A stretch of DNA of 64,000 bases, taken from NCBI RefSeq assembly GCF_057098645.1, contig NZ_CM169472.1; one strand, given 5' to 3'. The notes below the pieces were generated by a model. That model made no database searches and had not been told where the DNA came from. It worked only from the letters and a program-made list of their open reading frames with translations. Position 1 is the first letter of the stretch. Each line of letters starts with the position of its first letter. The position numbers were made by a program, and so were the translations under genes. Of the stretch, positions 1 to 64,000 are shown in pieces.

Positions 1-539
1 TTGGCGTCTCAGGACAGACCGGGCTGTTTACGGAAGAGATCATCCGTGAGATGCATAAACACTGTCCGCGTCCGATCGTGATGCCGCTGTCTAACCCGAC
101 GTCACGCGTGGAAGCCACACCGCAGGACATTATCGCCTGGACCGAAGGTAACGCGCTGGTCGCCACGGGCAGCCCGTTTAATCCAGTGGTATGGAAAGAT
201 AAAATCTACCCTATCGCCCAGTGTAACAACGCCTTTATTTTCCCAGGCATCGGCCTGGGTGTTATTGCTTCCGGCGCGTCACGTATCACCGATGAGATGC
301 TGATGTCGGCAAGTGAAACGCTGGCGCAGTATTCACCATTAGTGCTGAACGGCGAAGGTATGGTACTGCCGGAACTGAAAGATATTCAGAAAGTCTCCCG
401 CGCAATTGCGTTTGCGGTTGGCAAAATGGCGCAGCAGCAAGGCGTGGCGGTGAAAACCTCTGCCGAAGCCCTGCAACAGGCCATTGACGATAATTTCTGG
501 CAAGCCGAATACCGCGACTACCGCCGTACCTCCATCTAA
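1..539 (+). CDS. maeA: NAD-dependent malic enzyme, C-terminal portion (5' end lies outside window)
   Basis: Open frame from position 3 to stop at 539; C-terminal malic enzyme sequence recalled; synteny with adhP. Confidence 0.9.
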
Positions 540-545
540 GCCTGC

Positions 546-588
546 GCCCGGTAGTGAAGGCTACCGGGCAATTTCCCTCTCCCTTTTT
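546..588 (+). terminator. Hairpin (GCCCGGTAG/CTACCGGGC) followed by T-rich tract after maeA
   Basis: 9-bp inverted repeat 546-569 then T-rich run. Confidence 0.5.
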
Positions 589-672
589 CAGATCTCATCC
601 ATACTGGGTAGTGGCGAATAAATCTCATTTGCCTCACCTGCTATGCAGAACATCATCCGAAAAGGAGGAACT

Positions 673-1680
673 ATGAAGGCTGCAGTTGTTACGAAGGATC
701 ATCATGTTGACGTTACGGATAAAACACTGCGCTCACTGAAACATGGCGAAGCCCTGCTGAAAATGGAGTGTTGTGGTGTATGTCATACCGATCTTCATGT
801 TAAGAATGGCGATTTTGGTGACAAAACCGGCGTAATTCTGGGCCATGAAGGCATCGGTGTGGTGGCAGAAGTGGGTCCAGGTGCCTCATTAAAACTAGGC
901 GATCGTGCCAGCGTGGCGTGGTTCTACGAAGGATGCGGTCATTGCGAATACTGTAACAGTGGTAACGAAACGCTCTGCCGTTCAGTTAAAAATGCCGGAT
1001 ACAGCGTTGATGGCGGGATGGCGGAAGAGTGCATCGTGGTCGCCGATTACGCGGTAAAAGTGCCAGATGGTCTGGACTCGGCGGCGGCCAGCAGCATTAC
1101 CTGTGCGGGGGTCACCACCTACAAAGCCGTTAAACTGTCAAAAATTCGTCCCGGTCAGTGGATTGCTATCTACGGTCTTGGCGGTCTGGGTAACCTCGCC
1201 CTGCAATACGCGAAGAATGTCTTTAACGCGAAAGTGATCGCCATTGATGTCAATGATGAGCAGTTAAAACTGGCAACCGAAATGGGCGCTGATTTAGCGA
1301 TTAACTCACGCACCGAAGACGCCGCCAAAATTGTACAGGAGAAAACTGGTGGCGCTCACGCTGCGGTGGTAACAGCAGTAGCTAAAGCTGCGTTTAACTC
1401 GGCAGTTGATGCTGTCCGTGCAGGTGGGCGTGTTGTGGCAGTCGGTCTGCCGCCGGAGTCTATGAGCCTGGATATCCCACGTCTTGTGCTGGATGGTATT
1501 GAAGTGGTCGGTTCGCTGGTCGGCACGCGCCAGGATTTAACTGAAGCCTTCCAGTTTGCCGCCGAAGGTAAAGTGGTGCCGAAAGTCGCCCTGCGTCCGT
1601 TAGCGGACATCAACACCATCTTTACCGAGATGGAAGAAGGCAAAATCCGTGGCCGTATGGTGATTGATTTCCGCCGCTAA
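673..1680 (+). CDS. adhP: Zn-dependent alcohol dehydrogenase
   Basis: ATG at 673 preceded by AAAGGAGG; GHEGxG and Zn-binding Cys motifs; ORF-track start at 643 is an upstream alternative start. Confidence 0.9.
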
Positions 1681-1825
1681 GAGGCCTTTGCTGCGACTGC
1701 CATGTTCGGGTTGCAGCATCGCACACTCTCCAACATGAAATGGCTAAATGGATTATTGTTGCGTAGGAAGGAACAATAATGATAGTGTTCCCAGAGAAGG
1801 AACGCTACTGAGAGTAAAGACACTA

Positions 1826-2110
1826 ATGAAAATGGCCAATCATCCCCGCCCGGGGGACATTATTCAGGAATCACTGGACGAACTTAATGTCAGCCTGCGC
1901 GGGTTTGCCAGAGCAATGGAAATTGCTCCCTCAACGGCAAGCCGATTGCTGACCGGAAAAGCAGCTTTGACGCCAGAAATGGCAATTAAACTTTCCGTGG
2001 TGATCGGCAGTTCGCCGCAAATGTGGCTGAATCTGCAAAACGCCTGGAGTCTGGCAGAGGCTGAAAAAACGGTGGATGTGTCGCGATTACGTCGTCTGGT
2101 TGCGCAATAA
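1826..2110 (+). CDS. yddM: XRE-family HTH protein, HigA/VapI-like (94 aa)
   Basis: Internal ATG at 1826 gives a 94-aa product; HTH-like region; synteny. Confidence 0.75.
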
Positions 2111-2140
2111 AAAATGGCGCCTTTTACAGCGCCATTTGAA
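2111..2140. terminator. Hairpin AAATGGCGC-N8-GCGCCATTT, copy 1 (bidirectional terminator type)
   Basis: Perfect inverted repeat flanked by A/T runs directly after yddM stop. Confidence 0.5.
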
Positions 2141-2159
2141 ACTGATGACAAACGCAACA

Positions 2160-2275
2160 TTGCCTGATGCGCTACGCTTATCAGGCCTACACGTTCACTG
2201 CAATCTATTGGATTTGAACGGTTTGTAGGCCGGATAAGGCGTTCACGCCGCATCCGGCATGAACAAAGCCTACGT
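2160..2275. repeat. REP/BIME-type palindromic repeats
   Basis: Two GCCTGATGCG.../GCCGGATAAGGCG...CGCATCCGGC units typical of E. coli REP elements. Confidence 0.6.
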
Positions 2276-2287
2276 TGTCTACAATAT

Positions 2288-2317
2288 GAAAATGGCGCCT
2301 TTTACAGCGCCATTTTC
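2288..2317. terminator. Hairpin AAAATGGCGC-N8-GCGCCATTTT, copy 2 (terminator for fdnI on minus strand)
   Basis: Same hairpin as 2111-2140, 20 bp downstream of fdnI stop. Confidence 0.55.
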
Positions 2318-2337
2318 AGCTTAAAGTTCAAAAGAGA

Positions 2338-2991
2338 TTATATCCCTTCTTCACTCTCTTTTTTCGCTTCTGCCTTCTCGATTTCACGATACCAGCGCGG
2401 ATGGTGTTTCTTCGCCCAGCGACGGCTCACCTTCCCTTCGATCATCCCTTTAATCGATCCTTTCACCCAGAATGCCATATACATATGGATCAGGATGGCG
2501 TGGATCAGGATGATACCCGCAGCCGCGTGGATCAGCAGGCTGTAGCGAACAACCTGCATCGGGAAGTACTGCGCAAAGTACGGACGCCAGATAATCACCC
2601 CGGTCACCAGCAGCACGAAAATCATGCTCATGATCGACCAGAACATCATCTTTTGCCCGGCGTTGTACTTACCGACATCCGCCACTTTATGCTCATTGCC
2701 TTTTAATACTTCGACAATGTTTAACAGCCACGGAATATCTTTCTTATCCGGGATGTTGTGATGCACAAAACGCACAAACATAAACATCAGTGCGACGAAA
2801 ATCGCAATGCCGAAGAATGGGTGCAAAATGCGTCCCATCTGCGGCGTACCGAAGGTTTGCGTCAGCCATTGCAGCGTCGGGAAGAAGAACGAAATCCCGG
2901 ACAGCGCCACCAGGAAGAAGCAAATCACCACGGTCCAGTGACAGGCGCGATCAATAAATTTGGTGCGCACAATCATTTTCGACTTACTCAT
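2338..2991 (-). CDS. fdnI: Formate dehydrogenase-N gamma (cytochrome b556) subunit
   Basis: 217-aa membrane protein from internal ATG (2991); overlaps fdnH stop; operon context. Confidence 0.9.
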
Positions 2992-3868
2992 GATGATCCT
3001 CCTCGTCATCGTCCACTTCCTTATTCGGGCCAATACCGATGTAGTGGAAAATCAACCCGGCAAAAGTGGCAATAAAGCCAGCCGCTGCCAGCGGTTTCAA
3101 CGCGCCTTTCCACAGGCTTACCGAGGTGTCGATCTTCGGATCTTTCGGCAGACTGTGATACAGCTCCGGCTGATCGGCGTGATGCAGCACGTACATAACG
3201 TGCGTACCACCGACCCCTTCCGGGTTGTAGACGCCAGCATGTTCGTAACCACGCGCTTTCAGTTTCGCCACGCGCTGTTCCGCCAGCTCCAGCATCTCCT
3301 TCTTGGTTCCGAAGTGGATAGCCCCGGTCGGACAGGTTTTCACACAAGCCGGTTCCTGGCCGACGCTGACGCGATCGACGCAGAGCGTGCATTTATATAC
3401 CCGGTTATCCTCTTTGTTGAGGCGCGGAATATTAAACGGACACCCGGCAATGCAGTAACCACAGCCGATGCAGTTTTCCGACTGGAAATCGACAATCCCG
3501 TTAGCGTACTGAATGATTGCACCGGCAGACGGGCACGCCTTCAGGCAGCCCGGATCTTCACAGTGCATACAGCCATCTTTACGGATCAGCCACTCCAGCT
3601 TGCCGTTCTGTTCGGTTTCGCTAAAGCGCATCACCGTCCAGGACTTGGCGCTCAGATCGGCGGGGTTATCGTAAACCCCGACGCAGTGCCCCACTTCATC
3701 ACGGATGTCGTTCCACTCCGAACACGCCACCTGACAGGCTTTACAGCCGATACAGGTGGAAACGTCGATAAGTTTTGCGACTTCTGCTTTGTAATCACGC
3801 ACCTGAGAAGGCGGCGTGATGGAGTTAGTTGCGGACCTTTTGATAATGTCCTGCGTTTCCATAGCCAT
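2984..3868 (-). CDS. fdnH: Formate dehydrogenase-N beta (4Fe-4S) subunit
   Basis: 294 aa, multiple CxxCxxCxxxCP ferredoxin motifs. Confidence 0.9.
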
Positions 3869-3880
3869 CTGTTCGCCCCC

Positions 3881-6800
3881 TTACGCCTTCTCGATGTTGA
3901 CTAAGAACGCTTTATATTCCGGCGTTTGCGAGTTTGCATCACCGACATTCGGCGTCAGAGTGTTAGCGATATAACCTTTACGCGCGACACCCTCAAAGCC
4001 CCAGTGGATTGGAATACCCACCGTTTCAACCTGCTGACCATTTACATTCAGCGGTTTCAGACGACGCGTTACCACAGCCACCGCGCGGATAAAGCCACGC
4101 TTGCTTGAGACAGTGACACGATCGCCATTATTAATGCCTTTCGCCGCCGCCAGCGTTTCGCTGATTTCCACAAACTGTTCCGGCTGAGCAATTGCGTTGA
4201 GCAATGCGTGCTTGGTCCAGGTGTGGAAGTGCTCGGTCAGACGATAGGTCGTACCCACATACGGGAACTGCTCTTTTTTACCCATCCGCAGTGCGTCTTG
4301 TTCATACAGACGAACAACCGGGTTAGACACCACGTTCGGATGCAGCGGGTTAGTGCCCAGTGGCGTTTCAATCGGCTCGTAGTGTTCCGGGAACGGACCT
4401 TCCGCCATTTTGTTGATGGCAAACAGGCGTCCCATCCCTTCCGGCTGCATGATAAACGGCCCGGTTGGCGTACCCGGTGCGGCATTGCCGAAGTCAGGAA
4501 TATCGTTACCCGTCCACTTGCTGCCGTTCCACTGGATCAGCATCCGTTTCGGATCCCACGGTTTACCGTTGATATCCGCCGAAGCACGGTTGTACAGCAC
4601 GCGACGGTTGAGCGGCCACGCCCAAGCCCATCCCAGCGTATTCCCCAGACCGGACGGGTCGGAGTTATCGAGGTTAGCCATCTGGTTGCCCTGCTCTGTC
4701 CAGCTACCGGTGTAGATCCAGCAAGAAGATGCGGTTGTACCGTCATCACGCAGATGCGCAAAGCTACTCAGCAACTGACCTTTCTTCGCAATCAGCACGC
4801 CATTAGCATCATAGAGATCTTCCAGCGCATAGCCGTTGTTCTCTTTAGCTACTTCGTCAGATTGCGGTTCGTGCGGCTGCTTGTAGTTCCAGCTCATCTT
4901 CATCAGCGGTTCTACGCCTTTACCACCTTCGGCCTGGTACAGCTCGCGCAGGTGATGGTAGATACCCGCCAGAATTTCACCGTCGTTACGCGCTTCGCCC
5001 GGCGCATCCTGACCTTTCCAGTGCCACTGCAGCCAGCGACCGGAGTTAGCAATAGAACCATCTTCTTCAGCAAAGCAGGTCGAAGGCAGACGGAATACTT
5101 CAGTCTGAATAGACGCCGGATCGACATCGTTCGACTCGCCGTGGTTCTGCCAGAAGGTTGAGGTTTCAGTCACCAGCGGATCGATAACCACCATGTACTT
5201 CAGCTTGCTCAGGCAGCTCACCACTTTGTTTTTGTCCGGGAAGGACGCAACCGGGTTAAAGCCCTGGCAGAAATAACCGGTGACTTTGCCTTCATCCATC
5301 ATGTTGAAATACTTGATGACGTCGTAGGTCTGGTCCCACTTCGGCAGCCAGTCATAGCCCCAGTTGTTCTCTTTCTGCGCGGCATCGCCATAGAAAGATT
5401 TCATCAGGCTAACGAAGAACTTCGGATAGTTGCTCCAGTAGTTCACCTGACCAGCCAGCGTCGCTTTCGGCGTGTTCGCTTCCAGATACGACTGCAAATC
5501 AACCTGTTTTTCTGACGGCAGCGTCAGATAACCTGGCAGGCTGGTAGAGAGCAGACCTAAGTCAGTCAGACCCTGAATGTTGGAGTGACCACGCAATGCA
5601 TTCACGCCGCCACCGGCCATACCCATGTTACCGAGCAGCAACTGGATCATCGCCATAATACGGATGTTCTGCGCACCCACGGTGTGCTGCGTCCAGCCCA
5701 GCGCGTACAGGAAGGTGGTTGTGCGATCCGGTGCGCTGGTGGAGGCCAGCACTTCACACACTTTCAGGAAGTCGGCTTTTGGCGTACCACAGATGTTTTC
5801 AACAACGTCCGGCGTGTAGCGGGAAACGTGCGCTTTCAGCAGGTTCCACACACAGCGCGGATGAGTCAGTGTTTCATCGCGTTTCGCATAGCCGTTTTCA
5901 TCGAACTGATAGTTCCAGGACGATTTATCGTATTGCCGTTTTTCAGCGTCGTAGCCGCTGAACAGACCGTCTTCGAAAGCAAAATCATCACGCACCAGCA
6001 GGCTGGCGTTGGTGTAATGCTTAACGTATTCGGCGTTGATTTTGTCGTTTTCGATCAGGTAGCGCAAAACGCCAGACAGGAACGTAATGTCCGTACCGGA
6101 ACGAATAGGTGCGTAAATATCCGCCACAGAAGCGGTACGCGTAAAACGGGGATCGACAACGATCAAGGTTGCATCGTTGTTGTTTTTCGCTTCCATCGCC
6201 CAGCGGAAACCGACGGGATGCGCTTCAGCAGCGTTACCGCCCATTACCATTACGACGTTAGCGTTTTTGATATCCACCCAGTGGTTGGTCATCGCACCGC
6301 GACCAAATGTTGGAGCAAGACTTGCTACCGTTGGTCCGTGTCAGACGCGCGCCTGGTTGTCTACCGCCAGCATCCCGAGGGAGCGGGCAAATTTCTGGGT
6401 CAGCATCCCGGTTTCGTTGCTGGCACCGGAAGCACACAGCATACCGGTAGAAAGCCAACGGTTTACCGTTACGCCCTGCTCGTTCTTTTCAATAAAGTTA
6501 GCGTCACGGTCAGCTTTCATCAGCTTCGCAATACGGGAGAATGCTTCTTCCCAGCTAATGCGCTGCCATTTGTCAGAACCTAGCGCACGATATTCCGGGT
6601 AGCGCAGACGGTTTTCGCTGTTGACGTAATCCAGCAAACCGGCCCCTTTCGGGCACAGCGCACCACGGCTTACCGGATGATCCGGGTCACCTTCAATGTG
6701 ATAAATCGCTTCTCTGGCGTTTTTCGCGCCATCACCCAGGCTATACATCAATAGCCCGCAACCTACGGAACAGTATGTGCAGGTGTTACGGATCTCTTTA

Positions 6801-6928
6801 GCGCGTAATAATTTGTAGTTTCGCGCCTGAGCCAGTGCTTGCTTCGGGGCAAAGCCCAATGCCGCTACTGTTGTTCCAGCCATACCGCCCGCGCAGATTT
6901 TAAAAAATTGTCTGCGACTGACGTCCAT
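3881..6928 (-). CDS. fdnG: Formate dehydrogenase-N alpha subunit, selenocysteine-containing (in-frame UGA at 6341-6343), Tat signal
   Basis: Two ORF-track pieces (6341-6928 and 3881-6292) in the same frame separated only by TGA; N-terminal SRRQFFK twin-arginine motif; total 1015 codons. Confidence 0.9.
6290..6343 (-). other. UGA-Sec codon plus downstream SECIS stem-loop in fdnG mRNA
   Basis: mRNA reads GUC UGA CAC GGA CCA ACG GUA GCA AGU CUU GCU CCA ACA UUU GGU CG, which can fold as a stem-loop immediately 3' of UGA. Confidence 0.7.
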
Positions 6929-7047
6929 TGCTTTCCTCTTTTTTCAGGGGTATTACTGCGCGAGGAAACTAACAGTAAAATTCTGAATCTTTTTGCGCGA
7001 AATCAAAAAGAACACGTGTTTGCCACAAAATAATCCGCCTGCGCAAA

Positions 7048-7061
7048 TTGACCTACCTCAA
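7048..7061. promoter_or_regulatory. FNR-like box TTGAC-N4-CTCAA in fdnG/yddG divergent control region
   Basis: Matches TTGAT-N4-ATCAA at 8 of 10 positions; fdnG is a known FNR/NarL target; exact promoter geometry not verified. Confidence 0.35.
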
Positions 7062-7159
7062 TAGCGGTAGAAAAACGCACCACTGCCTGACAGGCCAGTT
7101 AAAAAAATGCTATAAAATTCAGCTTAATTTTTAACGGCAAAAGAGACAAAACAGCGAGC

Positions 7160-8041
7160 ATGACACGACAAAAAGCAACGCTCATAGGGCTGATAGCGAT
7201 CATCCTGTGGAGCACGATGGTAGGATTGATTCGCGGTGTCAGTGAGGGGCTCGGCCCGGTCGGCGGCGCAGCTGCTATCTATTCATTAAGCGGGCTGCTG
7301 TTAATCTTCACGGTTGGATTTCCGCGTATTCGGCAAATCCCGAAAGGCTATTTGCTCGCCGGGAGTCTGTTATTCGTCAGCTATGAAATCTGTCTGGCGC
7401 TTTCCTTAGGGTATGCGGCGACCCGTCATCAGGCGATTGAAGTGGGTATGGTGAACTATCTATGGCCCAGCCTGACAATTCTCTTTGCCATTCTGTTTAA
7501 TGGTCAGAAAACCAACTGGTTGATTGTACCAGGATTATTATTAGCCCTCGTCGGCGTCTGCTGGGTGTTAGGCGGTGACAATGGGTTACATTATGATGAA
7601 ATCATCAATAATATCACCACCAGTCCATTGAGTTATTTCCTGGCGTTTATTGGTGCGTTTATCTGGGCCGCTTATTGCACAGTAACGAATAAATACGCCC
7701 GCGGATTTAACGGAATTACCGTTTTTGTCCTGCTAACGGGAGCAAGTCTGTGGGTTTACTATTTTCTCACGCCACAACCAGAAATGGTATTTAGCACGCC
7801 CGTCATAATTAAACTCATCTCTGCGGCATTTACCTTAGGATTTGCTTATGCTGCATGGAATGTCGGTATATTGCATGGCAACGTCACCATTATGGCGGTA
7901 GGTTCGTATTTTACGCCCGTACTTTCCTCAGCGCTTGCAGCCGTGCTGCTCAGCGCCCCACTGTCGTTCTCATTCTGGCAAGGCGCGCTAATGGTCTGCG
8001 GCGGTTCCCTGCTCTGCTGGCTGGCGACACGTCGTGGTTAA
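7160..8041 (+). CDS. yddG: DMT-family aromatic amino acid exporter
   Basis: 293-aa polytopic membrane protein; synteny. Confidence 0.9.
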   Translation: MTRQKATLIGLIAIILWSTMVGLIRGVSEGLGPVGGAAAIYSLSGLLLIFTVGFPRIRQIPKGYLLAGSLLFVSYEICLALSLGYAATRHQAIEVGMVNYLWPSLTILFAILFNGQKTNWLIVPGLLLALVGVCWVLGGDNGLHYDEIINNITTSPLSYFLAFIGAFIWAAYCTVTNKYARGFNGITVFVLLTGASLWVYYFLTPQPEMVFSTPVIIKLISAAFTLGFAYAAWNVGILHGNVTIMAVGSYFTPVLSSALAAVLLSAPLSFSFWQGALMVCGGSLLCWLATRRG

Positions 8042-8045
8042 AATA

Positions 8046-8070
8046 ACTGCCGGGTCTACGGCCCGGCAGT
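8046..8070 (+). terminator. Hairpin ACTGCCGGG-N7-CCCGGCAGT after yddG (no clear U-tract)
   Basis: 9-bp inverted repeat 5 bp after yddG stop. Confidence 0.35.
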
Positions 8071-8300
8071 TAATCAGATAAATTCCGACAATATTAAAAG
8101 AATAAATTTCAAATACCAGCAATTCACCTTATATCTCATTTCGACTTCGATCACATATCGATAAATAATATTATTTCATCTATTTTTCTCATTGTTTTTA
8201 ATCACCATTCTATTTTAAAAACAGCATGTCATTTATAAATGACGCCGTTTAAAATTCGTTTAGGAAATACGTTTAACGATAATTAAAAGGATTCTGTTAA

Positions 8301-9398
8301 ATGAAATTAAAAATAGCGGTGGTTGTAACTGGTTTGTTAGCTGCGAACGTAGCACACGCTGCCGAAGTCTATAACAAGGATGGTAATAAACTCGACCTTT
8401 ATGGCAAGGTTACCGCTCTACGTTATTTTACTGATGATAAGCGTGACGATGGTGATAAAACTTATGCCCGTCTCGGCTTTAAAGGAGAAACGCAAATCAA
8501 TGATCAAATGATTGGTTTTGGTCACTGGGAATATGATTTTAAAGGCTATAACGATGAAGCCAACGGCTCGCGCGGCAACAAGACCCGTCTGGCCTATGCT
8601 GGTTTAAAAATTAGTGAATTTGGCTCTCTGGACTATGGTCGTAACTACGGTGTCGGCTATGACATTGGTTCATGGACCGATATGTTGCCAGAATTTGGTG
8701 GCGATACCTGGAGTCAGAAAGATGTCTTCATGACATACCGTACCACCGGTGTAGCAACCTATCGCAACTACGATTTCTTTGGCTTAATTGAAGGGCTGAA
8801 CTTTGCCGCGCAATATCAAGGCAAAAATGAACGTACTGACAACAGTCATCTTTATGGTGCTGACTACACGCGTGCCAACGGTGACGGTTTCGGTATCTCC
8901 TCAACTTATGTTTATGATGGCTTTGGTATCGGTGCGGTATATACCAAATCCGATCGGACAAATGCGCAGGAAAGAGCCGCTGCTAATCCTCTCAATGCCT
9001 CCGGTAAGAATGCAGAACTGTGGGCCACAGGTATAAAGTATGATGCCAACAACATCTACTTTGCAGCTAATTACGCTGAAACATTAAACATGACCACCTA
9101 TGGGGATGGTTATATCTCGAACAAAGCACAAAGTTTTGAAGTGGTGGCGCAATATCAATTCGACTTCGGCTTGCGCCCATCACTCGCTTACCTGAAATCG
9201 AAAGGCAGAGATCTGGGCCGCTACGGCGACCAGGACATGATTGAGTATATCGACGTTGGTGCGACGTATTTCTTCAACCAAAATATGTCGACCTATGTTG
9301 ATTATAAAATCAACCTGATTGATGAAAGCGACTTTACCCGTGCCGTAGATATTCGCACCGATAACATCGTCGCAACGGGCATTACCTATCAGTTCTAA
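8301..9398 (+). CDS. yddL: General outer-membrane porin (OmpC/OmpF/PhoE family), intact 365 aa
   Basis: Signal peptide ending AHA|AEVY; beta-barrel porin sequence with C-terminal Phe; low-GC flanks; the K-12 ortholog is a pseudogene as far as I recall. Confidence 0.8.
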
Positions 9399-9411
9399 CA
9401 TCCTCTCCTGA

Positions 9412-9437
9412 CCAGCCCTTCTCTGGGCTGGTTTTTG
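9412..9437 (+). terminator. Rho-independent terminator (CCAGCCC-N6-GGGCTGG + TTTTT)
   Basis: GC stem followed by T5, 14 bp after porin stop. Confidence 0.8.
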
Positions 9438-9567
9438 ATTTAAGTGCTGCTGTATGACTCCTTAAGTAAAAATGAGCAATTTTTGATATTTCTGATCATT
9501 CACCTCAATTAATATTATTCCATACCCTCCGGGGACATCTTACTATAATATTTATTGATGAGTGATT

Positions 9568-10827
9568 ATGACCAATATTAATACAGCTTGTGTAAAAAAT
9601 AATGCCAGTTATCAATTTAATAACGCATTACCTAACAAAGAAACCATCTCCAGCAATTTTTGTGAACGACTAGAACAATGGGGTAATAAGTCGCTTAATA
9701 ATGGTGAAGAAAGAGCAATTGCCGTGGAGCGAATTAAAGAAGCTTACAATTCGAACATGGCATCTCTTGATTTGTCATATCTTGATTTGAGTGAGTTGCC
9801 GCCTATCCCTTCGACAGTTAATACGTTAAATCTGGAAAACAATTGTCTAACTTGCCTTGACTTTGCTGACAATGCTAGTCTCGTCAATATCAACCTCAGC
9901 TTTAATAAAATTAAAACGATAACCTTTCCAAATGAATCAAAACTGGAAAATATTTATATTGATCATAACGATCTGGAAAGTTTAGATTTTAAAAACCAAA
10001 ATTCATTGATTAATCTGGAAGCACAAAATAACAACCTGACAAAAATTAATATTTCTGAAAGTTATAAACTGAAATTTCTTAATCTTGATTATAACAAACT
10101 ATCATCACTGGATCTCTCCCGGCAAGAGTCTCTGATTGAGTTAAGTGCCCATCACAATATGATCACTGACCTTATATTACACAATCATCCCAGGATGAAA
10201 ACAATCACTTTAAACGACAACCATATTGCACATTTAAACACCAAAACCACTACAAAACTTGAATATTTAAACTTAAGCAATAACAATTTATTGCCAACCA
10301 ATGACATTGATCAACTAATATCATCAAAACATCTTTGGCATGTATTAGTTAACGGCATCGACAATGATTCACTTGCACAAATGCAGTACTGGACTGCAGT
10401 AAGAAATATAATTGATGACACTAATGAAGTGACCATTGATTTATCTTATAATCTGGCAATCACAAATATCGATACCAGTGATGAACATCTTGTAGAAGTA
10501 AGCGATAATTCAGAAGGTAATTATATAAAAGACAATGACTCAATGTCTATTCGTTATAGATCAAAATATTATTCCAGAGATTCCGCCTTAATAGAAGAAG
10601 AAACAATATTTTCTGACGCAGAACTAAAAGCTATTCTGCCTATGCGTCGCATGTACGGGGTTGGTGACTATAAGTCAAATTCCTCTTCTCTATCCTCACT
10701 CTCGGGGCTCAAGGACCCAACGGGCACACCCGTCTGTTATTATATTCATAATGAGAGTAAACCTTCCTTAGGTTATGGTCCAACATGCAATAATTGGTTA
10801 AGCCAATCCTTTACAACAGAGTTATAA
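9568..10827 (+). CDS. yddK: Leucine-rich repeat protein with IpaH/SspH-like N-terminal LRR region, no NEL domain
   Basis: ~22-residue LxxLxLxxNxL repeats; N-terminal W..GEER..AV.RIKE...LDLS.L.LSELP resembles IpaH-family LRR N-termini; AT-rich. Confidence 0.75.
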   Translation: MTNINTACVKNNASYQFNNALPNKETISSNFCERLEQWGNKSLNNGEERAIAVERIKEAYNSNMASLDLSYLDLSELPPIPSTVNTLNLENNCLTCLDFADNASLVNINLSFNKIKTITFPNESKLENIYIDHNDLESLDFKNQNSLINLEAQNNNLTKINISESYKLKFLNLDYNKLSSLDLSRQESLIELSAHHNMITDLILHNHPRMKTITLNDNHIAHLNTKTTTKLEYLNLSNNNLLPTNDIDQLISSKHLWHVLVNGIDNDSLAQMQYWTAVRNIIDDTNEVTIDLSYNLAITNIDTSDEHLVEVSDNSEGNYIKDNDSMSIRYRSKYYSRDSALIEEETIFSDAELKAILPMRRMYGVGDYKSNSSSLSSLSGLKDPTGTPVCYYIHNESKPSLGYGPTCNNWLSQSFTTEL

Positions 10828-10836
10828 AACACATCC

Positions 10837-10860
10837 TGATTTATCAAGGGTGATAAATCA
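10837..10860. other. Perfect palindrome TGATTTATCA-N4-TGATAAATCA between the two LRR genes
   Basis: 10-bp perfect inverted repeat 10 bp after LRR1 stop and 30 bp before LRR2 start. Confidence 0.5.
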
Positions 10861-10889
10861 GAAAAACATTGTATTACTACGGAGCAGTT

Positions 10890-21660: not shown

Positions 21661-22503
21661 TTTTCCCGCCTCCGGGTGCGTATCAAACGCCGCCATCACC
21701 AGCGCTAACTCATCCACGGTAAAGCCATGTTTCGCATCATCCACGCCCAGACCAAACTGTTCTTGCATCACGGCATATAACGACGCCACATCCGGTAGAT
21801 TTCGCTGCTCCACCGCGTGCCCATTTTCATAATGGGTAAAATGAAAATTGGTCAGTGTCAGCTTGCCGCCGTCCGGTAAATGGCGGCACATCAGCAAATG
21901 ATGGCGAAAATGCGACTGCGGCCAGTGCGCCGACCAGAAATTGCCCATCACATAATCGCTTTGTTGCTGCTCGCAGAGATCAAAACGGTACATCGACTGC
22001 CAGTGCTGATGATGATTAAACTGCAACACCCAATTATCACCCTCCTGCAACAACCGATACTCTCCGTGTGGCGTGGTCTGCACGAGATCGGGAACTAAAC
22101 GAATCGGCGCGGTTAGCGTCTGCCCACCGAAACCGACATCAGCAATCCATTTTTCCTCTTCCAGTTCCACCAACAGCAAACGATGGGTGCGCGGCGGTAA
22201 TGCTGGCGGATTTGATAACACTACGCGCCCTAACAAGCTGCGAACGTTAAACCCCAGCTCGCGTAACACCCGCTCAAACACGCCATTCTGCTCAAAACAG
22301 TAACCGCCACGACGGGCTATCACCAGTTTCTCTTCCAGCGATTGATCATCAAGCTGCATTTCCCTCGGCAGCAAAACGTCGAGGTTTTCAAACGGAATGG
22401 TGCAATTGTGTTTCAGGTGCAATGCACGAAGCGTATCAATATTGACCGCAGCAGTTCCCGACCAGTTAATACGGGCAAAATAGTGATTCAGAATGGGCGT
22501 CAT
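21658..22503 (-). CDS. nhoA: Arylamine N-acetyltransferase
   Basis: 281 aa; NAT-family sequence. Confidence 0.9.
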   Translation of the reverse strand: MTPILNHYFARINWSGTAAVNIDTLRALHLKHNCTIPFENLDVLLPREMQLDDQSLEEKLVIARRGGYCFEQNGVFERVLRELGFNVRSLLGRVVLSNPPALPPRTHRLLLVELEEEKWIADVGFGGQTLTAPIRLVPDLVQTTPHGEYRLLQEGDNWVLQFNHHQHWQSMYRFDLCEQQQSDYVMGNFWSAHWPQSHFRHHLLMCRHLPDGGKLTLTNFHFTHYENGHAVEQRNLPDVASLYAVMQEQFGLGVDDAKHGFTVDELALVMAAFDTHPEAGK

Positions 22504-22675
22504 CAGGCGTTTCCCTTAGTGGTTTTCTCAACTTATAACCTGGAATAGACGCCGCACCGGCTATTTTGTGCGATCGCGGACATGCATCACGTTCGCAAAT
22601 CGCCAATCCCGTTAATTTCGTTACTTATTGCGTTACGGACTACGCTTAAAAAAACCTTCTTCGCGAGGCGATACC

Positions 22676-23245
22676 ATGAGCCGATTCATCCCCATAGAAT
22701 TACACCATGCCAGCCGTCTGTTAAATCATGGCCCAACGGTCTTGATCACCAGTTTCGATGAGCAATCCCAGCGGCGTAACATTATGGCTGCAGCCTGGTC
22801 AATGCCGGTGGAGTTTGAACCGCCACGCGTCGCGATTGTGGTAGATAAATCGACATGGACCAGGGAGTTGATTGAACGTAACGGTAAGTTTGGCATCGTT
22901 ATCCCGGGCGTTGCAGCAACTAACTGGACGTGGGCGGTGGGAAGTGTGTCGGGGCGTGATGAAGATAAATTTAATTGCTATGGCATTCCGGTTGTGAGAG
23001 GCCCGGTATTTGGTTTGCCTCTGGTCGAGGAAAAATGTCTGGCGTGGATGGAGTGCCGCCTGCTACCTGCGACTTCTGCGCAACAAAAATACGATACGCT
23101 GTTTGGCGAGGTGGTATCAGCAGCGGCAGACGCACGGGTATTTGTCGAAGGCCGCTGGCAGTTTGATGATGATAAGCTCAATACGTTGCATCATTTAGGT
23201 GCTGGCACGTTTGTTACCAGCGGCAAGCGTGTTACGGCAGGTTAA
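22676..23245 (+). CDS. yddH: Flavin reductase-like protein
   Basis: ATG 22676 after GAGG; ORF-track start 22628 is an upstream alternative start. Confidence 0.8.
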   Translation: MSRFIPIELHHASRLLNHGPTVLITSFDEQSQRRNIMAAAWSMPVEFEPPRVAIVVDKSTWTRELIERNGKFGIVIPGVAATNWTWAVGSVSGRDEDKFNCYGIPVVRGPVFGLPLVEEKCLAWMECRLLPATSAQQKYDTLFGEVVSAAADARVFVEGRWQFDDDKLNTLHHLGAGTFVTSGKRVTAG

Positions 23246-23248
23246 GCA

Positions 23249-23476
23249 TTACATGCTGTAACCGGGTTTCTTTATCAAAGCCTCCATTTGGGGCGCGATT
23301 TCGGCATCCCAGATAGCTTGCCAAGATTCTGGTTGAATCTGCTGTAGAGCAATGCTTATCGAACTGTCTTTACTGTTCATATGGCGAATAATAACGTCGG
23401 TAATATCTGCAGCAAGTGCTGCTTTTTGTTGTTCGTCCAGTTCACGCGGAAAACATTTAATGTCTATGTGCGGCAT
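23249..23476 (-). CDS. pptA: Tautomerase (4-oxalocrotonate tautomerase family)
   Basis: 75 aa starting MPHIDIK (Pro1 catalytic after Met removal). Confidence 0.8.
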
Positions 23477-23574
23477 GATTACGCTCCTTTTGAAAGATGT
23501 CAGTAAAATTAACACACATTGTGAATGTCGTGTGTCCGGTAATGCGTTTTTACGACAATAATGCCAGGGCAAGA

Positions 23575-24102
23575 TTACGAAAGCCTTCTCCCCGCAAGGA
23601 CTGACGCCAGGTAGTTTCTGTCCATGGCTGCTTTTCGCATCTTACGTCTTAACCCAGCCTTGAATACCTTATCATTCGTCAAAATATTAATAGCAATGTG
23701 CCGTATCCCTGAAAATAATTCTGCTGCATTTCCTCTTCTTATTTTGCAGTCGTCTTCATTCATTACCACGTCCAGACGCCAGTGCAGCTTATTCTCCACG
23801 TGCCAGTGGTTTCGGATTGCTGTGGCGAACTTCTCTGCGGTTAAATCAGCAGAACTGATATAATATCTGACCGTCATTTCTGGCTCTTTCTTTTGTTCTG
23901 CTATTATGGACCGAAAGGAGACTGCCACGCATAATTTCTTCAGCCCTTTCCATTCAAACGTGAAATCAATAAGTTCATCAGGAACATCGCAAACAATATG
24001 AAGACGGATTTCTTCTCTGCCGTGACTAAAATGCGAATTATTTAGTACAAAAAAAGCGGCGCACCTTGTTCTTTCCCAGATTCCTAATATGGCAACTTTA
24101 AG
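23575..24102 (-). pseudogene. ISAs1-family (H-repeat-associated) transposase, 3' fragment only
   Basis: Open frame of 175 codons with no start codon; C-terminal region with [22 protein letters not shown] typical of H-repeat ORFs; N-terminal half replaced by AT-rich DNA. Confidence 0.7.
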
Positions 24103-24266
24103 TTATCGCCGTCTATACTTATAGAAATTTCATCAGGGGTGACATAAATAGAATTTTTTTCATCCTCAATTGCCCATAACTGATTAATAAAAAAGTGTTT
24201 TTTATCATCTAATAACAAATCATCACATGTAGTAAAATTATTAATATCAAAAAAAATCATCAGCAC
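24084..24266 (-). CDS. Hypothetical small acidic protein (58-60 aa)
   Basis: ORF only; overlaps the end of the upstream ORF; no clear RBS. Confidence 0.3.
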
Positions 24267-24678
24267 AATTAATTTTTAAATTTAAAAAATAAAGAAAAAT
24301 ATTATTGATTGATTTGAGTGTAAACCACTTGTCATTAACAAATTTATAGCTAGATGATTTTATAAAATAATAATTATCTCCTGGTATAAAGGCATACATA
24401 TCATTTAAGGTTATACTCAACAAAAAACTACGACCTGGTTTAATAGTATTCCAGCGTTCAGGATTCGTATTAATTTCAAAAGGACATGAACCACCTAAGT
24501 AGTCCAACGTGATATTCCCAGAGTTGATCCTGAATGGTTTTTTGCATATCGCATCATATTCATCTCCTTTTCCATCTTTTACTTTCATAGGTAGATAATA
24601 TTTAGAAAAAAAATACGTGGTAGAGCTATTGTTAGTAAAGGTTATGTTAGCAAAAATCCTGTTATTTTTTTTACTCAT
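24247..24678 (-). CDS. Hypothetical protein; frame is open upstream to 24822 without a start (possible disrupted gene)
   Basis: 143-aa ORF from ATG 24678; same frame open for a further 48 codons upstream; an overlapping 38-codon ORF with ATG lies in another frame. Confidence 0.4.
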   Translation of the reverse strand: MSKKNNRIFANITFTNNSSTTYFFSKYYLPMKVKDGKGDEYDAICKKPFRINSGNITLDYLGGSCPFEINTNPERWNTIKPGRSFLLSITLNDMYAFIPGDNYYFIKSSSYKFVNDKWFTLKSINNIFLYFLNLKINCADDFF

Positions 24679-24956
24679 AGCTAATTGAGCATTGACATCC
24701 GCTATATAATTTATATGATTACATTTTTTCTTACACTCATCATAATTTTCGATAGGATAAATTAATGGTCTTCCTTTGATATCTCTCTCAAGCCCAAACC
24801 CGTATTTTTTATTAAAACCATTTCATCCGCAGTCGATTGAAAGGAATAGAAAAATATAATATTTACGATTGTCATTATTATGATTTTTTTATAGCTTGCA
24901 GCATTAATATATTTCTCGACTTATTAGTTAATGGAGAAGTGTTTTTTCTAATTCCG

Positions 24957-25184
24957 CTATTTTTTCTTAACTGAATTGCTTAATATTTCATCATTAATCG
25001 AGTCTATCTCACTTTCAATTAATCTTATTTCAAAATATCTTTCTATGTTATATGCATTCTCAAATATTTGATCTTTTTGTTTAGAGATCAGTTTAGTTGC
25101 AATACGGATATGTTCGTCATATGAAACTTCATCCTCTTTGCACGTTGAATATTTATCAGTAGTTGTATAATCCTGTGACCACAT
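24957..25184 (-). CDS. Hypothetical acidic protein (75 aa)
   Basis: ATG preceded by AAAAGGTGGT; net acidic; AT-rich. Confidence 0.5.
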   Translation of the reverse strand: MWSQDYTTTDKYSTCKEDEVSYDEHIRIATKLISKQKDQIFENAYNIERYFEIRLIESEIDSINDEILSNSVKKK

Positions 25185-25266
25185 ACCACCTTTTTATTAT
25201 CCCCATAATACCACTGAATATGAGACATTTCATGACATAAAGTAGTAACATGAGAATCCTTTCCCG

Positions 25267-25716
25267 TTACTGGATTTTTTTGCCATCTCTATACTCAAAT
25301 TTTGCGCCTATGTTAATTATATAGGACATATCCTTACTTGGGCTGACGAATGCTGCAAATTCATTACAACCTGTATAATTTATAAAACTGCTCATTGTTA
25401 AATCATTAGCTATAATCATTAATCTTCTCACGCCATCCATCATAAGAAATCTAGCATTCATGCGCCTACCTGTATTATATCCATATTTTCTTATATTAAC
25501 TTCCTTATTTCCTTTAACACCAAAGATCTTACTGAAATAATATTCCTCCTGTGCTCCCCATCTCAAAAGATCATCTGCTCTTTTTATCAAAACCAACTTT
25601 TGTGCCTTACGAGCCTTATCAATCATTATTTTAAAATGATCAGTTATTTTTTGCTCTTTCACACATTCTTCTGGCTCTGGCTTTGGTTGTCCAGAAGTTT
25701 GATTATTATCGTCCAT
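25267..25716 (-). CDS. Hypothetical basic protein (149 aa from internal ATG)
   Basis: ATG 25716 preceded by GGAAGGA; net basic; no family recognised. Confidence 0.5.
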   Translation of the reverse strand: MDDNNQTSGQPKPEPEECVKEQKITDHFKIMIDKARKAQKLVLIKRADDLLRWGAQEEYYFSKIFGVKGNKEVNIRKYGYNTGRRMNARFLMMDGVRRLMIIANDLTMSSFINYTGCNEFAAFVSPSKDMSYIINIGAKFEYRDGKKIQ

Positions 25717-25903
25717 AGTGTCCTTCCATTGAGAGAAAATCATCATTCGCAAATAGCAACTAAAAAGCAGCATTACTTGACCTTTCCCTGCATAACAATA
25801 TTTATAAAATAATACGTTTTATGATCTCACCTTGGGCTCCCAACAAGATAATTTCAGTTTTAAAGACTTTCACGAAAAAAATATAGAAATACCTCACCAC
25901 CCT

Positions 25904-26194
25904 TCACTTACCAATTAATCTCACAGGAAATCCAACTTCCTTACCACAAATACAATCCCAAGTAACACCTCCCAAAATTTTTGATACTTTAGGCTGCAAT
26001 GGCATTATTGACATTATAAATTTATCAAGTTCTTCGCTATATTTAATTCCCTTTATATTTCTTATTATTGATATTCTAGCAGTAAAGATAGCCGTCTCTC
26101 CATCTACACTAAAAGTGTAATTACAATTTTTTGTAATCTCATCAAATTCAACCGATAACAAATCAATATTATGGTTTGTAAACACTATGCCCAT
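25904..26194 (-). CDS. Hypothetical protein (96 aa), candidate immunity partner of the upstream papain-like domain
   Basis: ATG 26194 overlaps the stop of the upstream ORF by 26 nt. Confidence 0.45.
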   Translation of the reverse strand: MGIVFTNHNIDLLSVEFDEITKNCNYTFSVDGETAIFTARISIIRNIKGIKYSEELDKFIMSIMPLQPKVSKILGGVTWDCICGKEVGFPVRLIGK

Positions 26195-26672
26195 TCCATA
26201 CCTCCTTAAATTCCTGTTCAGTCATCAGATATCGACTCCCTTGATATGGATCATATATTATCACATTCCCAGCATCATCAACACCCTTAACAAGTACCCA
26301 ATGCCCTACTTTACTTCCAGAATCCCATATCATTGCTCCCCATGAACCAGTATTACTGAGGGCATATAAACTAGATTCGCTCACTGCATTCCCTTCCCAG
26401 CCGACATCAAATTTATTAAGCTTGTTTGCCAGCGACGTCATAGATGTTAATTCTGTTCCAATTACATTTTGCGTGACAAAAATATACCTATCCCTAAGCA
26501 ACATTTCCCCACAGGCCGCTCCACAGCCTGTTAAAGTCAATTGCTTTATTACATTTGAATCTAAAACCTCATCAAATACTGTCCAATTGCCACCAGCACC
26601 ACCTTCTAAAACTACCGGCTCTACAAATACTTTCCCAGAGATATTTTCTTCTGGTATTTTTGCGGGTATCCA
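26169..26672 (-). pseudogene. Orphan papain-like (C39-like) cysteine peptidase-fold domain without an ATG/GTG start
   Basis: Frame open 26672-26169; only TTG at 26540; motifs TGCGAACGEML (Cys) and GHWVLVKGVDD...IIYDP (His, Asp) in papain-fold order. Confidence 0.5.
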
Positions 26673-28144
26673 TTACTGGTGGCGTCTTCAAACCGCAGCT
26701 CGTTAAATCCGCTTCCTTTATAGGTTTTTGACCGGATGGTCATCTGCGTCTTCGTTCCCGGCAGGTCGCCCGGCGAACGGTTGTCCTCATGGTAGGTCCG
26801 CCCCATGATTATCGGCTGGTCCGGGTCGCCGTTCAGAAAATCAACAATCACCTCCTGGCCCACCCGCGGTATCGCCAGGTTACCGAACCCCGGCCCCGCC
26901 CACGCCTGCGACACCCGCACCCAGCATGAACTCGCCTCCGTCATCCCGTGATAACGGTCCCAGTGGAACTTCACCCGTACCCGGCCATGCTCGTCGCAGA
27001 AAATCTCTTCTCCCGCAGGCCCGGTGACAATGGCGCTCTGTGGCCCGTCCACCTTCGGTTTGTTTTGCAGCCGTGGACGCCACGTCCGGTCCGCCGGTAT
27101 CACCTCTAACTGATTTCCCAGCGTGGTTCCCTTTCCCTGGCTGCCGTGCAGCGCCTGCGGCTGGCTTCCTGACAGTATGCTCTGTACCACCTGCCATTCA
27201 CGGTTCAGCATCTTCTGCGGATGCCTCGTCAGCGTAAACCGCGTTCCCGGCCACAGCCTCGGCGAATTACTCTGCCCTGTGGCCTTTTCCGCATCACTGC
27301 GCAGGCTGTCCATCTGGTACAGCGTGAAATCCTTGCCGTGCTGCTCGTCCTTGAACCTTCCCGGATAATCAAATATCTCATACTGCGCCAGCTGTCCGTT
27401 CAGGTTCTCACCCTGCTGCTCATACATCCCCGGCCAGTCCGGCACCTTAAACGTGTAATCCTGGCTCTGTACCGACGACGGGCGGACATACGCCTCATAA
27501 CGGAACATACTGACACACTCTGTCTCCGCTCCTGCCGATGTGTCCGGGTTAAACGGAAACTCCCCCGCCTGTGACAGCCCCGCCACATCGTCGCACAGCG
27601 TCAGCTTCTGCTCCGGACTGTCCGCCGCAAACCGCTCAAAGAAGAAAATCCCCTCCTCCGCCCACAGCCGCGCCAGAAACGCCAGGTCGCTCTCACCGTA
27701 CTGGACACAGAACTCCCGCGCCGGATGGTCTTCATAAAACAGCGGAGTCCACTCCGTGACGCCGTTCTCGTTCAGTAACGTGGCCGATACCGTCCGGATA
27801 TCCTGCTGCTGGAAGATACGGAAGTTCTGCCGCAGCCCGCACCGCCATAACGGCGGCTCAATACGCAGGTGATAACGCATCTGCCAGCCATTGTTCTCCT
27901 GCATGCCAAAGCCCGCCACCACGCCGGTAACATAACGCAGCGGGATGACGCCCTGCCAGATGGTCAGCGTCGCCTTCTTCTCCAGCAGCATCCCCGCCGT
28001 CTGCATAAAAGAGTCGCTGGCAACATCCACACTCATCACAAACGGATATGACTGGTTCTGGATTAACCTGAAATTCGCCACTGCAAAGGTGTCCGGCTCC
28101 TGGCCGTCAATCTCCAGCGTAAAGCGCAGACCTTTTAAGGACAT
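26621..28144 (-). CDS. VgrG (T6SS spike) N-terminal gp27/gp5-like portion, truncated at ~490 residues
   Basis: Conserved VgrG blocks incl. SSCWVRVSQAWAGPGFGNLAIPRVGQEVIVDFLNGDPDQPIIMGRTY; C-terminal 20 residues unrelated; GC-rich then abrupt AT-rich junction near 26670. Confidence 0.85.
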   Translation of the reverse strand: MSLKGLRFTLEIDGQEPDTFAVANFRLIQNQSYPFVMSVDVASDSFMQTAGMLLEKKATLTIWQGVIPLRYVTGVVAGFGMQENNGWQMRYHLRIEPPLWRCGLRQNFRIFQQQDIRTVSATLLNENGVTEWTPLFYEDHPAREFCVQYGESDLAFLARLWAEEGIFFFERFAADSPEQKLTLCDDVAGLSQAGEFPFNPDTSAGAETECVSMFRYEAYVRPSSVQSQDYTFKVPDWPGMYEQQGENLNGQLAQYEIFDYPGRFKDEQHGKDFTLYQMDSLRSDAEKATGQSNSPRLWPGTRFTLTRHPQKMLNREWQVVQSILSGSQPQALHGSQGKGTTLGNQLEVIPADRTWRPRLQNKPKVDGPQSAIVTGPAGEEIFCDEHGRVRVKFHWDRYHGMTEASSCWVRVSQAWAGPGFGNLAIPRVGQEVIVDFLNGDPDQPIIMGRTYHEDNRSPGDLPGTKTQMTIRSKTYKGSGFNELRFEDATSNGYPQKYQKKISLGKYL

Positions 28145-28162
28145 AAATACCTCTCAGACATA

Positions 28163-28447
28163 TCAGCCTACATTTACCGTACCGCCACCAATGACCACAC
28201 CACCACAGTCGATGGCATCACCGGTTCTGGCGGCGGGCAGGCCGTCAATAAAGACGGTTGACGAGCCTCTGGCGATTTTACGGGGATGAGGGGGATGCTT
28301 CGGTTTAGCATGCGGCGTCAGCGGATCTCCCTGGCGGGCTGCGGGGAGACCATCGATAAAAACGGTGGATGACCCGGCGGTGATGACGGTCTCGTAATAA
28401 CCGTCGTGCTGGGTGCCTTTGTCGGTGAGTTTGGCTGCTAAAGGCAT
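28163..28447 (-). CDS. PAAR-domain protein (94 aa)
   Basis: Two STVFIDGLPAAR(Q/T)GD PAAR motifs; AGGAGG RBS; 18 bp upstream of vgrG. Confidence 0.8.
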   Translation of the reverse strand: MPLAAKLTDKGTQHDGYYETVITAGSSTVFIDGLPAARQGDPLTPHAKPKHPPHPRKIARGSSTVFIDGLPAARTGDAIDCGGVVIGGGTVNVG

Positions 28448-28986
28448 AATTCCTCCTGTTCAGAATTTCTACAGCAGCAGGTTTCAAAAATCCGGAGAAA
28501 TATTCAACGAAATATTAATCACTTCACCGGATATTCTGATACGTACCTTCACTGGTCTATTTAAGTAATACAAATTGTTGGCGTGAATTAAGTTCCATTT
28601 TGTTCTCCTTAATTATGTAAGGAGTATTTGATCATGTATAAGCAATAAAAACAGCTTCAGGAAATAAGGAATATCGCAATTTTTAAACATAAAATGCGAA
28701 TCGTTCAATACAAAAAAGCAGCGTTGCGTAATCTTTCCCTGATTAAATACGCTACCGCCCTACCCTGATGACATGATCTGCACTGCACTATCATATCGAC
28801 ATGTTTCTCTACATGCGAAAAGATGTTTTATTTTCGGATTGTATTAAATTGATATTTCATATAAAAAACGAAATTACATCAATCATATAAATAGTTGTAC
28901 CAACTTTAATTACTATTCATAGCAAACAAATGAATATCCAGTTAACTACGCCAGTGATTCATTAACATTAACCTCCGGCATTATTG

Positions 28987-29604
28987 TTAAATAATGACAT
29001 TCCTTTTTAATACTTCTTGTAATTTCGGTAACTGACATACAGCATCAGCAATCGCACTGATATTCGTGGCATTATCCTGAAACCATTCATGCCCAGGCCC
29101 CCATGTGCGCATAGTGCAAAGATAACAGTCCACCAGCGTTAGTTGCTCACCAAACGCATAAGGTTCAGCGGTCAATTGTGAATTCAGCCAGATATAAAGC
29201 GATTTACGATATTCAATAACATTCTTCTTTAACTGTTCGGGTGCGTCAGGAGCCCAACGCTCAGGGTAATCGGCGAAAGTGAATGTTGGATAGACATTAG
29301 CAACCAGCCAGACCAATAGCCGTTGAAACTGCTGACGTTCGGCGCGCCCAACCGGTGGCGCAAGGTCCGGGCGACGATCGAGAACCATCAATGCAATCGC
29401 CGCTGTCTCCGTCATAATCTCGTCATTTTCCAGCGCCAGTGTCGGAATCTGACACAACGGGTTCAGGGTTTTCAATAACTCGCGTGAAGTTCCCTCGTGG
29501 TCAAAACCACTGACATCAACGAACTGATAAGGAATATCAGCCAGTGTTAGCATCAGCTCACTGATTGTAGAGCCCCATCCGGGTACGCCATACACCTTAA
29601 TCAT
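28987..29604 (-). CDS. yncG: Glutathione S-transferase-like protein
   Basis: 205 aa; GST fold sequence; synteny. Confidence 0.85.
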   Translation of the reverse strand: MIKVYGVPGWGSTISELMLTLADIPYQFVDVSGFDHEGTSRELLKTLNPLCQIPTLALENDEIMTETAAIALMVLDRRPDLAPPVGRAERQQFQRLLVWLVANVYPTFTFADYPERWAPDAPEQLKKNVIEYRKSLYIWLNSQLTAEPYAFGEQLTLVDCYLCTMRTWGPGHEWFQDNATNISAIADAVCQLPKLQEVLKRNVII

Positions 29605-29870
29605 ATGCCCCTCACAATCTTTTAAAGATTAAGTGTAGGACAGTACACAGGTTAACCAGCAAAAGGATTTGTCATTTTTTCGTCAGTTGTATTAATCCCC
29701 TTCAGGATTGTAAGGGGATGTTTTGCATCGTTTATCGATAACGGGTAGGATGCTGCGCCGATAGTTTTATACCCATAAAGAATAATGGTGATAACTATCA
29801 TCGCCAGGATGAATAAACATTGTTCATGGCAACTTATATGACTTTTTCATTAAAGCAATCAGGGAGAGCA

Positions 29871-31370
29871 ATGAGTAAACACGACACCGACACTTCAGAT
29901 CAACACGCCGCGAAACGCCGCTGGCTTAATGCCCACGAAGAGGGGTATCACAAAGCGATGGGCAATCGTCAGGTACAGATGATCGCCATTGGCGGCGCGA
30001 TTGGCACCGGCTTGTTTTTAGGTGCAGGAGCCCGACTGCAAATGGCGGGTCCAGCACTGGCACTGGTTTATTTAATTTGTGGCTTGTTTTCGTTTTTTAT
30101 TCTGCGTGCATTGGGTGAGCTGGTGCTACACCGCCCTTCCAGTGGCAGTTTTGTCTCTTATGCCCGTGAGTTTTTGGGTGAGAAAGCCGCTTATGTTGCT
30201 GGCTGGATGTACTTCATCAACTGGGCGATGACGGGGATTGTTGATATTACCGCCGTCGCTCTGTATATGCATTACTGGGGTGCGTTTGGCGGCGTGCCGC
30301 AGTGGGTCTTTGCGCTCGCTGCACTTACCATCGTTGGCACCATGAATATGATCGGTGTGAAATGGTTTGCGGAGATGGAGTTCTGGTTTGCGCTTATTAA
30401 AGTGCTCGCCATTGTGACCTTTTTGGTCGTGGGTACGGTGTTCCTCGGTAGTGGTCAGCCGCTGGATGGCAACACCACTGGCTTTCATTTAATCACCGAT
30501 AATGGCGGCTTCTTCCCCCACGGTTTGCTGCCTGCGCTGGTGTTGATTCAGGGCGTAGTGTTTGCTTTTGCCTCCATTGAAATGGTGGGTACAGCTGCCG
30601 GAGAATGTAAAGATCCGCAGACCATGGTGCCTAAAGCGATTAACAGTGTGATTTGGCGTATTGGCCTGTTTTACGTCGGCTCCGTGGTGTTGCTGGTTAT
30701 GTTATTGCCGTGGAGCGCGTATCAGGCGGGGCAAAGTCCGTTCGTGACGTTTTTCTCTAAACTGGGTGTGCCATATATCGGCAGCATTATGAACATTGTG
30801 GTGCTGACCGCTGCCCTCTCCAGCCTGAATTCAGGTCTGTACTGCACCGGACGTATTCTGCGCTCAATGGCGATGGGCGGTTCCGCACCGAGTTTTATGG
30901 CGAAAATGAGTCGTCAGCATGTGCCGTATGCCGGGATTCTGGCGACATTGGTTGTGTATGTCGTCGGCGTATTCCTCAACTATCTGGTGCCGTCGCGCGT
31001 ATTTGAGATTGTGTTGAACTTCGCGTCGCTGGGAATCATCGCTTCATGGGCGTTTATCATCGTGTGCCAGATGCGCCTGCGTAAAGCGATTAAAGAAGGC
31101 AAAGCAGCGGATGTCAGTTTTAAACTGCCTGGCGCGCCCTTCACTTCCTGGCTGACATTACTGTTTTTACTGAGTGTCCTTGTGCTGATGGCGTTCGATT
31201 ACCCGAACGGGACTTATACTATCGCGGCGCTGCCGATTATCGGTATTCTGCTGGTTATAGGCTGGTTTGGTGTGCGCAAACGCGTTGCTGAAATTCACAG
31301 CACTGCGCCAGTCGTCGAGGAAGATGAAGAAAAACAGGAAATTGTGTTTAAGCCTGAAACGGCGAGCTAA
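29871..31370 (+). CDS. ansP: L-asparagine permease (APC family)
   Basis: 499 aa from ATG 29871 (RBS GGGAG). Confidence 0.9.
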   Translation: MSKHDTDTSDQHAAKRRWLNAHEEGYHKAMGNRQVQMIAIGGAIGTGLFLGAGARLQMAGPALALVYLICGLFSFFILRALGELVLHRPSSGSFVSYAREFLGEKAAYVAGWMYFINWAMTGIVDITAVALYMHYWGAFGGVPQWVFALAALTIVGTMNMIGVKWFAEMEFWFALIKVLAIVTFLVVGTVFLGSGQPLDGNTTGFHLITDNGGFFPHGLLPALVLIQGVVFAFASIEMVGTAAGECKDPQTMVPKAINSVIWRIGLFYVGSVVLLVMLLPWSAYQAGQSPFVTFFSKLGVPYIGSIMNIVVLTAALSSLNSGLYCTGRILRSMAMGGSAPSFMAKMSRQHVPYAGILATLVVYVVGVFLNYLVPSRVFEIVLNFASLGIIASWAFIIVCQMRLRKAIKEGKAADVSFKLPGAPFTSWLTLLFLLSVLVLMAFDYPNGTYTIAALPIIGILLVIGWFGVRKRVAEIHSTAPVVEEDEEKQEIVFKPETAS

Positions 31371-31374
31371 TTGC

Positions 31375-31405
31375 AAAATTGCCCGGCTACGTGCCGGGCA
31401 AATTT
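31375..31405. terminator. Bidirectional rho-independent terminator (GCCCGGC-N5-GCCGGGC flanked by A/T runs)
   Basis: Between convergent ansP and yncE. Confidence 0.6.
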
Positions 31406-31482
31406 AGATTACTGACGAAGGTGCCGCATGCGGCGTGATAAAAATCAGGCAAGTCTCTCCGTTTTCACCCTCGCCATATCTA

Positions 31483-32544
31483 TTACAGCGCAATACGAAT
31501 CACATCGTCCGGCTGGGTAGCTTCCTGCTGTTTAGTGGATTTTTGTTTCACACTGACATACAGCGTTTTGCCATCGGCAGACAGCGCCAGGCTGTTCGGA
31601 TGAGTCGGCGTATCGAACGTTTTCACCACTTTATAGCTTTTCGCGTCAATCACACTGACTTTACCTGCCTGACGATGCGTTACGTAGGCTTCATTACGCG
31701 CTGGGTTAAACAGCACAGCCAGTGATTCCGGTGCCGCAACCTTCGCCAGAATATTGCCATTACGGGTATCGACCACTAACACTTCTGCGGCTTTAGAATC
31801 GGTGATAAATGCACGCTGCCTGGCGGTATCAAGGCTAATGTTGATAAAGAAGTGCTCTTTGCCGTCATCCAGCAGCTTTTTACGGCTGAGGATTTTATTG
31901 TCGGCGGTGTCGATGGTAATCAATTCGCCGTCAGCGTTAGTGGTGTAAAGACGTTTGCCTTTGCTATCCAGCGCCAGACCAGTACTCATTTTACCGGTGT
32001 TCTGGATGGCGGTTTTCAGTTTGATATTCTCGCCATCAACGACCCAAATCACGCTCTCTTTACCAATACCACTGATGTAAACGGTGTTCGTGGCATCATC
32101 AGCTACCAGCTCACGCGGTTGCAGCGGGCGCACCTCTTCCGTGCGCTTACGATCATCCAGCACCAGACGTCCTTTCACCTCGCCAGTTTTGGCATCTATC
32201 GCCGTGACCGCGCTGTTTACGGTGTTACCAAACCACAACGTCTGAGTCGTGTTATTGATGGTGGCACCAAACGGCTTGAGATCGTTATGGATCGCCTGCG
32301 TCACTTCCAGAGTGACCGGATCAAGACGATAAACCACGCCACCTTTATCCAGTTTGCGGCTTTGCGAAGTGGCGAGCCACAGCGCGTTTTCTTGCTGGCT
32401 ATAAGCCATTTCGTAGGCACCTTTACCTACCGCTTTACGCAGCATTTCTTCTGCGGCCTGCGTACTGAATGATGAAGCAACAAGCAATGAACCTAACAGT
32501 AATGAACCACGCAGGCGCAATGAAAACAGATGACGTAAATGCAT
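31483..32544 (-). CDS. yncE: Secreted beta-propeller protein
   Basis: 353 aa with signal peptide; synteny. Confidence 0.9.
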   Translation of the reverse strand: MHLRHLFSLRLRGSLLLGSLLVASSFSTQAAEEMLRKAVGKGAYEMAYSQQENALWLATSQSRKLDKGGVVYRLDPVTLEVTQAIHNDLKPFGATINNTTQTLWFGNTVNSAVTAIDAKTGEVKGRLVLDDRKRTEEVRPLQPRELVADDATNTVYISGIGKESVIWVVDGENIKLKTAIQNTGKMSTGLALDSKGKRLYTTNADGELITIDTADNKILSRKKLLDDGKEHFFINISLDTARQRAFITDSKAAEVLVVDTRNGNILAKVAAPESLAVLFNPARNEAYVTHRQAGKVSVIDAKSYKVVKTFDTPTHPNSLALSADGKTLYVSVKQKSTKQQEATQPDDVIRIAL

Positions 32545-32596
32545 GACGACTCCCTTTGATGAACCGATATTTTTGCTGCTTCACAATGCTTCGCTA

Positions 32597-32649
32597 AGCG
32601 TAATCATCGTTACGCTCTTGTTATAAATGGGAATGGTAATCATTATTTT
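32597..32649. promoter_or_regulatory. Fur-box-like sequences in yncE/yncD divergent promoter
   Basis: GAATGGTAATCATTATTTT resembles GATAATGATAATCATTATC; also GCGTAA-N6-TTACGC palindrome. Confidence 0.45.
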
Positions 32650-32785
32650 CTCAAATGTGGAGCATTTCTTGCCGTTACGACTACAATTTTCTCAATTACT
32701 TAACGTATTGTGCCGTTTCATTTTCCATAAATTTACAATTTCATTACCATGACGGCGTTTTCCCATTCTTAACCTGGCTTTTTTC

Positions 32786-34888
32786 ATGAAGATTTTTTCC
32801 GTCCGACAGACCGTTTTGCCCGCACTGCTTGTCCTTTCCCCCGTTGTTTTTGCCGCTGATGAACAGACCATGATTGTCAGTGCCGCGCCGCAGGTGGTTT
32901 CAGAACTGGATACCCCTGCAGCAGTAAGCGTGGTGGATGGCGAGGAGATGCGCCTGGCAACACCGCGCATTAACTTGTCCGAATCACTGACCGGCGTGCC
33001 TGGTTTGCAGGTACAAAACCGGCAGAACTATGCGCAAGATTTACAGCTGTCGATTCGCGGATTTGGCTCCCGTTCCACTTACGGAATTCGCGGTATTCGC
33101 CTGTATGTGGACGGTATTCCCGCCACCATGCCCGACGGGCAAGGGCAAACATCCAACATCGATTTAAGCAGTGTGCAAAATGTGGAAGTGCTGCGTGGCC
33201 CCTTCTCTGCCCTGTATGGCAACGCGTCTGGCGGTGTAATGAATGTCACCACCCAGACCGGACAACAGCCACCAACCATTGAAGCCAGTAGTTACTACGG
33301 CAGTTTTGACAGCTGGCGCTATGGGCTGAAAGCAACGGGTGCAACGGGAGACGGCACACAGCCCGGCGATGTTGATTACACCGTCTCAACCACGCGTTTT
33401 ACGACCCACGGCTATCGTGACCATAGTGGCGCACAGAAAAATTTAGCCAATGCCAAACTGGGCGTACGCATTGATGAAGCCAGCAAATTAAGCCTGATTT
33501 TCAATAGTGTGGATATCAAAGCAGATGACCCAGGTGGGCTAACCAAAGCAGAATGGAAGGCGAATCCACAACAAGCGCCTCGTGCAGAACAGTACGACAC
33601 GCGAAAAACCATCAAGCAAACTCAGGCTGGGTTGCGCTATGAACGTAGCCTGAGTTCGCGGGATGATATGAGTGTGATGATGTATGCCGGAGAGCGAGAA
33701 ACGACCCAGTACCAGTCAATACCCATGGCACCACAACTTAACCCGTCACATGCGGGCGGCGTGATTACCCTGCAACGCCATTACCAGGGAATAGACAGCC
33801 GCTGGACACACCGTGGTGAACTGGGCGTTCCGGTCACGTTCACTACCGGCCTGAACTACGAAAACATGAGTGAAAACCGCAAGGGCTACAATAACTTCCG
33901 CCTGAATAGCGGCATGCCGGAGTACGGGCAAAAAGGTGAGTTGCGTCGCGACGAACGCAATCTGATGTGGAACATCGATCCCTATTTACAGACGCAGTGG
34001 CAGCTGAGCGAAAAACTGTCGCTGGATGCTGGCGTGCGCTACAGCTCCGTGTGGTTTGATTCCAACGACCATTACATTACTCCGGGTAACGGCGATGACA
34101 GCGGTGATGCCAGTTATCACAAATGGCTACCAGCCGGATCGTTAAAATATGCAATGACCGATGCCTGGAATATCTATCTGGCAGCCGGGCGTGGTTTTGA
34201 AACGCCGACGATTAATGAGCTGTCTTATCGCGCTGATGGGCAAAGCGGTATGAACTTTGGTTTAAAACCATCCACCAACGATACAATTGAGATCGGCAGT
34301 AAAACGCGTATTGGTGATGGGCTGCTTAGTCTCGCATTGTTCCAGACCGACACCGATGATGAAATTGTTGTCGATAGCAGTAGCGGTGGGCGTACGACTT
34401 ACAAAAATGCTGGAAAGACCCGTCGTCAAGGCGCTGAACTGGCATGGGATCAACGTTTCGCGGGAGATTTTCGCGTAAACGCGTCCTGGACCTGGCTTGA
34501 TGCGACCTATCGCAGCAATGTTTGCAATGAACAGGATTGTAACGGTAATCGGATGCCAGGGATCGCCCGTAATATGGGCTTTGCGTCGATAGGTTATGTA
34601 CCGGAAGATGGTTGGTATGCAGGCACGGAAGCGCGTTATATGGGCGATATTATGGCAGATGATGAAAATACGGCAAAAGCGCCGTCTTATACTCTCGTCG
34701 GCTTATTCACCGGGTATAAATACAATTACCACAATTTAACTGTGGATTTATTTGGTCGTGTTGATAATTTATTCGATAAAGAATACGTTGGTTCTGTCAT
34801 TGTCAATGAGTCAAACGGGCGATATTACGAACCTGCGCCCGGACGAAATTATGGTGTCGGCGTGAATATCGCATGGCGATTTGAGTAA
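32786..34888 (+). CDS. yncD: TonB-dependent outer membrane receptor
   Basis: 700 aa; signal peptide, TonB box, C-terminal aromatic residue. Confidence 0.9.
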   Translation: MKIFSVRQTVLPALLVLSPVVFAADEQTMIVSAAPQVVSELDTPAAVSVVDGEEMRLATPRINLSESLTGVPGLQVQNRQNYAQDLQLSIRGFGSRSTYGIRGIRLYVDGIPATMPDGQGQTSNIDLSSVQNVEVLRGPFSALYGNASGGVMNVTTQTGQQPPTIEASSYYGSFDSWRYGLKATGATGDGTQPGDVDYTVSTTRFTTHGYRDHSGAQKNLANAKLGVRIDEASKLSLIFNSVDIKADDPGGLTKAEWKANPQQAPRAEQYDTRKTIKQTQAGLRYERSLSSRDDMSVMMYAGERETTQYQSIPMAPQLNPSHAGGVITLQRHYQGIDSRWTHRGELGVPVTFTTGLNYENMSENRKGYNNFRLNSGMPEYGQKGELRRDERNLMWNIDPYLQTQWQLSEKLSLDAGVRYSSVWFDSNDHYITPGNGDDSGDASYHKWLPAGSLKYAMTDAWNIYLAAGRGFETPTINELSYRADGQSGMNFGLKPSTNDTIEIGSKTRIGDGLLSLALFQTDTDDEIVVDSSSGGRTTYKNAGKTRRQGAELAWDQRFAGDFRVNASWTWLDATYRSNVCNEQDCNGNRMPGIARNMGFASIGYVPEDGWYAGTEARYMGDIMADDENTAKAPSYTLVGLFTGYKYNYHNLTVDLFGRVDNLFDKEYVGSVIVNESNGRYYEPAPGRNYGVGVNIAWRFE

Positions 34889-34896
34889 TTACCTTG

Positions 34897-34925
34897 ATGC
34901 CCGGTATTTGCCGGGCATTTAATTT
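34897..34925. terminator. Bidirectional terminator hairpin ATGCCCGG-N6-CCGGGCAT + T/A tract
   Basis: Between convergent yncD and mcbR. Confidence 0.6.
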
Positions 34926-35589
34926 AACGATTGTATTGCTGGTATAAAATAGCAATATTTTGTTGCATAATTTCAGCAAGACAATGTTTGCATCCCTCTT
35001 TGTCTTTTGCTTTTAACGCGGCGAGTAATAGACGATAGTTTTCTATACGCTCCCGTAATTCCGCTGGATTAATCGCTTCATAGAGATAATGTAAACCAGG
35101 TCCCATCCTGACCCACAGTTGCTCAATCATCTCACACAGGATGGGCATATTTGAGCGATGATAAATCGCTAAGCGAAATAGCCTGTTTACATTAATGATT
35201 TGTTCCATGTCGCCCTTTTCTTGCGCCTGCTGTAATTTCTCGAGCAATTCCTGGAGTTCCGCCAGGTCTTGCGGGGTGAGGTTTTCAACAGCCAGAGCAA
35301 CTGCCATTAATTCCAGTTCGTAGCGGATCCGATTGATTTCGTCTAATTGACGTTTCCCCACTTCCGGAACTGTAAATGCTTGCGCTGGTGCGACAGAAAG
35401 CGCATTCACCGAAACCAGACGTAATAATGCTTCACGCACAGGTGTAATACTCATACCTAATTGCTCCGCTAGATTTTTAGTAATCAGGCGTGCGCCAGGT
35501 TTTAATGCGCCAATACTAAGCTGATGTTTCAGGTCGTTCTCAACCTGCAGAGTCAAACTGACATGTTTCATTTTTCCCGTTCCAGGCAT
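34924..35589 (-). CDS. mcbR: GntR/FadR-family transcriptional regulator
   Basis: 221 aa from ATG 35589; HTH N-terminus. Confidence 0.85.
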   Translation of the reverse strand: MPGTGKMKHVSLTLQVENDLKHQLSIGALKPGARLITKNLAEQLGMSITPVREALLRLVSVNALSVAPAQAFTVPEVGKRQLDEINRIRYELELMAVALAVENLTPQDLAELQELLEKLQQAQEKGDMEQIINVNRLFRLAIYHRSNMPILCEMIEQLWVRMGPGLHYLYEAINPAELRERIENYRLLLAALKAKDKEGCKHCLAEIMQQNIAILYQQYNR

Positions 35590-35786
35590 TTTAATTCCTT
35601 CGCGTGTTTTCTGTCCAACCCTGCCTGCATGGCAGAAGGAGTTCACCTGGTGTATTAAAGTGAATAATCATAAACCACTCACCTTTGTTGTTATTAGCAG
35701 CAGAACAATGACGTGGTTAGTTAATTAAAGCTGAAAATAAGCTTTTTGCCTGGATTTTTATGGCGGCTTACGCCGCCGTTGAAACT

Positions 35787-36824
35787 TTAATCATCACCCG
35801 CCACGCGGATCACCACTTTGCCGAAGTTTTTACCCTTCAGCAGGCCGATAAACGTCTGTGGCGCATTCTCTAAACCGTCAGTAATTTCTTCGCGGTAGTG
35901 GATTTTATCCTCTTTCACCCATTGCCCCATCTCCTTCTGAAACTCATGGATGCGGTGACCATAATCCTGAGCGATAATAAACCCTTGCAAGCGAATACGT
36001 TTTTTCAGCACCGTTGCCATCAACAGGGGTAAACGATCCGGACCGGGTGGTAGCTCTGTAGCGTTATAGCTGCTCACTAAGCCACAAACGGGAATGCGCG
36101 CAGATGTATTAAGTAATGGTAGCACTGCATCAAATACCTTACCGCCCACGTTTTCATAATAGATATCAATACCTTTTGGGCACGCTTTCGCCAGTTGTTC
36201 GGCAAAATCGTCCGCGTGGTGATCAAGGCAAACATCGAAGCCTAACACCTCGGTAGCATGGCGGCATTTTTCCGCGCCACCGGCTACCCCCACCACTCTG
36301 CAACCTTTAAGTTTGCCGATTTGCCCCACCGTCGCCCCCACTGGTCCTGTCGCCGCAGCTACCACCAACGTTTCGCCCTCTTTAGGCTGACCGATATCCA
36401 GCAGCCCCATATAAGCGGTAAAGCCTGGCATCCCCAGCACACCCAGCGACCACGATGGATTTTGCGGATGATCGCCAAGTTTCACCAGATCATCACCACT
36501 GGATATGTCATAGTCCTGCCATCCACTGTAGCCCAGCACCCAGTCGCCAGGCTGATAATCAGGATGATTCGACTTCACGACACGGCTCACCGTACCGCCG
36601 ACCATCACGCCGCCAATATCAACCGGCGGTGAATAAGATGGCTCATCGCTCATACGTCCACGCATATACGGGTCCAGGGACAAATAAACTGTGCGCAGTA
36701 ACACCTGTCCTTCACCCGGTGTGGCGACATCATCTTCTTCAAGACGGAAATTCTCCGGAACCGGTGCGCCATGTGGACGCGAGGCCAGAACCCAACGTCG
36801 ATTACGCTGCTTTTGTTGCCCCAT
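35787..36824 (-). CDS. curA: NADPH-dependent curcumin/enone reductase (MDR family)
   Basis: 345 aa from ATG 36824. Confidence 0.85.
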   Translation of the reverse strand: MGQQKQRNRRWVLASRPHGAPVPENFRLEEDDVATPGEGQVLLRTVYLSLDPYMRGRMSDEPSYSPPVDIGGVMVGGTVSRVVKSNHPDYQPGDWVLGYSGWQDYDISSGDDLVKLGDHPQNPSWSLGVLGMPGFTAYMGLLDIGQPKEGETLVVAAATGPVGATVGQIGKLKGCRVVGVAGGAEKCRHATEVLGFDVCLDHHADDFAEQLAKACPKGIDIYYENVGGKVFDAVLPLLNTSARIPVCGLVSSYNATELPPGPDRLPLLMATVLKKRIRLQGFIIAQDYGHRIHEFQKEMGQWVKEDKIHYREEITDGLENAPQTFIGLLKGKNFGKVVIRVAGDD

Positions 36825-37004
36825 AATGCTCTCCTGTGCTTTTGGCATGAATCCATCAATAGTAGCAGGCTCACGGGATTGGTTTTGTTTGCAGCCGTCA
36901 CATCCCCTCTGCAACACGCAATAATTTCATCGAGGAATCCGTTGCTTCGGGCTGTTTTCGATAGTATTGATAACATCATCATCATTATTTTATTGAGGCC
37001 AGAC

Positions 37005-37523
37005 ATGTCCATCCGTTTTGCCCGCAAAGCCGACTGTGCTGCCATTGCGGAAATTTATAACCACGCCGTGTTGTATACGGCGGCTATCTGGAATGACCAA
37101 ACGGTGGATGCAGATAACCGCATTGCCTGGTTTGAAGCGCGGACCATAGCAGGTTATCCGGTGCTGGTAAGTGAAGAAGATGGCGTAGTGACGGGATATG
37201 CCTCGTTTGGCGACTGGCGTAGTTTCGATGGTTTTCGCCATACCGTGGAACATTCGGTTTATGTCCATCCCGATCATCAGGGCAAAGGTCTGGGGCGTAA
37301 ATTGTTAAGCCGATTGATTGATGAAGCGCGGGATTGCGGGAAGCATGTCATGGTCGCCGGGATCGAATCGCAAAATCAGGCCTCGCTGCATCTGCACCAG
37401 TCGCTGGGATTTGTCGTCACCGCACAAATGCCGCAGGTGGGCACTAAATTTGGGCGCTGGCTGGATCTGACATTTATGCAGTTGCAACTCGACGAACGCA
37501 CTGAACCGGACGCGATTGGATGA
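37005..37523 (+). CDS. mnaT: GNAT N-acyltransferase
   Basis: 172 aa from ATG 37005. Confidence 0.85.
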   Translation: MSIRFARKADCAAIAEIYNHAVLYTAAIWNDQTVDADNRIAWFEARTIAGYPVLVSEEDGVVTGYASFGDWRSFDGFRHTVEHSVYVHPDHQGKGLGRKLLSRLIDEARDCGKHVMVAGIESQNQASLHLHQSLGFVVTAQMPQVGTKFGRWLDLTFMQLQLDERTEPDAIG

Positions 37524-37969
37524 ATCAGTCGCTCACCCTTGCCTTTTTGATTGCCGCCGGAATTGGTCTGGTAGTCCAGAACACGCTGATGGTGCGCATC
37601 ACCCAGACCTCCTCTACCATTCTCATCGCCATGTTGCTGAACTCACTGGTGGGGATTGTGCTCTTTGTTTCTATTTTATGGTTTAAACAAGGTATGGCGG
37701 GGTTTGGCGAACTGGTGTCCAGCGTGCGCTGGTGGACACTTATACCTGGCTTGCTGGGATCGTTTTTTGTCTTCGCCAGTATCAGCGGATATCAGAATGT
37801 GGGAGCGGCGACAACTATTGCAGTACTGGTCGCCAGCCAGCTGATTGGCGGTCTGGTTCTGGATATCTTCCGCAGTCATGGCGTACCACTACGGGCGTTG
37901 TTCGGCCCAATTTGTGGCGCAATTTTACTTGTGGTTGGCGCCTGGTTGGTAGCCAGACGCTCATTTTAA
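37520..37969 (+). CDS. ydcZ: DMT-like small membrane protein
   Basis: 149 aa; ATGA overlap with mnaT. Confidence 0.85.
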   Translation: MNQSLTLAFLIAAGIGLVVQNTLMVRITQTSSTILIAMLLNSLVGIVLFVSILWFKQGMAGFGELVSSVRWWTLIPGLLGSFFVFASISGYQNVGAATTIAVLVASQLIGGLVLDIFRSHGVPLRALFGPICGAILLVVGAWLVARRSF

Positions 37970-38203
37970 TCACAGGATGGTGCCGCCTTTGGTTAACTGT
38001 TCATGGCGCGCTTCCATATCTTCTTTATGCTTGCGACCGTGATGAGCAATAGCGGTGCGCAAACGCTGCTGCTGGGTGTAGCGATCTTCCCGACTTAACT
38101 CCGCGTCATCGCTCAGGGCGATTAATAATTCGTTCATATGGGCAATGACGCTCTCTTCAATCGCGGCATCCACGCGCGCGATGACTTCATCCAGATGCGA
38201 CAT
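37970..38203 (-). CDS. ydcY: Small protein of unknown function
   Basis: 77 aa; synteny. Confidence 0.8.
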   Translation of the reverse strand: MSHLDEVIARVDAAIEESVIAHMNELLIALSDDAELSREDRYTQQQRLRTAIAHHGRKHKEDMEARHEQLTKGGTIL

Positions 38204-38288
38204 ACTTTCTCCTTAGCCACTTGTGAAATTTATCGATTCATCCAAATGATATAAGTCTGCGTGGTGCCGTCAAGCCAGTGAGTAAGAT

Positions 38289-38462
38289 TTAAAACAGTGA
38301 AAACAACAGCGCCACCGGGAAACTCATCGGCCATGTTGCCCCCACCAGAAAGGCGCTTAAGAAACGGATGCGTTTCTTATCGTGAGAAAGAAACCAGGTG
38401 ATAAGAAATGCGATTGCTGCCATAACCGCATAAAAAACAAGCATGTGTTGATAGAGAGACAT
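38289..38462 (-). CDS. ortT: Small membrane toxin OrtT (GhoT-like), 57 aa
   Basis: Internal ATG at 38462; two hydrophobic helices. Confidence 0.75.
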   Translation of the reverse strand: MSLYQHMLVFYAVMAAIAFLITWFLSHDKKRIRFLSAFLVGATWPMSFPVALLFSLF

Positions 38463-38656
38463 GTACGGGCGTCCAGCCAGATGAATAAAACGCGCGCAAA
38501 TATGCGTCATTTTTTGACGTGCATCAAGTTTTTTAACCGGTTTGAGAAAAAAACATCAAACAGCAACTTGCCCTTATCCATCTTCAGAATGAGTATTATT
38601 GCGGATTTTCTTAACCCGTACTATACACATAGGGGCAATGATAAAAGGTGGCAAAA

Positions 38657-38752
38657 ATGAATGTTTCCAGTAGAACTGTAGTACTGATAAATGTCTTTGC
38701 TGCTGTTGGTTTGTTTACTCTTATCTCTATGAGATTTGGCTGGTTTATTTGA
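38657..38752 (+). CDS. yncL: Small hydrophobic protein, 31 aa
   Basis: ATG preceded by AAGGTGG at optimal spacing; single TM helix; recalled as a known E. coli small protein at this locus. Confidence 0.5.
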   Translation: MNVSSRTVVLINVFAAVGLFTLISMRFGWFI

Positions 38753-38774
38753 TGTAGTGATTTTGCACGCAGCA

Positions 38775-38809
38775 CGTACTGTCAGAGAAATCAGTGCTCT
38801 GACAGTACG
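38775..38809. terminator. Strong hairpin, 13-bp perfect stem CGTACTGTCAGAG-N9-CTCTGACAGTACG, downstream of patD
   Basis: Perfect inverted repeat 40 bp after patD stop. Confidence 0.5.
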
Positions 38810-38848
38810 CAAGATCATCTCATACTCTTACGATCTGCAATATTATCC

Positions 38849-40273
38849 TTAATGTTTAACCATGACGTGGCGGACGACGGTGTAATCCTCCAGCCCATAA
38901 AGTGACATATCCTTGCCGTAACCAGAAAGTTTCTGCCCACCGTGCGGCATTTCACTTACCAGCATGAAATGGGTATTGACCCAGGTACAACCATATTGCA
39001 GCCGTGCGCTGATGCGATGCGCCCTGCCCACATCTTTCGTCCATACCGAAGATGCAAGTCCGTACTGGCTGTCATTCGCCCAGTTTACCACCTGTTCTTC
39101 GTTGTCGAAGAGCGTAACACTCACTACTGGACCAAATACCTCTTTTTGCACGATGGCATCGTCCTGTAATGCGCCAGCCAGCAGCGTCGGCGCATAGTAA
39201 TAGCCATTACCCTTGCGCTTTTCACCGCCAGTGATCACTTTGATGTGCCCTGTCGCTTTCGCCTCTTCTACTGCCTTGCTGACGCGTTCGAGATGCGCCA
39301 GCGAGCTTAAAGGTCCAAGCTCCGTAGACTCGTCATCCGGCGCACCAGATTTTAACGTTGCCACTGCAGCACCGAGTTTTTCCACCAGCGTATCGTAAAT
39401 GCCTTTTTGCGCGTAGATCCGACAAGCCGCAGTACAATCCTGTCCGGCATTGTAATAGCCAAATGTACGTACACCTTCGACCACTGCTTCAATATCCGCA
39501 TCATCAAAAACAATCACTGGCGCTTTGCCACCAAGTTCCATATGAGTACGCTTAATGGACGGCGCAGTATGGCTGATGATGTGTTCCCCAGTGGCGATAG
39601 AGCCCGTCAGCGACACCATCCGCACTTTGGGATGACCGGTCAGCGGATCGCCCACCGTTTTGCCTCTGCCAAACAGCACATTAATCACGCCTGCCGGGAA
39701 GATATCTTTCGCCAGCTCTGCCAACTTCAACGCGGTCAGCGGGGTAATTTCTGATGGTTTAAGCACTACGCAGTTCCCTGCCGCCAGCGCCGGAGCCAGT
39801 TTCCACGCTGCCATCATCAGCGGATAATTCCACGGTGCGATAGAAGCCACGCCCCCCAACGGATCGCGACGGATCATCGAAGTATGACCTTCAAGATATT
39901 CACCTGCCGCCAGACCATTCAGACAGCGCGCCGCACCCGCGAAAAAGCGAAAAACATCGACAATCGCCGGGATTTCATCATTGAACGCACTATGCAGCGG
40001 TTTGCCACAATTACGGGACTCCAGTTCGGCAAAAACCTGACCATTTTCTTCGATAACATCAGCCAGTTTCAGCAGACATTCCGCACGCACTTTCGGCGTG
40101 GTTTGCCCCCATTCGGCAAATGCTGCATCTGCCGCGCGCACAGCAGCATCGACCTGCTCTGCGGATGCCTCGGCAATCTCCAGTAAAACGTCCCCCGTTG
40201 CCGGATTATAGACAGGCTGTTTTTCCCCTTCGCCACTAACCAGTTCTCCGTTAATCAGTAAATTATGTTGCAT
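38849..40273 (-). CDS. patD: Gamma-aminobutyraldehyde dehydrogenase
   Basis: 474 aa; aldehyde dehydrogenase catalytic Cys/Glu motifs. Confidence 0.9.
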
Positions 40274-40294
40274 AGCATTTTCCTGTATCAGTGG

Positions 40295-41089
40295 TTATTG
40301 ACCATTGTCGCCTTCGCGGGTTAGCCACCAGGCCCCCAGGATCGGCAAGGTTGTTACCAACATAACCAGCAGTGCCACCACGTTGGTTACCGATACATCA
40401 CGCGGTCGCCCAAGCTGATTGAGCAACCACAACGGTAACGTTCGTTCATGACCTGCCGTAAAGGTCGTAACGATGATTTCATCGAACGACAAGGCAAACG
40501 CCAGCATTCCTCCTGCCAGTAACGCCGAACTGAGATTCGGCAACACTACGTAGCGGAAGGTTTGCCAGCCATTGGCCCCAAGATCCATTGACGCCTCAAC
40601 CAGACTCCATGAGGTGCGGCGAAAACGGGCGATGACATTGTTAAACACCACAACTACACAAAAAGTCGCATGACCGACCACGATGGTGAAAAATCCCGGC
40701 TCCAGATTGATGGTTTTAAAGGCGGTTAATAACGCCAGACCAGTGACAATGCCCGGCAGCGCAATGGGCAGCAGCAGTAACAGCGAAATGGCGTTTTTGC
40801 CGAAAAAGTCTCGTCGCCACAGCGCGGCAGCTGCCAGCGTCCCTAACACCAGCGCCATTAATGTCGCCAGCGCCGCCACTTTAAGTGACAGTGTCACGGC
40901 ATCAAGAATATCACTACGCTGTGCTGCCACGCTAAACCAGCGCAGCGTCAGGCCCTGCGGTGGAAAACTAAACGCCGCATCTTCAGTGTTAAACGCATAG
41001 GCGGCGATTATCAGGATGGGAAAATGTAGGAAAACAACGCCGCCCCAGGCCGCCAGTTTGAGGAAAAACGGTGCGCGTTCAGAGTGCAT
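40295..41089 (-). CDS. ydcV: ABC transporter permease
   Basis: 264 aa; operon with ydcSTU. Confidence 0.9.
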
Positions 41090-42020
41090 CGAACGCTCCC
41101 AGACGTTTCACGAACGCCAGGTACAGTGCGATAAGAACAATCGGCACCAGGGTGAATGCCGCCGCCATCGGCATATTGCCAATCGCCCCCTGCTGGGAAT
41201 AAACCATATTGCCGATAAAATATCCTGGCGGGCCAACCAGCTGCGGGACGATAAAATCGCCCAGTGTGAGTGAGAAGGTAAAGATAGAGCCAGCGGCAAT
41301 ACCCGGGATCGCCAGCGGCAACACCACATAGCGAAAGGTTTGTCGTGGACGTGCGCCGAGATCAGCCGACGCCTGCAACAATGACGGCGGCAAACGCTCA
41401 AGCGCCGCCTGCACGGGCAGGATCATGAACGGCAGCCAGATATAGAGAAACACCAGAAAGCGCCCCAGCCCGGAAGTTGACAGCGTATTGCCGCCCACCG
41501 CAGGTAATGTAAGGAACGCAGTCAGCAGTGGTTCCAGCCCAAGATGTTGTAAAAACCACTGAGCCACGCCATCTTTTGCCAGTAATAACGTCCAGGCATA
41601 GGCTTTAACAATGTAGCTCGCCCACATCGGCAACATTACCGCGATATAAAAAAACGCTTTCATTTTTCCGCTGGTATAGCGCGCCATATGCCATGCCATT
41701 GGAAAAGCCAGAATGGCGCTGGCGATAGTGACTGCCACTGCCATAGTCAGCGTGCGGAGAATGATGTCGTAATTCGCCGGATTAAACAGCGCACGGATAT
41801 TCTCCAGCGTCAGTTCCGGCGTTACCGACATAGTGAAATCGTCAAAAGTATAAAATCCCTGCCATAACAGTGTCAGCAGCGAGCCGAAATAGACAATGCC
41901 AAACCACATTAGCGGGCCAAGCAGCAGTAAAAACAGCCCCAGCCCCGGATTACGCCAGAAGAAACCGGACACCTTACCCAGACCTGGACGTGAAGGTGAT
42001 TGCAATACGTTCATCGCCAT
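41079..42020 (-). CDS. ydcU: ABC transporter permease
   Basis: 313 aa. Confidence 0.9.
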
Positions 42021-43034
42021 TCACCTCTCCTCAACCAGAGGCACCATCACATCACGCGACCAGGAAACCATCACCTGTTGTCCGGGCGTGAGCGTGGCAG
42101 GCAGTTCTTCACCTGTCATATTGGCCTGACTCACCAGCAGTTTTTCACCGCCGCTCAGTGTCAGTTCAAAACGGGTCGCTGCGCCCTGATATTGCACCGC
42201 CTGGATCGTGCCATTAGCCTGCATTTCGCCGGAGGTATTGAGACGGATATGTTCCGGCCGCAGGGCGAAGCTTCCCGTCATGCCACAAAGTTTCTCTGCC
42301 ATCAGTCCATCAAAAACATTCGATGTACCAACGAACCCGGCAACAAACGGCGTGCGCGGGCGCATATAGAGATCGCGCGGGGAATCGACCTGCTCAATGC
42401 GTCCATTATTGAAAACCGCCACACGATCGGACATCGATAACGCTTCGCCCTGATCGTGGGTAACGAAGATAAAAGTGATACCGAGAGACTGTTGCAGCTT
42501 TTTCAGTTCCAGCTGCATCTGCTCACGCAATTTGAGATCCAGTGCGCCGAGCGGTTCATCCAACAGCAATACGCGCGGTTCATTCACCAATGCTCTGGCG
42601 ATAGCAACCCGCTGGCGCTGACCACCAGAAAGTTGTGACGGTTTGCGTTGCTGAACAAAACCCAGCGCCACTTTCTCCAGCGCCTCTTGCGCCATTGCGT
42701 GCCGCTGCTTTTTATTCACGCCTTTGACCATCAGCCCATAGGCGACATTGTCAAGAATCGACATATGCGGAAATAGCGCGTAGTCCTGAAAGACAGTATT
42801 CACGTCCCGCTCCCACGGTGGCAGATTGCTGGCGGGTTTACCAAAGATAGAGATAGCCCCGCCAGAAAGCTGTTCGAAGCCAGCAATCAGGCGCAGGCAG
42901 GTGGTTTTGCCGGAGCCGGACGGCCCCAGCATAGAGAAGAACTCACCATCTTTTATCGCAATACTGACGCCATCTACTGCGCGCACGTCACCGTACAACC
43001 GCGAGACGTTGTCAAACTCCACTGCGTACGTCAT
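42021..43034 (-). CDS. ydcT: ABC transporter ATP-binding protein
   Basis: Walker A GPSGSGKT, signature LSGGQRQR. Confidence 0.9.
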   Translation of the reverse strand: MTYAVEFDNVSRLYGDVRAVDGVSIAIKDGEFFSMLGPSGSGKTTCLRLIAGFEQLSGGAISIFGKPASNLPPWERDVNTVFQDYALFPHMSILDNVAYGLMVKGVNKKQRHAMAQEALEKVALGFVQQRKPSQLSGGQRQRVAIARALVNEPRVLLLDEPLGALDLKLREQMQLELKKLQQSLGITFIFVTHDQGEALSMSDRVAVFNNGRIEQVDSPRDLYMRPRTPFVAGFVGTSNVFDGLMAEKLCGMTGSFALRPEHIRLNTSGEMQANGTIQAVQYQGAATRFELTLSGGEKLLVSQANMTGEELPATLTPGQQVMVSWSRDVMVPLVEER

Positions 43035-43051
43035 AAAGCACCCCAGCGAAG

Positions 43052-44197
43052 TTAGCGACCGCCCATAATGGCAATGTAATCCTGCGTCCAGCGACTGTAG
43101 GGAACAAACTTGCCCCCTTCTGCTATAGGCGTTTTCCAGAAGGCTATTTTATCGAAATAGTTAAAACCGTTGGTTTCACAACCTTTTTCGCCTAATAACG
43201 GACTGGCTTTACACCCTTGCGGCACTACCGGTAACGAGCCAAACCAGGCCGCCACATCGCCCTGCACTTTTGGCGTTAATGACCAGTTCATCCATTTGTA
43301 GGCGCAAACCGGATGTTTCGCTTCGCTATGTAGCATGGTGGTGTCAGCCCAACCGGTAACGCCCTCCTTCGGGAAAACGGTAGCGACAGGCTGGCCTTCG
43401 GCTTTCAAGGCGTTGGCCTGATAGGGCCATGCACTGGAAGCAACCACACCCTCGTTTTTGAAATCGCTCATTTGCACGGTAGTGTCATGCCAGTAGCGAT
43501 GGATCAAACTATGTTGAGCGCGCAGCACTTTCAGCACCGCCTGGTACTGTTCTTCGGTGAGTTGATACGGATCGCTGATGCCCAACTGCGGCTGAGTGGC
43601 TTTAACGAACAACGCAGCGTCCGCAATGTAGATAGGGCCATCATAAGCCTGAACGCGGCCTTTATTGCTCTTGCCGTCCGGCAGATTTTGCTCAACAAAA
43701 ACCACTTGCCAGCTATCCGGCGGCGTCGGGAAGGTTTTAGTGTTGTACATCAGCAGGTTCGGACCCCATTGATATGGCGTGCCATAGACTTTGCCGCCCA
43801 CGTTAAACCAGTCGCCTTTAACCACGCGCGGATCGAGCGTTTTCCAGTTGGGAATCAATGCGGTATTAATCGGCTGCACGCGTTTACCCATAATCAAACG
43901 CAGCGAGGCATCGCCGGATGCCGTAACCAGATCGTAACCCCCTTTGGTCATCAGACTGACCATTTCATCGGAAGTCGCGGCGGTTTTAACATTCACCGCG
44001 CAGCCTGTCTCTTTTTCGAATTGCGTTACCCAGTCGTATTGTTTATCAGTTTGTCCGCGTTCGATATATCCCGGCCAGGCGATAATATCCAGTCTCCCTT
44101 CCGGTTTATCTAAATTGGTAGGTGGTTCGGCGGCGTGAGCGGTCATTATTGTCATGCTGAGCGCACACAGGCTGCTGCGGGCAAATGTCTTGCACAT
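43052..44197 (-). CDS. ydcS: Periplasmic substrate-binding protein (polyamine-type)
   Basis: 381 aa with signal peptide. Confidence 0.9.
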   Translation of the reverse strand: MCKTFARSSLCALSMTIMTAHAAEPPTNLDKPEGRLDIIAWPGYIERGQTDKQYDWVTQFEKETGCAVNVKTAATSDEMVSLMTKGGYDLVTASGDASLRLIMGKRVQPINTALIPNWKTLDPRVVKGDWFNVGGKVYGTPYQWGPNLLMYNTKTFPTPPDSWQVVFVEQNLPDGKSNKGRVQAYDGPIYIADAALFVKATQPQLGISDPYQLTEEQYQAVLKVLRAQHSLIHRYWHDTTVQMSDFKNEGVVASSAWPYQANALKAEGQPVATVFPKEGVTGWADTTMLHSEAKHPVCAYKWMNWSLTPKVQGDVAAWFGSLPVVPQGCKASPLLGEKGCETNGFNYFDKIAFWKTPIAEGGKFVPYSRWTQDYIAIMGGR

Positions 44198-44442
44198 AAG
44201 GTTCTTACTCCTGTCGTAATTAATTGTTCAGCCGCCGTGCCGTAAAAATATCTCCTTGTTTAACCATAGACGGCGGCTTGCAGGCACACCTTCGCCCCTG
44301 AGAAAATTTAATCAGGTTGTGAGCTACCGCGCATTATGCCGTCTGTAAGGTTATCTTCTGGAGTATAGACAAGGAGTTAGGAAATATGACTGCTATTCGA
44401 AATTCATATTACCCAACCTAAGAGGAATTAAATTAAACGCTA

Positions 44443-45849
44443 TTACAGCCGTTCTTGAATAAGTTTGCCTAATTGTTTTACCGCCTGTTCTTCACGTTCT
44501 CCCCACTGCCACGCGGTATTAAAACGAAAAAAACGTGACCAGTTTTCACCGGTAGAAAACATTTTACCCGGCGCAATACTGATATGATGCGTCAGTGCCG
44601 CCAGGCTCAATTCGCCGGCATCTAACGGCTCGGGGAGCTCCAGCCAGAGAAAATAACCGCTGTCATTATGATGAATTTTCACTTCCGCAGGCAGATAACG
44701 CAGCAGTGCCTGCCAGGCACGTTGTTTACGTTCCGCAAGCTGGCGACGCAGGCGACGAAGATGGGCGTCGTATCGGCGCGTGGAAAGGTAATCCACCAGC
44801 GCAAGCTGCATCGGTGAGCTGGTGGAAAGCGTACTCATCAACTGCAATCGTTGAATTTTACGTGCATGTTTTCCGGCGGCGACCCAACCAATACGAAAAC
44901 CAGGCACCAGACATTTCGAAAACGAAGAGCAATGCAAAACGCCATCGTGGCGATCCCACGCTTTCGCAGGCAGCGGTTTTTCCCGTCCAAAATAAAGTTC
45001 GCTGTAAACGTCATCTTCAATCAGCGTTACGTTGTACTGATTGAGCAACGCCACCAGTTGTGCTTTTTTTTGCGGCGTTAAGGTAAATCCGAGTGGATTC
45101 TGGCTATTAGTCATCAGCCAGCACGCTTTCACCGGATACTCCTGCAACGCCAGTTCCAGCGCCTGAAGATCTATCCCTTCTTTAACATCCGTCGCTACCG
45201 ATAACGCTTTCAGCCGTAGCCGTTCCAGCGCCTGCAACGCGCCATAGAAACAAGGATTCTCTACTATCACCCAATCGCCCGGTTCAGTTACCGCTTGCAA
45301 ACTGAGGTTTAATGCTTCTAACGCCCCGGCAGTGATGACAATTTCATCAGGAGAAATGGTGATGCCCTGTAAGGCATAGCGACGGGCAATAGCCTGACGC
45401 AGTTCTGCGTTTCCTGGCGGCAAGTTTTCAATCACGCTCATCGCCGTGGCGGTTTTGCTTACCTGCGCCAGCGAGCGGTTTAGTTGTTGGAGGGGGAAAA
45501 GTCGCGGGTCGGGAAAGGCCGAGGCAAACGGAACGACCGACGGATCGCGACTGGCCTGCAACATATCAAAAATATAAGTGTTGATATCGACTGCTTCATC
45601 TCGAGTGACTGGAATGACTGGCGCTTTCGGCATTTTTATTGCCTGTGGCGCAACGTAATAACCCGACTGCGGTCGTGCGATAATATATCCCTGACTTTCG
45701 AGCAACTGATAGGCATGGCTGACAGTCATAAAGCTCATGCCAGAAAGCGCCACCTGGTCACGCAACGAAGGCAAACGATCGCCGGGTTGCCAGATACCCG
45801 TCACAATCTGCTCGCGTAATTGTTCTGCAAGCTGCTGGTATTTTTTCAT
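44443..45849 (-). CDS. ydcR: MocR-type regulator (GntR HTH + aminotransferase domain)
   Basis: 468 aa. Confidence 0.9.
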   Translation of the reverse strand: MKKYQQLAEQLREQIVTGIWQPGDRLPSLRDQVALSGMSFMTVSHAYQLLESQGYIIARPQSGYYVAPQAIKMPKAPVIPVTRDEAVDINTYIFDMLQASRDPSVVPFASAFPDPRLFPLQQLNRSLAQVSKTATAMSVIENLPPGNAELRQAIARRYALQGITISPDEIVITAGALEALNLSLQAVTEPGDWVIVENPCFYGALQALERLRLKALSVATDVKEGIDLQALELALQEYPVKACWLMTNSQNPLGFTLTPQKKAQLVALLNQYNVTLIEDDVYSELYFGREKPLPAKAWDRHDGVLHCSSFSKCLVPGFRIGWVAAGKHARKIQRLQLMSTLSTSSPMQLALVDYLSTRRYDAHLRRLRRQLAERKQRAWQALLRYLPAEVKIHHNDSGYFLWLELPEPLDAGELSLAALTHHISIAPGKMFSTGENWSRFFRFNTAWQWGEREEQAVKQLGKLIQERL

Positions 45850-45927
45850 TATCGAATCGTAATTATGTGCAGATGATTCGGCAATCTATATCAGTTGTTA
45901 AAAATGACAACTTTTCATTAACTGTTA

Positions 45928-46344
<417 letters not shown>

Positions 46345-46389
46345 AATTTCGACTGTCTCTCGCATGTCATTAACCTTTTTAATTGGCGA

Positions 46390-46566
46390 TTAACTCAAAC
46401 CGAGTTGTTTCAGGATTGCTTTACGCAATGGTTCTTTAATCTCATCGCAGGGGTGACGCGGCATGACACTGCGCCTCCCATGAAACCTGAGTTTCAAATG
46501 GTTGCTGCCATTCGCTACATCGACGCCCTGAGATTCGAGCCAACGTCTGAACTCGCTTTGTTTCAC
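46390..46566 (-). CDS. hicA: HicA mRNA interferase toxin (58 aa, GTG start)
   Basis: Translates to VKQSEFRRWLESQGVDVANGSNHLKLRFHG...; below the ORF-track size cutoff. Confidence 0.85.
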   Translation of the reverse strand: MKQSEFRRWLESQGVDVANGSNHLKLRFHGRRSVMPRHPCDEIKEPLRKAILKQLGLS

Positions 46567-46787
46567 ATCGCCTCCCTGCCGCTGAGTATATCAACAAAGT
46601 AAACATTAGTGTTTACCTCCGTGTGTAATTTGCTCGAAAATAGCACTAAATCGCCGCAACGGCAGAATGCAATGCAAAATCAGGAAGGAAGATTCCAGAA
46701 TTTCTTTGCGCTAATTTGCAAAACTGAATAATAACCTCAAGAAACGATCGGCATCATAGCGGCAAAAGGTAAGAAAAAGGTGGCAGG

Positions 46788-47018
46788 ATGTTTACGAAGG
46801 CGTTATCGGTTGTCTTATTAACGTGTGCGCTGTTCTCAGGACAACTCATGGCAGGGCACAAAGGACATGAATTTGTGTGGGTAAAGAATGTGGATCATCA
46901 GCTGCGTCATGAAGCGGACAGCGATGAATTGCGTGCTGTGGCGGAAGAGTCGGCGGAAGGTTTGCGCGAGCATTTTTACTGGCAAAAATCGCGCAAACCA
47001 GAAGCGGGACAACGTTGA
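46788..47018 (+). CDS. yncJ: Small secreted protein
   Basis: 76 aa with signal peptide. Confidence 0.75.
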   Translation: MFTKALSVVLLTCALFSGQLMAGHKGHEFVWVKNVDHQLRHEADSDELRAVAEESAEGLREHFYWQKSRKPEAGQR

Positions 47019-47109
47019 GTCGTTTGATGCCGGATGCGGCGTAACGCCTTACCCGGCAGGCAATATCATGCAGATTCAATAAGTTGTGAGTAACCAGAAA
47101 ACTGGCGTT

Positions 47110-49071
47110 TTACCCTTTTCGCTTCGGCAATGTTTTCAGCAGCTCATCCGGACTTACGGATGCCACTACGCTTCCCGGTAACGGCATTTTCAGTATGTGA
47201 TTTTTGATTTTGCCAATGACGTGCATCTCGCATGGGCGGCAATCAAACTTTAGCGTTAATACTTCATCGCCGTTAACCAGTTGCATTGGCGTAGCCTTCC
47301 AGCTTTTGATATTGCCTTTCGCCTGTTTCGGGCACAGATTAAAGGCAAAGCGCAGACAATGCTTGGTGATCATCACCGGGACTTCGCCCTTCTCTTCATG
47401 TGCCTCATACGCCGCGTCAATCAGCTGCACACCATAGCGATGATAAAATTCACGCGCTTTCTGGTTGTAAACGTTCGCGAGGAAACTCAGATGTGTTTGC
47501 GGATAAACCGGCGCAGGATCAGCAACCGGTTTACGGCTGCCGCGCTGGTAACTGGCAAGACGCGCAGCATCCAGCATGTCGGCAGCTTCACGGCGGAACT
47601 GGTTTAACAGACTGTTTGGTACAAACAGCGCCCCCGGCAAATTAATTTGCACATCGCGGGCGTAATAGATGGTTTGCCCCAGTTTTGCCAGACCATCCTT
47701 CAGATTGTTCATTGCTTTTTCGGCGTTATTGGCTTCGTCGAACTGCCCATCCAGCGTATGCGTTATGCTGACCCCCTCTTCACTGGTGAGAGTCAGAATC
47801 AATTGCTCCTGCCAACCGCCCAGTTCAATGTCTACCGCCACCCGACGTTCGCTGGAGGTTTTTGTCAGTGCCTGCTGCCAGTTATGATCAAGATTACGGT
47901 TTAGTGGGTGATGCGGGCGAATTTTGTGCAAATCTGCTGGCATTTCATTGGGCCAGACGCGGTACTGATTTTCTCCGGTTTTCTCGACCGTATTGGCACG
48001 AAAACCGACGACTTCACGTTTAATCATCACGTTCAGGCCATCACCATTTGCCAGTGGCTCGGTGACGGCAACATCGAGATGATCTTTCGCCACTTTCACT
48101 ACTTCGCCTACCGGCAGGCCGATAAATTTCGGCGAATCGAACGCGCCAATATCGCCTTTACGGGCATTCACAAAATAATCTGTGCTACCACGGTGGAAAG
48201 TCTTTTCCGTCGATGGAACAAAGAAATGTTCAGTACGACCTGATGAAGCGCGCGCCAGATCGCCACGTTCTTCAATAATGGCATCAAGCATCTGGCGATA
48301 ATGGGCGGTGATATTCTTCACGTAGCTCATATCTTTGTAACGCCCCTCAATCTTGAAGGAGCGTACACCAGCATCAATCAGCGCGCCGAGGTTGGCAGTC
48401 TGATCGTTATCTTTCATCGACAGCAGATGTTTTTCATAGGAAACCACCCGCCCCTGATCGTCTTTCAATGTGTATGGCAAACGGCACGCCTGCGAGCAAT
48501 CGCCACGGTTGGCACTACGCCCTGTTTGCGCATGAGAAATGTAGCACTGACCCGAATAGGCCACGCACAGTGCCCCATGAATAAAGAATTCAATGGTCGC
48601 GTCCGTAGCCTGGTGAATCGCGCGGATCTGATCAAGATTCAGCTCTCGCGCCAGCACAATCTGCGTGAAGCCAACATCAGAGAGGAACTTCGCTTTTTCT
48701 ACTGTACGAATGTCGCACTGCGTACTGGCGTGCAGTTCAATCGGCGGAATATCAAGTTCCAGAATCCCCATATCCTGAACAATCAGCGCATCGACACCGG
48801 TCTGGTAGAGGTCAGTAATCAGCCGTTGCGCGGGTTCCAGCTCATCATCATGCAAAATGGTGTTAAGCGTGACGAAAATTTTTGCACCATAACGATGGGC
48901 AAACGGCACCAGCTCGGCAATATCTTTCAGGCTATTACTGGCATTATGACGGGCACCAAAACCTGGGCCGCCGATATAAACAGCATCGGCACCGTGCAAA
49001 ATAGCTTCGCGGGCAATGGCGGCATCGCGTGCCGGGCTTAACAGTTCAAGTCGATGAGAAGATACGGTCAC
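47110..49071 (-). CDS. rlhA: Peptidase U32-family protein (23S rRNA hydroxylation factor)
   Basis: 653 aa; synteny (formerly ydcP). Confidence 0.9.
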   Translation of the reverse strand: MTVSSHRLELLSPARDAAIAREAILHGADAVYIGGPGFGARHNASNSLKDIAELVPFAHRYGAKIFVTLNTILHDDELEPAQRLITDLYQTGVDALIVQDMGILELDIPPIELHASTQCDIRTVEKAKFLSDVGFTQIVLARELNLDQIRAIHQATDATIEFFIHGALCVAYSGQCYISHAQTGRSANRGDCSQACRLPYTLKDDQGRVVSYEKHLLSMKDNDQTANLGALIDAGVRSFKIEGRYKDMSYVKNITAHYRQMLDAIIEERGDLARASSGRTEHFFVPSTEKTFHRGSTDYFVNARKGDIGAFDSPKFIGLPVGEVVKVAKDHLDVAVTEPLANGDGLNVMIKREVVGFRANTVEKTGENQYRVWPNEMPADLHKIRPHHPLNRNLDHNWQQALTKTSSERRVAVDIELGGWQEQLILTLTSEEGVSITHTLDGQFDEANNAEKAMNNLKDGLAKLGQTIYYARDVQINLPGALFVPNSLLNQFRREAADMLDAARLASYQRGSRKPVADPAPVYPQTHLSFLANVYNQKAREFYHRYGVQLIDAAYEAHEEKGEVPVMITKHCLRFAFNLCPKQAKGNIKSWKATPMQLVNGDEVLTLKFDCRPCEMHVIGKIKNHILKMPLPGSVVASVSPDELLKTLPKRKG

Positions 49072-49143
49072 ATTCTTATCCAGTAGCTAAAAAATGGCGG
49101 CTATTTTAGCCACAAGCGCGACGTTGCGAAATAGTTTTCCCGC

Positions 49144-49680
49144 TTAACTGCGCGGGTAATGGATGAGGGAATGAAAATGTACGATTTGCTCCCCACCATT
49201 ACGATAGATATGCGTGACGTCTGCAGCAAATCGAGCGCCTTCCCCACAATTAAGGCTCTGCCATTCTCCATCAACGCACAGATCAAGTTGTCCATCAATG
49301 ACGACGACATGTTCGATTACCCCCTTCTCATGGGGCGTCGATTCGCTTATTGCACCGGGTGCCATCTGAATCGAGAAGTGTTCAAAGCAGAGTTGTGGAT
49401 CATAAGGAAACAGCGAAGTGATCACCATTGCCTGCTGTTGTGGATCATAAACTGAAGGCGTAGCGGACTGTGGCGGAGAAATAAATGTCGAAAATGGCAC
49501 GTTCAACCCAGTGGCAATTTTCCATAATGTCGCGACCGTCGGGCTGGACTCATTACGCTCAATCTGTCCTAACATTGCTTTAGAAACGCCCGTCGCTTCT
49601 GCCAGTCGCGAAAGACTCCAGCCGCGCTGCTGACGTAGTTGTTTAAGTGTGGTGGATAAAAAGCGAGCAAGATTTTCCAT
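49144..49680 (-). CDS. sutR: XRE-HTH/cupin transcriptional regulator
   Basis: 178 aa; HTH + cupin. Confidence 0.85.
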   Translation of the reverse strand: MENLARFLSTTLKQLRQQRGWSLSRLAEATGVSKAMLGQIERNESSPTVATLWKIATGLNVPFSTFISPPQSATPSVYDPQQQAMVITSLFPYDPQLCFEHFSIQMAPGAISESTPHEKGVIEHVVVIDGQLDLCVDGEWQSLNCGEGARFAADVTHIYRNGGEQIVHFHSLIHYPRS

Positions 49681-49771
49681 GCGACTCCTCCGGCAAAACG
49701 GAAGTTTATCACTTGTGCGTTATAACGGACAAATGCTACGGTGCCTGTACGCTATAACGCACGAGGTGACT

Positions 49772-50944
49772 ATGCGTCTGTTTTCTGTTCCTCCACCCAC
49801 GCTACTGGCGGGGTTTCTGGCGGTATTAATTGGCTACGCCAGTTCAGCGGCAATAATCTGGCAAGCAGCGATTGTCGCCGGAGCCACCACTGCACAAATC
49901 TCTGGCTGGATGACGGCGCTGGGGCTGGCAATGGGCGTCAGTACGCTGACTCTGACATTATGGTATCGCGTACCTGTTCTCACCGCATGGTCAACGCCTG
50001 GCGCAGCTTTGTTGGTCACCGGATTGCAGGGACTAACACTTAACGAAGCCATCGGCGTTTTTATTGTCACTAACGCGTTAATAGTCCTCTGCGGCATAAC
50101 GGGACTCTTTGCTCGTCTGATGCGCATTATTCCGCACTCGCTTGCGGCGGCAATGCTTGCCGGGATTTTATTACGCTTTGGTTTACAGGCGTTTGCCAGT
50201 CTGGACGGTCAATTTACGTTGTGTGGAAGTATGTTGCTGGTATGGCTGGCAACCAAGGCCGTTGCGCCGCGCTATGCGGTAATTGCCGCGATGATTATTG
50301 GGCTCGTGATCGTTATCGCGCAAGGTGACGTTGTCACAACTGATGTTGTCTTTAAACCCGTTCTCCCCTCTTATATTACCCCTGATTTTTCGTTTGCTCA
50401 CAGCCTGAGCGTTGCACTCCCCCTTTTTCTGGTGACGATGGCATCGCAAAACGCACCGGGTATCGCAGCAATGAAAGCAGCCGGATATTCAGCTCCTGTT
50501 TCGCCATTAATTGTATTTACTGGATTGCTGGCACTGGTTTTTTCCCCTTTCGGCGTTTATTCCGTCGGTATTGCGGCAATCACCGCGGCTATTTGCCAAA
50601 GCCCGGAAGCGCATCCGGATAAAGATCAACGTTGGCTGGCAGCTGCCGTTGCAGGCATTTTCTATTTGCTCGCAGGTCTGTTTGGTAGTGCCATTACCGG
50701 GATGATGGCTGCCCTGCCCGTAAGTTGGATCCAGATGCTGGCAGGTCTGGCGCTGTTAAGTACCATTGGCGGCAGTTTGTATCAGGCGCTGCATAATGAG
50801 CGTGAGCGCGACGCGGCGGTGGTGGCATTTCTGGTAACGGCAAGTGGATTGACGCTGGTCGGGATTGGTTCTGCGTTTTGGGGATTAATTGCCGGAGGTG
50901 TTTGTTACGTGGTGTTGAATTTAATCGCTGACAGAAACCGATAA
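49772..50944 (+). CDS. ydcO: BenE-family membrane transporter
   Basis: ATG 49772 after GAGGTG; polytopic membrane protein. Confidence 0.85.
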   Translation: MRLFSVPPPTLLAGFLAVLIGYASSAAIIWQAAIVAGATTAQISGWMTALGLAMGVSTLTLTLWYRVPVLTAWSTPGAALLVTGLQGLTLNEAIGVFIVTNALIVLCGITGLFARLMRIIPHSLAAAMLAGILLRFGLQAFASLDGQFTLCGSMLLVWLATKAVAPRYAVIAAMIIGLVIVIAQGDVVTTDVVFKPVLPSYITPDFSFAHSLSVALPLFLVTMASQNAPGIAAMKAAGYSAPVSPLIVFTGLLALVFSPFGVYSVGIAAITAAICQSPEAHPDKDQRWLAAAVAGIFYLLAGLFGSAITGMMAALPVSWIQMLAGLALLSTIGGSLYQALHNERERDAAVVAFLVTASGLTLVGIGSAFWGLIAGGVCYVVLNLIADRNR

Positions 50945-50945
50945 T

Positions 50946-50970
50946 AAAAAGCGCCATCTAACGATGGCGC
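50946..50970. terminator. Bidirectional terminator hairpin GCGCCATC-N4-GATGGCGC
   Basis: Occupies the whole 34-bp gap between convergent ydcO and ydcL. Confidence 0.55.
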
Positions 50971-50978
50971 GTCTGGAA

Positions 50979-51647
50979 CTACTTTTTGTTAACGTCAAAC
51001 ATGGTGGCATCGGTCGCCATGTCATCAATAACTTGTTTAATATTTTCGAAAGCCATTGGCGTACTTTCGTTATTCAGGTCTTTACCTTCGCCCTGACGAA
51101 CGACTTTGATAACCGGTTTATTAGTCGCTGCATCAATCAGCTCACCTTCAAAATACAAGCGAGTATCCATGGTTCGGTGGCCTGTAGCCATTTGCGTCCC
51201 CGCAACCACTAATGCAACAGGAACCACTTCATAGAATTGCAGCCCTTCTTTGCTGGTATCTACACCGGTAATGGCCCCACGGAAAATCAGACTACGCGGC
51301 CCCGCGGTGGTAACCAGTGGTTTACGCTGCGCTATCGCTTCTTTCATTTCGGTGTTGGTATAGTTCAAAATTTTATCCAGAACTTTCTGCCCTACCTGGG
51401 TCGAAGGTTTTGGCACCGGATAATAAGTGATTGGGTTCCAGACGATGCTGTCATATTTGCTTTGATCAAAACTCGGGTCTACCCAACGTAAAACCGGTTT
51501 ACCTGTAGCCGAGGTTGTTTCTTTTAAATCAGAGTAATTGTTTAAAAAACCAGAATATTTATCTGGCTGGGTGATTTTAGAGGCACAACCAGACAGAGCC
51601 AACAAGCCGCATAAAGCTGCAACTTTCGCAAATGATGTGGTACGCAT
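50979..51647 (-). CDS. ydcL: Lipoprotein
   Basis: Lipobox LSGC near N-terminus. Confidence 0.85.
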   Translation of the reverse strand: MRTTSFAKVAALCGLLALSGCASKITQPDKYSGFLNNYSDLKETTSATGKPVLRWVDPSFDQSKYDSIVWNPITYYPVPKPSTQVGQKVLDKILNYTNTEMKEAIAQRKPLVTTAGPRSLIFRGAITGVDTSKEGLQFYEVVPVALVVAGTQMATGHRTMDTRLYFEGELIDAATNKPVIKVVRQGEGKDLNNESTPMAFENIKQVIDDMATDATMFDVNKK

Positions 51648-51950
51648 GAATAGTTTCCTGAGATGATTATATTACTTTTTAAGTTATAGCAAAAAGCGCC
51701 GCTTCGTGTTGTGGCAAAAAAAGTGTTGGTGAAAATAAATTTTTTTAGCCCCTTTTCAGACGACATAGTCAATGCCGCAAAAGGGGCTAAGTCAATCATC
51801 AGTAGTTAAATTTCAGTAAGTTAAGCTGCTAAAAAACTTCGACTACTGTGATTAATTTCACATCCCTTCGATAAAAAATATGCTTACCGAAAAGAAGGAC
51901 AGTAAACCATCTCAGCGTGGGGAATTTTCACCCGCTTTGTTCTTACCGGG

Positions 51951-64000: not shown

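Follow-up and report, generated by a model that had tools for sequence, protein, structure and literature searches.

A probable 2,592-bp internal deletion joins a truncated vgrG to a start-less cpe1 remnant beside intact cpi1 in a T6SS auxiliary module of Escherichia coli O145:H28

Orphan immunity genes and orphan toxin/immunity modules occur in T6SS, Rhs and CDI loci, for example in E. coli rhs and cdi, and DUF2169 proteins act as adaptors for DUF4150/PAAR-like effectors. The effector system closest to the locus described here is the Cpe1-Cpi1 pair of E. coli (Song et al., PLoS Biol 2025; PMC12136450; PDB 9L5U), in which Cpe1 is a T6SS-delivered papain-like cysteine protease with catalytic cysteine C362 that cleaves GyrB and ParE and is neutralised by Cpi1. 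By Pfam, full-length Cpe1 (479 aa) comprises a Tox-PAAR-like domain at residues 15-115 and a Peptidase_C39 domain at 352-474, while a full-length VgrG of 660 aa comprises Phage_GPD (34-328), an OB domain (385-451) and two Gp5_trimer_C domains (468-542 and 545-603).

The DNA analysed here, a 64-kb stretch that we call the window, comes from E. coli O145:H28. Positions 25800-28500 were 100% identical in 24 complete genomes of the O145:H28 lineage, differed by about one base in two more, and matched a few other isolates at about 98% identity. From maeA to gapC the window is mostly core chromosome of the usual kind, interrupted by a 5-kb island flanked by yncG (28987-29604) and pptA, the position at which, we take it, K-12 carries rhsE. 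On the minus strand the island runs from a PAAR gene through a truncated vgrG, a papain-like frame, a 96-codon gene, a broken M35 gene and the remnant of the gene after it to an ISAs1 remnant. Its features, with the basis of each, are as follows.

28163-28447, minus strand: PAAR protein gene, intact, 94 aa, first gene of the module (NF033420 T6SS_PAAR_dom, 1-94 of 94, E=9.8e-47)
26671-28144, minus strand: vgrG 5' remnant, codons 1-491, encoding the gp27-like hub, the OB fold and the first 24 beta-helix residues (TIGR03361)
26670-26671, no strand: probable deletion scar, lacking 2,592 bp that the intact module has (PapRG-04-4 alignment and 80-bp query)
26621-26670, minus strand: out-of-frame tail of the truncated vgrG, 16 junk codons GYPQKYQKKISLGKYL and a TAG, being cpe1 DNA read in the wrong frame (translations)
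26169-26670, minus strand: cpe1 3' remnant, codons 314-479 and the stop, with the complete C39 papain-like toxin domain (S88, 9L5U and Pfam comparisons)
25904-26194, minus strand: cpi1, intact immunity gene, 96 aa (match to PDB 9L5U)
25762-25790, minus strand: ISAs1 (H-repeat) end fragment, 29 bp, that came along with cpi1 and is part of an older junction (four ISAs1-end contexts and the junction aligned)
25706-25761, minus strand: last 56 nt of a second vgrG (801-aa type), overlapping the M35 start codon (THO-008 alignment)
24928-25716, minus strand: M35 metallopeptidase effector gene, frameshifted in T-runs (comparison with ECNB21-M121)
24084-24678, minus strand: remnant of the gene 3' of M35, a putative immunity gene (ORFs of 143 and 60 aa)
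23565-24054, minus strand: ISAs1 transposase remnant at the island border with pptA (NF033564 transpos_ISAs1, E=1.7e-29; blastn; annotated as partial ISAs1)

The truncated vgrG, an ORF of 507 codons on the minus strand (26621-28144), is a pseudogene. In the NCBIfam scan residues 8-489 of its product matched TIGR03361 TssI/VgrG (E=1.5e-164), and over 491 residues it was identical to the PapRG-04-4 protein at 475 positions and to that of THO-008 at 473. Like E. coli T6SS-1-type VgrG/TssI proteins, to full-length alleles of which its DNA is 94-97% identical over 1.47 kb, it has the gp27-like hub and the OB fold, both of which lie before residue 491 and are therefore kept; unlike them, it ends at residue 491 of 660 and continues into 16 junk residues. 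The break falls 24 residues into the first Gp5_trimer_C domain, and the beta-helix (468-603 in the 660-aa relative) is incomplete, the match ending at residue 491. A reading made beforehand from the sequence alone (hereafter the sequence-only reading) had correctly seen conserved VgrG followed by an unrelated tail, and its stop at 26621 is the codon at 26623-26621; its borders, however, have to be moved, since the native protein extends to ...GFNELRFEDATSN (residue 491) rather than stopping at RFED, and the tail has 16 residues rather than 20. Full-length vgrG alleles run on to 660 or 801 residues, so the protein has no natural end here, and RefSeq flags the gene as a pseudogene 'missing C-terminus' that ends at window position 26672. 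The arrangement also departs from that of evolved VgrG proteins, in which an in-frame effector follows a complete beta-helix, in that the joint lies within the first beta-helix repeat and cpe1, preceded by a TAA stop, is in the -1 frame.

Three independent comparisons, with S88 cpe1, with full-length vgrG alleles and with an 80-bp junction query, fixed the breakpoint exactly between 26671 (vgrG side) and 26670 (cpe1 side). In genomes with full-length cpe1 the match to the window ends at 26670, while full-length vgrG alleles match from 26671 on, so that vgrG codon 491 is joined to cpe1 codon 314 with cpe1 in the -1 frame. With breakpoints marked by carets, vgrG reads ...AGTAATG^AGCAGG and cpe1 reads ...GCTTTAT^GATACC, and the joined sequence is ...AGTAATG^GATACC. 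The joint is blunt and has no microhomology. MAFFT alignments had suggested a 3-bp 'ATG' microhomology, which was dropped after a base-by-base check found no shared base at the joint. A role for ISAs1 at the 26670 junction was likewise rejected, there being no ISAs1 sequence at the joint and an ISAs1 end only at the older junction.

Of 5,426 complete E. coli genomes, 31 contain the whole 80-bp query (26631-26710) at 100% identity, namely 26 of the O145 lineage together with ECNB21-M121, 33F4, 32F4, 33E and OZ282453. Among the matches listed, the other 533 matching genomes shared only bases 1-40 (cpe1) or 41-80 (vgrG), and no homolog read through the junction as one intact frame. These data bear on whether the junction is an artefact of sequencing or assembly, with a frameshift or mis-join concealing a single intact gene. 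Homopolymer-length differences from other O145 assemblies do occur in the neighbouring AT-rich DNA (24665, 24884 and 25191), but an artefact at the joint is scarcely conceivable given an identical junction in 31 independently assembled complete genomes, a gap of 2.6 kb rather than one base, and parental frames neither of which runs on across the joint.

At the same chromosomal site, PapRG-04-4 carries an intact module consisting of PAAR, vgrG (660 aa), a DUF2169 adaptor gene, cpe1 (479 aa) and cpi1, with the gene for the M35 peptidase next in line. On either side of the junction the window is collinear with this arrangement, positions 26671-29000 aligning to 12963-15292 and positions 23564-26670 to 7263-10370 of the PapRG-04-4 locus (L010), and lacks only L010 10371-12962 (2,592 bp). 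We therefore consider the junction to be, with a probability of about 0.9, the scar of one 2,592-bp deletion in a PAAR-vgrG-DUF2169-cpe1-cpi1 module. A single such internal deletion in the T6SS auxiliary module at the yncG-pptA locus of O145:H28 would have taken out the beta-helix spike of VgrG (residues 492-660), the DUF2169 adaptor gene in full, and Cpe1 residues 1-313 with the start codon and the PAAR-like delivery domain. Blunt joining of both ends, with cpe1 at -1 relative to vgrG, would then have left vgrG dead, the Cpe1 protease domain start-less and out of frame, and cpi1 intact. The proposal, made from the sequence alone, that a deletion or illegitimate recombination fused the 5' part of vgrG to an out-of-frame tip thus agrees with the PapRG-04-4 arrangement minus exactly 2,592 bp.

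Two further genomes carry other lesions of the module and share the downstream junction of the window. In PapM-32-1, vgrG is fused at about codon 82 to the DUF2169 gene, of which the final 164 nt are left; 2018-05-2CC has an IS600 insertion in vgrG and a 796-bp deletion that takes in the 3' end of vgrG and the 5' end of DUF2169. Because each of the three keeps DNA that the others lack, the window, PapM-32-1 and 2018-05-2CC presumably descend independently from the intact arrangement. The cpi1-M35 downstream join was found in 34 genomes, three of which have full-length cpe1 at the yncG-pptA locus, and cpi1 was annotated as intact in every locus examined. The intact form was observed in a single genome, and parsimony, together with the different subsets of the missing DNA kept by PapM-32-1 and 2018-05-2CC, points to a deletion here rather than an insertion in PapRG-04-4. 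The locus offers a clean, datable example of the decay of a T6SS auxiliary module, with three independent lesions and an immunity gene that survives each.

THO-008 gives a different impression of the same locus, having PAAR, a full-length 801-aa vgrG and, directly after it, M35. Window positions 23563-25761 align to 2924-5124 of the THO-008 locus (L005), where vgrG occupies 5069-7474; L005 5125-6000 is absent from the window, its place being taken by 909-912 bp with 99.7% identity to S88 cpe1-cpi1, so that the window looks cleanly replaced. This would fit a foreign cassette of about 0.9 kb, carrying the cpe1 C-terminal part and cpi1, that was taken into a vgrG(801 aa)-M35 module through illegitimate recombination on either side, in place of 876 bp of vgrG. 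PapRG-04-4, however, has the whole vgrG-DUF2169-cpe1-cpi1 unit here with the same downstream junction, and PapM-32-1 and 2018-05-2CC have that junction as well, although both retain cpe1 and DUF2169 DNA missing from the window. These arrangements make the upstream junction of the window a secondary deletion and not the edge of an inserted cassette; replacement at 26670/26671 was rejected on their account as an improbable reading, and only for the older event, at 25761/25762, does the idea of a replacement hold.

A switch of base composition near 26670, noted in the sequence-only reading, was confirmed, GC falling from about 0.6 to about 0.4 (approximately 0.60-0.64 in 26700-27100 and 0.40-0.43 in 26200-26700; 0.53 and 0.41 in the 100 bases on either side of 26670/26671). 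The AT-rich DNA is not foreign, as had been proposed, but belongs to the module itself as its cargo end, and GC falls along the intact module too, from 0.59 in the vgrG core through 0.45 in the vgrG 3' part to 0.37 in DUF2169, 0.38-0.40 in cpe1 and 0.30 in cpi1. By making the vgrG core abut cpe1, the deletion turns a gradual gradient into a step.

Relative to the described Cpe1-Cpi1 pair, the window has one substitution in the 143 residues of the toxin domain, a Cpi1 identical at 96 of 96 residues and DNA 99.7% identical to S88; it differs in that codons 1-313 of cpe1 (start codon and Tox-PAAR-like domain) and the DUF2169 adaptor gene are deleted, and in its place at the yncG-pptA auxiliary site rather than in the main T6SS-1 cluster by yafV. 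As anticipated from the sequence alone, a second frame does open at 26672 (TGG), right after a TAA at 26675-26673, and continues into a papain-like domain before stopping at 26171-26169; this C39 domain is the Cpe1 toxin domain of PDB entry 9L5U. Frame residues 25-167 correspond to the 143-residue toxin domain of 9L5U chain A (E=1e-95), with the single substitution M427I in the PDB sequence search (142/143 identical), and the cpe1 remnant and cpi1 together are 99.67% identical to S88 cpe1-cpi1 at the DNA level. The break in cpe1 falls within the linker that connects the Tox-PAAR-like domain (15-115) to the C39 domain (352-474). C362 is retained, and H436 and D453, which are also present, probably belong to the catalytic triad, judging from the C39 consensus.

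Translation of this frame is another matter. In the ORF list there is no in-frame ATG, GTG or TTG before residue 357, the first start being a TTG at 26540 (residue 357), which has no Shine-Dalgarno sequence and falls just 3' of Q356. C39 peptidases typically show a six-residue spacing between this glutamine and the cysteine, and from that spacing we take Q356 to be the presumed oxyanion-hole glutamine. The ATG picked by PGAP is residue 369, past the catalytic C362. Because the TTG start follows Q356 and the PGAP ATG follows C362, any product would be expected to lack part of the active site, and the complete Cpe1 protease domain persists as untranslatable DNA only.

Both observations count against a functional arrangement, whether a VgrG-Cpe1 fusion made by -1 frameshifting (an 'evolved VgrG') or an internally started toxin that forms an addiction pair with Cpi1. 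Such an arrangement would draw on the -1 position of the cpe1 frame, on a 51-nt overlap that includes a CAAAAAT run, on undamaged toxin-domain DNA and on papain-like toxin domains known to be fused to VgrG elsewhere (PMC12136450). Against these stand the lack of a canonical X XXY YYZ slippery heptamer in the overlap, which is moreover unaltered native cpe1 sequence in which nothing has been selected, and a truncated VgrG without the beta-helix needed for the trimeric spike. Programmed -1 frameshifting over the overlap was rejected on the first two grounds, and with the reported lack of secretion genes described below a functional arrangement of either kind is highly improbable.

Published comparisons report neither T6SS-1 nor T6SS-3 genes, nor the OI-7 T6SS island, in O145:H28 (PMC9144400; PMC5567499). 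At the aspV-yafV locus, where S88 keeps T6SS-1 genes, O145 strain RM9872 has only hcp and a fragment; the PAAR gene of the island bears a PAAR protein annotation in the same genome. Compared with the intact copy in ECNB21-M121, the M35 gene, annotated as a split CDS in O145 genomes, has lost one nucleotide at each of positions 25275, 25191 and 24960, and the gene after it, 261-264 aa when intact (CDS of 792 nt in 33F4 and 786 nt in THO-008), is reduced to the remnant listed above. Given the reported lack of T6SS-1, T6SS-3 and OI-7, the reduced aspV-yafV locus and the breakage of the M35 effector gene and its partner as well, the island is a decaying auxiliary module, which has most likely lost all capacity for delivery. 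We see in it commonplace gene decay rather than a new kind of element.

Elsewhere cpe1 is common and mostly complete. A query with the cpe1 remnant and cpi1 DNA matched 332 of the 5,426 genomes, with one copy in each, and about 300 of these have full-length 479-aa cpe1, annotated as 'PAAR-like domain-containing protein' or Cpe1; carriers include S88, UTI89 and LF82. In S88, SCU-485 and CREC7837, the loci of this kind that were examined, the full-length gene is a neighbour of yafV and of T6SS genes. O145 carries a single cpe1-related site and a single vgrG of this type, and with only one cpe1/cpi1 copy per genome it is without full-length cpe1. The segment from the cpe1 remnant to cpi1 is identical in O145 and ECNB21-M121, and the truncated vgrG differs between them by 2-4%.

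The locus shares with orphan modules of T6SS, Rhs and CDI loci a toxin C-terminal fragment that lacks a translation start and adjoins its intact cognate immunity gene, in a strain without a functional toxin copy. It differs from them in that the only copy is internally deleted here, with no older tip displaced behind a full-length gene, and in that no full-length cpe1 is left for recombination. Cpi1 is identical over 96/96 residues to 9L5U chain C and shares accession WP_000513317.1 with the S88 protein. Its gene has a strong Shine-Dalgarno sequence, AAGGAGGT, at 26200-26207 and shares 26 nt with the 3' end of cpe1, which is also the case in S88. Orphan immunity by Cpi1, given read-through from a PAAR-vgrG promoter, appears to be the sole plausible remaining activity of the locus, and the features that mark cpi1 as a candidate functional orphan are only this strong Shine-Dalgarno sequence and its site downstream of PAAR and the truncated vgrG. 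A terminator and promoter scan of 25700-29000 gave counts no higher than the shuffled expectation, the 10 promoter-like sites comparing with 6.1 +/- 2.6 expected and thus not exceeding chance.

It is conceivable, and we put it forward tentatively as somewhat unlikely, that the wrecked module is kept in T6SS-less EHEC O145:H28 and a few bovine or food isolates because cpi1, expressed by read-through, would guard them in the gut against Cpe1-armed E. coli that have the intact copy in the main cluster. Retention of cpi1 could also be neutral. The cpe1 remnant and cpi1 (itself 291 bp) differ from functional copies at 3 of 912 bases, too little time having passed for selection on cpi1 to be readable from the sequence. 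The locus would make a simple test case of whether orphan immunity shields T6SS-less pathogens from Cpe1-wielding E. coli.

All parts of the module are known, namely a T6SS-1-type VgrG already flagged by RefSeq as a pseudogene, Cpe1-Cpi1 (2025) and orphan immunity/toxin remnants. In the literature searched we found no description of the O145:H28 deletion, its ancestral form or the parallel lesions, and the Cpe1 paper (PMC12136450) mentions neither orphan or truncated copies nor O145 nor DUF2169. The finding matters little past correct annotation. Cpe1 and Cpi1 were identified here by PDB sequence search; in the NCBIfam scan no HMM covered Cpe1, Cpi1 or the M35 gene, so the RefSeq names for these must rest on other evidence. 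The 111-aa 'C39 domain-containing protein' of O145 in RefSeq is a Cpe1 fragment that starts past the active-site cysteine and is best regarded as what remains of a pseudogene, and the unnamed 96-aa 'hypothetical protein' beside it is Cpi1.

At the yncG locus, the cpe1 module was found to have been inactivated in three different ways in different strains, based on comparison of the loci of PapM-32-1, 2018-05-2CC, and PapRG-04-4 (L007, L009, and L010, respectively). Of the 34 genomes having the module, a single one retained it complete, and in that genome the M35 peptidase gene was frameshifted. The immunity gene cpi1 was intact by annotation in all loci examined.

Within the toxin remnant, the RefSeq CDS WP_000926703.1 (window 26169-26504) encodes a protein of 111 aa that PGAP names 'cysteine peptidase family C39 domain-containing protein', and that starts at Cpe1 M369, past the catalytic C362. 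The adjoining Cpi1 is a 'hypothetical protein' in most O145 records, and both annotations leave room for improvement. The sole amino-acid change in the remnant, M427I (window 26328, Cpe1 residue 427), was also present in ECNB21-M121, another E. coli with the same scar. It is flanked by M426 and W428, both of which have been assigned to the hydrophobic binding surface for Cpi1 and substrate (PMC12136450).

Downstream of cpi1, we identified a junction at window 25706-25790 that is older than the scar at 26670/26671 and is common to 34 of 5,426 genomes, with the following two sides.

Components of the older junction (window 25706-25790)
cpi1 side: DNA 3′ of cpi1 and a 29-bp piece of an ISAs1 end (minus-strand sequence of the piece, CAGGGAAAGGTCAAGTAATGCTGCTTTTT)
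Far side: final 56 nt of an 801-aa-type vgrG, overlapping the M35 start codon

This arrangement suggests that the cpe1 module, along with an ISAs1 copy, came to lie on the upstream side of a vgrG-M35 module. Most of the ISAs1 copy and most of the second (801-aa-type) vgrG would then have been lost by deletion.

Further sequences resembling ISAs1 ends were observed at window 28588-28741 and 24027-24054. The former, a stretch of ~155 bp lying upstream of PAAR, had 86% identity to the ISAs1 end adjoining cpi1 in S88, while the latter was an exact match of 28 bp beside the ISAs1 remnant. Position 28588 was occupied in 33F4 and ECNB21-M121 by an ISAs1 copy and another vgrG-M23 peptidase module.

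Around M35, T5-T8 runs at window 24665, 24884, 24960, 25191, and 25275 differed in length by a single base. The changes at 25275 and 24960 are general among O145 genomes and frameshift M35. The remaining three (25191, 24884, and 24665) were peculiar to this window, and among RefSeq complete genomes window 24800-25400 had no 100% identical match (best, 99.7%). These differences represent either homopolymer sequencing errors of this assembly or hypervariable tracts.

Finally, at the aspV-yafV site, which holds a main T6SS cluster in other E. coli, nothing was left in O145 RM9872 but a lone hcp and a partial ORF (2930-3579 of that locus, L011).

Follow-up and report, generated by a model that had tools for sequence, protein, structure and literature searches.

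We analyzed a 64,000-nucleotide stretch of DNA (contig NZ_CM169472.1 of NCBI RefSeq assembly GCF_057098645.1; hereafter, the window) with respect to the intergenic spacer that separates yncG from a PAAR gene. The gene order in the window is pqqU (yncD), yncE, ansP and yncG, followed by the spacer, the PAAR gene, a truncated vgrG, low-GC effector/immunity-like open reading frames (ORFs), a decayed ISAs1-family transposase gene, and pptA. The window is Escherichia coli chromosome, and the locus corresponds to the rhsE locus of E. coli K-12, in which yncG is followed by yncH and then by the rhsE pseudogene. The spacer and its immediate neighbors are the following:

28987–29604, minus strand: yncG.
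28448–28986: the spacer, 539 bp.
28452–28457, minus strand: AGGAGG, the Shine-Dalgarno (SD) sequence of the PAAR gene, 4 nt before its ATG.
28163–28447, minus strand: the PAAR gene, 94 aa, first gene of the island (Pfam PAAR_motif, 8.8e-21).
26621–28144, minus strand: vgrG/tssI, C-terminally truncated, 507 aa (Pfam Phage_GPD, 2.2e-72).

Because yncG, PAAR, and vgrG are all encoded on the minus strand, the spacer is located downstream of yncG and upstream of PAAR. An earlier note on this DNA had described it as an AT-rich spacer of about 540 bp that lacks any ORF of 60 aa or more, and both statements hold: the GC content is 32.7%, compared with 48.9% for the window, only 3.8% of 539-bp segments across the window are equally AT-rich, and the ORF list contains no ORF of at least 60 aa within 28448–28986. 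A 60-aa ORF with a TTG start (28305–28487) merely begins in the spacer and then crosses PAAR out of frame. The spacer is 99.8% identical to that of E. coli O145 strain RM9872, in which the near-identical copy of vgrG is labelled as a pseudogene in RefSeq, and a megablast search recovered it complete in 686 of 5426 complete E. coli genomes (~13%), including UTI89 and Nissle-type strains. Over the 260 nt read, contig 108 of HRGM_Genome_0066, a MAG labelled Citrobacter sp., also appears to match the UTI89-type E. coli yncG–PAAR spacer; the contig is probably either E. coli sequence mis-binned into that MAG or the product of a recent transfer.

The vgrG gene is cut at 507 aa exactly at the point where the GC content drops from ~60% to ~30% (region 24000–28144), and is followed by an ORF with a C39-like cysteine peptidase domain (26169–26540; Pfam, 5.4e-07) and by several unannotated low-GC ORFs. 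The end of vgrG together with the downstream ORFs looks like a displaced or swapped effector/immunity module. Given the truncation of vgrG, the operon may be decaying, and its leader may have ceased to be important in this strain.

Taken as a whole, the spacer is likely to be the 5′ regulatory leader of an orphan PAAR–vgrG–effector island adjoining yncG, with the structure of a four-part mosaic; the sequence anatomy, homologies, and conservation behind this picture were established directly here. The yncG-proximal portion includes a putative promoter zone and a candidate loading site for the antiterminator RfaH:

28790–28986, minus strand: AT-rich promoter zone downstream of the yncG stop (27.8% GC over 28793–28986).
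28865–28838, minus strand: promoter-like site TTTATA-16-TACAAT (consensus match, 9/12).
28819–28790, minus strand: promoter-like site TTCGCA-18-TATGAT (consensus match, 9/12).
28778–28789, minus strand: pentanucleotide repeat (AGTGC)2, overlapping the 5′ block of the JUMPstart-like element.
28748–28785, minus strand: JUMPstart-like element consisting of CAGTGCA, 18 nt, and GGGCGGTAGCGTA (Rfam RF01707, 19.7 bits).
28748–28759, minus strand: ops site GGCGGTAGCGTA, 11/12 to the consensus GGCGGTAGCGTG.

Promoter-like sites are barely more frequent in the spacer than in its shuffled versions (4 found versus 2.7 expected). At position 28841, the window carries TACAAT in place of the perfect −10-like hexamer TATAAT found in 6 other strains, including RM9872; if 28865–28838 is the promoter, this could be a down mutation specific to the strain.

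The earlier note does not mention the feature of the spacer that is most informative, the ops/JUMPstart-like RfaH loading site. The ops site lies on the non-template strand of PAAR–vgrG, 312 nt upstream of the PAAR ATG, within the untranslated leader bounded by the yncG stop (28987) and the PAAR ATG (28447), and the only same-strand ORF extending over it is a 29-codon ATG ORF (28794–28705) without an SD. The 12-mer GGCGGTAGCGTA conforms to the pattern GGCGGTAGnnTG on that strand; its last base is A, whereas the consensus has G, and the same 12-mer is bound by RfaH in uropathogenic E. coli CFT073 (see below). The match to the Rfam model is full length (positions 1–38) and retains both conserved blocks and their spacing. 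Because its score of 19.7 bits (E = 0.097 for the spacer alone) is below the gathering score of 35 bits, we refer to the element as JUMPstart-like rather than as a member of RF01707. The octamer GGCGGTAG is present at 6 sites in the window, mostly in coding sequence; none of the other 5 continues as GCGT, and 28759–28748 is the sole site that has both the GCGTA continuation and an upstream CAGTGCA block at the correct spacing. An Rfam scan of the spacer and its flanks at permissive thresholds yielded nothing meaningful beyond the sub-threshold JUMPstart, the matches to snoRNA and lncRNA families being noise.

The JUMPstart-like 49-mer is widespread: of 5426 complete E. coli genomes, 4725 carry it, with a median of 2 sites per genome. 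In K-12 MG1655, ops GGCGGTAGCGTA and JUMPstart-like flanks are found between yncH and rhsE (3576–3612 of the retrieved segment), without an insertion sequence (IS), ~280 nt upstream of the rhsE pseudogene. In O157, a vgrG–DcrB–rhs island adjoining cusS is preceded, at ~330 nt, by a second JUMPstart-like copy with the variant AGCGGTAGCATA (6001–6044 of the retrieved segment). Neither copy was detected by the Rfam model. The recurrence of the element in the K-12 and O157 leaders indicates that it belongs generally to the 5′ leader of orphan vgrG/rhs islands. In the literature searched on RfaH and rhsE or on JUMPstart and Rhs, no paper was found that describes the K-12 rhsE ops or links RfaH with rhsE. 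The pentanucleotide AGTGC is present in 2 copies in the window, in 5 copies in strain N24, and probably in 3 copies in strain N17, in which the match is 5 nt longer; a repeat of variable length at this position, flanked by ops and the putative promoter, could affect expression.

Compared with the JUMPstart/ops elements of the rfa (waa), rfb, kps, hly, and tra operons (RF01707, the RfaH regulon), the element in the spacer likewise has its ops core on the non-template strand of an untranslated leader, a CAGNGCA block at the canonical 18-nt spacing, and long acquired AT-rich genes downstream. It differs from them in its sub-threshold score, in the terminal ops base (A instead of G), and in the nature of the downstream genes, which encode a type VI secretion system (T6SS) spike and effectors rather than functions in envelope polysaccharide, hemolysin, or conjugation. 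Among E. coli type VI secretion gene clusters, ops has also been described in the Sci1 T6SS cluster of EAEC, where RfaH controls read-through via ops1 and ops2 (bioRxiv 10.1101/2025.02.08.637259). The Sci1 sites are intergenic and lie within a complete T6SS core cluster, whereas the ops described here is in the 5′ leader of an orphan spike/effector island. Our results support the emerging view that RfaH counter-silencing is general among E. coli T6SS effector islands.

A control region of this type is already known from CFT073 and is not new. In a ChIP-seq catalogue of RfaH targets in that strain (Hustmyer et al. 2022, mBio, PMC9765446), the 285-nt gene c1882, which directly follows ansP and the yncG fragments c1879 and c1880, is given with ops GGCGGTAGCGTA at 1715753–1715764, 313 nt upstream. 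RfaH was detected on c1882–c1889 in an hns stpA mutant and not in the wild type, and the signal was lost in an rfaH mutant; a sigma70 peak upstream of c1882 was confined to the hns stpA double mutant (PMC9765446, Fig. S3). In wild-type CFT073, H-NS occupies the c1882 locus and RNAP on c1882 is at background (Class I), and c1882–c1889 was termed a cryptic RfaH-regulated locus (PMC9765446).

The spacer upstream of c1882 aligns to that of the window with 98% identity, and c1882 is the PAAR gene. Both the window island and the H-NS/StpA-silenced orphan type VI secretion locus c1882–c1889 occupy the same chromosomal site (ansP–yncG–spacer–PAAR–vgrG) and share the identical ops 12-mer (312 nt from PAAR here and 313 nt in CFT073), JUMPstart-like flanks, a stump of the insertion sequence ISEc1, and a mini-ORF, both of which are described below; we found no mention of the ISEc1 stump in PMC9765446. 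The spacers differ at 10 positions, including the −10-like TATAAT to TACAAT change at 28841 and 2 changes in the mini-ORF (E2K and S5T). Furthermore, vgrG is truncated in the window and followed by the C39-like peptidase, whereas CFT073 has DUF4123 and other effector/immunity genes. The reading of the spacer in the earlier note as an H-NS-silenced promoter region draws its support from orthology (the 98%-identical CFT073 spacer and the H-NS ChIP data; PMC9765446), and agrees with the low GC content of the spacer (32.7%) and of its yncG-proximal part (27.8%) relative to the window (48.9%). By the same orthology, RfaH and H-NS would be expected to occupy the locus in this strain as they do in CFT073. 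The strain's orphan PAAR–vgrG island thus carries a cryptic H-NS/RfaH control region of the CFT073 type, which matters mainly for correct annotation. Elsewhere in CFT073, between nhoA and yddE (16643–16684 of the retrieved segment), a naRNA4/CssrE match (40.3 bits versus a gathering score of 59.5) is a REP-type element and has no relation to the spacer leader.

The PAAR-proximal portion of the spacer, downstream of ops, contains the following features:

28588–28741, minus strand: 154-bp left-end relic of ISEc1/H-rpt (ISAs1 family), from the alignment with K-12 ydcC.
28605–28624, minus strand: hairpin CTCCTTA-CATAAT-TAAGGAG, 7 bp, −6.9 kcal/mol, in which an SD is paired with an anti-SD.
28557–28598, minus strand: 13-codon mini-ORF MELNSRQQFVLLK plus TAG (ATG at 28598, TAG at 28559–28557).
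28486–28532, minus strand: terminator-like imperfect hairpin, −15.9 kcal/mol, ending in CCGGA and then UUUUU.

Positions 141–296 of the spacer query (28588–28743) match thousands of ISAs1/ISEc1 copies in the 5426 complete E. coli genomes (megablast, 85–94% identity). The matched loci are annotated as ISAs1-family/ISEc1 transposase genes (ydcC, ybfD), with BLAST matches in more than 5000 genomes. The relic starts at the IS terminus CAGGGAAAGAT (28741), with a terminal inverted repeat of the CAGGG type, and shares 88% identity with the K-12 ydcC left end over 153 aligned positions, the last ~40 of which are identical. Identity is perfect over TACTCCTTACATAATTAAGGAGAACAAAATGGAACTTAA, a stretch that takes in the SD, the start codon annotated for ydcC, and the initial 11 bases of coding sequence. 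Homology to ydcC ends abruptly after ATGGAACTTAA (28588), and the stump has neither the remainder of the transposase gene nor a right end. As the homology ends at 28588 and the following 140 nt are absent from IS copies, the stump is a relic and not an element.

The 140 nt that follow 28588 are confined to 687 genomes with this PAAR allele and were not found with IS copies; in CFT073, a second PAAR gene has a leader homologous to them. On this comparison, the sequence beyond the stump is native PAAR leader, joined to the stump by deletion. A MITE-like arrangement, in which the PAAR-proximal 140 nt would be the right end of the IS, was rejected on account of the restriction to the 687 genomes of this allele and the match to the CFT073 PAAR leader. 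An empty site, that is, the same yncG-proximal 243 bp without the IS, was sought and was not encountered among the records sampled. H-rpt elements are reportedly classic companions of the E. coli K-12 Rhs loci (ydcC, yncI, ybfD, yhhI), an observation ascribed to the Hill laboratory in the 1990s. The relic and the K-12 H-rpt/ISEc1 elements are homologous in the left terminus, 5′ UTR, SD hairpin, and start codon, and both reside in an Rhs/vgrG setting at the rhsE locus. In the window, only 154 bp are left and the relic is on the 5′ (leader) side of the island, whereas the K-12 copies are on the 3′ side.

The earlier note had drawn attention to a 13-codon mini-ORF preceded by an SD, about 100 nt upstream of the PAAR start, and had suggested that it could be a leader peptide or chance. 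The AAGGAG (28610–28605, minus strand), the 6-nt gap, the ATG, and the TAG are all where they were reported, and the distance is roughly right: 110 nt separate the stop codon, and 151 nt the mini-ORF ATG, from the PAAR ATG (28447) downstream. When the spacer was shuffled 5000 times with its dinucleotides preserved, a 6-mer SD followed 4–9 nt on by an ATG that opens 10 or more codons turned up in only 0.9% of the shuffles, so the mini-ORF is more than chance. Neither suggestion was borne out: chance is rejected, and a leader peptide is unsupported, the SD and ATG being the start of the ISEc1/H-rpt transposase gene. The homology makes this IS origin of the SD and ATG all but certain. As judged from the alignment, the mini-ORF is the transposase gene's own SD and start codon, read into the PAAR leader as far as the first in-frame stop: its first 11 nt (3 codons and 2 bases of the fourth) derive from the transposase gene and the remainder from the PAAR leader. 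The majority allele of other strains, including CFT073, is MKLNTRQQFVLLK. For small-ORF hunting, the case is a caution that a near-perfect intergenic SD and ATG may be the amputated gene start of a mobile element.

The SD/anti-SD hairpin appears in both the MFE and the centroid folds and is identical in an intact K-12 ISEc1 copy; the anti-SD lies 7 nt upstream of the mini-ORF SD. Masking of the SD against read-through expression is a common device of insertion sequences, and the fold suggests that the mini-ORF SD would be masked in transcripts entering from upstream. As its SD is predicted to be paired with the anti-SD in the read-through transcript, the mini-ORF is probably only weakly translated, and its origin argues that it probably has no dedicated role. 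The 121 nt around the mini-ORF show no unusual structure relative to shuffles (z = 0.10); for the whole 351-nt leader, the excess is modest (z = −2.55) and reflects mostly long-range pairing plus 2 local hairpins.

Downstream of the mini-ORF, the 43-nt imperfect terminator-like hairpin (28532–28490) starts 24 nt after the stop codon, and a longer fold (28542–28481; −24.1 kcal/mol with 12 nt of downstream sequence) starts 14 nt after it. A 9-bp stem, distinct from this one and likewise followed by a U-run, occupies the aligned position in the leader that precedes CFT073's second PAAR gene. The hairpin with its 5 U residues could be a leader terminator that is read through by RfaH-modified polymerase. 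A scan for intrinsic terminators called none on the minus strand, neither 28532–28490 nor 28542–28481, and its single match, on the plus strand, is the IS SD/anti-SD inverted repeat. Strain DG351-2 has lost a G-C pair of the hairpin without compensation.

To place these features in the context of sequence variation, we aligned the spacers of 7 strains, a small sample of close relatives falling into 2 haplogroups. The variable positions are distributed as follows:

yncG-proximal 151 nt: 21/151.
28835–28790, the 46 nt just upstream of the JUMPstart, holding TTCGCA-18-TATGAT: 0/46.
ops: 0/12.
IS stump, 5′ part: 12/123.
SD hairpin through ATG: 0/29.
Mini-ORF: 2/42, both amino-acid changing (E2K, S5T).
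Rest of the PAAR leader: 4/109.

This pattern is suggestive of constraint on the promoter/ops core and uninformative with respect to the peptide. The frame, SD, and ATG of the mini-ORF are intact in 7/7 strains, whose close kinship makes constraint and recent common ancestry indistinguishable.

Based on these results, we propose the following course of events. H-NS and StpA would silence initiation in the AT-rich zone, so that, by orthology with CFT073, the island would be silent in ordinary culture. Once silencing is relieved, polymerase would initiate somewhere within 28783–28835, pause at ops, and recruit the antiterminator RfaH, with NusG excluded. The RfaH-modified polymerase would withstand Rho and H-NS roadblocks, and transcription would cross the ~300-nt untranslated leader, with its IS debris and hairpin, before entering effector genes of 20–35% GC coated by H-NS. 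In evolutionary terms, ISEc1 would have landed 6 nt after ops and later lost everything past the first 11 transposase coding bases, whereas the native part of the PAAR leader would supply the terminator-like hairpin and the PAAR ribosome-binding site. The mini-ORF would be a passenger.

Several alternatives to this reading were considered. The first holds that the mini-ORF is a working leader peptide: ribosomes reaching the TAG at 28559–28557 would disrupt the terminator-like hairpin, PAAR–vgrG expression would come to depend on translation, and the IS debris would form an accidental attenuator that has been retained. The strong SD, the ideal 6-nt spacing, and the ATG, a combination seen in only 0.9% of shuffles, are in its favor, as are the preservation of frame, SD, and start in all 7 strains with an invariant SD-to-ATG stretch, and the hairpin and U5 just downstream, which have a counterpart of different stem and a U-run in the paralogous PAAR leader. 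However, the SD and ATG were inherited from the transposase gene, and their quality is thereby explained without selection at this site; both polymorphisms of the ORF change amino acids; in read-through transcripts, the predicted fold would sequester the SD; and DG351-2 carries the uncompensated loss in the hairpin. Moreover, we found neither a competing antiterminator pairing overlapping the mini-ORF nor a run of regulatory codons within it, that is, neither the mutually exclusive structures nor the regulatory codons of a leader-peptide attenuator. We consider a working leader peptide quite unlikely.

Insertion sequence ends commonly create or carry promoters, and the relic contains, on the correct strand, a promoter-like site (TATACA-17-CATAAT, 28640–28612) that might drive PAAR–vgrG independently of the H-NS-silenced promoter and of ops. 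Such outward transcription from the IS is nevertheless very unlikely: the site matches the consensus at just 9/12 positions, in a spacer with 4 such sites versus 2.7 expected, and a transcript starting from it would begin within the SD. In addition, wild-type CFT073 has the identical relic and its RNAP signal on c1882 is at background, which argues that no constitutive promoter is active in the CFT073 relic.

A further possibility, which we regard as highly improbable, is that the transposase stump has been exapted, with its SD and 13-codon ORF serving as a ribosome-loading or translation-sensing device between ops and the hairpin. If so, the device would cooperate with RfaH, the KOW domain of which recruits ribosomes, in deciding whether transcription proceeds into PAAR–vgrG, and an attenuator made of insertion-sequence debris would have been kept in ~13% of E. 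coli genomes. Finally, the view that the spacer is inert junk, its SD/mini-ORF and ops-like 12-mer being chance matches in AT-rich DNA, is scarcely credible and has effectively been refuted by homology and the published ChIP data. Points in its favor are the 6 copies of GGCGGTAG in the window, most of them within coding sequence, the JUMPstart score, which falls short of the Rfam threshold, and the truncation of vgrG. Against it, the start of the mini-ORF has a homologue in an established gene start, only this one of the 6 octamer sites has GCGTA and a correctly spaced CAGTGCA, RfaH binds the identical site in CFT073, and other vgrG/rhs islands are likewise preceded by the element.

In separate E. 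coli lineages, two distinct members of the ISAs1 family are inserted directly 3′ of one ops site: the ISEc1 stump of the window starts 6 nt after ops (28742–28759), and in strain RIVM_C037884, a full-length, different member of the family starts 1 nt after it (4995–5010 of the retrieved segment). Given these insertions at 1 and 6 nt, we scanned 100,044 species genomes for GGCGGTAGCRT followed, after a gap of 1–13 nt, by CAGGGAAA, a pattern that covers the CAGGGAAA type of terminus. The scan returned 63 matches across unrelated phyla, compared with ~57 expected by chance (2 × 298e9 positions × 13 gap lengths × 0.5 × 4^-18), and the sole relevant match was the same E. coli-type locus in the MAG labelled Citrobacter. 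For this terminus type, a general ISAs1-family hot spot 3′ of ops is unsupported, the scan being at chance level. A second decayed ISEc1/H-rpt copy (23574–24080, minus strand) is located at the far end of the island, adjoining pptA, and consists of ~55 nt of left end (CTGGGAAAGAACAAGG...AATTCGCATTTTA) fused, via an internal deletion, to the C-terminal part of the transposase gene (~150 codons). With one H-rpt relic at each end, both in the same orientation, the island is bracketed by them.

What the first reader, a model, noticed from the sequence alone, without database searches (positions are those of the whole stretch)
32597..32649. Fur-box-like operator in the yncE/yncD divergent promoter
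GAATGGTAATCATTATTTT closely matches the Fur consensus and sits between a TonB-dependent receptor gene (yncD) and yncE. This implies iron-responsive control of both genes.
Basis: partly seen in the sequence, partly recalled or inferred. Interest (0 to 1): 0.3.

Follow-up and report, generated by a model that had tools for sequence, protein, structure and literature searches.

The report
Known Fur operator of yncE promoter
This is the already documented DNA site where the iron sensor Fur switches off the E. coli gene yncE when iron is plentiful; the neighbouring transporter gene imports the cofactor PQQ rather than iron and mostly does not respond to Fur.

Summary
GAATGGTAATCATTATTTT lies at 32631-32649. 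The best 19-mer (32629-32647) matches the Fur consensus at 15 of 19 positions. A matrix built from 15 other E. coli Fur promoters scores it 18.5 bits, rank 1 of 63,982 window positions. It lies between yncE (minus strand) and yncD/pqqU (plus strand).

The intergenic region is identical to K-12. Published Fur ChIP-exo peaks in MG1655 and W3110 map onto the box. yncE is derepressed 9- to 280-fold in fur mutants of eight strains.

The box covers -19 to -1 of the yncE promoter. It is the most conserved intergenic block in an alignment of 27 representative sequences across Enterobacteriaceae. It stays with yncE in Citrobacter genomes that lack the neighbouring transporter gene.

"Control of both genes" is only partly supported:
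- yncD is PqqU, a PQQ importer.
- It is unchanged in an MG1655 fur mutant.
- It is derepressed only in W3110 and 042.
- The box sits about 110 bp upstream of its predicted promoter.

The left third of the reported range (32596-32617) is not a Fur box. It is a covarying hairpin in the yncE 5'UTR, next to a RyhB-complementary block.

Verdict: real, functional, already known, low interest.

The parts
32629..32647 (.). Fur box (GGGAATGGTAATCATTATT on the plus strand; AATAATGATTACCATTCCC in yncE sense). It covers -19 to -1 of the yncE promoter.
   Evidence: 15 of 19 matches to the consensus and the only hit with 4 or fewer mismatches in the window. Matrix score 18.5 bits, rank 1. Core invariant in the 27-sequence alignment. 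ChIP-exo peaks map to 32626-32638 in MG1655 and 32625-32637 in W3110.
32633..32638 (-). Inferred -10 hexamer of the yncE promoter (TACCAT in E. coli, TACTAT in most other genera), inside the Fur box.
   Evidence: Read from the sequence and from conservation. Too weak for the simple promoter scan to report (8 of 12). This is an inference.
32656..32661 (-). Inferred -35 hexamer of the yncE promoter (TCCACA), 17 bp upstream of the -10. It is part of the conserved CTCCACATT block.
   Evidence: Conserved block in the alignment. This is an inference.
32628..32628 (-). Likely yncE transcription start, giving an 84-nt 5'UTR.
   Evidence: The insert of the published pXG10-yncE 5'-region fusion starts at ATTTATAACAAGAGCG (PMC8896160 supplement). 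That this 5' end is the TSS rests on my knowledge of how pXG10 fusions are designed. A second group used -80 to +24 behind a constitutive promoter.
32596..32617 (-). Conserved stem-loop in the yncE 5'UTR (+12 to +33): 8 base pairs and a loop CGAUGA (CNAUGA in most genera).
   Evidence: Minimum-free-energy and centroid folds. 89% of cells paired over 68 distinct sequences, all 8 pairs with changes on both sides, covariation score 0.67 against 0.09-0.21 for slid controls. 62 G.U cells against 18 A.C cells favours the yncE-sense RNA. No Rfam match.
32575..32592 (-). Block complementary to the RyhB core (GAAGCAUUGUGAAGCAGC; GGAAGCNAUGUG in other genera).
   Evidence: RyhB sequence taken from MG1655. 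Duplex predictions. Contiguous helix of at least 8 bp in 80% of 69 orthologous leaders against 22% of shuffles, always at -50 to -36 from the ATG. RyhB activation of yncE is published.
31483..32544 (-). yncE coding sequence (periplasmic 7-bladed beta-propeller, 353 aa).
   Evidence: ORF list. NF052280 at 563 bits against a cut-off of 400. RefSeq annotation.
32786..34888 (+). yncD = pqqU coding sequence (TonB-dependent PQQ importer, 700 aa).
   Evidence: ORF list. NF041535 at 1311.5 bits against a cut-off of 1200. RefSeq annotation. Functional papers.
32698..32716 (-). Conserved marbox-like block (ACGGCACAATACGTTAAGT), lying between the Fur box and pqqU.
   Evidence: One mismatch to AYNGCACNNWNNRYYAAAY, not significant on its own with 1.6 expected per window. 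Conserved across genera. yncE is listed as Fur- and MarA-regulated. The marbox consensus is from memory.
32721..32750 (+). Tentative pqqU promoter: -35 TTTTCC at 32721-32726, 18-bp spacer, -10 TACCAT at 32745-32750. This puts the Fur box at about -110 to -128.
   Evidence: Read from the sequence and from partly conserved blocks. No experimental start site was found. This is a weak inference.

Best explanation
The 19-bp element at 32629-32647 is the Fur operator of the yncE promoter. When iron is sufficient, Fe2+-Fur binds it. Because the box spans -19 to -1, covering the -10 hexamer and the start site, bound Fur excludes RNA polymerase and yncE is repressed.

When iron is scarce, Fur leaves and yncE is transcribed. 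RyhB is derepressed at the same time. It pairs with a conserved block in the 84-nt yncE leader, downstream of a conserved 5' hairpin, and raises yncE expression further. This forms a coherent feed-forward arrangement.

The divergent gene yncD/pqqU encodes a PQQ importer. Its likely promoter lies about 110 bp from the box, and it is not, or only conditionally and weakly, affected by this operator.

What is shown: the sequence match, its conservation, Fur occupancy in vivo, and Fur dependence of yncE. What is inferred: the promoter hexamers, occlusion as the mechanism, and the RyhB pairing register.
For: Sequence match:
- Unique best consensus and matrix match in the window, scoring above the median of genuine Fur promoters.

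Transfer of the K-12 data:
- The intergenic region is 100% identical to K-12 MG1655, so K-12 results apply directly.

Fur occupancy:
- The MG1655 ChIP-exo peak P44 (iron-replete only) maps to window 32626-32638, and the W3110 peak maps to 32625-32637.
- The coordinate conversion was checked on 14 control promoters. A peak overlaps the motif, or lies within 15 bp of it, at 12 of them.
- Independent ChIP studies report Fur bound upstream of yncE in MG1655 and CFT073.

Fur and iron dependence of yncE:
- Delta-fur over wild type log2FC of 3.10 in MG1655, 8.14 in W3110, and 3.6-5.5 in six further strains.
- 16-fold induction under iron limitation.
- Member of the Fur-1 and Fur-2 iModulons.

Geometry:
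- The published fusion insert starts at window 32628, which places the box at -19 to -1.

Conservation:
- The box core TAATGATTA..ATTC.CA is invariant or nearly so in the 27-sequence alignment.
- A box with 3-6 mismatches lies about 100 nt upstream of the yncE ATG in 73 of the 78 related loci with enough upstream sequence. It lies at -58 to -62 in three more, and is degenerate in one.
- Distance to the yncE ATG is 95-104 nt (sd 2.2) in 68 of 71 loci, against 141-180 nt (sd 9.3) to the yncD ATG.
- The box is retained in 9 Citrobacter loci with no adjacent yncD.
- The 55 bp around the box are present in 5409 of 5426 complete E. coli genomes.

yncD/pqqU:
- It is unchanged in MG1655 delta-fur and is described as Fur-independent.
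Against: - In the same published dataset yncD is derepressed in W3110 (log2FC 2.95, p 3e-51) and in 042 (2.02). Its authors assign the single intergenic peak to both transcription units in W3110. Some Fur effect on pqqU therefore exists under some conditions.
- No experimental pqqU start site was found. The distance argument rests on a predicted weak promoter.
- The inferred -10 (TACCAT) leaves only 4 nt before the published 5' end, so either the hexamer assignment or the exact start may be off by about 2 nt.
- The simple promoter scan did not call the yncE promoter.
- No in vitro footprint of this site was available to me.
- The predicted RyhB duplex is weak in E. coli itself: the longest contiguous helix is 7 bp and the shuffle p is about 0.05. 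A review also notes weak predicted energy.
Confidence: 0.8

Rival explanations
1. Shared operator. The single Fur box directly represses both divergent genes, so pqqU is also iron-controlled. Possible routes are Fur oligomerising along the AT-rich spacer towards the pqqU promoter, or a far-upstream pqqU promoter whose transcript must pass through the box.
For: - yncD is derepressed 7.7-fold in W3110 delta-fur (about 5 to about 32 expression units) and 4-fold in 042. The W3110 intergenic peak is assigned to both transcription units.
- A plus-strand promoter-like site, TTCACA-16-AATCAT at 32580-32607, would put the box at about +15 to +33 of a long pqqU leader.
- A review notes yncD/yncE as a head-to-head pair with possibly overlapping UTRs.
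- In MG1655 wild type, where yncE repression was incomplete (about 300 units), yncD already sat at the delta-fur level of about 30. This fits a site affecting pqqU only at high Fur occupancy.
Against: - yncD is unchanged in MG1655 (log2FC 0.12) and absent from the Fur regulon in 7 of 9 strains.
- It is absent from the Fur-1 and Fur-2 iModulon gene lists and is described as Fur- and iron-independent. P. aeruginosa pqqU is also iron-independent.
- There is no second Fur-like site of 8 bits or more anywhere towards pqqU.
- Spacing from the box to the yncD ATG varies by 40 bp across genera.
- The box persists where yncD is absent.
- The plus-strand promoter-like hit is at chance frequency (1 found, 1.0 expected). 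Its hexamers fall in the RyhB block and the hairpin, which differ outside Escherichia.
- PqqU has no role in iron supply.
Confidence: 0.18
2. The pqqU response seen in some strains is indirect. It would arise from the roughly 250-fold burst of divergent yncE transcription (supercoiling coupling) or from the general physiology of a fur mutant, not from Fur acting on pqqU.
For: - The yncD change appears only where yncE induction is extreme, as in W3110 (18 to 4,500 units).
- yncD delta-fur levels are the same, about 32, in MG1655 and W3110. Only the wild-type baseline differs.
- No Fur motif lies near the predicted pqqU promoter.
Against: - No direct test exists.
- In MG1655 a 9-fold rise in yncE gave no yncD change, but that does not separate the two models.
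- In 042 yncE induction is 5.5 log2, similar to strains where yncD is not in the Fur regulon table.
Confidence: 0.12
3. The match is a chance AT-rich sequence, or is conserved only because it is the yncE -10 and spacer region. Fur binding would then be irrelevant.
For: - 14% of shuffled 64-kb windows contain a hit with 4 or fewer mismatches somewhere, and 3.75% reach the matrix score.
- The box overlaps the inferred -10 hexamer, so part of its conservation could be promoter constraint.
Against: - Probability within this intergenic region is 0.0002-0.002.
- ChIP-exo peaks lie on the box in two strains and only under iron-replete conditions.
- yncE shows strong Fur and iron dependence.
- Conservation extends over the whole 19-mer and, in many genera, over an extra in-phase hexamer (GATTACTATTCTCATTATC).
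Confidence: 0.01

Closest known systems
Classical Fur-repressed promoters of E. coli with a Fur box over the -10 or start site (for example fhuF, fiu, cirA, sufA, ryhB)
   Same: - A 19-bp box at the level of validated sites: 4 mismatches against 2-8 (median 5) in 15 controls, and 18.5 bits against a median of 15.5.
- It overlaps the core promoter.
- Fur is bound only when iron is replete.
- The gene is derepressed in delta-fur and in low iron.
   Different: Nothing essential. The site is a single box in E. coli. Many other genera carry an additional in-phase hexamer. The product YncE has no demonstrated role in iron metabolism.
Bidirectional Fur-controlled divergent promoters (fepA-fes, fepD-entS, fepB-entC, fhuF-yjjZ)
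   Same: A divergent gene pair with a Fur site in the shared intergenic region. One published dataset assigns the peak to both genes in W3110.
   Different: - Those regions are either short or carry several Fur peaks. fepD-entS is 110 bp, while fepA-fes has two peaks and fepB-entC has four. In each, both genes respond to Fur.
- Here there is one site at the yncE start, about 110 bp from the predicted pqqU promoter.
- pqqU is unresponsive in 7 of 9 strains.
RyhB-activated, Fur-repressed mRNAs (cirA, shiA)
   Same: yncE is repressed by Fur at the promoter and activated by RyhB through its leader. A conserved RyhB-complementary block lies 36-50 nt upstream of the ATG.
   Different: The pairing register and mechanism are not established for yncE. 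The predicted duplex is weak in E. coli. The leader also carries a covarying 5' hairpin with a sequence-conserved loop of unknown role.
PqqU (YncD) TonB-dependent PQQ importer
   Same: The window's protein reaches the NCBIfam PqqU equivalog cut-off (1311.5 against 1200). The DNA is annotated pqqU in RefSeq.

Membership tests
Fur box / Fur-repressed promoter (E. coli Fur regulon) | Sequence match to the 19-bp Fur box at the level of validated sites | tested here: met
   15 of 19 matches to the consensus. 18.5 bits on a matrix built from 15 other MG1655 Fur promoters. Rank 1 in the window and above the leave-one-out median of 15.5.
Fur box / Fur-repressed promoter (E. coli Fur regulon) | Box overlaps the core promoter of the regulated gene | tested here: met
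   The box lies at -19 to -1 relative to the 5' end used for the published yncE fusion (window 32628). The inferred -10 lies inside the box. The start site comes from a cloning design, not from a mapping experiment that I could read.
Fur box / Fur-repressed promoter (E. coli Fur regulon) | Fur occupies the site in vivo in an iron-dependent way | tested here: met
   Published ChIP-exo peak coordinates were mapped onto the window: MG1655 32626-32638 (iron-replete only) and W3110 32625-32637. These are literature data that I re-mapped here, not a new experiment.
Fur box / Fur-repressed promoter (E. coli Fur regulon) | Downstream gene is derepressed without Fur or iron (yncE) | tested here: met
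   Delta-fur over wild type log2FC of 3.1 to 8.1 in 8 strains. 16-fold induction in low iron. These are literature data.
Fur box / Fur-repressed promoter (E. coli Fur regulon) | Direct binding of purified Fur (footprint or gel shift) and loss of control on box mutation | not testable with these tools
   No footprint or mutational study of this site was found in the papers held.
Bidirectional Fur-controlled divergent promoter | Both divergent genes respond to Fur or iron | tested here: inconclusive
   yncD log2FC is 0.12 in MG1655 (not significant) but 2.95 in W3110 and 2.02 in 042. It is absent from the regulon in the other strains. It is described as Fur-independent.
Bidirectional Fur-controlled divergent promoter | Fur site or sites overlap, or are phased with, both promoters | tested here: not met
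   Only one site of 10 bits or more in the intergenic region. It lies about 110 bp from the predicted pqqU promoter. Box-to-yncD spacing varies from 141 to 180 nt across genera, while box-to-yncE spacing is fixed. The box is kept where yncD is absent. The pqqU start site is not mapped.
TonB-dependent ferric-siderophore receptor (for yncD) | Transports an iron complex and is needed for growth in low iron | tested here: not met
   The equivalog-level hit is PqqU (1311.5 bits against a cut-off of 1200). The generic siderophore-receptor subfamily model is only just passed (225.9 against 223.5). Published work shows no role in iron supply and shows PQQ import.
RyhB-activated mRNA | Conserved complementarity to the RyhB core in the leader, plus RyhB-dependent expression | tested here: met
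   A helix of at least 8 bp in 80% of 69 orthologous leaders against 22% of shuffles, at a fixed position. RyhB-dependent increase is published. The register is unproven and the duplex is weak in E. coli.

The most novel reading that the evidence does not exclude
The yncE Fur operator also represses pqqU, but only at high Fur occupancy. This is suggested by the W3110 and 042 data against MG1655. PQQ scavenging would then be tied to iron status even though PQQ is not an iron carrier. The pair would form a graded, asymmetric divergent switch, in which yncE output is further shaped by a conserved 5' hairpin and RyhB.
Probability: 0.18. Interest if true: 0.35.

Novelty: already known. Interest (0 to 1): 0.1.

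Why it matters
Little new follows. yncE has been a recognised Fur target since the early 2000s. It is in the core Fur regulon of E. coli, and a Fur box upstream of it has already been reported by matrix scan and by ChIP.

The useful outcome is a correction. The neighbouring TonB-dependent receptor is the PQQ importer PqqU, so the reasoning "TonB receptor, therefore iron, therefore Fur" does not hold. The evidence for Fur control of pqqU is strain- or condition-dependent.

Two side results may help people working on yncE. The leader contains a covarying hairpin that has no match in Rfam. It also contains a conserved RyhB-complementary block that could guide mutational tests of RyhB activation.

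Tried and rejected
- **Consensus search at 3 or fewer mismatches.** It found nothing. The site has 4 mismatches.
- **The 7-1-7 Fur model (TGATAATNATTATCA).** It does not discriminate here: 11 hits at 3 or fewer mismatches in the window.
- **The simple sigma-70 scan.** It did not report the yncE promoter. It gave only one plus-strand hit, at chance frequency.
- **A second Fur box at 32593-32611 (GTAATCATCGTTAC).** Rejected. It matches 12 of 19 and no 19-mer there appears in the list of matrix scores of 6 bits or more. The sequence is an RNA hairpin with covariation.
- **A motif under the intragenic ChIP-exo peak in pqqU (32896-32932).** Nothing of 6 bits or more was found.
- **Rfam.** No family matched within 32400-32900 at E-value up to 1.
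- **Marbox pattern.** One mismatch at 32698-32716, but 1.6 such hits are expected per window. Kept only as a note.
- **Full-length RyhB-leader duplex prediction.** It gave an unrealistic all-through pairing. It was replaced by the RyhB core and by a contiguous-helix count.
- **Papers not held.** Seo 2014, Baba-Dikwa 2008 and the supplements of Beauchene 2015.
- **Papers that do not mention yncE.** Chen 2007 and the 2023 Fur regulon revisit.
- **yddA and ryhB control motifs.** Their matrix-chosen motifs did not coincide with the published peaks, so those two control sites may be mis-chosen.
- **Reciprocal comparison not run.** I did not examine genomes that have pqqU but lack yncE.

Full report
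**What is at the coordinates**

The quoted string GAATGGTAATCATTATTTT is at 32631-32649. It lies in a 241-bp intergenic region (32545-32785, 37% G+C).

On one side is a 353-aa ORF on the minus strand (31483-32544). On the other is a 700-aa ORF on the plus strand (32786-34888). NCBIfam identifies them as YncE (NF052280, 563 bits, cut-off 400) and the TonB-dependent receptor PqqU (NF041535, 1311.5 bits, cut-off 1200). PqqU is the current name of YncD.

The DNA is E. coli. A 501-bp probe is 100% identical to O145 and O157 strains and is present in 5411 of 5426 complete genomes. The intergenic region is base-for-base identical to K-12 MG1655, so K-12 experiments apply directly.

**Is the match more than chance?**

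The best register against GATAATGATAATCATTATC is 32629-32647 (GGGAATGGTAATCATTATT), with 15 of 19 matches.
- Nothing in the window has 3 or fewer mismatches.
- This is the only site with 4 or fewer.
- Dinucleotide shuffles give 0.17 such hits per 64 kb, and 0.0024 per intergenic region.

To calibrate against real sites, I fetched 15 well-established Fur-regulated promoter regions from MG1655: ryhB, fepA-fes, fepD-entS, fepB-entC, fhuA, cirA, tonB, exbB, fecI, fiu, fhuE, fhuF-yjjZ, sufA, feoA and yddA. Their best consensus matches have 2-8 mismatches, median 5.

A symmetrised weight matrix built from them, with yncE excluded, scores the site 18.5 bits.
- That is rank 1 of 63,982 window positions, and the next best is 14.6.
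- It is above the leave-one-out median of the controls (15.5, range 8.1-20.3).
- That score is reached in 3.75% of locally shuffled windows and in 0.02% of shuffled intergenic regions.

**Conservation**

A scan of one genome per species with YncE returned 80 Enterobacteriaceae loci. They include Escherichia, Citrobacter, Salmonella, Enterobacter, Klebsiella, Raoultella, Kluyvera, Leclercia, Lelliottia and Atlantibacter.

A box of the form A[AT]TAATGATTA[CT][CT]ATTC.C, with 3-6 mismatches to the consensus, lies about 100 nt upstream of the yncE ATG in 73 of the 78 loci with enough upstream sequence. It lies at -58 to -62 in three more, and is degenerate in one.

In a 27-sequence alignment of the intergenic region it is the most conserved block. 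An adjacent CTCCACATT block sits at fixed spacing from it. Many genera extend the box by an in-phase hexamer (GATTACTATTCTCATTATC).

Two comparisons tie the box to yncE rather than to yncD.
- Nine Citrobacter loci have no yncD next to yncE yet keep the box.
- The distance from the box to the yncE ATG is 95-104 nt (sd 2.2) in 68 of 71 loci. The distance to the yncD ATG ranges from 141 to 180 nt (sd 9.3).

Within E. coli, the 55 bp around the box occur in 5409 of 5426 genomes, and 3932 of the matching records are at 99% identity or more.

**Promoter geometry**

A published pXG10 yncE::gfp fusion starts its insert at ATTTATAACAAGAGCG. That such inserts begin at the transcription start is my knowledge of the vector system. 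On that reading the 5' end is window 32628 on the minus strand and the leader is 84 nt. Another group used -80 to +24 behind a constitutive promoter.

On that basis the box spans -19 to -1. I infer a -10 hexamer TACCAT (32633-32638) inside the box and a -35 hexamer TCCACA (32656-32661), with a 17-bp spacer. Both are conserved. They are too weak for the simple scan to report. The -10 sits only 4 nt from the published 5' end, so one of the two may be off by about 2 nt.

Either way, the box covers the -10 and start region. That is the classical arrangement for repression by occlusion.

**Experimental record from the papers**

*Fur occupancy at yncE*
- Fur ChIP-seq in MG1655 and in CFT073 reports binding upstream of yncE.
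- In the nine-strain ChIP-exo study (PMC10164565), MG1655 peak P44 is at 1521238-1521250 in NC_000913.2 coordinates. It is seen under iron-replete conditions only and is also flagged as present in the earlier Seo et al. dataset. It maps to window 32626-32638.
- The gene column of that sheet is shifted by one row from P37 onward, so I mapped peaks by coordinate. I checked the conversion on 14 control promoters, and at 12 a peak overlaps the motif or lies within 15 bp of it.
- The W3110 peak, at 81-93 bp upstream of the yncE ATG, maps to 32625-32637.

*Fur and iron dependence of yncE*
- Delta-fur over wild type under FeCl2 gives yncE log2FC of 3.10 in MG1655, 8.14 in W3110, and 3.6-5.5 in six other strains.
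- yncE rises 16-fold under iron limitation.
- It belongs to the Fur-1 and Fur-2 iModulons.
- A Fur box upstream of yncE had already been reported by matrix scan in 2014 and is cited back to earlier work.

The finding is therefore already known.

**The second half of the interpretation: yncD**

The evidence goes mostly the other way.
- YncD is PqqU, a high-affinity importer of pyrroloquinoline quinone.
- It does not support growth in low iron, and its describers call it Fur- and iron-independent.
- The Pseudomonas orthologue is also iron-independent.
- In MG1655, yncD does not change in delta-fur (log2FC 0.12, p 0.39).
- It is not in the Fur iModulon gene lists.
- No other Fur-like site of 10 bits or more lies in the intergenic region or in the start of pqqU.
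- My tentative pqqU promoter (TTTTCC, 18-bp spacer, TACCAT, 32721-32750) would put the box at about -110 to -128.

The picture is not entirely negative, however.
- In the same dataset yncD is derepressed in W3110 (log2FC 2.95, from about 5 to about 32) and in 042 (2.02).
- The W3110 peak is assigned to both genes.
- W3110 and MG1655 both reach a yncD level of about 32 in delta-fur and differ only in the wild-type baseline. That baseline is low where yncE repression is tight.

This fits either weak Fur control of pqqU at high occupancy or an indirect effect. I rate direct dual control at about 0.18.

**What else lies in the reported range**

The left part of the reported range (32597-32616) is an inverted repeat, not a Fur box. 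On the yncE mRNA it forms an 8-bp hairpin at +12 to +33 (32596-32617) in both the minimum-energy and the centroid fold.

Across 68 distinct orthologous leaders:
- 89% of cells are paired;
- all 8 pairs show changes on both sides;
- the covariation score is 0.67, against 0.09-0.21 when partners are slid by 1-3 columns, and 0 of 500 shuffles reach it.

G.U pairs (62 cells) outnumber A.C pairs (18 cells). This favours the yncE-sense RNA over the opposite strand or a DNA structure. The loop is sequence-conserved (CNAUGA). Rfam has no match.

Just downstream, the block GAAGCAUUGUGAAGCAGC (32575-32592) is complementary to the RyhB core, and in other genera it reads GGAAGCNAUGUG. RyhB was read from MG1655.
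- Contiguous helices of at least 8 bp occur in 80% of 69 leaders against 22% of shuffles.
- They always lie 36-50 nt upstream of the ATG and always involve RyhB nucleotides from about 46-53.
- In E. coli itself the helix is interrupted (7 bp). This agrees with a published remark that the predicted energy is weak.

RyhB activation of yncE is published.

**Mechanism proposed**

Fe2+-Fur binds 32629-32647 and occludes the yncE promoter. In low iron, Fur dissociates and yncE is transcribed. RyhB, freed from Fur at the same time, pairs with the leader and raises expression further.

pqqU has its own weak promoter and is largely outside this circuit.

- Shown: the match, its conservation, Fur occupancy, and Fur dependence of yncE.
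- Inferred: the hexamers, the occlusion mechanism, the RyhB register, and any role for the hairpin.

**Verdict**

The feature is real and functional, and it is already known. Interest is low (0.1). The small residual novelty lies in the conditional pqqU response and in the structured yncE leader.

Noticed in passing
window 32596-32617 (minus strand): Covarying 8-bp hairpin in the yncE 5'UTR with a sequence-conserved CNAUGA loop. 89% of cells paired over 68 sequences, all 8 pairs with changes on both sides, no Rfam family. I did not find it described in the papers I read.
   Followed up: yes
window 32575-32592 (minus strand): Conserved block complementary to the RyhB core (nucleotides from about 46 to 60), 36-50 nt upstream of the yncE ATG in nearly all genera. 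It is interrupted by a mismatch in E. coli, which may explain why target-prediction programs rank yncE poorly.
   Followed up: yes
window 32698-32716 (minus strand): Conserved marbox-like sequence ACGGCACAATACGTTAAGT, with one mismatch to the MarA/SoxS/Rob consensus as I recall it. It lies between the Fur box and pqqU. It is not significant on its own, but yncE is listed as MarA-regulated. Which of the two genes it serves is unclear.
   Followed up: partly
L008, L009, L012, L014, L016, L018, L019, L023, L077 (Citrobacter); L004 (E. albertii): Nine Citrobacter genomes have yncE with its Fur box but no adjacent pqqU. In E. albertii only the C-terminal part of pqqU (residues 523-700) is detectable next to yncE.
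   Followed up: partly
L028, L035, L039 (Pseudescherichia vulneris and relatives), about 2940-3000: These loci have lost the leader hairpin and the RyhB block. The Fur box sits only 56-62 nt from the yncE ATG. They are a natural deletion variant of the leader.
   Followed up: partly
window 32896-32932 (inside pqqU): A second published MG1655 Fur ChIP-exo peak (P43) maps here, 110-146 nt into the pqqU coding sequence. No Fur-like motif of 6 bits or more lies under it.
   Followed up: partly
window 29525-29539 and 29781-29799 (yncG/ansP intergenic region): Weak Fur-like sequences: TGATAAGGAATATCA, and AATAATGGTGATAACTATC at 12 bits. In the published MG1655 data ansP falls 2.6-fold in delta-fur (log2FC -1.39, p 5e-7), but it does not change in W3110.
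   Followed up: no
window 12057-12075 and 614-632: The next-best Fur matrix hits in the window, at 14.6 and 14.5 bits. Their gene context was not examined.
   Followed up: no
PMC10164565, Dataset 2, MG1655 sheet (not in the window): From peak P37 onward the gene and locus-tag columns are shifted by one row relative to the coordinates, and the tonB peak has lost its label. As printed, the yncE peak appears under adhP and the intragenic yncD peak appears under yncE.
   Followed up: yes

Follow-up and report, generated by a model that had tools for sequence, protein, structure and literature searches.

The short stretch of DNA between yncL and patD in Escherichia coli raises a question that can be put simply: to which of these two convergent genes does the long perfect hairpin between them belong, and what does it do for the transcript that carries it? 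We have considered this question in a window of 64,000 nucleotides (contig NZ_CM169472.1 of the RefSeq assembly GCF_057098645.1), and all the positions given below are counted from the first letter of this window. Our best explanation, to which we give a probability of roughly 75%, is that the hairpin is the protective 3' stem-loop of a Rho-terminated yncL mRNA, and neither a canonical terminator nor one that both genes share.

The locus and its annotation

The chromosome that holds the window is of the E. coli O145:H28 type, and the 751 bases round the locus are 100% identical to O145:H28 chromosomes. The ortT-yncL locus was found in 5415 of 5426 complete E. coli genomes, and it is a well-studied one, with its essentials already annotated and published. 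RefSeq/PGAP names all four genes in it: ydcY, ortT ('orphan toxin OrtT'), yncL ('stress response membrane protein YncL') and patD, which correspond to b1446, b1445, b4598 and b1444 in K-12 MG1655, where the gene set is the same. Over 611 bases, the alignment to K-12 is gap-free and contains four differences, three of them in the ortT-yncL spacer and one changing residue F13 of YncL to V, a residue also present at this site in other Escherichia, Citrobacter and Salmonella sequences.

On the minus strand, ortT (also ydcX; 38289-38462) encodes a 57-aa orphan membrane toxin of the GhoT/OrtT family, and on the plus strand yncL (38657-38752) encodes a 31-aa stress-response small membrane protein. 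The two genes are divergent, with their start codons 194 bp apart, and yncL runs towards patD (ydcW; 38849-40273, minus strand), the gene of a gamma-aminobutyraldehyde dehydrogenase. All the elements listed in the preliminary description of this DNA are present where it had placed them, accurate to the base. It had also identified both small genes correctly, as their profile matches are far above the cut-offs: OrtT gives 96.9 bits against Pfam PF10753 (Toxin_GhoT_OrtT; cut-off 22.1), with residues 4-57 covering positions 1-55 of the 55 in the profile, and YncL gives 72.5 bits against the NCBIfam equivalog NF000537 (cut-off 35), with residues 1-30 on positions 1-30 of 30. Its remark that genes of this kind are missed by size cutoffs does not hold at this locus, where RefSeq/PGAP names the two of them. 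Regarding structured RNAs, Rfam gave no family on positions 37000-40500 at a permissive threshold, and none on the Salmonella, Citrobacter and long-allele loci at the gathering threshold.

Two small membrane proteins with separate controls

In K-12, the GhoT homologue OrtT is toxic, causing membrane damage and a fall in ATP, and it is induced during the stringent response (Islam, Benedik & Wood 2015, PMC4344625). The same work found no antitoxin for it, since YdcY, GhoS, the flanking intergenic RNA and a genomic library all failed to neutralise the toxin (PMC4344625), and among the annotated neighbours of ortT in the window genome and in K-12 there is no ghoS-like gene. To compare the locus among relatives we used 80 loci from species-representative genomes, anchored on OrtT, a sample that covers yncL where it lies beside ortT. 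The 57-codon ortT frame, which encodes a small hydrophobic protein, is kept in 81 of 81 loci. Two further candidates within or around this gene were rejected. A 73-codon extended version, which would start at an in-frame upstream ATG at 38510, is interrupted by stops in 44 of 80 loci and is not conserved. A 9-bp perfect hairpin inside the gene (38358-38379) reaches at least 8 pairs in just 6 of 81 sequences, and we discarded it because on average 6.2 of the 9 pairs already arise when the KKR-I-RFL peptide is recoded at random with synonymous codons.

For yncL, the coding sequence argues for a translated gene. All of the 25 distinct nucleotide versions have 31 codons, the variable sites number 9, 6 and 27 at codon positions 1, 2 and 3, and the codon differences are 2660 synonymous versus 1146 non-synonymous, which is the substitution pattern of a frame under purifying selection. 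As for the translation check that had been proposed for this ORF, YncL is reported as a synthesised membrane protein: the work of Hemm and colleagues (2008/2010), as cited in PMC12542507 and PMC5437024, counts it among the small membrane proteins. Its synthesis is induced in minimal medium, upon heat shock and in stationary phase, and its overproduction leads to a depolarised membrane and a condensed nucleoid (PMC12542507). YncL is also cleaved in vivo by RseP.

Upstream of yncL, we identified a putative promoter of the sigma-S type (38599-38627, plus strand), with a -35-like TTGCGG (38599-38604), a 17-nt spacer, a C at -13 (38621) and the -10 element TATACA (38622-38627). The ACTATAC and TTGCGG segments show little or no variation in Escherichia, Citrobacter, Salmonella and Intestinirhabdus, and a genomic SELEX peak of the sigma-S holoenzyme has been placed in the yncL/ydcX spacer (PMC5493296). 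Transcription of yncL would start at this promoter. The Shine-Dalgarno sequence AAGGTGG (38645-38651, plus strand) lies 5 nt before the ATG at 38657, and its GGTGG and the ATG are invariant in 12 of 12 aligned loci. On the side of ortT, the spacer holds an FNR-type box, TTGACGTGCATCAA (38514-38527), the sole match in the window, which overlaps a sigma-70-like -35 of ortT and is conserved as TTGAY-N4-RTCAA in 12 of 12 aligned loci. It is the same site that was predicted under an FNR ChIP-chip peak at ydcX (PMC1802558).

These data bear on the idea that ortT and yncL form a cluster. They are indeed divergent neighbours in three genera, and both encode small, membrane-disturbing, stress-responsive proteins, with separate regulatory inputs. 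The word overstates the link between them, as yncL is missing beside ortT in more than 50 of the 80 loci. We found yncL beside ortT in Escherichia, Citrobacter, Salmonella and Intestinirhabdus, with a diverged form in Pluralibacter, and in the 80 loci it was absent from that position in Enterobacter, Kosakonia, Lelliottia, Leclercia, Pantoea and others. Nothing at the locus indicates that the two genes form a toxin-antitoxin pair or an operon. We would regard ortT and yncL as independently regulated divergent genes, the former probably through an FNR-bound site in the spacer and the latter from its sigma-S-type promoter. The products of both genes depolarise or damage the membrane.

A perfect hairpin and a mapped 3' end

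The 3' UTR of yncL contains a 13-bp perfect stem with a 9-nt loop (38775-38809, plus strand), whose arms (38775-38787 and 38797-38809) are 100% complementary. It is separated from the yncL stop by 22 nt and from the patD stop (38849) by 39 nt. This inverted repeat, singled out in the preliminary description, is present and non-random: every other perfect short-range inverted repeat in the 64 kb is shorter, a search that tolerates 3 mismatches finds no second match in the window, and 100 shuffles yield none at all. Its predicted fold has -21.6 kcal/mol on the plus strand (z = -5.5) and -22.5 kcal/mol on the minus strand (z = -5.8). No U-tract follows it on either strand (1 U in the first 8 nt past the stem on the yncL strand, 3 on the patD strand), and a terminator scan makes no call.

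The proposal that this hairpin marks the 3' end of a transcript can be checked against published Term-seq data. Adams 2021 (supplementary file 1) lists a 3' end at K-12 position 1517039, minus strand, which the gap-free alignment carries to 38812 on the plus strand of the window, the third base past the stem. A steady-state 3' end thus maps where the proposal had put it, on the yncL strand. It is supported by 75,265 reads in LB at OD 0.4, and by 536,300 and 433,399 reads on the two later sheets of the table (Adams 2021), which by the order of the file caption are LB OD 2.0 and M63 glucose. This rise in reads fits the reported pattern of YncL induction. The table labels the end as 'antisense to patD' and not as yncL, which we infer to result from its distance of 60 nt from the yncL stop. 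On the patD strand, no 3' end near the hairpin is listed in the three conditions (there is no plus-strand K-12 entry at 15170xx), although this is weak evidence.

Further along the yncL strand, 286 nt downstream of 38812, lies the peak of a bicyclomycin-sensitive region of Rho termination (39098; K-12 1516753, minus strand), antisense within patD, with a Rho score of 16.6 and p = 5e-21 (Adams 2021, supplementary file 2). This score is based on 800-nt windows and gives no position for the loading of Rho. A candidate for such a loading (rut) region is the C-rich, G-poor tract CAAGATCATCTCATACTCTTACG directly past the stem (38810-38832, plus strand). Taking together the 14-26 nt past the stem in 23 sequences from related loci, we counted 167 C versus 43 G (C:G = 3.9), compared with 96 C and 147 G before the stem, and the tract carries a conserved GATCTTCCCAC-like motif. 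None of the 23 sequences has at least 5 U in the first 8 nt past the stem. Over the 80-300 nt downstream, the excess of C over G expected as a rut signature is unremarkable, with values of 1.3-1.8 that fall at the 68th percentile of the window bins. We propose that the tract directly past the stem would act as the rut site.

Conservation of the stem among relatives

In every yncL from Escherichia, Citrobacter and Salmonella, a strong stem-loop of -18 to -31 kcal/mol is found some 20-45 nt past the stop codon. We aligned 23 distinct 3' UTRs from these three genera. RNAalifold keeps a core stem of 10 bp in 23 of 23 sequences, with double-sided changes at 4 of the core pairs. When the outer pairs seen in Escherichia are included, the stem has 15 pairs, 83.5% of the cells are paired (35-52% in slid controls), double-sided changes occur at 8 of the 15 pairs, and the covariation score is 0.222 versus 0.124 in shuffles, a value reached by 0 of 500 of them. 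The outer pairs of Escherichia illustrate this well, as they come as CGTAC/GTACG, CGCAC/GTGCG, CATAC/GTATG and CACAC/GTGTG. Between genera the arms change and the pairing is kept, with loops of 3-9 nt. Structural selection acts on the stem across the three genera, and the stem stays linked to yncL.

This behaviour is that of an RNA stem and not of an operator, and it makes it highly improbable that the palindrome acts as DNA, whether by binding a dimeric protein or as a repetitive or mobile (REP-like) element lying after yncL by chance: a perfect 13-bp palindrome with a 9-bp spacer and an insertion hotspot 40 bp away, at the patD stop codon, would suit such a role, and against it stand the single copy of the element (1 in the window; 5412 places in 5412 E. 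coli records), the lack of a match to any Rfam or repeat family, and the RNA 3' end that maps to the palindrome.

Two exceptions show that the protective-stem design is not universal. The yncL of Intestinirhabdus has no strong stem, and the diverged yncL of Pluralibacter is followed instead by a canonical terminator, made of an A-tract, a hairpin and a T-tract, from which we conclude that the two designs of 3' end are interchangeable in evolution. We also asked whether the pairing itself indicates the strand on which the stem works, by comparing the pairs that become G-U on one strand and C-A on the other. This indicator was rejected as uninformative: pairing is no less stable on the patD strand, and is slightly better there in 17 of 23 sequences, and so the asymmetry of pairing does not favour the yncL strand.

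The yncL-patD junction

As the hairpin lies between convergent genes, 22 nt from one stop codon and 39 nt from the other, and is equally stable on both strands, one could argue that it is a bidirectional terminator common to yncL and patD. The element would not even need to be self-sufficient, since termination could come about through head-on collisions of polymerases, a model in which the element itself does not have to terminate (bioRxiv 2022.10.23.513370). Besides, in the short arrangement present in the window there is no other hairpin after patD. The absence of a patD-strand 3' end in three conditions, next to a very strong end on the yncL strand, speaks against this explanation, as does the lack of the pair of A-tract and U-tract. 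The pair patD-yncL is moreover listed as a convergent excludon with overlapping transcripts (PMC12288877), which means read-through.

More telling is what happens when the two genes are separated. In 1162 of 5412 E. coli genomes (21%), the yncL-patD stretch is only 80-95% identical. These genomes carry between the hairpin and patD an AT-rich cassette of ~1.33 kb, with a gene for a CatB-related O-acetyltransferase. In this long arrangement the identical hairpin is still found directly after yncL, and patD has a hairpin and T-run of its own. Loci of the C. freundii complex hold other DNA between yncL and patD, and again the stem stays beside yncL; in all, it is kept by yncL with patD 1.3-2.3 kb away or with a different convergent neighbour. 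In species without yncL, the hairpins found after patD are unrelated, either GC-rich or REP-like. Based on this comparison, the hairpin belongs to yncL and is not common to patD. The preliminary description had placed it both after the small ORF and just downstream of patD, and as positions both statements are right; the 3' ends on the yncL strand only and the linkage to yncL assign it to the former gene. A shared terminator is in our opinion unlikely, even though it remains the best of the alternatives that we weighed.

The cassette lies at the stop codon of patD and is flanked by an imperfect 20-nt direct repeat. In Salmonella, C. amalonaticus, C. sedlakii and E. whittamii, patD is adjacent to yncL, and for this reason the short arrangement probably came first, with the cassette inserted later at this codon. 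The opposite possibility, that the short arrangement arose by deletion, was rejected after this outgroup comparison. Insertions recur at the patD stop codon, and within E. coli this hotspot is polymorphic.

A proposed route to the mature 3' end

We propose that the sigma-S-type promoter would give rise to a short and abundant yncL message of ~180 nt, the counterpart of the RNA of the Salmonella orthologue. That RNA (STnc1110/STM14_1932) was first catalogued as a sigma-S-dependent 'sRNA' of 195 nt, a discrete transcript. Since no U-tract follows the stem, RNA polymerase would read through the hairpin. Rho would then probably load on the conserved C-rich tract and terminate transcription within the next few hundred nt, antisense to patD. 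Finally, 3'-to-5' exonucleases would shorten the tail until they meet the base of the stem, so that a precise and stable end is left 3 nt past it. The end at 38812 would in this way be the product of exonuclease trimming, and the stem would stabilise the yncL mRNA. Termination or pausing induced by the hairpin may also contribute at 38812.

An endonuclease could produce the same end, for instance RNase III acting on a duplex of yncL and patD transcripts, or RNase E. The abundance of the yncL mRNA is altered in RNase E and/or RNase III mutants, a change that northern blots bear out (PMC3082872), the listing of patD-yncL as a convergent excludon would provide the duplex, and Salmonella STnc1110 shows an extra band of 120 nt that was called possibly processed. 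Nonetheless, the mapped end follows the base of a conserved stem by 3 nt, as has been described for protected ends. The end is a strong one both in exponential LB and in minimal glucose, with no patD-strand transcripts ending nearby, and the stem covaries in species where the antisense partner is a different one, as would be expected of a structural block. Hence, we consider cleavage by an endonuclease quite improbable as the origin of the 38812 end, and trimming up to a protective stem-loop the better account of it.

Implications

Much of this is already known: RefSeq names both genes, papers have been devoted to them, and a public Term-seq table lists the transcript end at the hairpin. What we add is minor: the assignment of this 3' end to yncL, the evidence that the stem covaries and stays with yncL, the conserved C-rich tract that follows it, which fits a model of Rho and a protective hairpin, and the insertion polymorphism at the patD stop codon within E. 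coli. Taken together, yncL illustrates in textbook fashion how the mRNA of a small protein can be built like an sRNA.

A more speculative reading, which we hold to be improbable, is that the short arrangement, in which patD has no terminator of its own, works as a regulated excludon and that the yncL/STnc1110 RNA has a separate regulatory role. If this were true, strong transcription of yncL by sigma-S in stationary phase or minimal medium would continue past the stem and run antisense into patD, limited by Rho. The expression of patD, a gene of putrescine catabolism, would be lowered, and the 21% of E. coli with the CatB-like insertion would be insulated from this effect. Regarding the RNA itself, the yncL mRNA has been found as a RIL-seq/TRIC-seq partner of RprA and KilS, and given these partners a regulatory role of such an abundant RNA might exist.

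Comparison with known systems

The closest relative of the window locus is that of K-12. There, ortT has the same coding sequence and the same neighbours (ydcY, yncL and patD), with no difference in the gene itself, and it is the three substitutions in the ortT-yncL spacer that set the window apart. The yncL of K-12 likewise has the same Shine-Dalgarno sequence, start codon and 3' hairpin, and differs by one residue, F13V. In comparison with a type I toxin-antitoxin locus, the results for a neutralising RNA in the flanking intergenic regions of ortT were negative (PMC4344625), and there is no Rfam family in the region.

As to the hairpin, REP/BIME elements are present in many copies per genome, in contrast to the one copy per E. 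coli genome found here. Bidirectional terminators carry the 3' ends of both convergent transcripts, whereas for this hairpin the yncL-strand end alone is reported, which is again weak evidence. An intrinsic terminator is similar in having a stable, G+C-containing stem-loop at the 3' end of the transcript, in the 3' UTR; it differs in its U-tract of ~7-8 nt, found here on neither strand, and the end at +3 is outside any U-tract. Protective 3' stem-loops on Rho-dependent transcripts were reportedly hypothesised by Peters et al. The class described by Dar & Sorek 2018 (PMC6061677) has a precise 3' end after a stable stem, no U-tract, more C than G and rut sites downstream, and trimming by PNPase/RNase II. 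The yncL stem is unusually long and perfect (13 bp) and is not a REP element, and the role of PNPase/RNase II would apply to it by analogy. It has in common with the class a stable stem, an end immediately after it, no U-tract, an excess of C over G downstream, and a bicyclomycin-sensitive region further on.

Upstream region and start codon of ortT

In the ORF listing, ortT, the gene of an orphan membrane toxin, appears as a 73-aa ORF starting from an ATG at 38510 on the minus strand, which would add the segment 38463-38510 to the annotated gene. We rejected this longer ORF because the extension is interrupted by stops in 44 of the 80 related loci and by frame-breaking indels in the alignment. 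On this sequence comparison, translation of ortT begins at the annotated start, which gives the 57-aa protein. The Term-seq data of Adams 2021 place a weak 3′ end ahead of the ortT coding sequence, at 38494 on the minus strand and 32 nt from its ATG (848 reads, LB OD 0.4), with an intrinsic-terminator score of 3.18 and outside any Rho region. Adjoining this 3′ end is a conserved ACGCATATTTGCGCGCGT-TTTATT element. The 38494 end could belong to an attenuator, or it could be the end of a transcript that starts further upstream.

The spacer between ortT and yncL also contains an FNR-type palindrome, TTGACGTGCATCAA (38514-38527), overlapping the sigma-70-like -35 of ortT. The pattern TTGAY-N4-RTCAA is kept in 12 out of 12 aligned loci, covering four genera, and the palindrome is the site predicted under the FNR ChIP-chip peak at ydcX, another name of ortT (Grainger 2007, PMC1802558). 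In UPEC exposed to nitric oxide, ydcX increases 11.85-fold. Taken together, the site, the ChIP-chip peak and the nitric oxide response would be compatible with FNR acting as a repressor of this toxin gene.

Features within the ortT and ydcY coding sequences

Inside the ortT coding sequence, positions 38358-38379 form a perfect 9-bp hairpin closed by a 4-nt loop. It is not conserved, with at least 8 pairs kept in only 6 of 81 sequences, and the codons of the KKR-I-RFL peptide account for it: recoded at random with synonymous codons, this peptide gives an average of 6.2 of the 9 pairs. Regarding the neighbouring gene ydcY (37970-38203, minus strand), RefSeq record NZ_CP028379, which is 100% identical, carries a pseudogene flag (‘missing C-terminus’). 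The ORF in the window has the full 77 aa, with a Pfam DUF2526 match over residues 1-77 of 77, and the flag looks like an annotation artefact.

The yncL 3′ UTR and its surroundings

In about 21% of complete E. coli genomes, the yncL hairpin is separated from patD by an AT-rich cassette, approximately 1.33 kb long, that encodes a CatB-related O-acetyltransferase. This insertion hotspot lies at the patD stop (38845-38855 in the window; 2600-3956 in locus L083). An imperfect 20-nt direct repeat, of which the stop itself is part, borders the cassette on both sides. Genomes of the C. freundii complex have other DNA at the same spot.

The yncL hairpin can be lengthened, across a 9-nt internal loop, by an outer stem formed by GUGAUUUUGC and GCAAGAUCAU (38759-38816, plus strand). 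This outer stem is found on the yncL strand only, with an MFE of -29.7 kcal/mol for the 96-nt 3′ UTR, and is just partially retained in other Escherichia. Because its 3′ half is past the mapped 3′ end at 38812, it can form only in read-through transcripts.

Outside the window, the design of the yncL 3′ end is also seen in ynhF, which likewise encodes a very small protein; its 3′ end maps to K-12 position 1737422 (minus strand) and has a very high count of 650,709 reads (Adams 2021, supplementary file 1). There too, the stem (CGAGGGAG...CTCCCTCG) leads into a C-rich tail, CATCTCCTTCC, without a U-tract. The ynhF case hints that a stem with a C-rich tail in place of a U-tract may recur among abundant small-protein mRNAs.

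Follow-up and report, generated by a model that had tools for sequence, protein, structure and literature searches.

A conserved hairpin between tehB and ydcL of Escherichia, a candidate terminal stem-loop of the tehAB 3' UTR

The tehB-ydcL spacer and its palindrome

The DNA analysed here, a stretch of 64,000 nucleotides (64 kb) that is called the window throughout, is E. coli O157-like, with near-identical genomes at 99.7% to E. coli O157:H7. Its minus strand carries, in order, tehA (53641..52541), tehB (52544..51951), a spacer of 303 nt and ydcL (51647..50979). Gene identities were taken from the open reading frames and from the RefSeq annotation of near-identical genomes, both of which agree with a preliminary description of this DNA that had named tehB and ydcL as the flanking genes. 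The spacer holds no annotated feature in MG1655 or in the other records examined, and a literature search found no paper treating it as an RNA feature. On the far side of ydcL, the window has ydcL and ydcO directly adjacent (50945-50978), without IS609; in K-12, IS609 (insQ, yncK) lies between these two genes (positions 4662-6001 of the K-12 locus, L001). The features of the spacer that are discussed below are collected in Table 1.

Table 1. Features of the tehB-ydcL spacer, in window coordinates
Feature	Position	Strand	Sequence, basis or remark
tehB stop codon	51951..51953	-	TGA; from the open reading frames
CRP consensus (putative site)	51847..51862		TGTGATTAATTTCACA, TGTGA-N6-TCACA, perfect; in the Escherichia-specific part of the spacer
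Neighbouring predicted hairpin, tehB 3' region	51794..51853	-	AAUCACAGUAGU (51853..51842) pairs with ACUACUGAUGAUU (51806..51794)
First ATTGACT heptamer	51790..51796	-	Abuts the 5' side of the stem; invariant in Escherichia
Hairpin	51745..51790	-	Sense RNA 5'-UUAGCCCCUUUU-(22 nt)-AAAAGGGGCUAA-3'
22-nt "loop"	51757..51778	-	Predicted inner helix in E. coli sense RNA
Second ATTGACT heptamer	51767..51773	-	Loop apex, inside the invariant CATTGACTAT
Tail after the stem	51732..51744	-	AAAAATTTATTTT; opens with an A-run, no U-tract
C-rich, G-poor stretch	51705..51731	-	CACCAACAC...GCCACAACAC; candidate Rho-loading sequence, also in the conserved ydcL upstream block
ydcL core promoter	51676..51691	-	Start site of Kim et al. 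2012 and conservation across genera

A repeat finder returned two inverted-repeat arms of 12 nt each, at 51745-51756 (TTAGCCCCTTTT) and 51779-51790 (AAAAGGGGCTAA), which are 100% complementary and have 22 nt between them. Perfect inverted repeats of at least 12 bp with a loop of 3-40 nt occur at three loci in the window, compared with a mean of 0.1 in first-order Markov random windows, 7% of which contain any, and the pattern AGCCCCTTTT-N10-35-AAAAGGGGCT has one match in the window and none in 100 shuffles. The palindrome is an unlikely product of chance. The preliminary description had reported a 12-bp perfect stem with a 22-nt loop at this place, and the repeat finder, the shuffles and the fold energies all bear this out. 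On the tehB strand, the hairpin starts 160 nt 3' of the tehB stop; it lies about 100 nt 5' of the ydcL ATG. The two ATTGACT heptamers listed in Table 1 are 23 nt apart and do not change across Escherichia, while positions adjacent to them vary; none of the promoter, sigma-factor and transcription-factor consensuses tried against these heptamers fits them.

Read as RNA from the minus strand, which is the sense strand for tehB, the hairpin has a predicted fold of -26.4 kcal/mol (z = -5.9 to -6.2 relative to shuffles), and the plus-strand, antisense fold is predicted at -19.3 kcal/mol (z = -3.9 relative to shuffles). In E. coli the sense fold is better than the antisense fold by about 7-9 kcal/mol, an advantage that amounts to 8.7 kcal/mol in K-12 and that comes in part from G.U pairs; in the non-coli members of Escherichia the two strands fold about equally well. 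The core of the hairpin consists of four consecutive C-G pairs and one G-C pair. In the E. coli sense RNA the nominal loop is predicted to contain an inner helix, GCGGCAU/AUGUCGU, in which 51778-51772 pair with 51766-51760 (G.U pairs included), leaving an apical loop of 5 nt and a bulge of 3 nt, and this inner helix is not retained in the non-coli species. The neighbouring predicted hairpin, with a helix of 12-13 bp, is present in most Escherichia, without covariation support. Taken as a whole, the tehB 3' region (51735-51953, minus strand, 219 nt) is predicted to form four consecutive hairpins at -69 kcal/mol (z = -5.1), the helices of which are mostly retained in Escherichia, with an RNAalifold covariation term of +1.17, that is, no bonus.

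The start site of ydcL in MG1655 is mapped 29 nt before the ATG, with the upstream sequence ...TTTTTGCTATAACTTAGAAA (Kim et al. 2012, PMC3415461, supplementary file 2). The next plus-strand entry upstream of ydcL in this list, the depth of which is low, is tehA, with none between the two (PMC3415461). In window terms the ydcL start site falls at about 51676, downstream of an extended -10-like TGcTATAAC at 51691..51683, and the published experimental site agrees with a promoter block that is conserved across Enterobacteriaceae (TTTTTGyCACAAC ... TTTGCTATAAC; window 51676-51731). Relative to this start site the hairpin occupies -69 to -114, and it therefore lies outside that ydcL mRNA. Between the -10 and the Shine-Dalgarno of ydcL, the non-Escherichia genera have a TGCATAnnTGCA palindrome, which is replaced in Escherichia by AGTAATATAATCA, containing a perfect TATAAT. 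Further upstream, the putative CRP site is the only zero-mismatch match to the consensus in the 64 kb; it is kept in four of the other Escherichia loci (L010-L013) and deleted in the fifth (L009), and neither tehB nor ydcL is listed in the text of the paper on CRP genomic SELEX.

On the other side of the stem, the tail AAAAAUUUAUUUU sets A5-7 directly against the stem, with the U-rich run UUUAUUUU beginning only 5-7 nt after it, and there is no A-tract upstream of the stem. The tail score, a U-tail measure of the d'Aubenton-Carafa type, is 0.3-1.2 here, whereas other genera reach 2.3-3.7 with their canonical terminators at the homologous site, and a promoter and terminator scan of the spacer returned no terminator and no minus-strand promoter. 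The tail, which spans about -68 to -56 relative to the start of ydcL, resembles an UP element: within it, AAAATTTATTTT (51732-51743, minus strand; about -67 to -56) matches the UP-element core AAAWWTWTTTT at 10 of 11 positions, a helical turn further upstream than such elements normally lie. In the 40 nt that follow the stem there are 10 C and 2 G (C/G = 5), and their C minus G falls in the top 5.2% of 40-nt windows. Judged by this composition, the C-rich stretch could be a Rho-loading sequence; the bias of C over G is mild, and the composition may owe nothing to Rho, because the same stretch is also the conserved promoter-upstream block of ydcL.

Two other structures in the window may be recorded here. 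A textbook bidirectional terminator lies at 2284-2318 (AAAATGGCGCC-ttttaca-GGCGCCATTTT) and served as a comparison for the tail scores, and another perfect inverted repeat, of 13 bp, lies at 38775-38809 (CACGTACTGTCAGAG-N9-CTCTGACAGTACG-like), without a U-tract after it.

Conservation in Escherichia and the same position in other genera

Eighty ydcL loci, one per species, were compared, with Escherichia represented by L009-L013. Among them the palindrome is confined to Escherichia, where four other lineages carry the hairpin. Its core, GCCCCUUUU/AAAAGGGGC (9-10 bp), is intact in all Escherichia examined, and the outer pairs and the inner helix vary. Divergence of the hairpin from the window is 0.15-0.24, compared with 0.33-0.44 at the four-fold sites of tehB and ydcL in L010, L011 and L013; in L012 the four-fold divergence is 0.21 for tehB and 0.34 for ydcL, so that the contrast with the hairpin rests there on ydcL. 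The corresponding values are 0.04-0.06 for the promoter block and 0.23-0.42 for the tehB-proximal part of the spacer. As the hairpin diverges less than four-fold sites do, it is under moderate constraint, at about half the neutral rate.

Pair counts over the eight distinct sequences of the hairpin give 86.8% of cells paired, versus at most 62.5% with slid partners. Covariation among these sequences, only eight in number, is not significant, with two pairs changed on both sides, a count equalled in 66 of 500 shuffles. The outer pair 12/56 is found as U-A, U.G and C-G across lineages, which is a path typical of RNA, and at pair 13/55 three sequences show A.C, a combination that would fit the antisense strand better. 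In Escherichia sp. MOD1-EC7003 (L009, 2323-2501), the spacer is about 175 nt long and has lost about 125 nt on its tehB side, the CRP box and the neighbouring hairpin among them, and the palindrome is kept with a register-shifted stem, GCCCCUUUUCC/GGAAAGGGGGC. One E. coli strain, FCI1 (L130, 2455-2535), has a messy tandem duplication in the 5' arm and loop, in which GCCCCTTTTTCGGCA and TTTTTCGGCATTGACTATGTC are each repeated; this could be real slippage or an assembly error, and a complete hairpin is still present on the 3' side.

Of 5426 complete E. coli genomes, 5393 contain the spacer at more than 80% coverage, and the median number of places per genome is one. A single place per genome is also what a sensitive search gives when the 71-nt hairpin is the whole query. 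A genome-wide search had been named in the preliminary description as a check on the palindrome, with occurrence elsewhere as its measure: no second genomic copy exists, and at its own locus the palindrome is strongly conserved. Searches of phage sequences gave no match to the palindrome, and the arm pattern in viral contigs picked out 28 unrelated generic hairpins. The "plasmid" matches are only five Escherichia records with the same tehB-ydcL locus, three of them chromosome-sized. A scan of 51400-52200 against Rfam gave sub-threshold hits only, the best at 23 bits against a threshold of 79, and all with E > 0.2.

Several familiar identities were considered for the palindrome and rejected. 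It is not a REP or BIME element, being single-copy across about 5,400 genomes and without the REP consensus, and MG1655 has no repeat feature between tehB and ydcL. An IS200/IS605-type subterminal hairpin was set aside after blastn-short against the IS609 ends gave only chance words of 8-12 nt, and the window has no IS609 between ydcL and ydcO. Coding is rejected as well, since an 85-aa minus-strand open reading frame across the hairpin and a 32-aa plus-strand one are broken by indels in the A-run and by start-codon changes among strains and species. Readings of the loop or flanks as sigma-E, sigma-32, sigma-54, IHF or matS-like sites, made by eye against the consensus sequences, fail on spacing or at key positions.

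Among the 55 loci from genera other than Escherichia, Citrobacter and Salmonella, 44 carry a GC hairpin with at least five U in the next 8 nt just upstream of the ydcL promoter block (a few of these 44 terminator calls are doubtful), and this terminator is present whether the gene upstream is tehB or another. None of the five Escherichia loci has such a U-tailed terminator. In Citrobacter and Salmonella (L014-L033), another strong hairpin, unlike the palindrome and U-rich in its loop (for example TCTGCGTTCAGCA-TTTTTTTG-TGCTGAGCGCAGA), stands some 85-100 nt before ydcL; an A-run and then the conserved AAATTGTGC follow it, with no U-tail. Because the terminators of other genera are found at the same position, the palindrome occupies a terminator slot.

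Readings of the hairpin

With confidence and doubt in about equal measure, we favour the reading that the tehAB 3' UTR has the palindrome as its terminal stem-loop, like those seen at Rho-dependent 3' ends. This reading builds on what the sequences and the published start site show: how the hairpin is built, that it lies on the tehB strand and outside the ydcL mRNA that begins at that site, its conservation in Escherichia and its positional equivalence to the canonical terminators of other genera. Polymerase leaving tehB would transcribe the spacer, and the sense RNA would fold into a hairpin of about -26 kcal/mol. Given the missing U-tract, release would probably not be intrinsic. Rho would load on RNA rich in C and poor in G, immediately 3' of the hairpin, and terminate diffusely, after which the 3'-to-5' exonucleases PNPase and RNase II would trim the transcript back to the hairpin. 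We infer, in other words, that tehAB transcripts reach the hairpin and end at it, with Rho involved and with exonucleolytic trimming back. The expected outcome would be a defined and protected 3' end of the tehAB mRNA, with read-through kept out of the ydcL promoter. The terminal stem-loop model gives no account of the invariant ATTGACT heptamers, and the perfect CRP site nearby is likewise left over.

Published maps of 3' ends were consulted for the locus. Among the rows listed in the Term-seq tables of Adams et al. 2021 there is no tehB or ydcL entry and none near K-12 1,502,1xx-1,502,4xx, and the expression of tehAB is low; the rows listed in the TERMITe tables likewise include no 3' end at tehB-ydcL.

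This lack of a mapped end among the rows listed would also suit a decayed terminator of little function, in which the Escherichia ancestor would have lost the U-tract, the hairpin would persist by slow decay or by hitch-hiking beside the constrained ydcL promoter, and tehAB would read through towards ydcL. The missing U-tract, the covariation that is not significant, the differences between species in the outer pairs and inner helix, and the messy duplication in the 5' arm and loop of FCI1 are all consistent with decay. However, the core of 9-10 bp is intact in every Escherichia lineage examined despite four-fold divergence of 0.33-0.44, and the hairpin as a whole diverges at about half the neutral rate. 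In addition, L009 has lost 125 nt of spacer with the hairpin precisely kept, and substitutions tend to preserve pairing (U.G, C-G and the register shift of L009). Decay is for these reasons rather unlikely.

The position shared with the canonical terminators of other genera, together with the long, GC-cored stem, would also be expected if the hairpin were a weak or non-canonical intrinsic terminator that pauses and releases polymerase without Rho, by means of the delayed UUUAUUUU run, which begins 5-7 nt after the stem, or of NusA or NusG. Intrinsic release in E. coli needs a U-tract abutting the stem. Here the first 5-7 nt after the stem are A, the tail scores stay well below those of the canonical terminators (0.3-1.2 vs 2.3-3.7), and the consensus scan finds no terminator, which makes intrinsic release unlikely. 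The preliminary description had stated that the palindrome is not placed as a terminator for either flanking gene, and the two parts of the matter come apart: its placement, 3' of tehB, on the tehB strand and in the terminator slot of other genera, is that of a terminator, and the U-tract is indeed absent.

Turning from RNA to DNA, the hairpin at -69 to -114 of the mapped ydcL start site could be a site for the regulation of ydcL, with a protein recognising the inverted repeat or the pair of ATTGACT heptamers, centred near -92. The invariance of both heptamers and of CATTGACTAT in Escherichia, along with arm cores that are both sequence-invariant, speaks for such a site, and ydcL is reported to respond to several conditions and mutants (rob, cysB, iron). 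Genomic SELEX has the spacer bound by RpoS holoenzyme, with the peak, at 1500460, over the core promoter and not at the hairpin, and arms set 22 bp apart would be unusual in a dimeric operator. In E. coli the motif is unique, at a median of one place per genome, with no sign of a regulon, and no marbox was found in the spacer at up to two mismatches. Furthermore, no other genus has the palindrome, although the ydcL promoter block is kept there and terminators occupy this place. A DNA-level site is, on this evidence, distinctly unlikely, and the suggestion in the preliminary description of a protein-binding palindrome finds little support in half-sites that are 22 bp apart and single-copy in E. 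coli, at -69 to -114 of the ydcL start.

A broader proposal joins the hairpin, the two AUUGACU motifs, the adjacent hairpin and the CRP box into an Escherichia-specific regulatory module, acting as a conditional terminator/anti-terminator or through a CRP-driven long-leader or small transcript. If this were true, carbon status or tehAB read-through would be coupled to the expression of the lipoprotein gene ydcL, and we consider it very improbable. Still less credence is given to an independent transcript, either a small RNA or a long-leader ydcL mRNA from a weak TTAACT-N18-GATGAT near the CRP box, with the hairpin as its 5'-terminal stabiliser: the TTAACT-18-GATGAT/GATAAT arrangement is conserved and would put the start at the stem base, a perfect CRP site lies 57 nt upstream and the 219-nt region folds unusually well (z = -5.1). 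Against it, the K-12 list, of low depth, gives no start between tehA and ydcL, and the promoter, which was not called by the scan, matches weakly (4/6 and 4/6 with an 18-nt spacer). CRP would be near -66, a phase that does not suit class I activation; neither an Rfam match nor a small-RNA terminator was found, and L009 keeps the hairpin without the -35 and the CRP site. The preliminary description had also offered a small structured RNA, for which an element with no Rfam match, no listed start site, no terminator of its own and no significant covariation gives little support.

Comparison with known systems

REP and BIME elements, although rejected above as an identity, resemble the hairpin in being intergenic palindromes in a 3' UTR that could block exonucleases. 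The canonical intrinsic terminator is like it in having a GC-cored hairpin after a gene, in the slot used by Enterobacter, Leclercia, Klebsiella, Raoultella, Kluyvera and others, and differs in that its U-tract abuts the stem, where the Escherichia hairpin has A5-7 first. With its stem of 12 bp and loop of 22 nt (19 bp with a bulge in E. coli), the Escherichia structure is also longer than a typical terminator-like hairpin. The hairpin of Citrobacter and Salmonella (UCUGCGUUCAGCA-U7G-UGCUGAGCGCAGA then GAAAAAAUUG) shares its position, the order of hairpin, A-rich run and promoter block, and the lack of a U-tail; its sequence is entirely unlike, the loop is a short one rich in U, and the distance from tehB is only about 50 nt. 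The single slot upstream of the ydcL block would thus illustrate terminator turnover at a fixed place, with canonical terminators in most Enterobacteriaceae and hairpins without a U-tract in Escherichia, Citrobacter and Salmonella.

The closest comparison for a terminal stem-loop of the tehAB 3' UTR is with the Rho-dependent transcripts of E. coli described by Dar and Sorek (PMC6061677), which have precise steady-state 3' ends right after stable stem-loops without U-tracts. Just downstream of such 3'-end stem-loops the usage of C over G is enriched, and PNPase and RNase II generate the ends by degrading the RNA as far as the hairpin (PMC6061677). The tehB-ydcL hairpin resembles this class in being a stable same-strand stem-loop after a gene, with no U-rich tail, no upstream A-tract and an excess of C over G downstream, and in not being a REP element. 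It differs in that the ends of that class were mapped, whereas this hairpin is known here from its sequence, and in that the C-rich stretch downstream of it doubles as a promoter-upstream block. If the favoured reading is true, the hairpin would be one more unannotated case of the stem-loops that give Rho-terminated mRNAs a defined and protected 3' end, a result that helps the annotation of the tehAB and ydcL transcription units and that opens no new question. It is best filed as an unannotated, ordinary and genus-conserved 3'-UTR stem-loop without a U-tract, which sits in a terminator slot and belongs, by its likeness to the stem-loops of Dar and Sorek, with a class that is already known.
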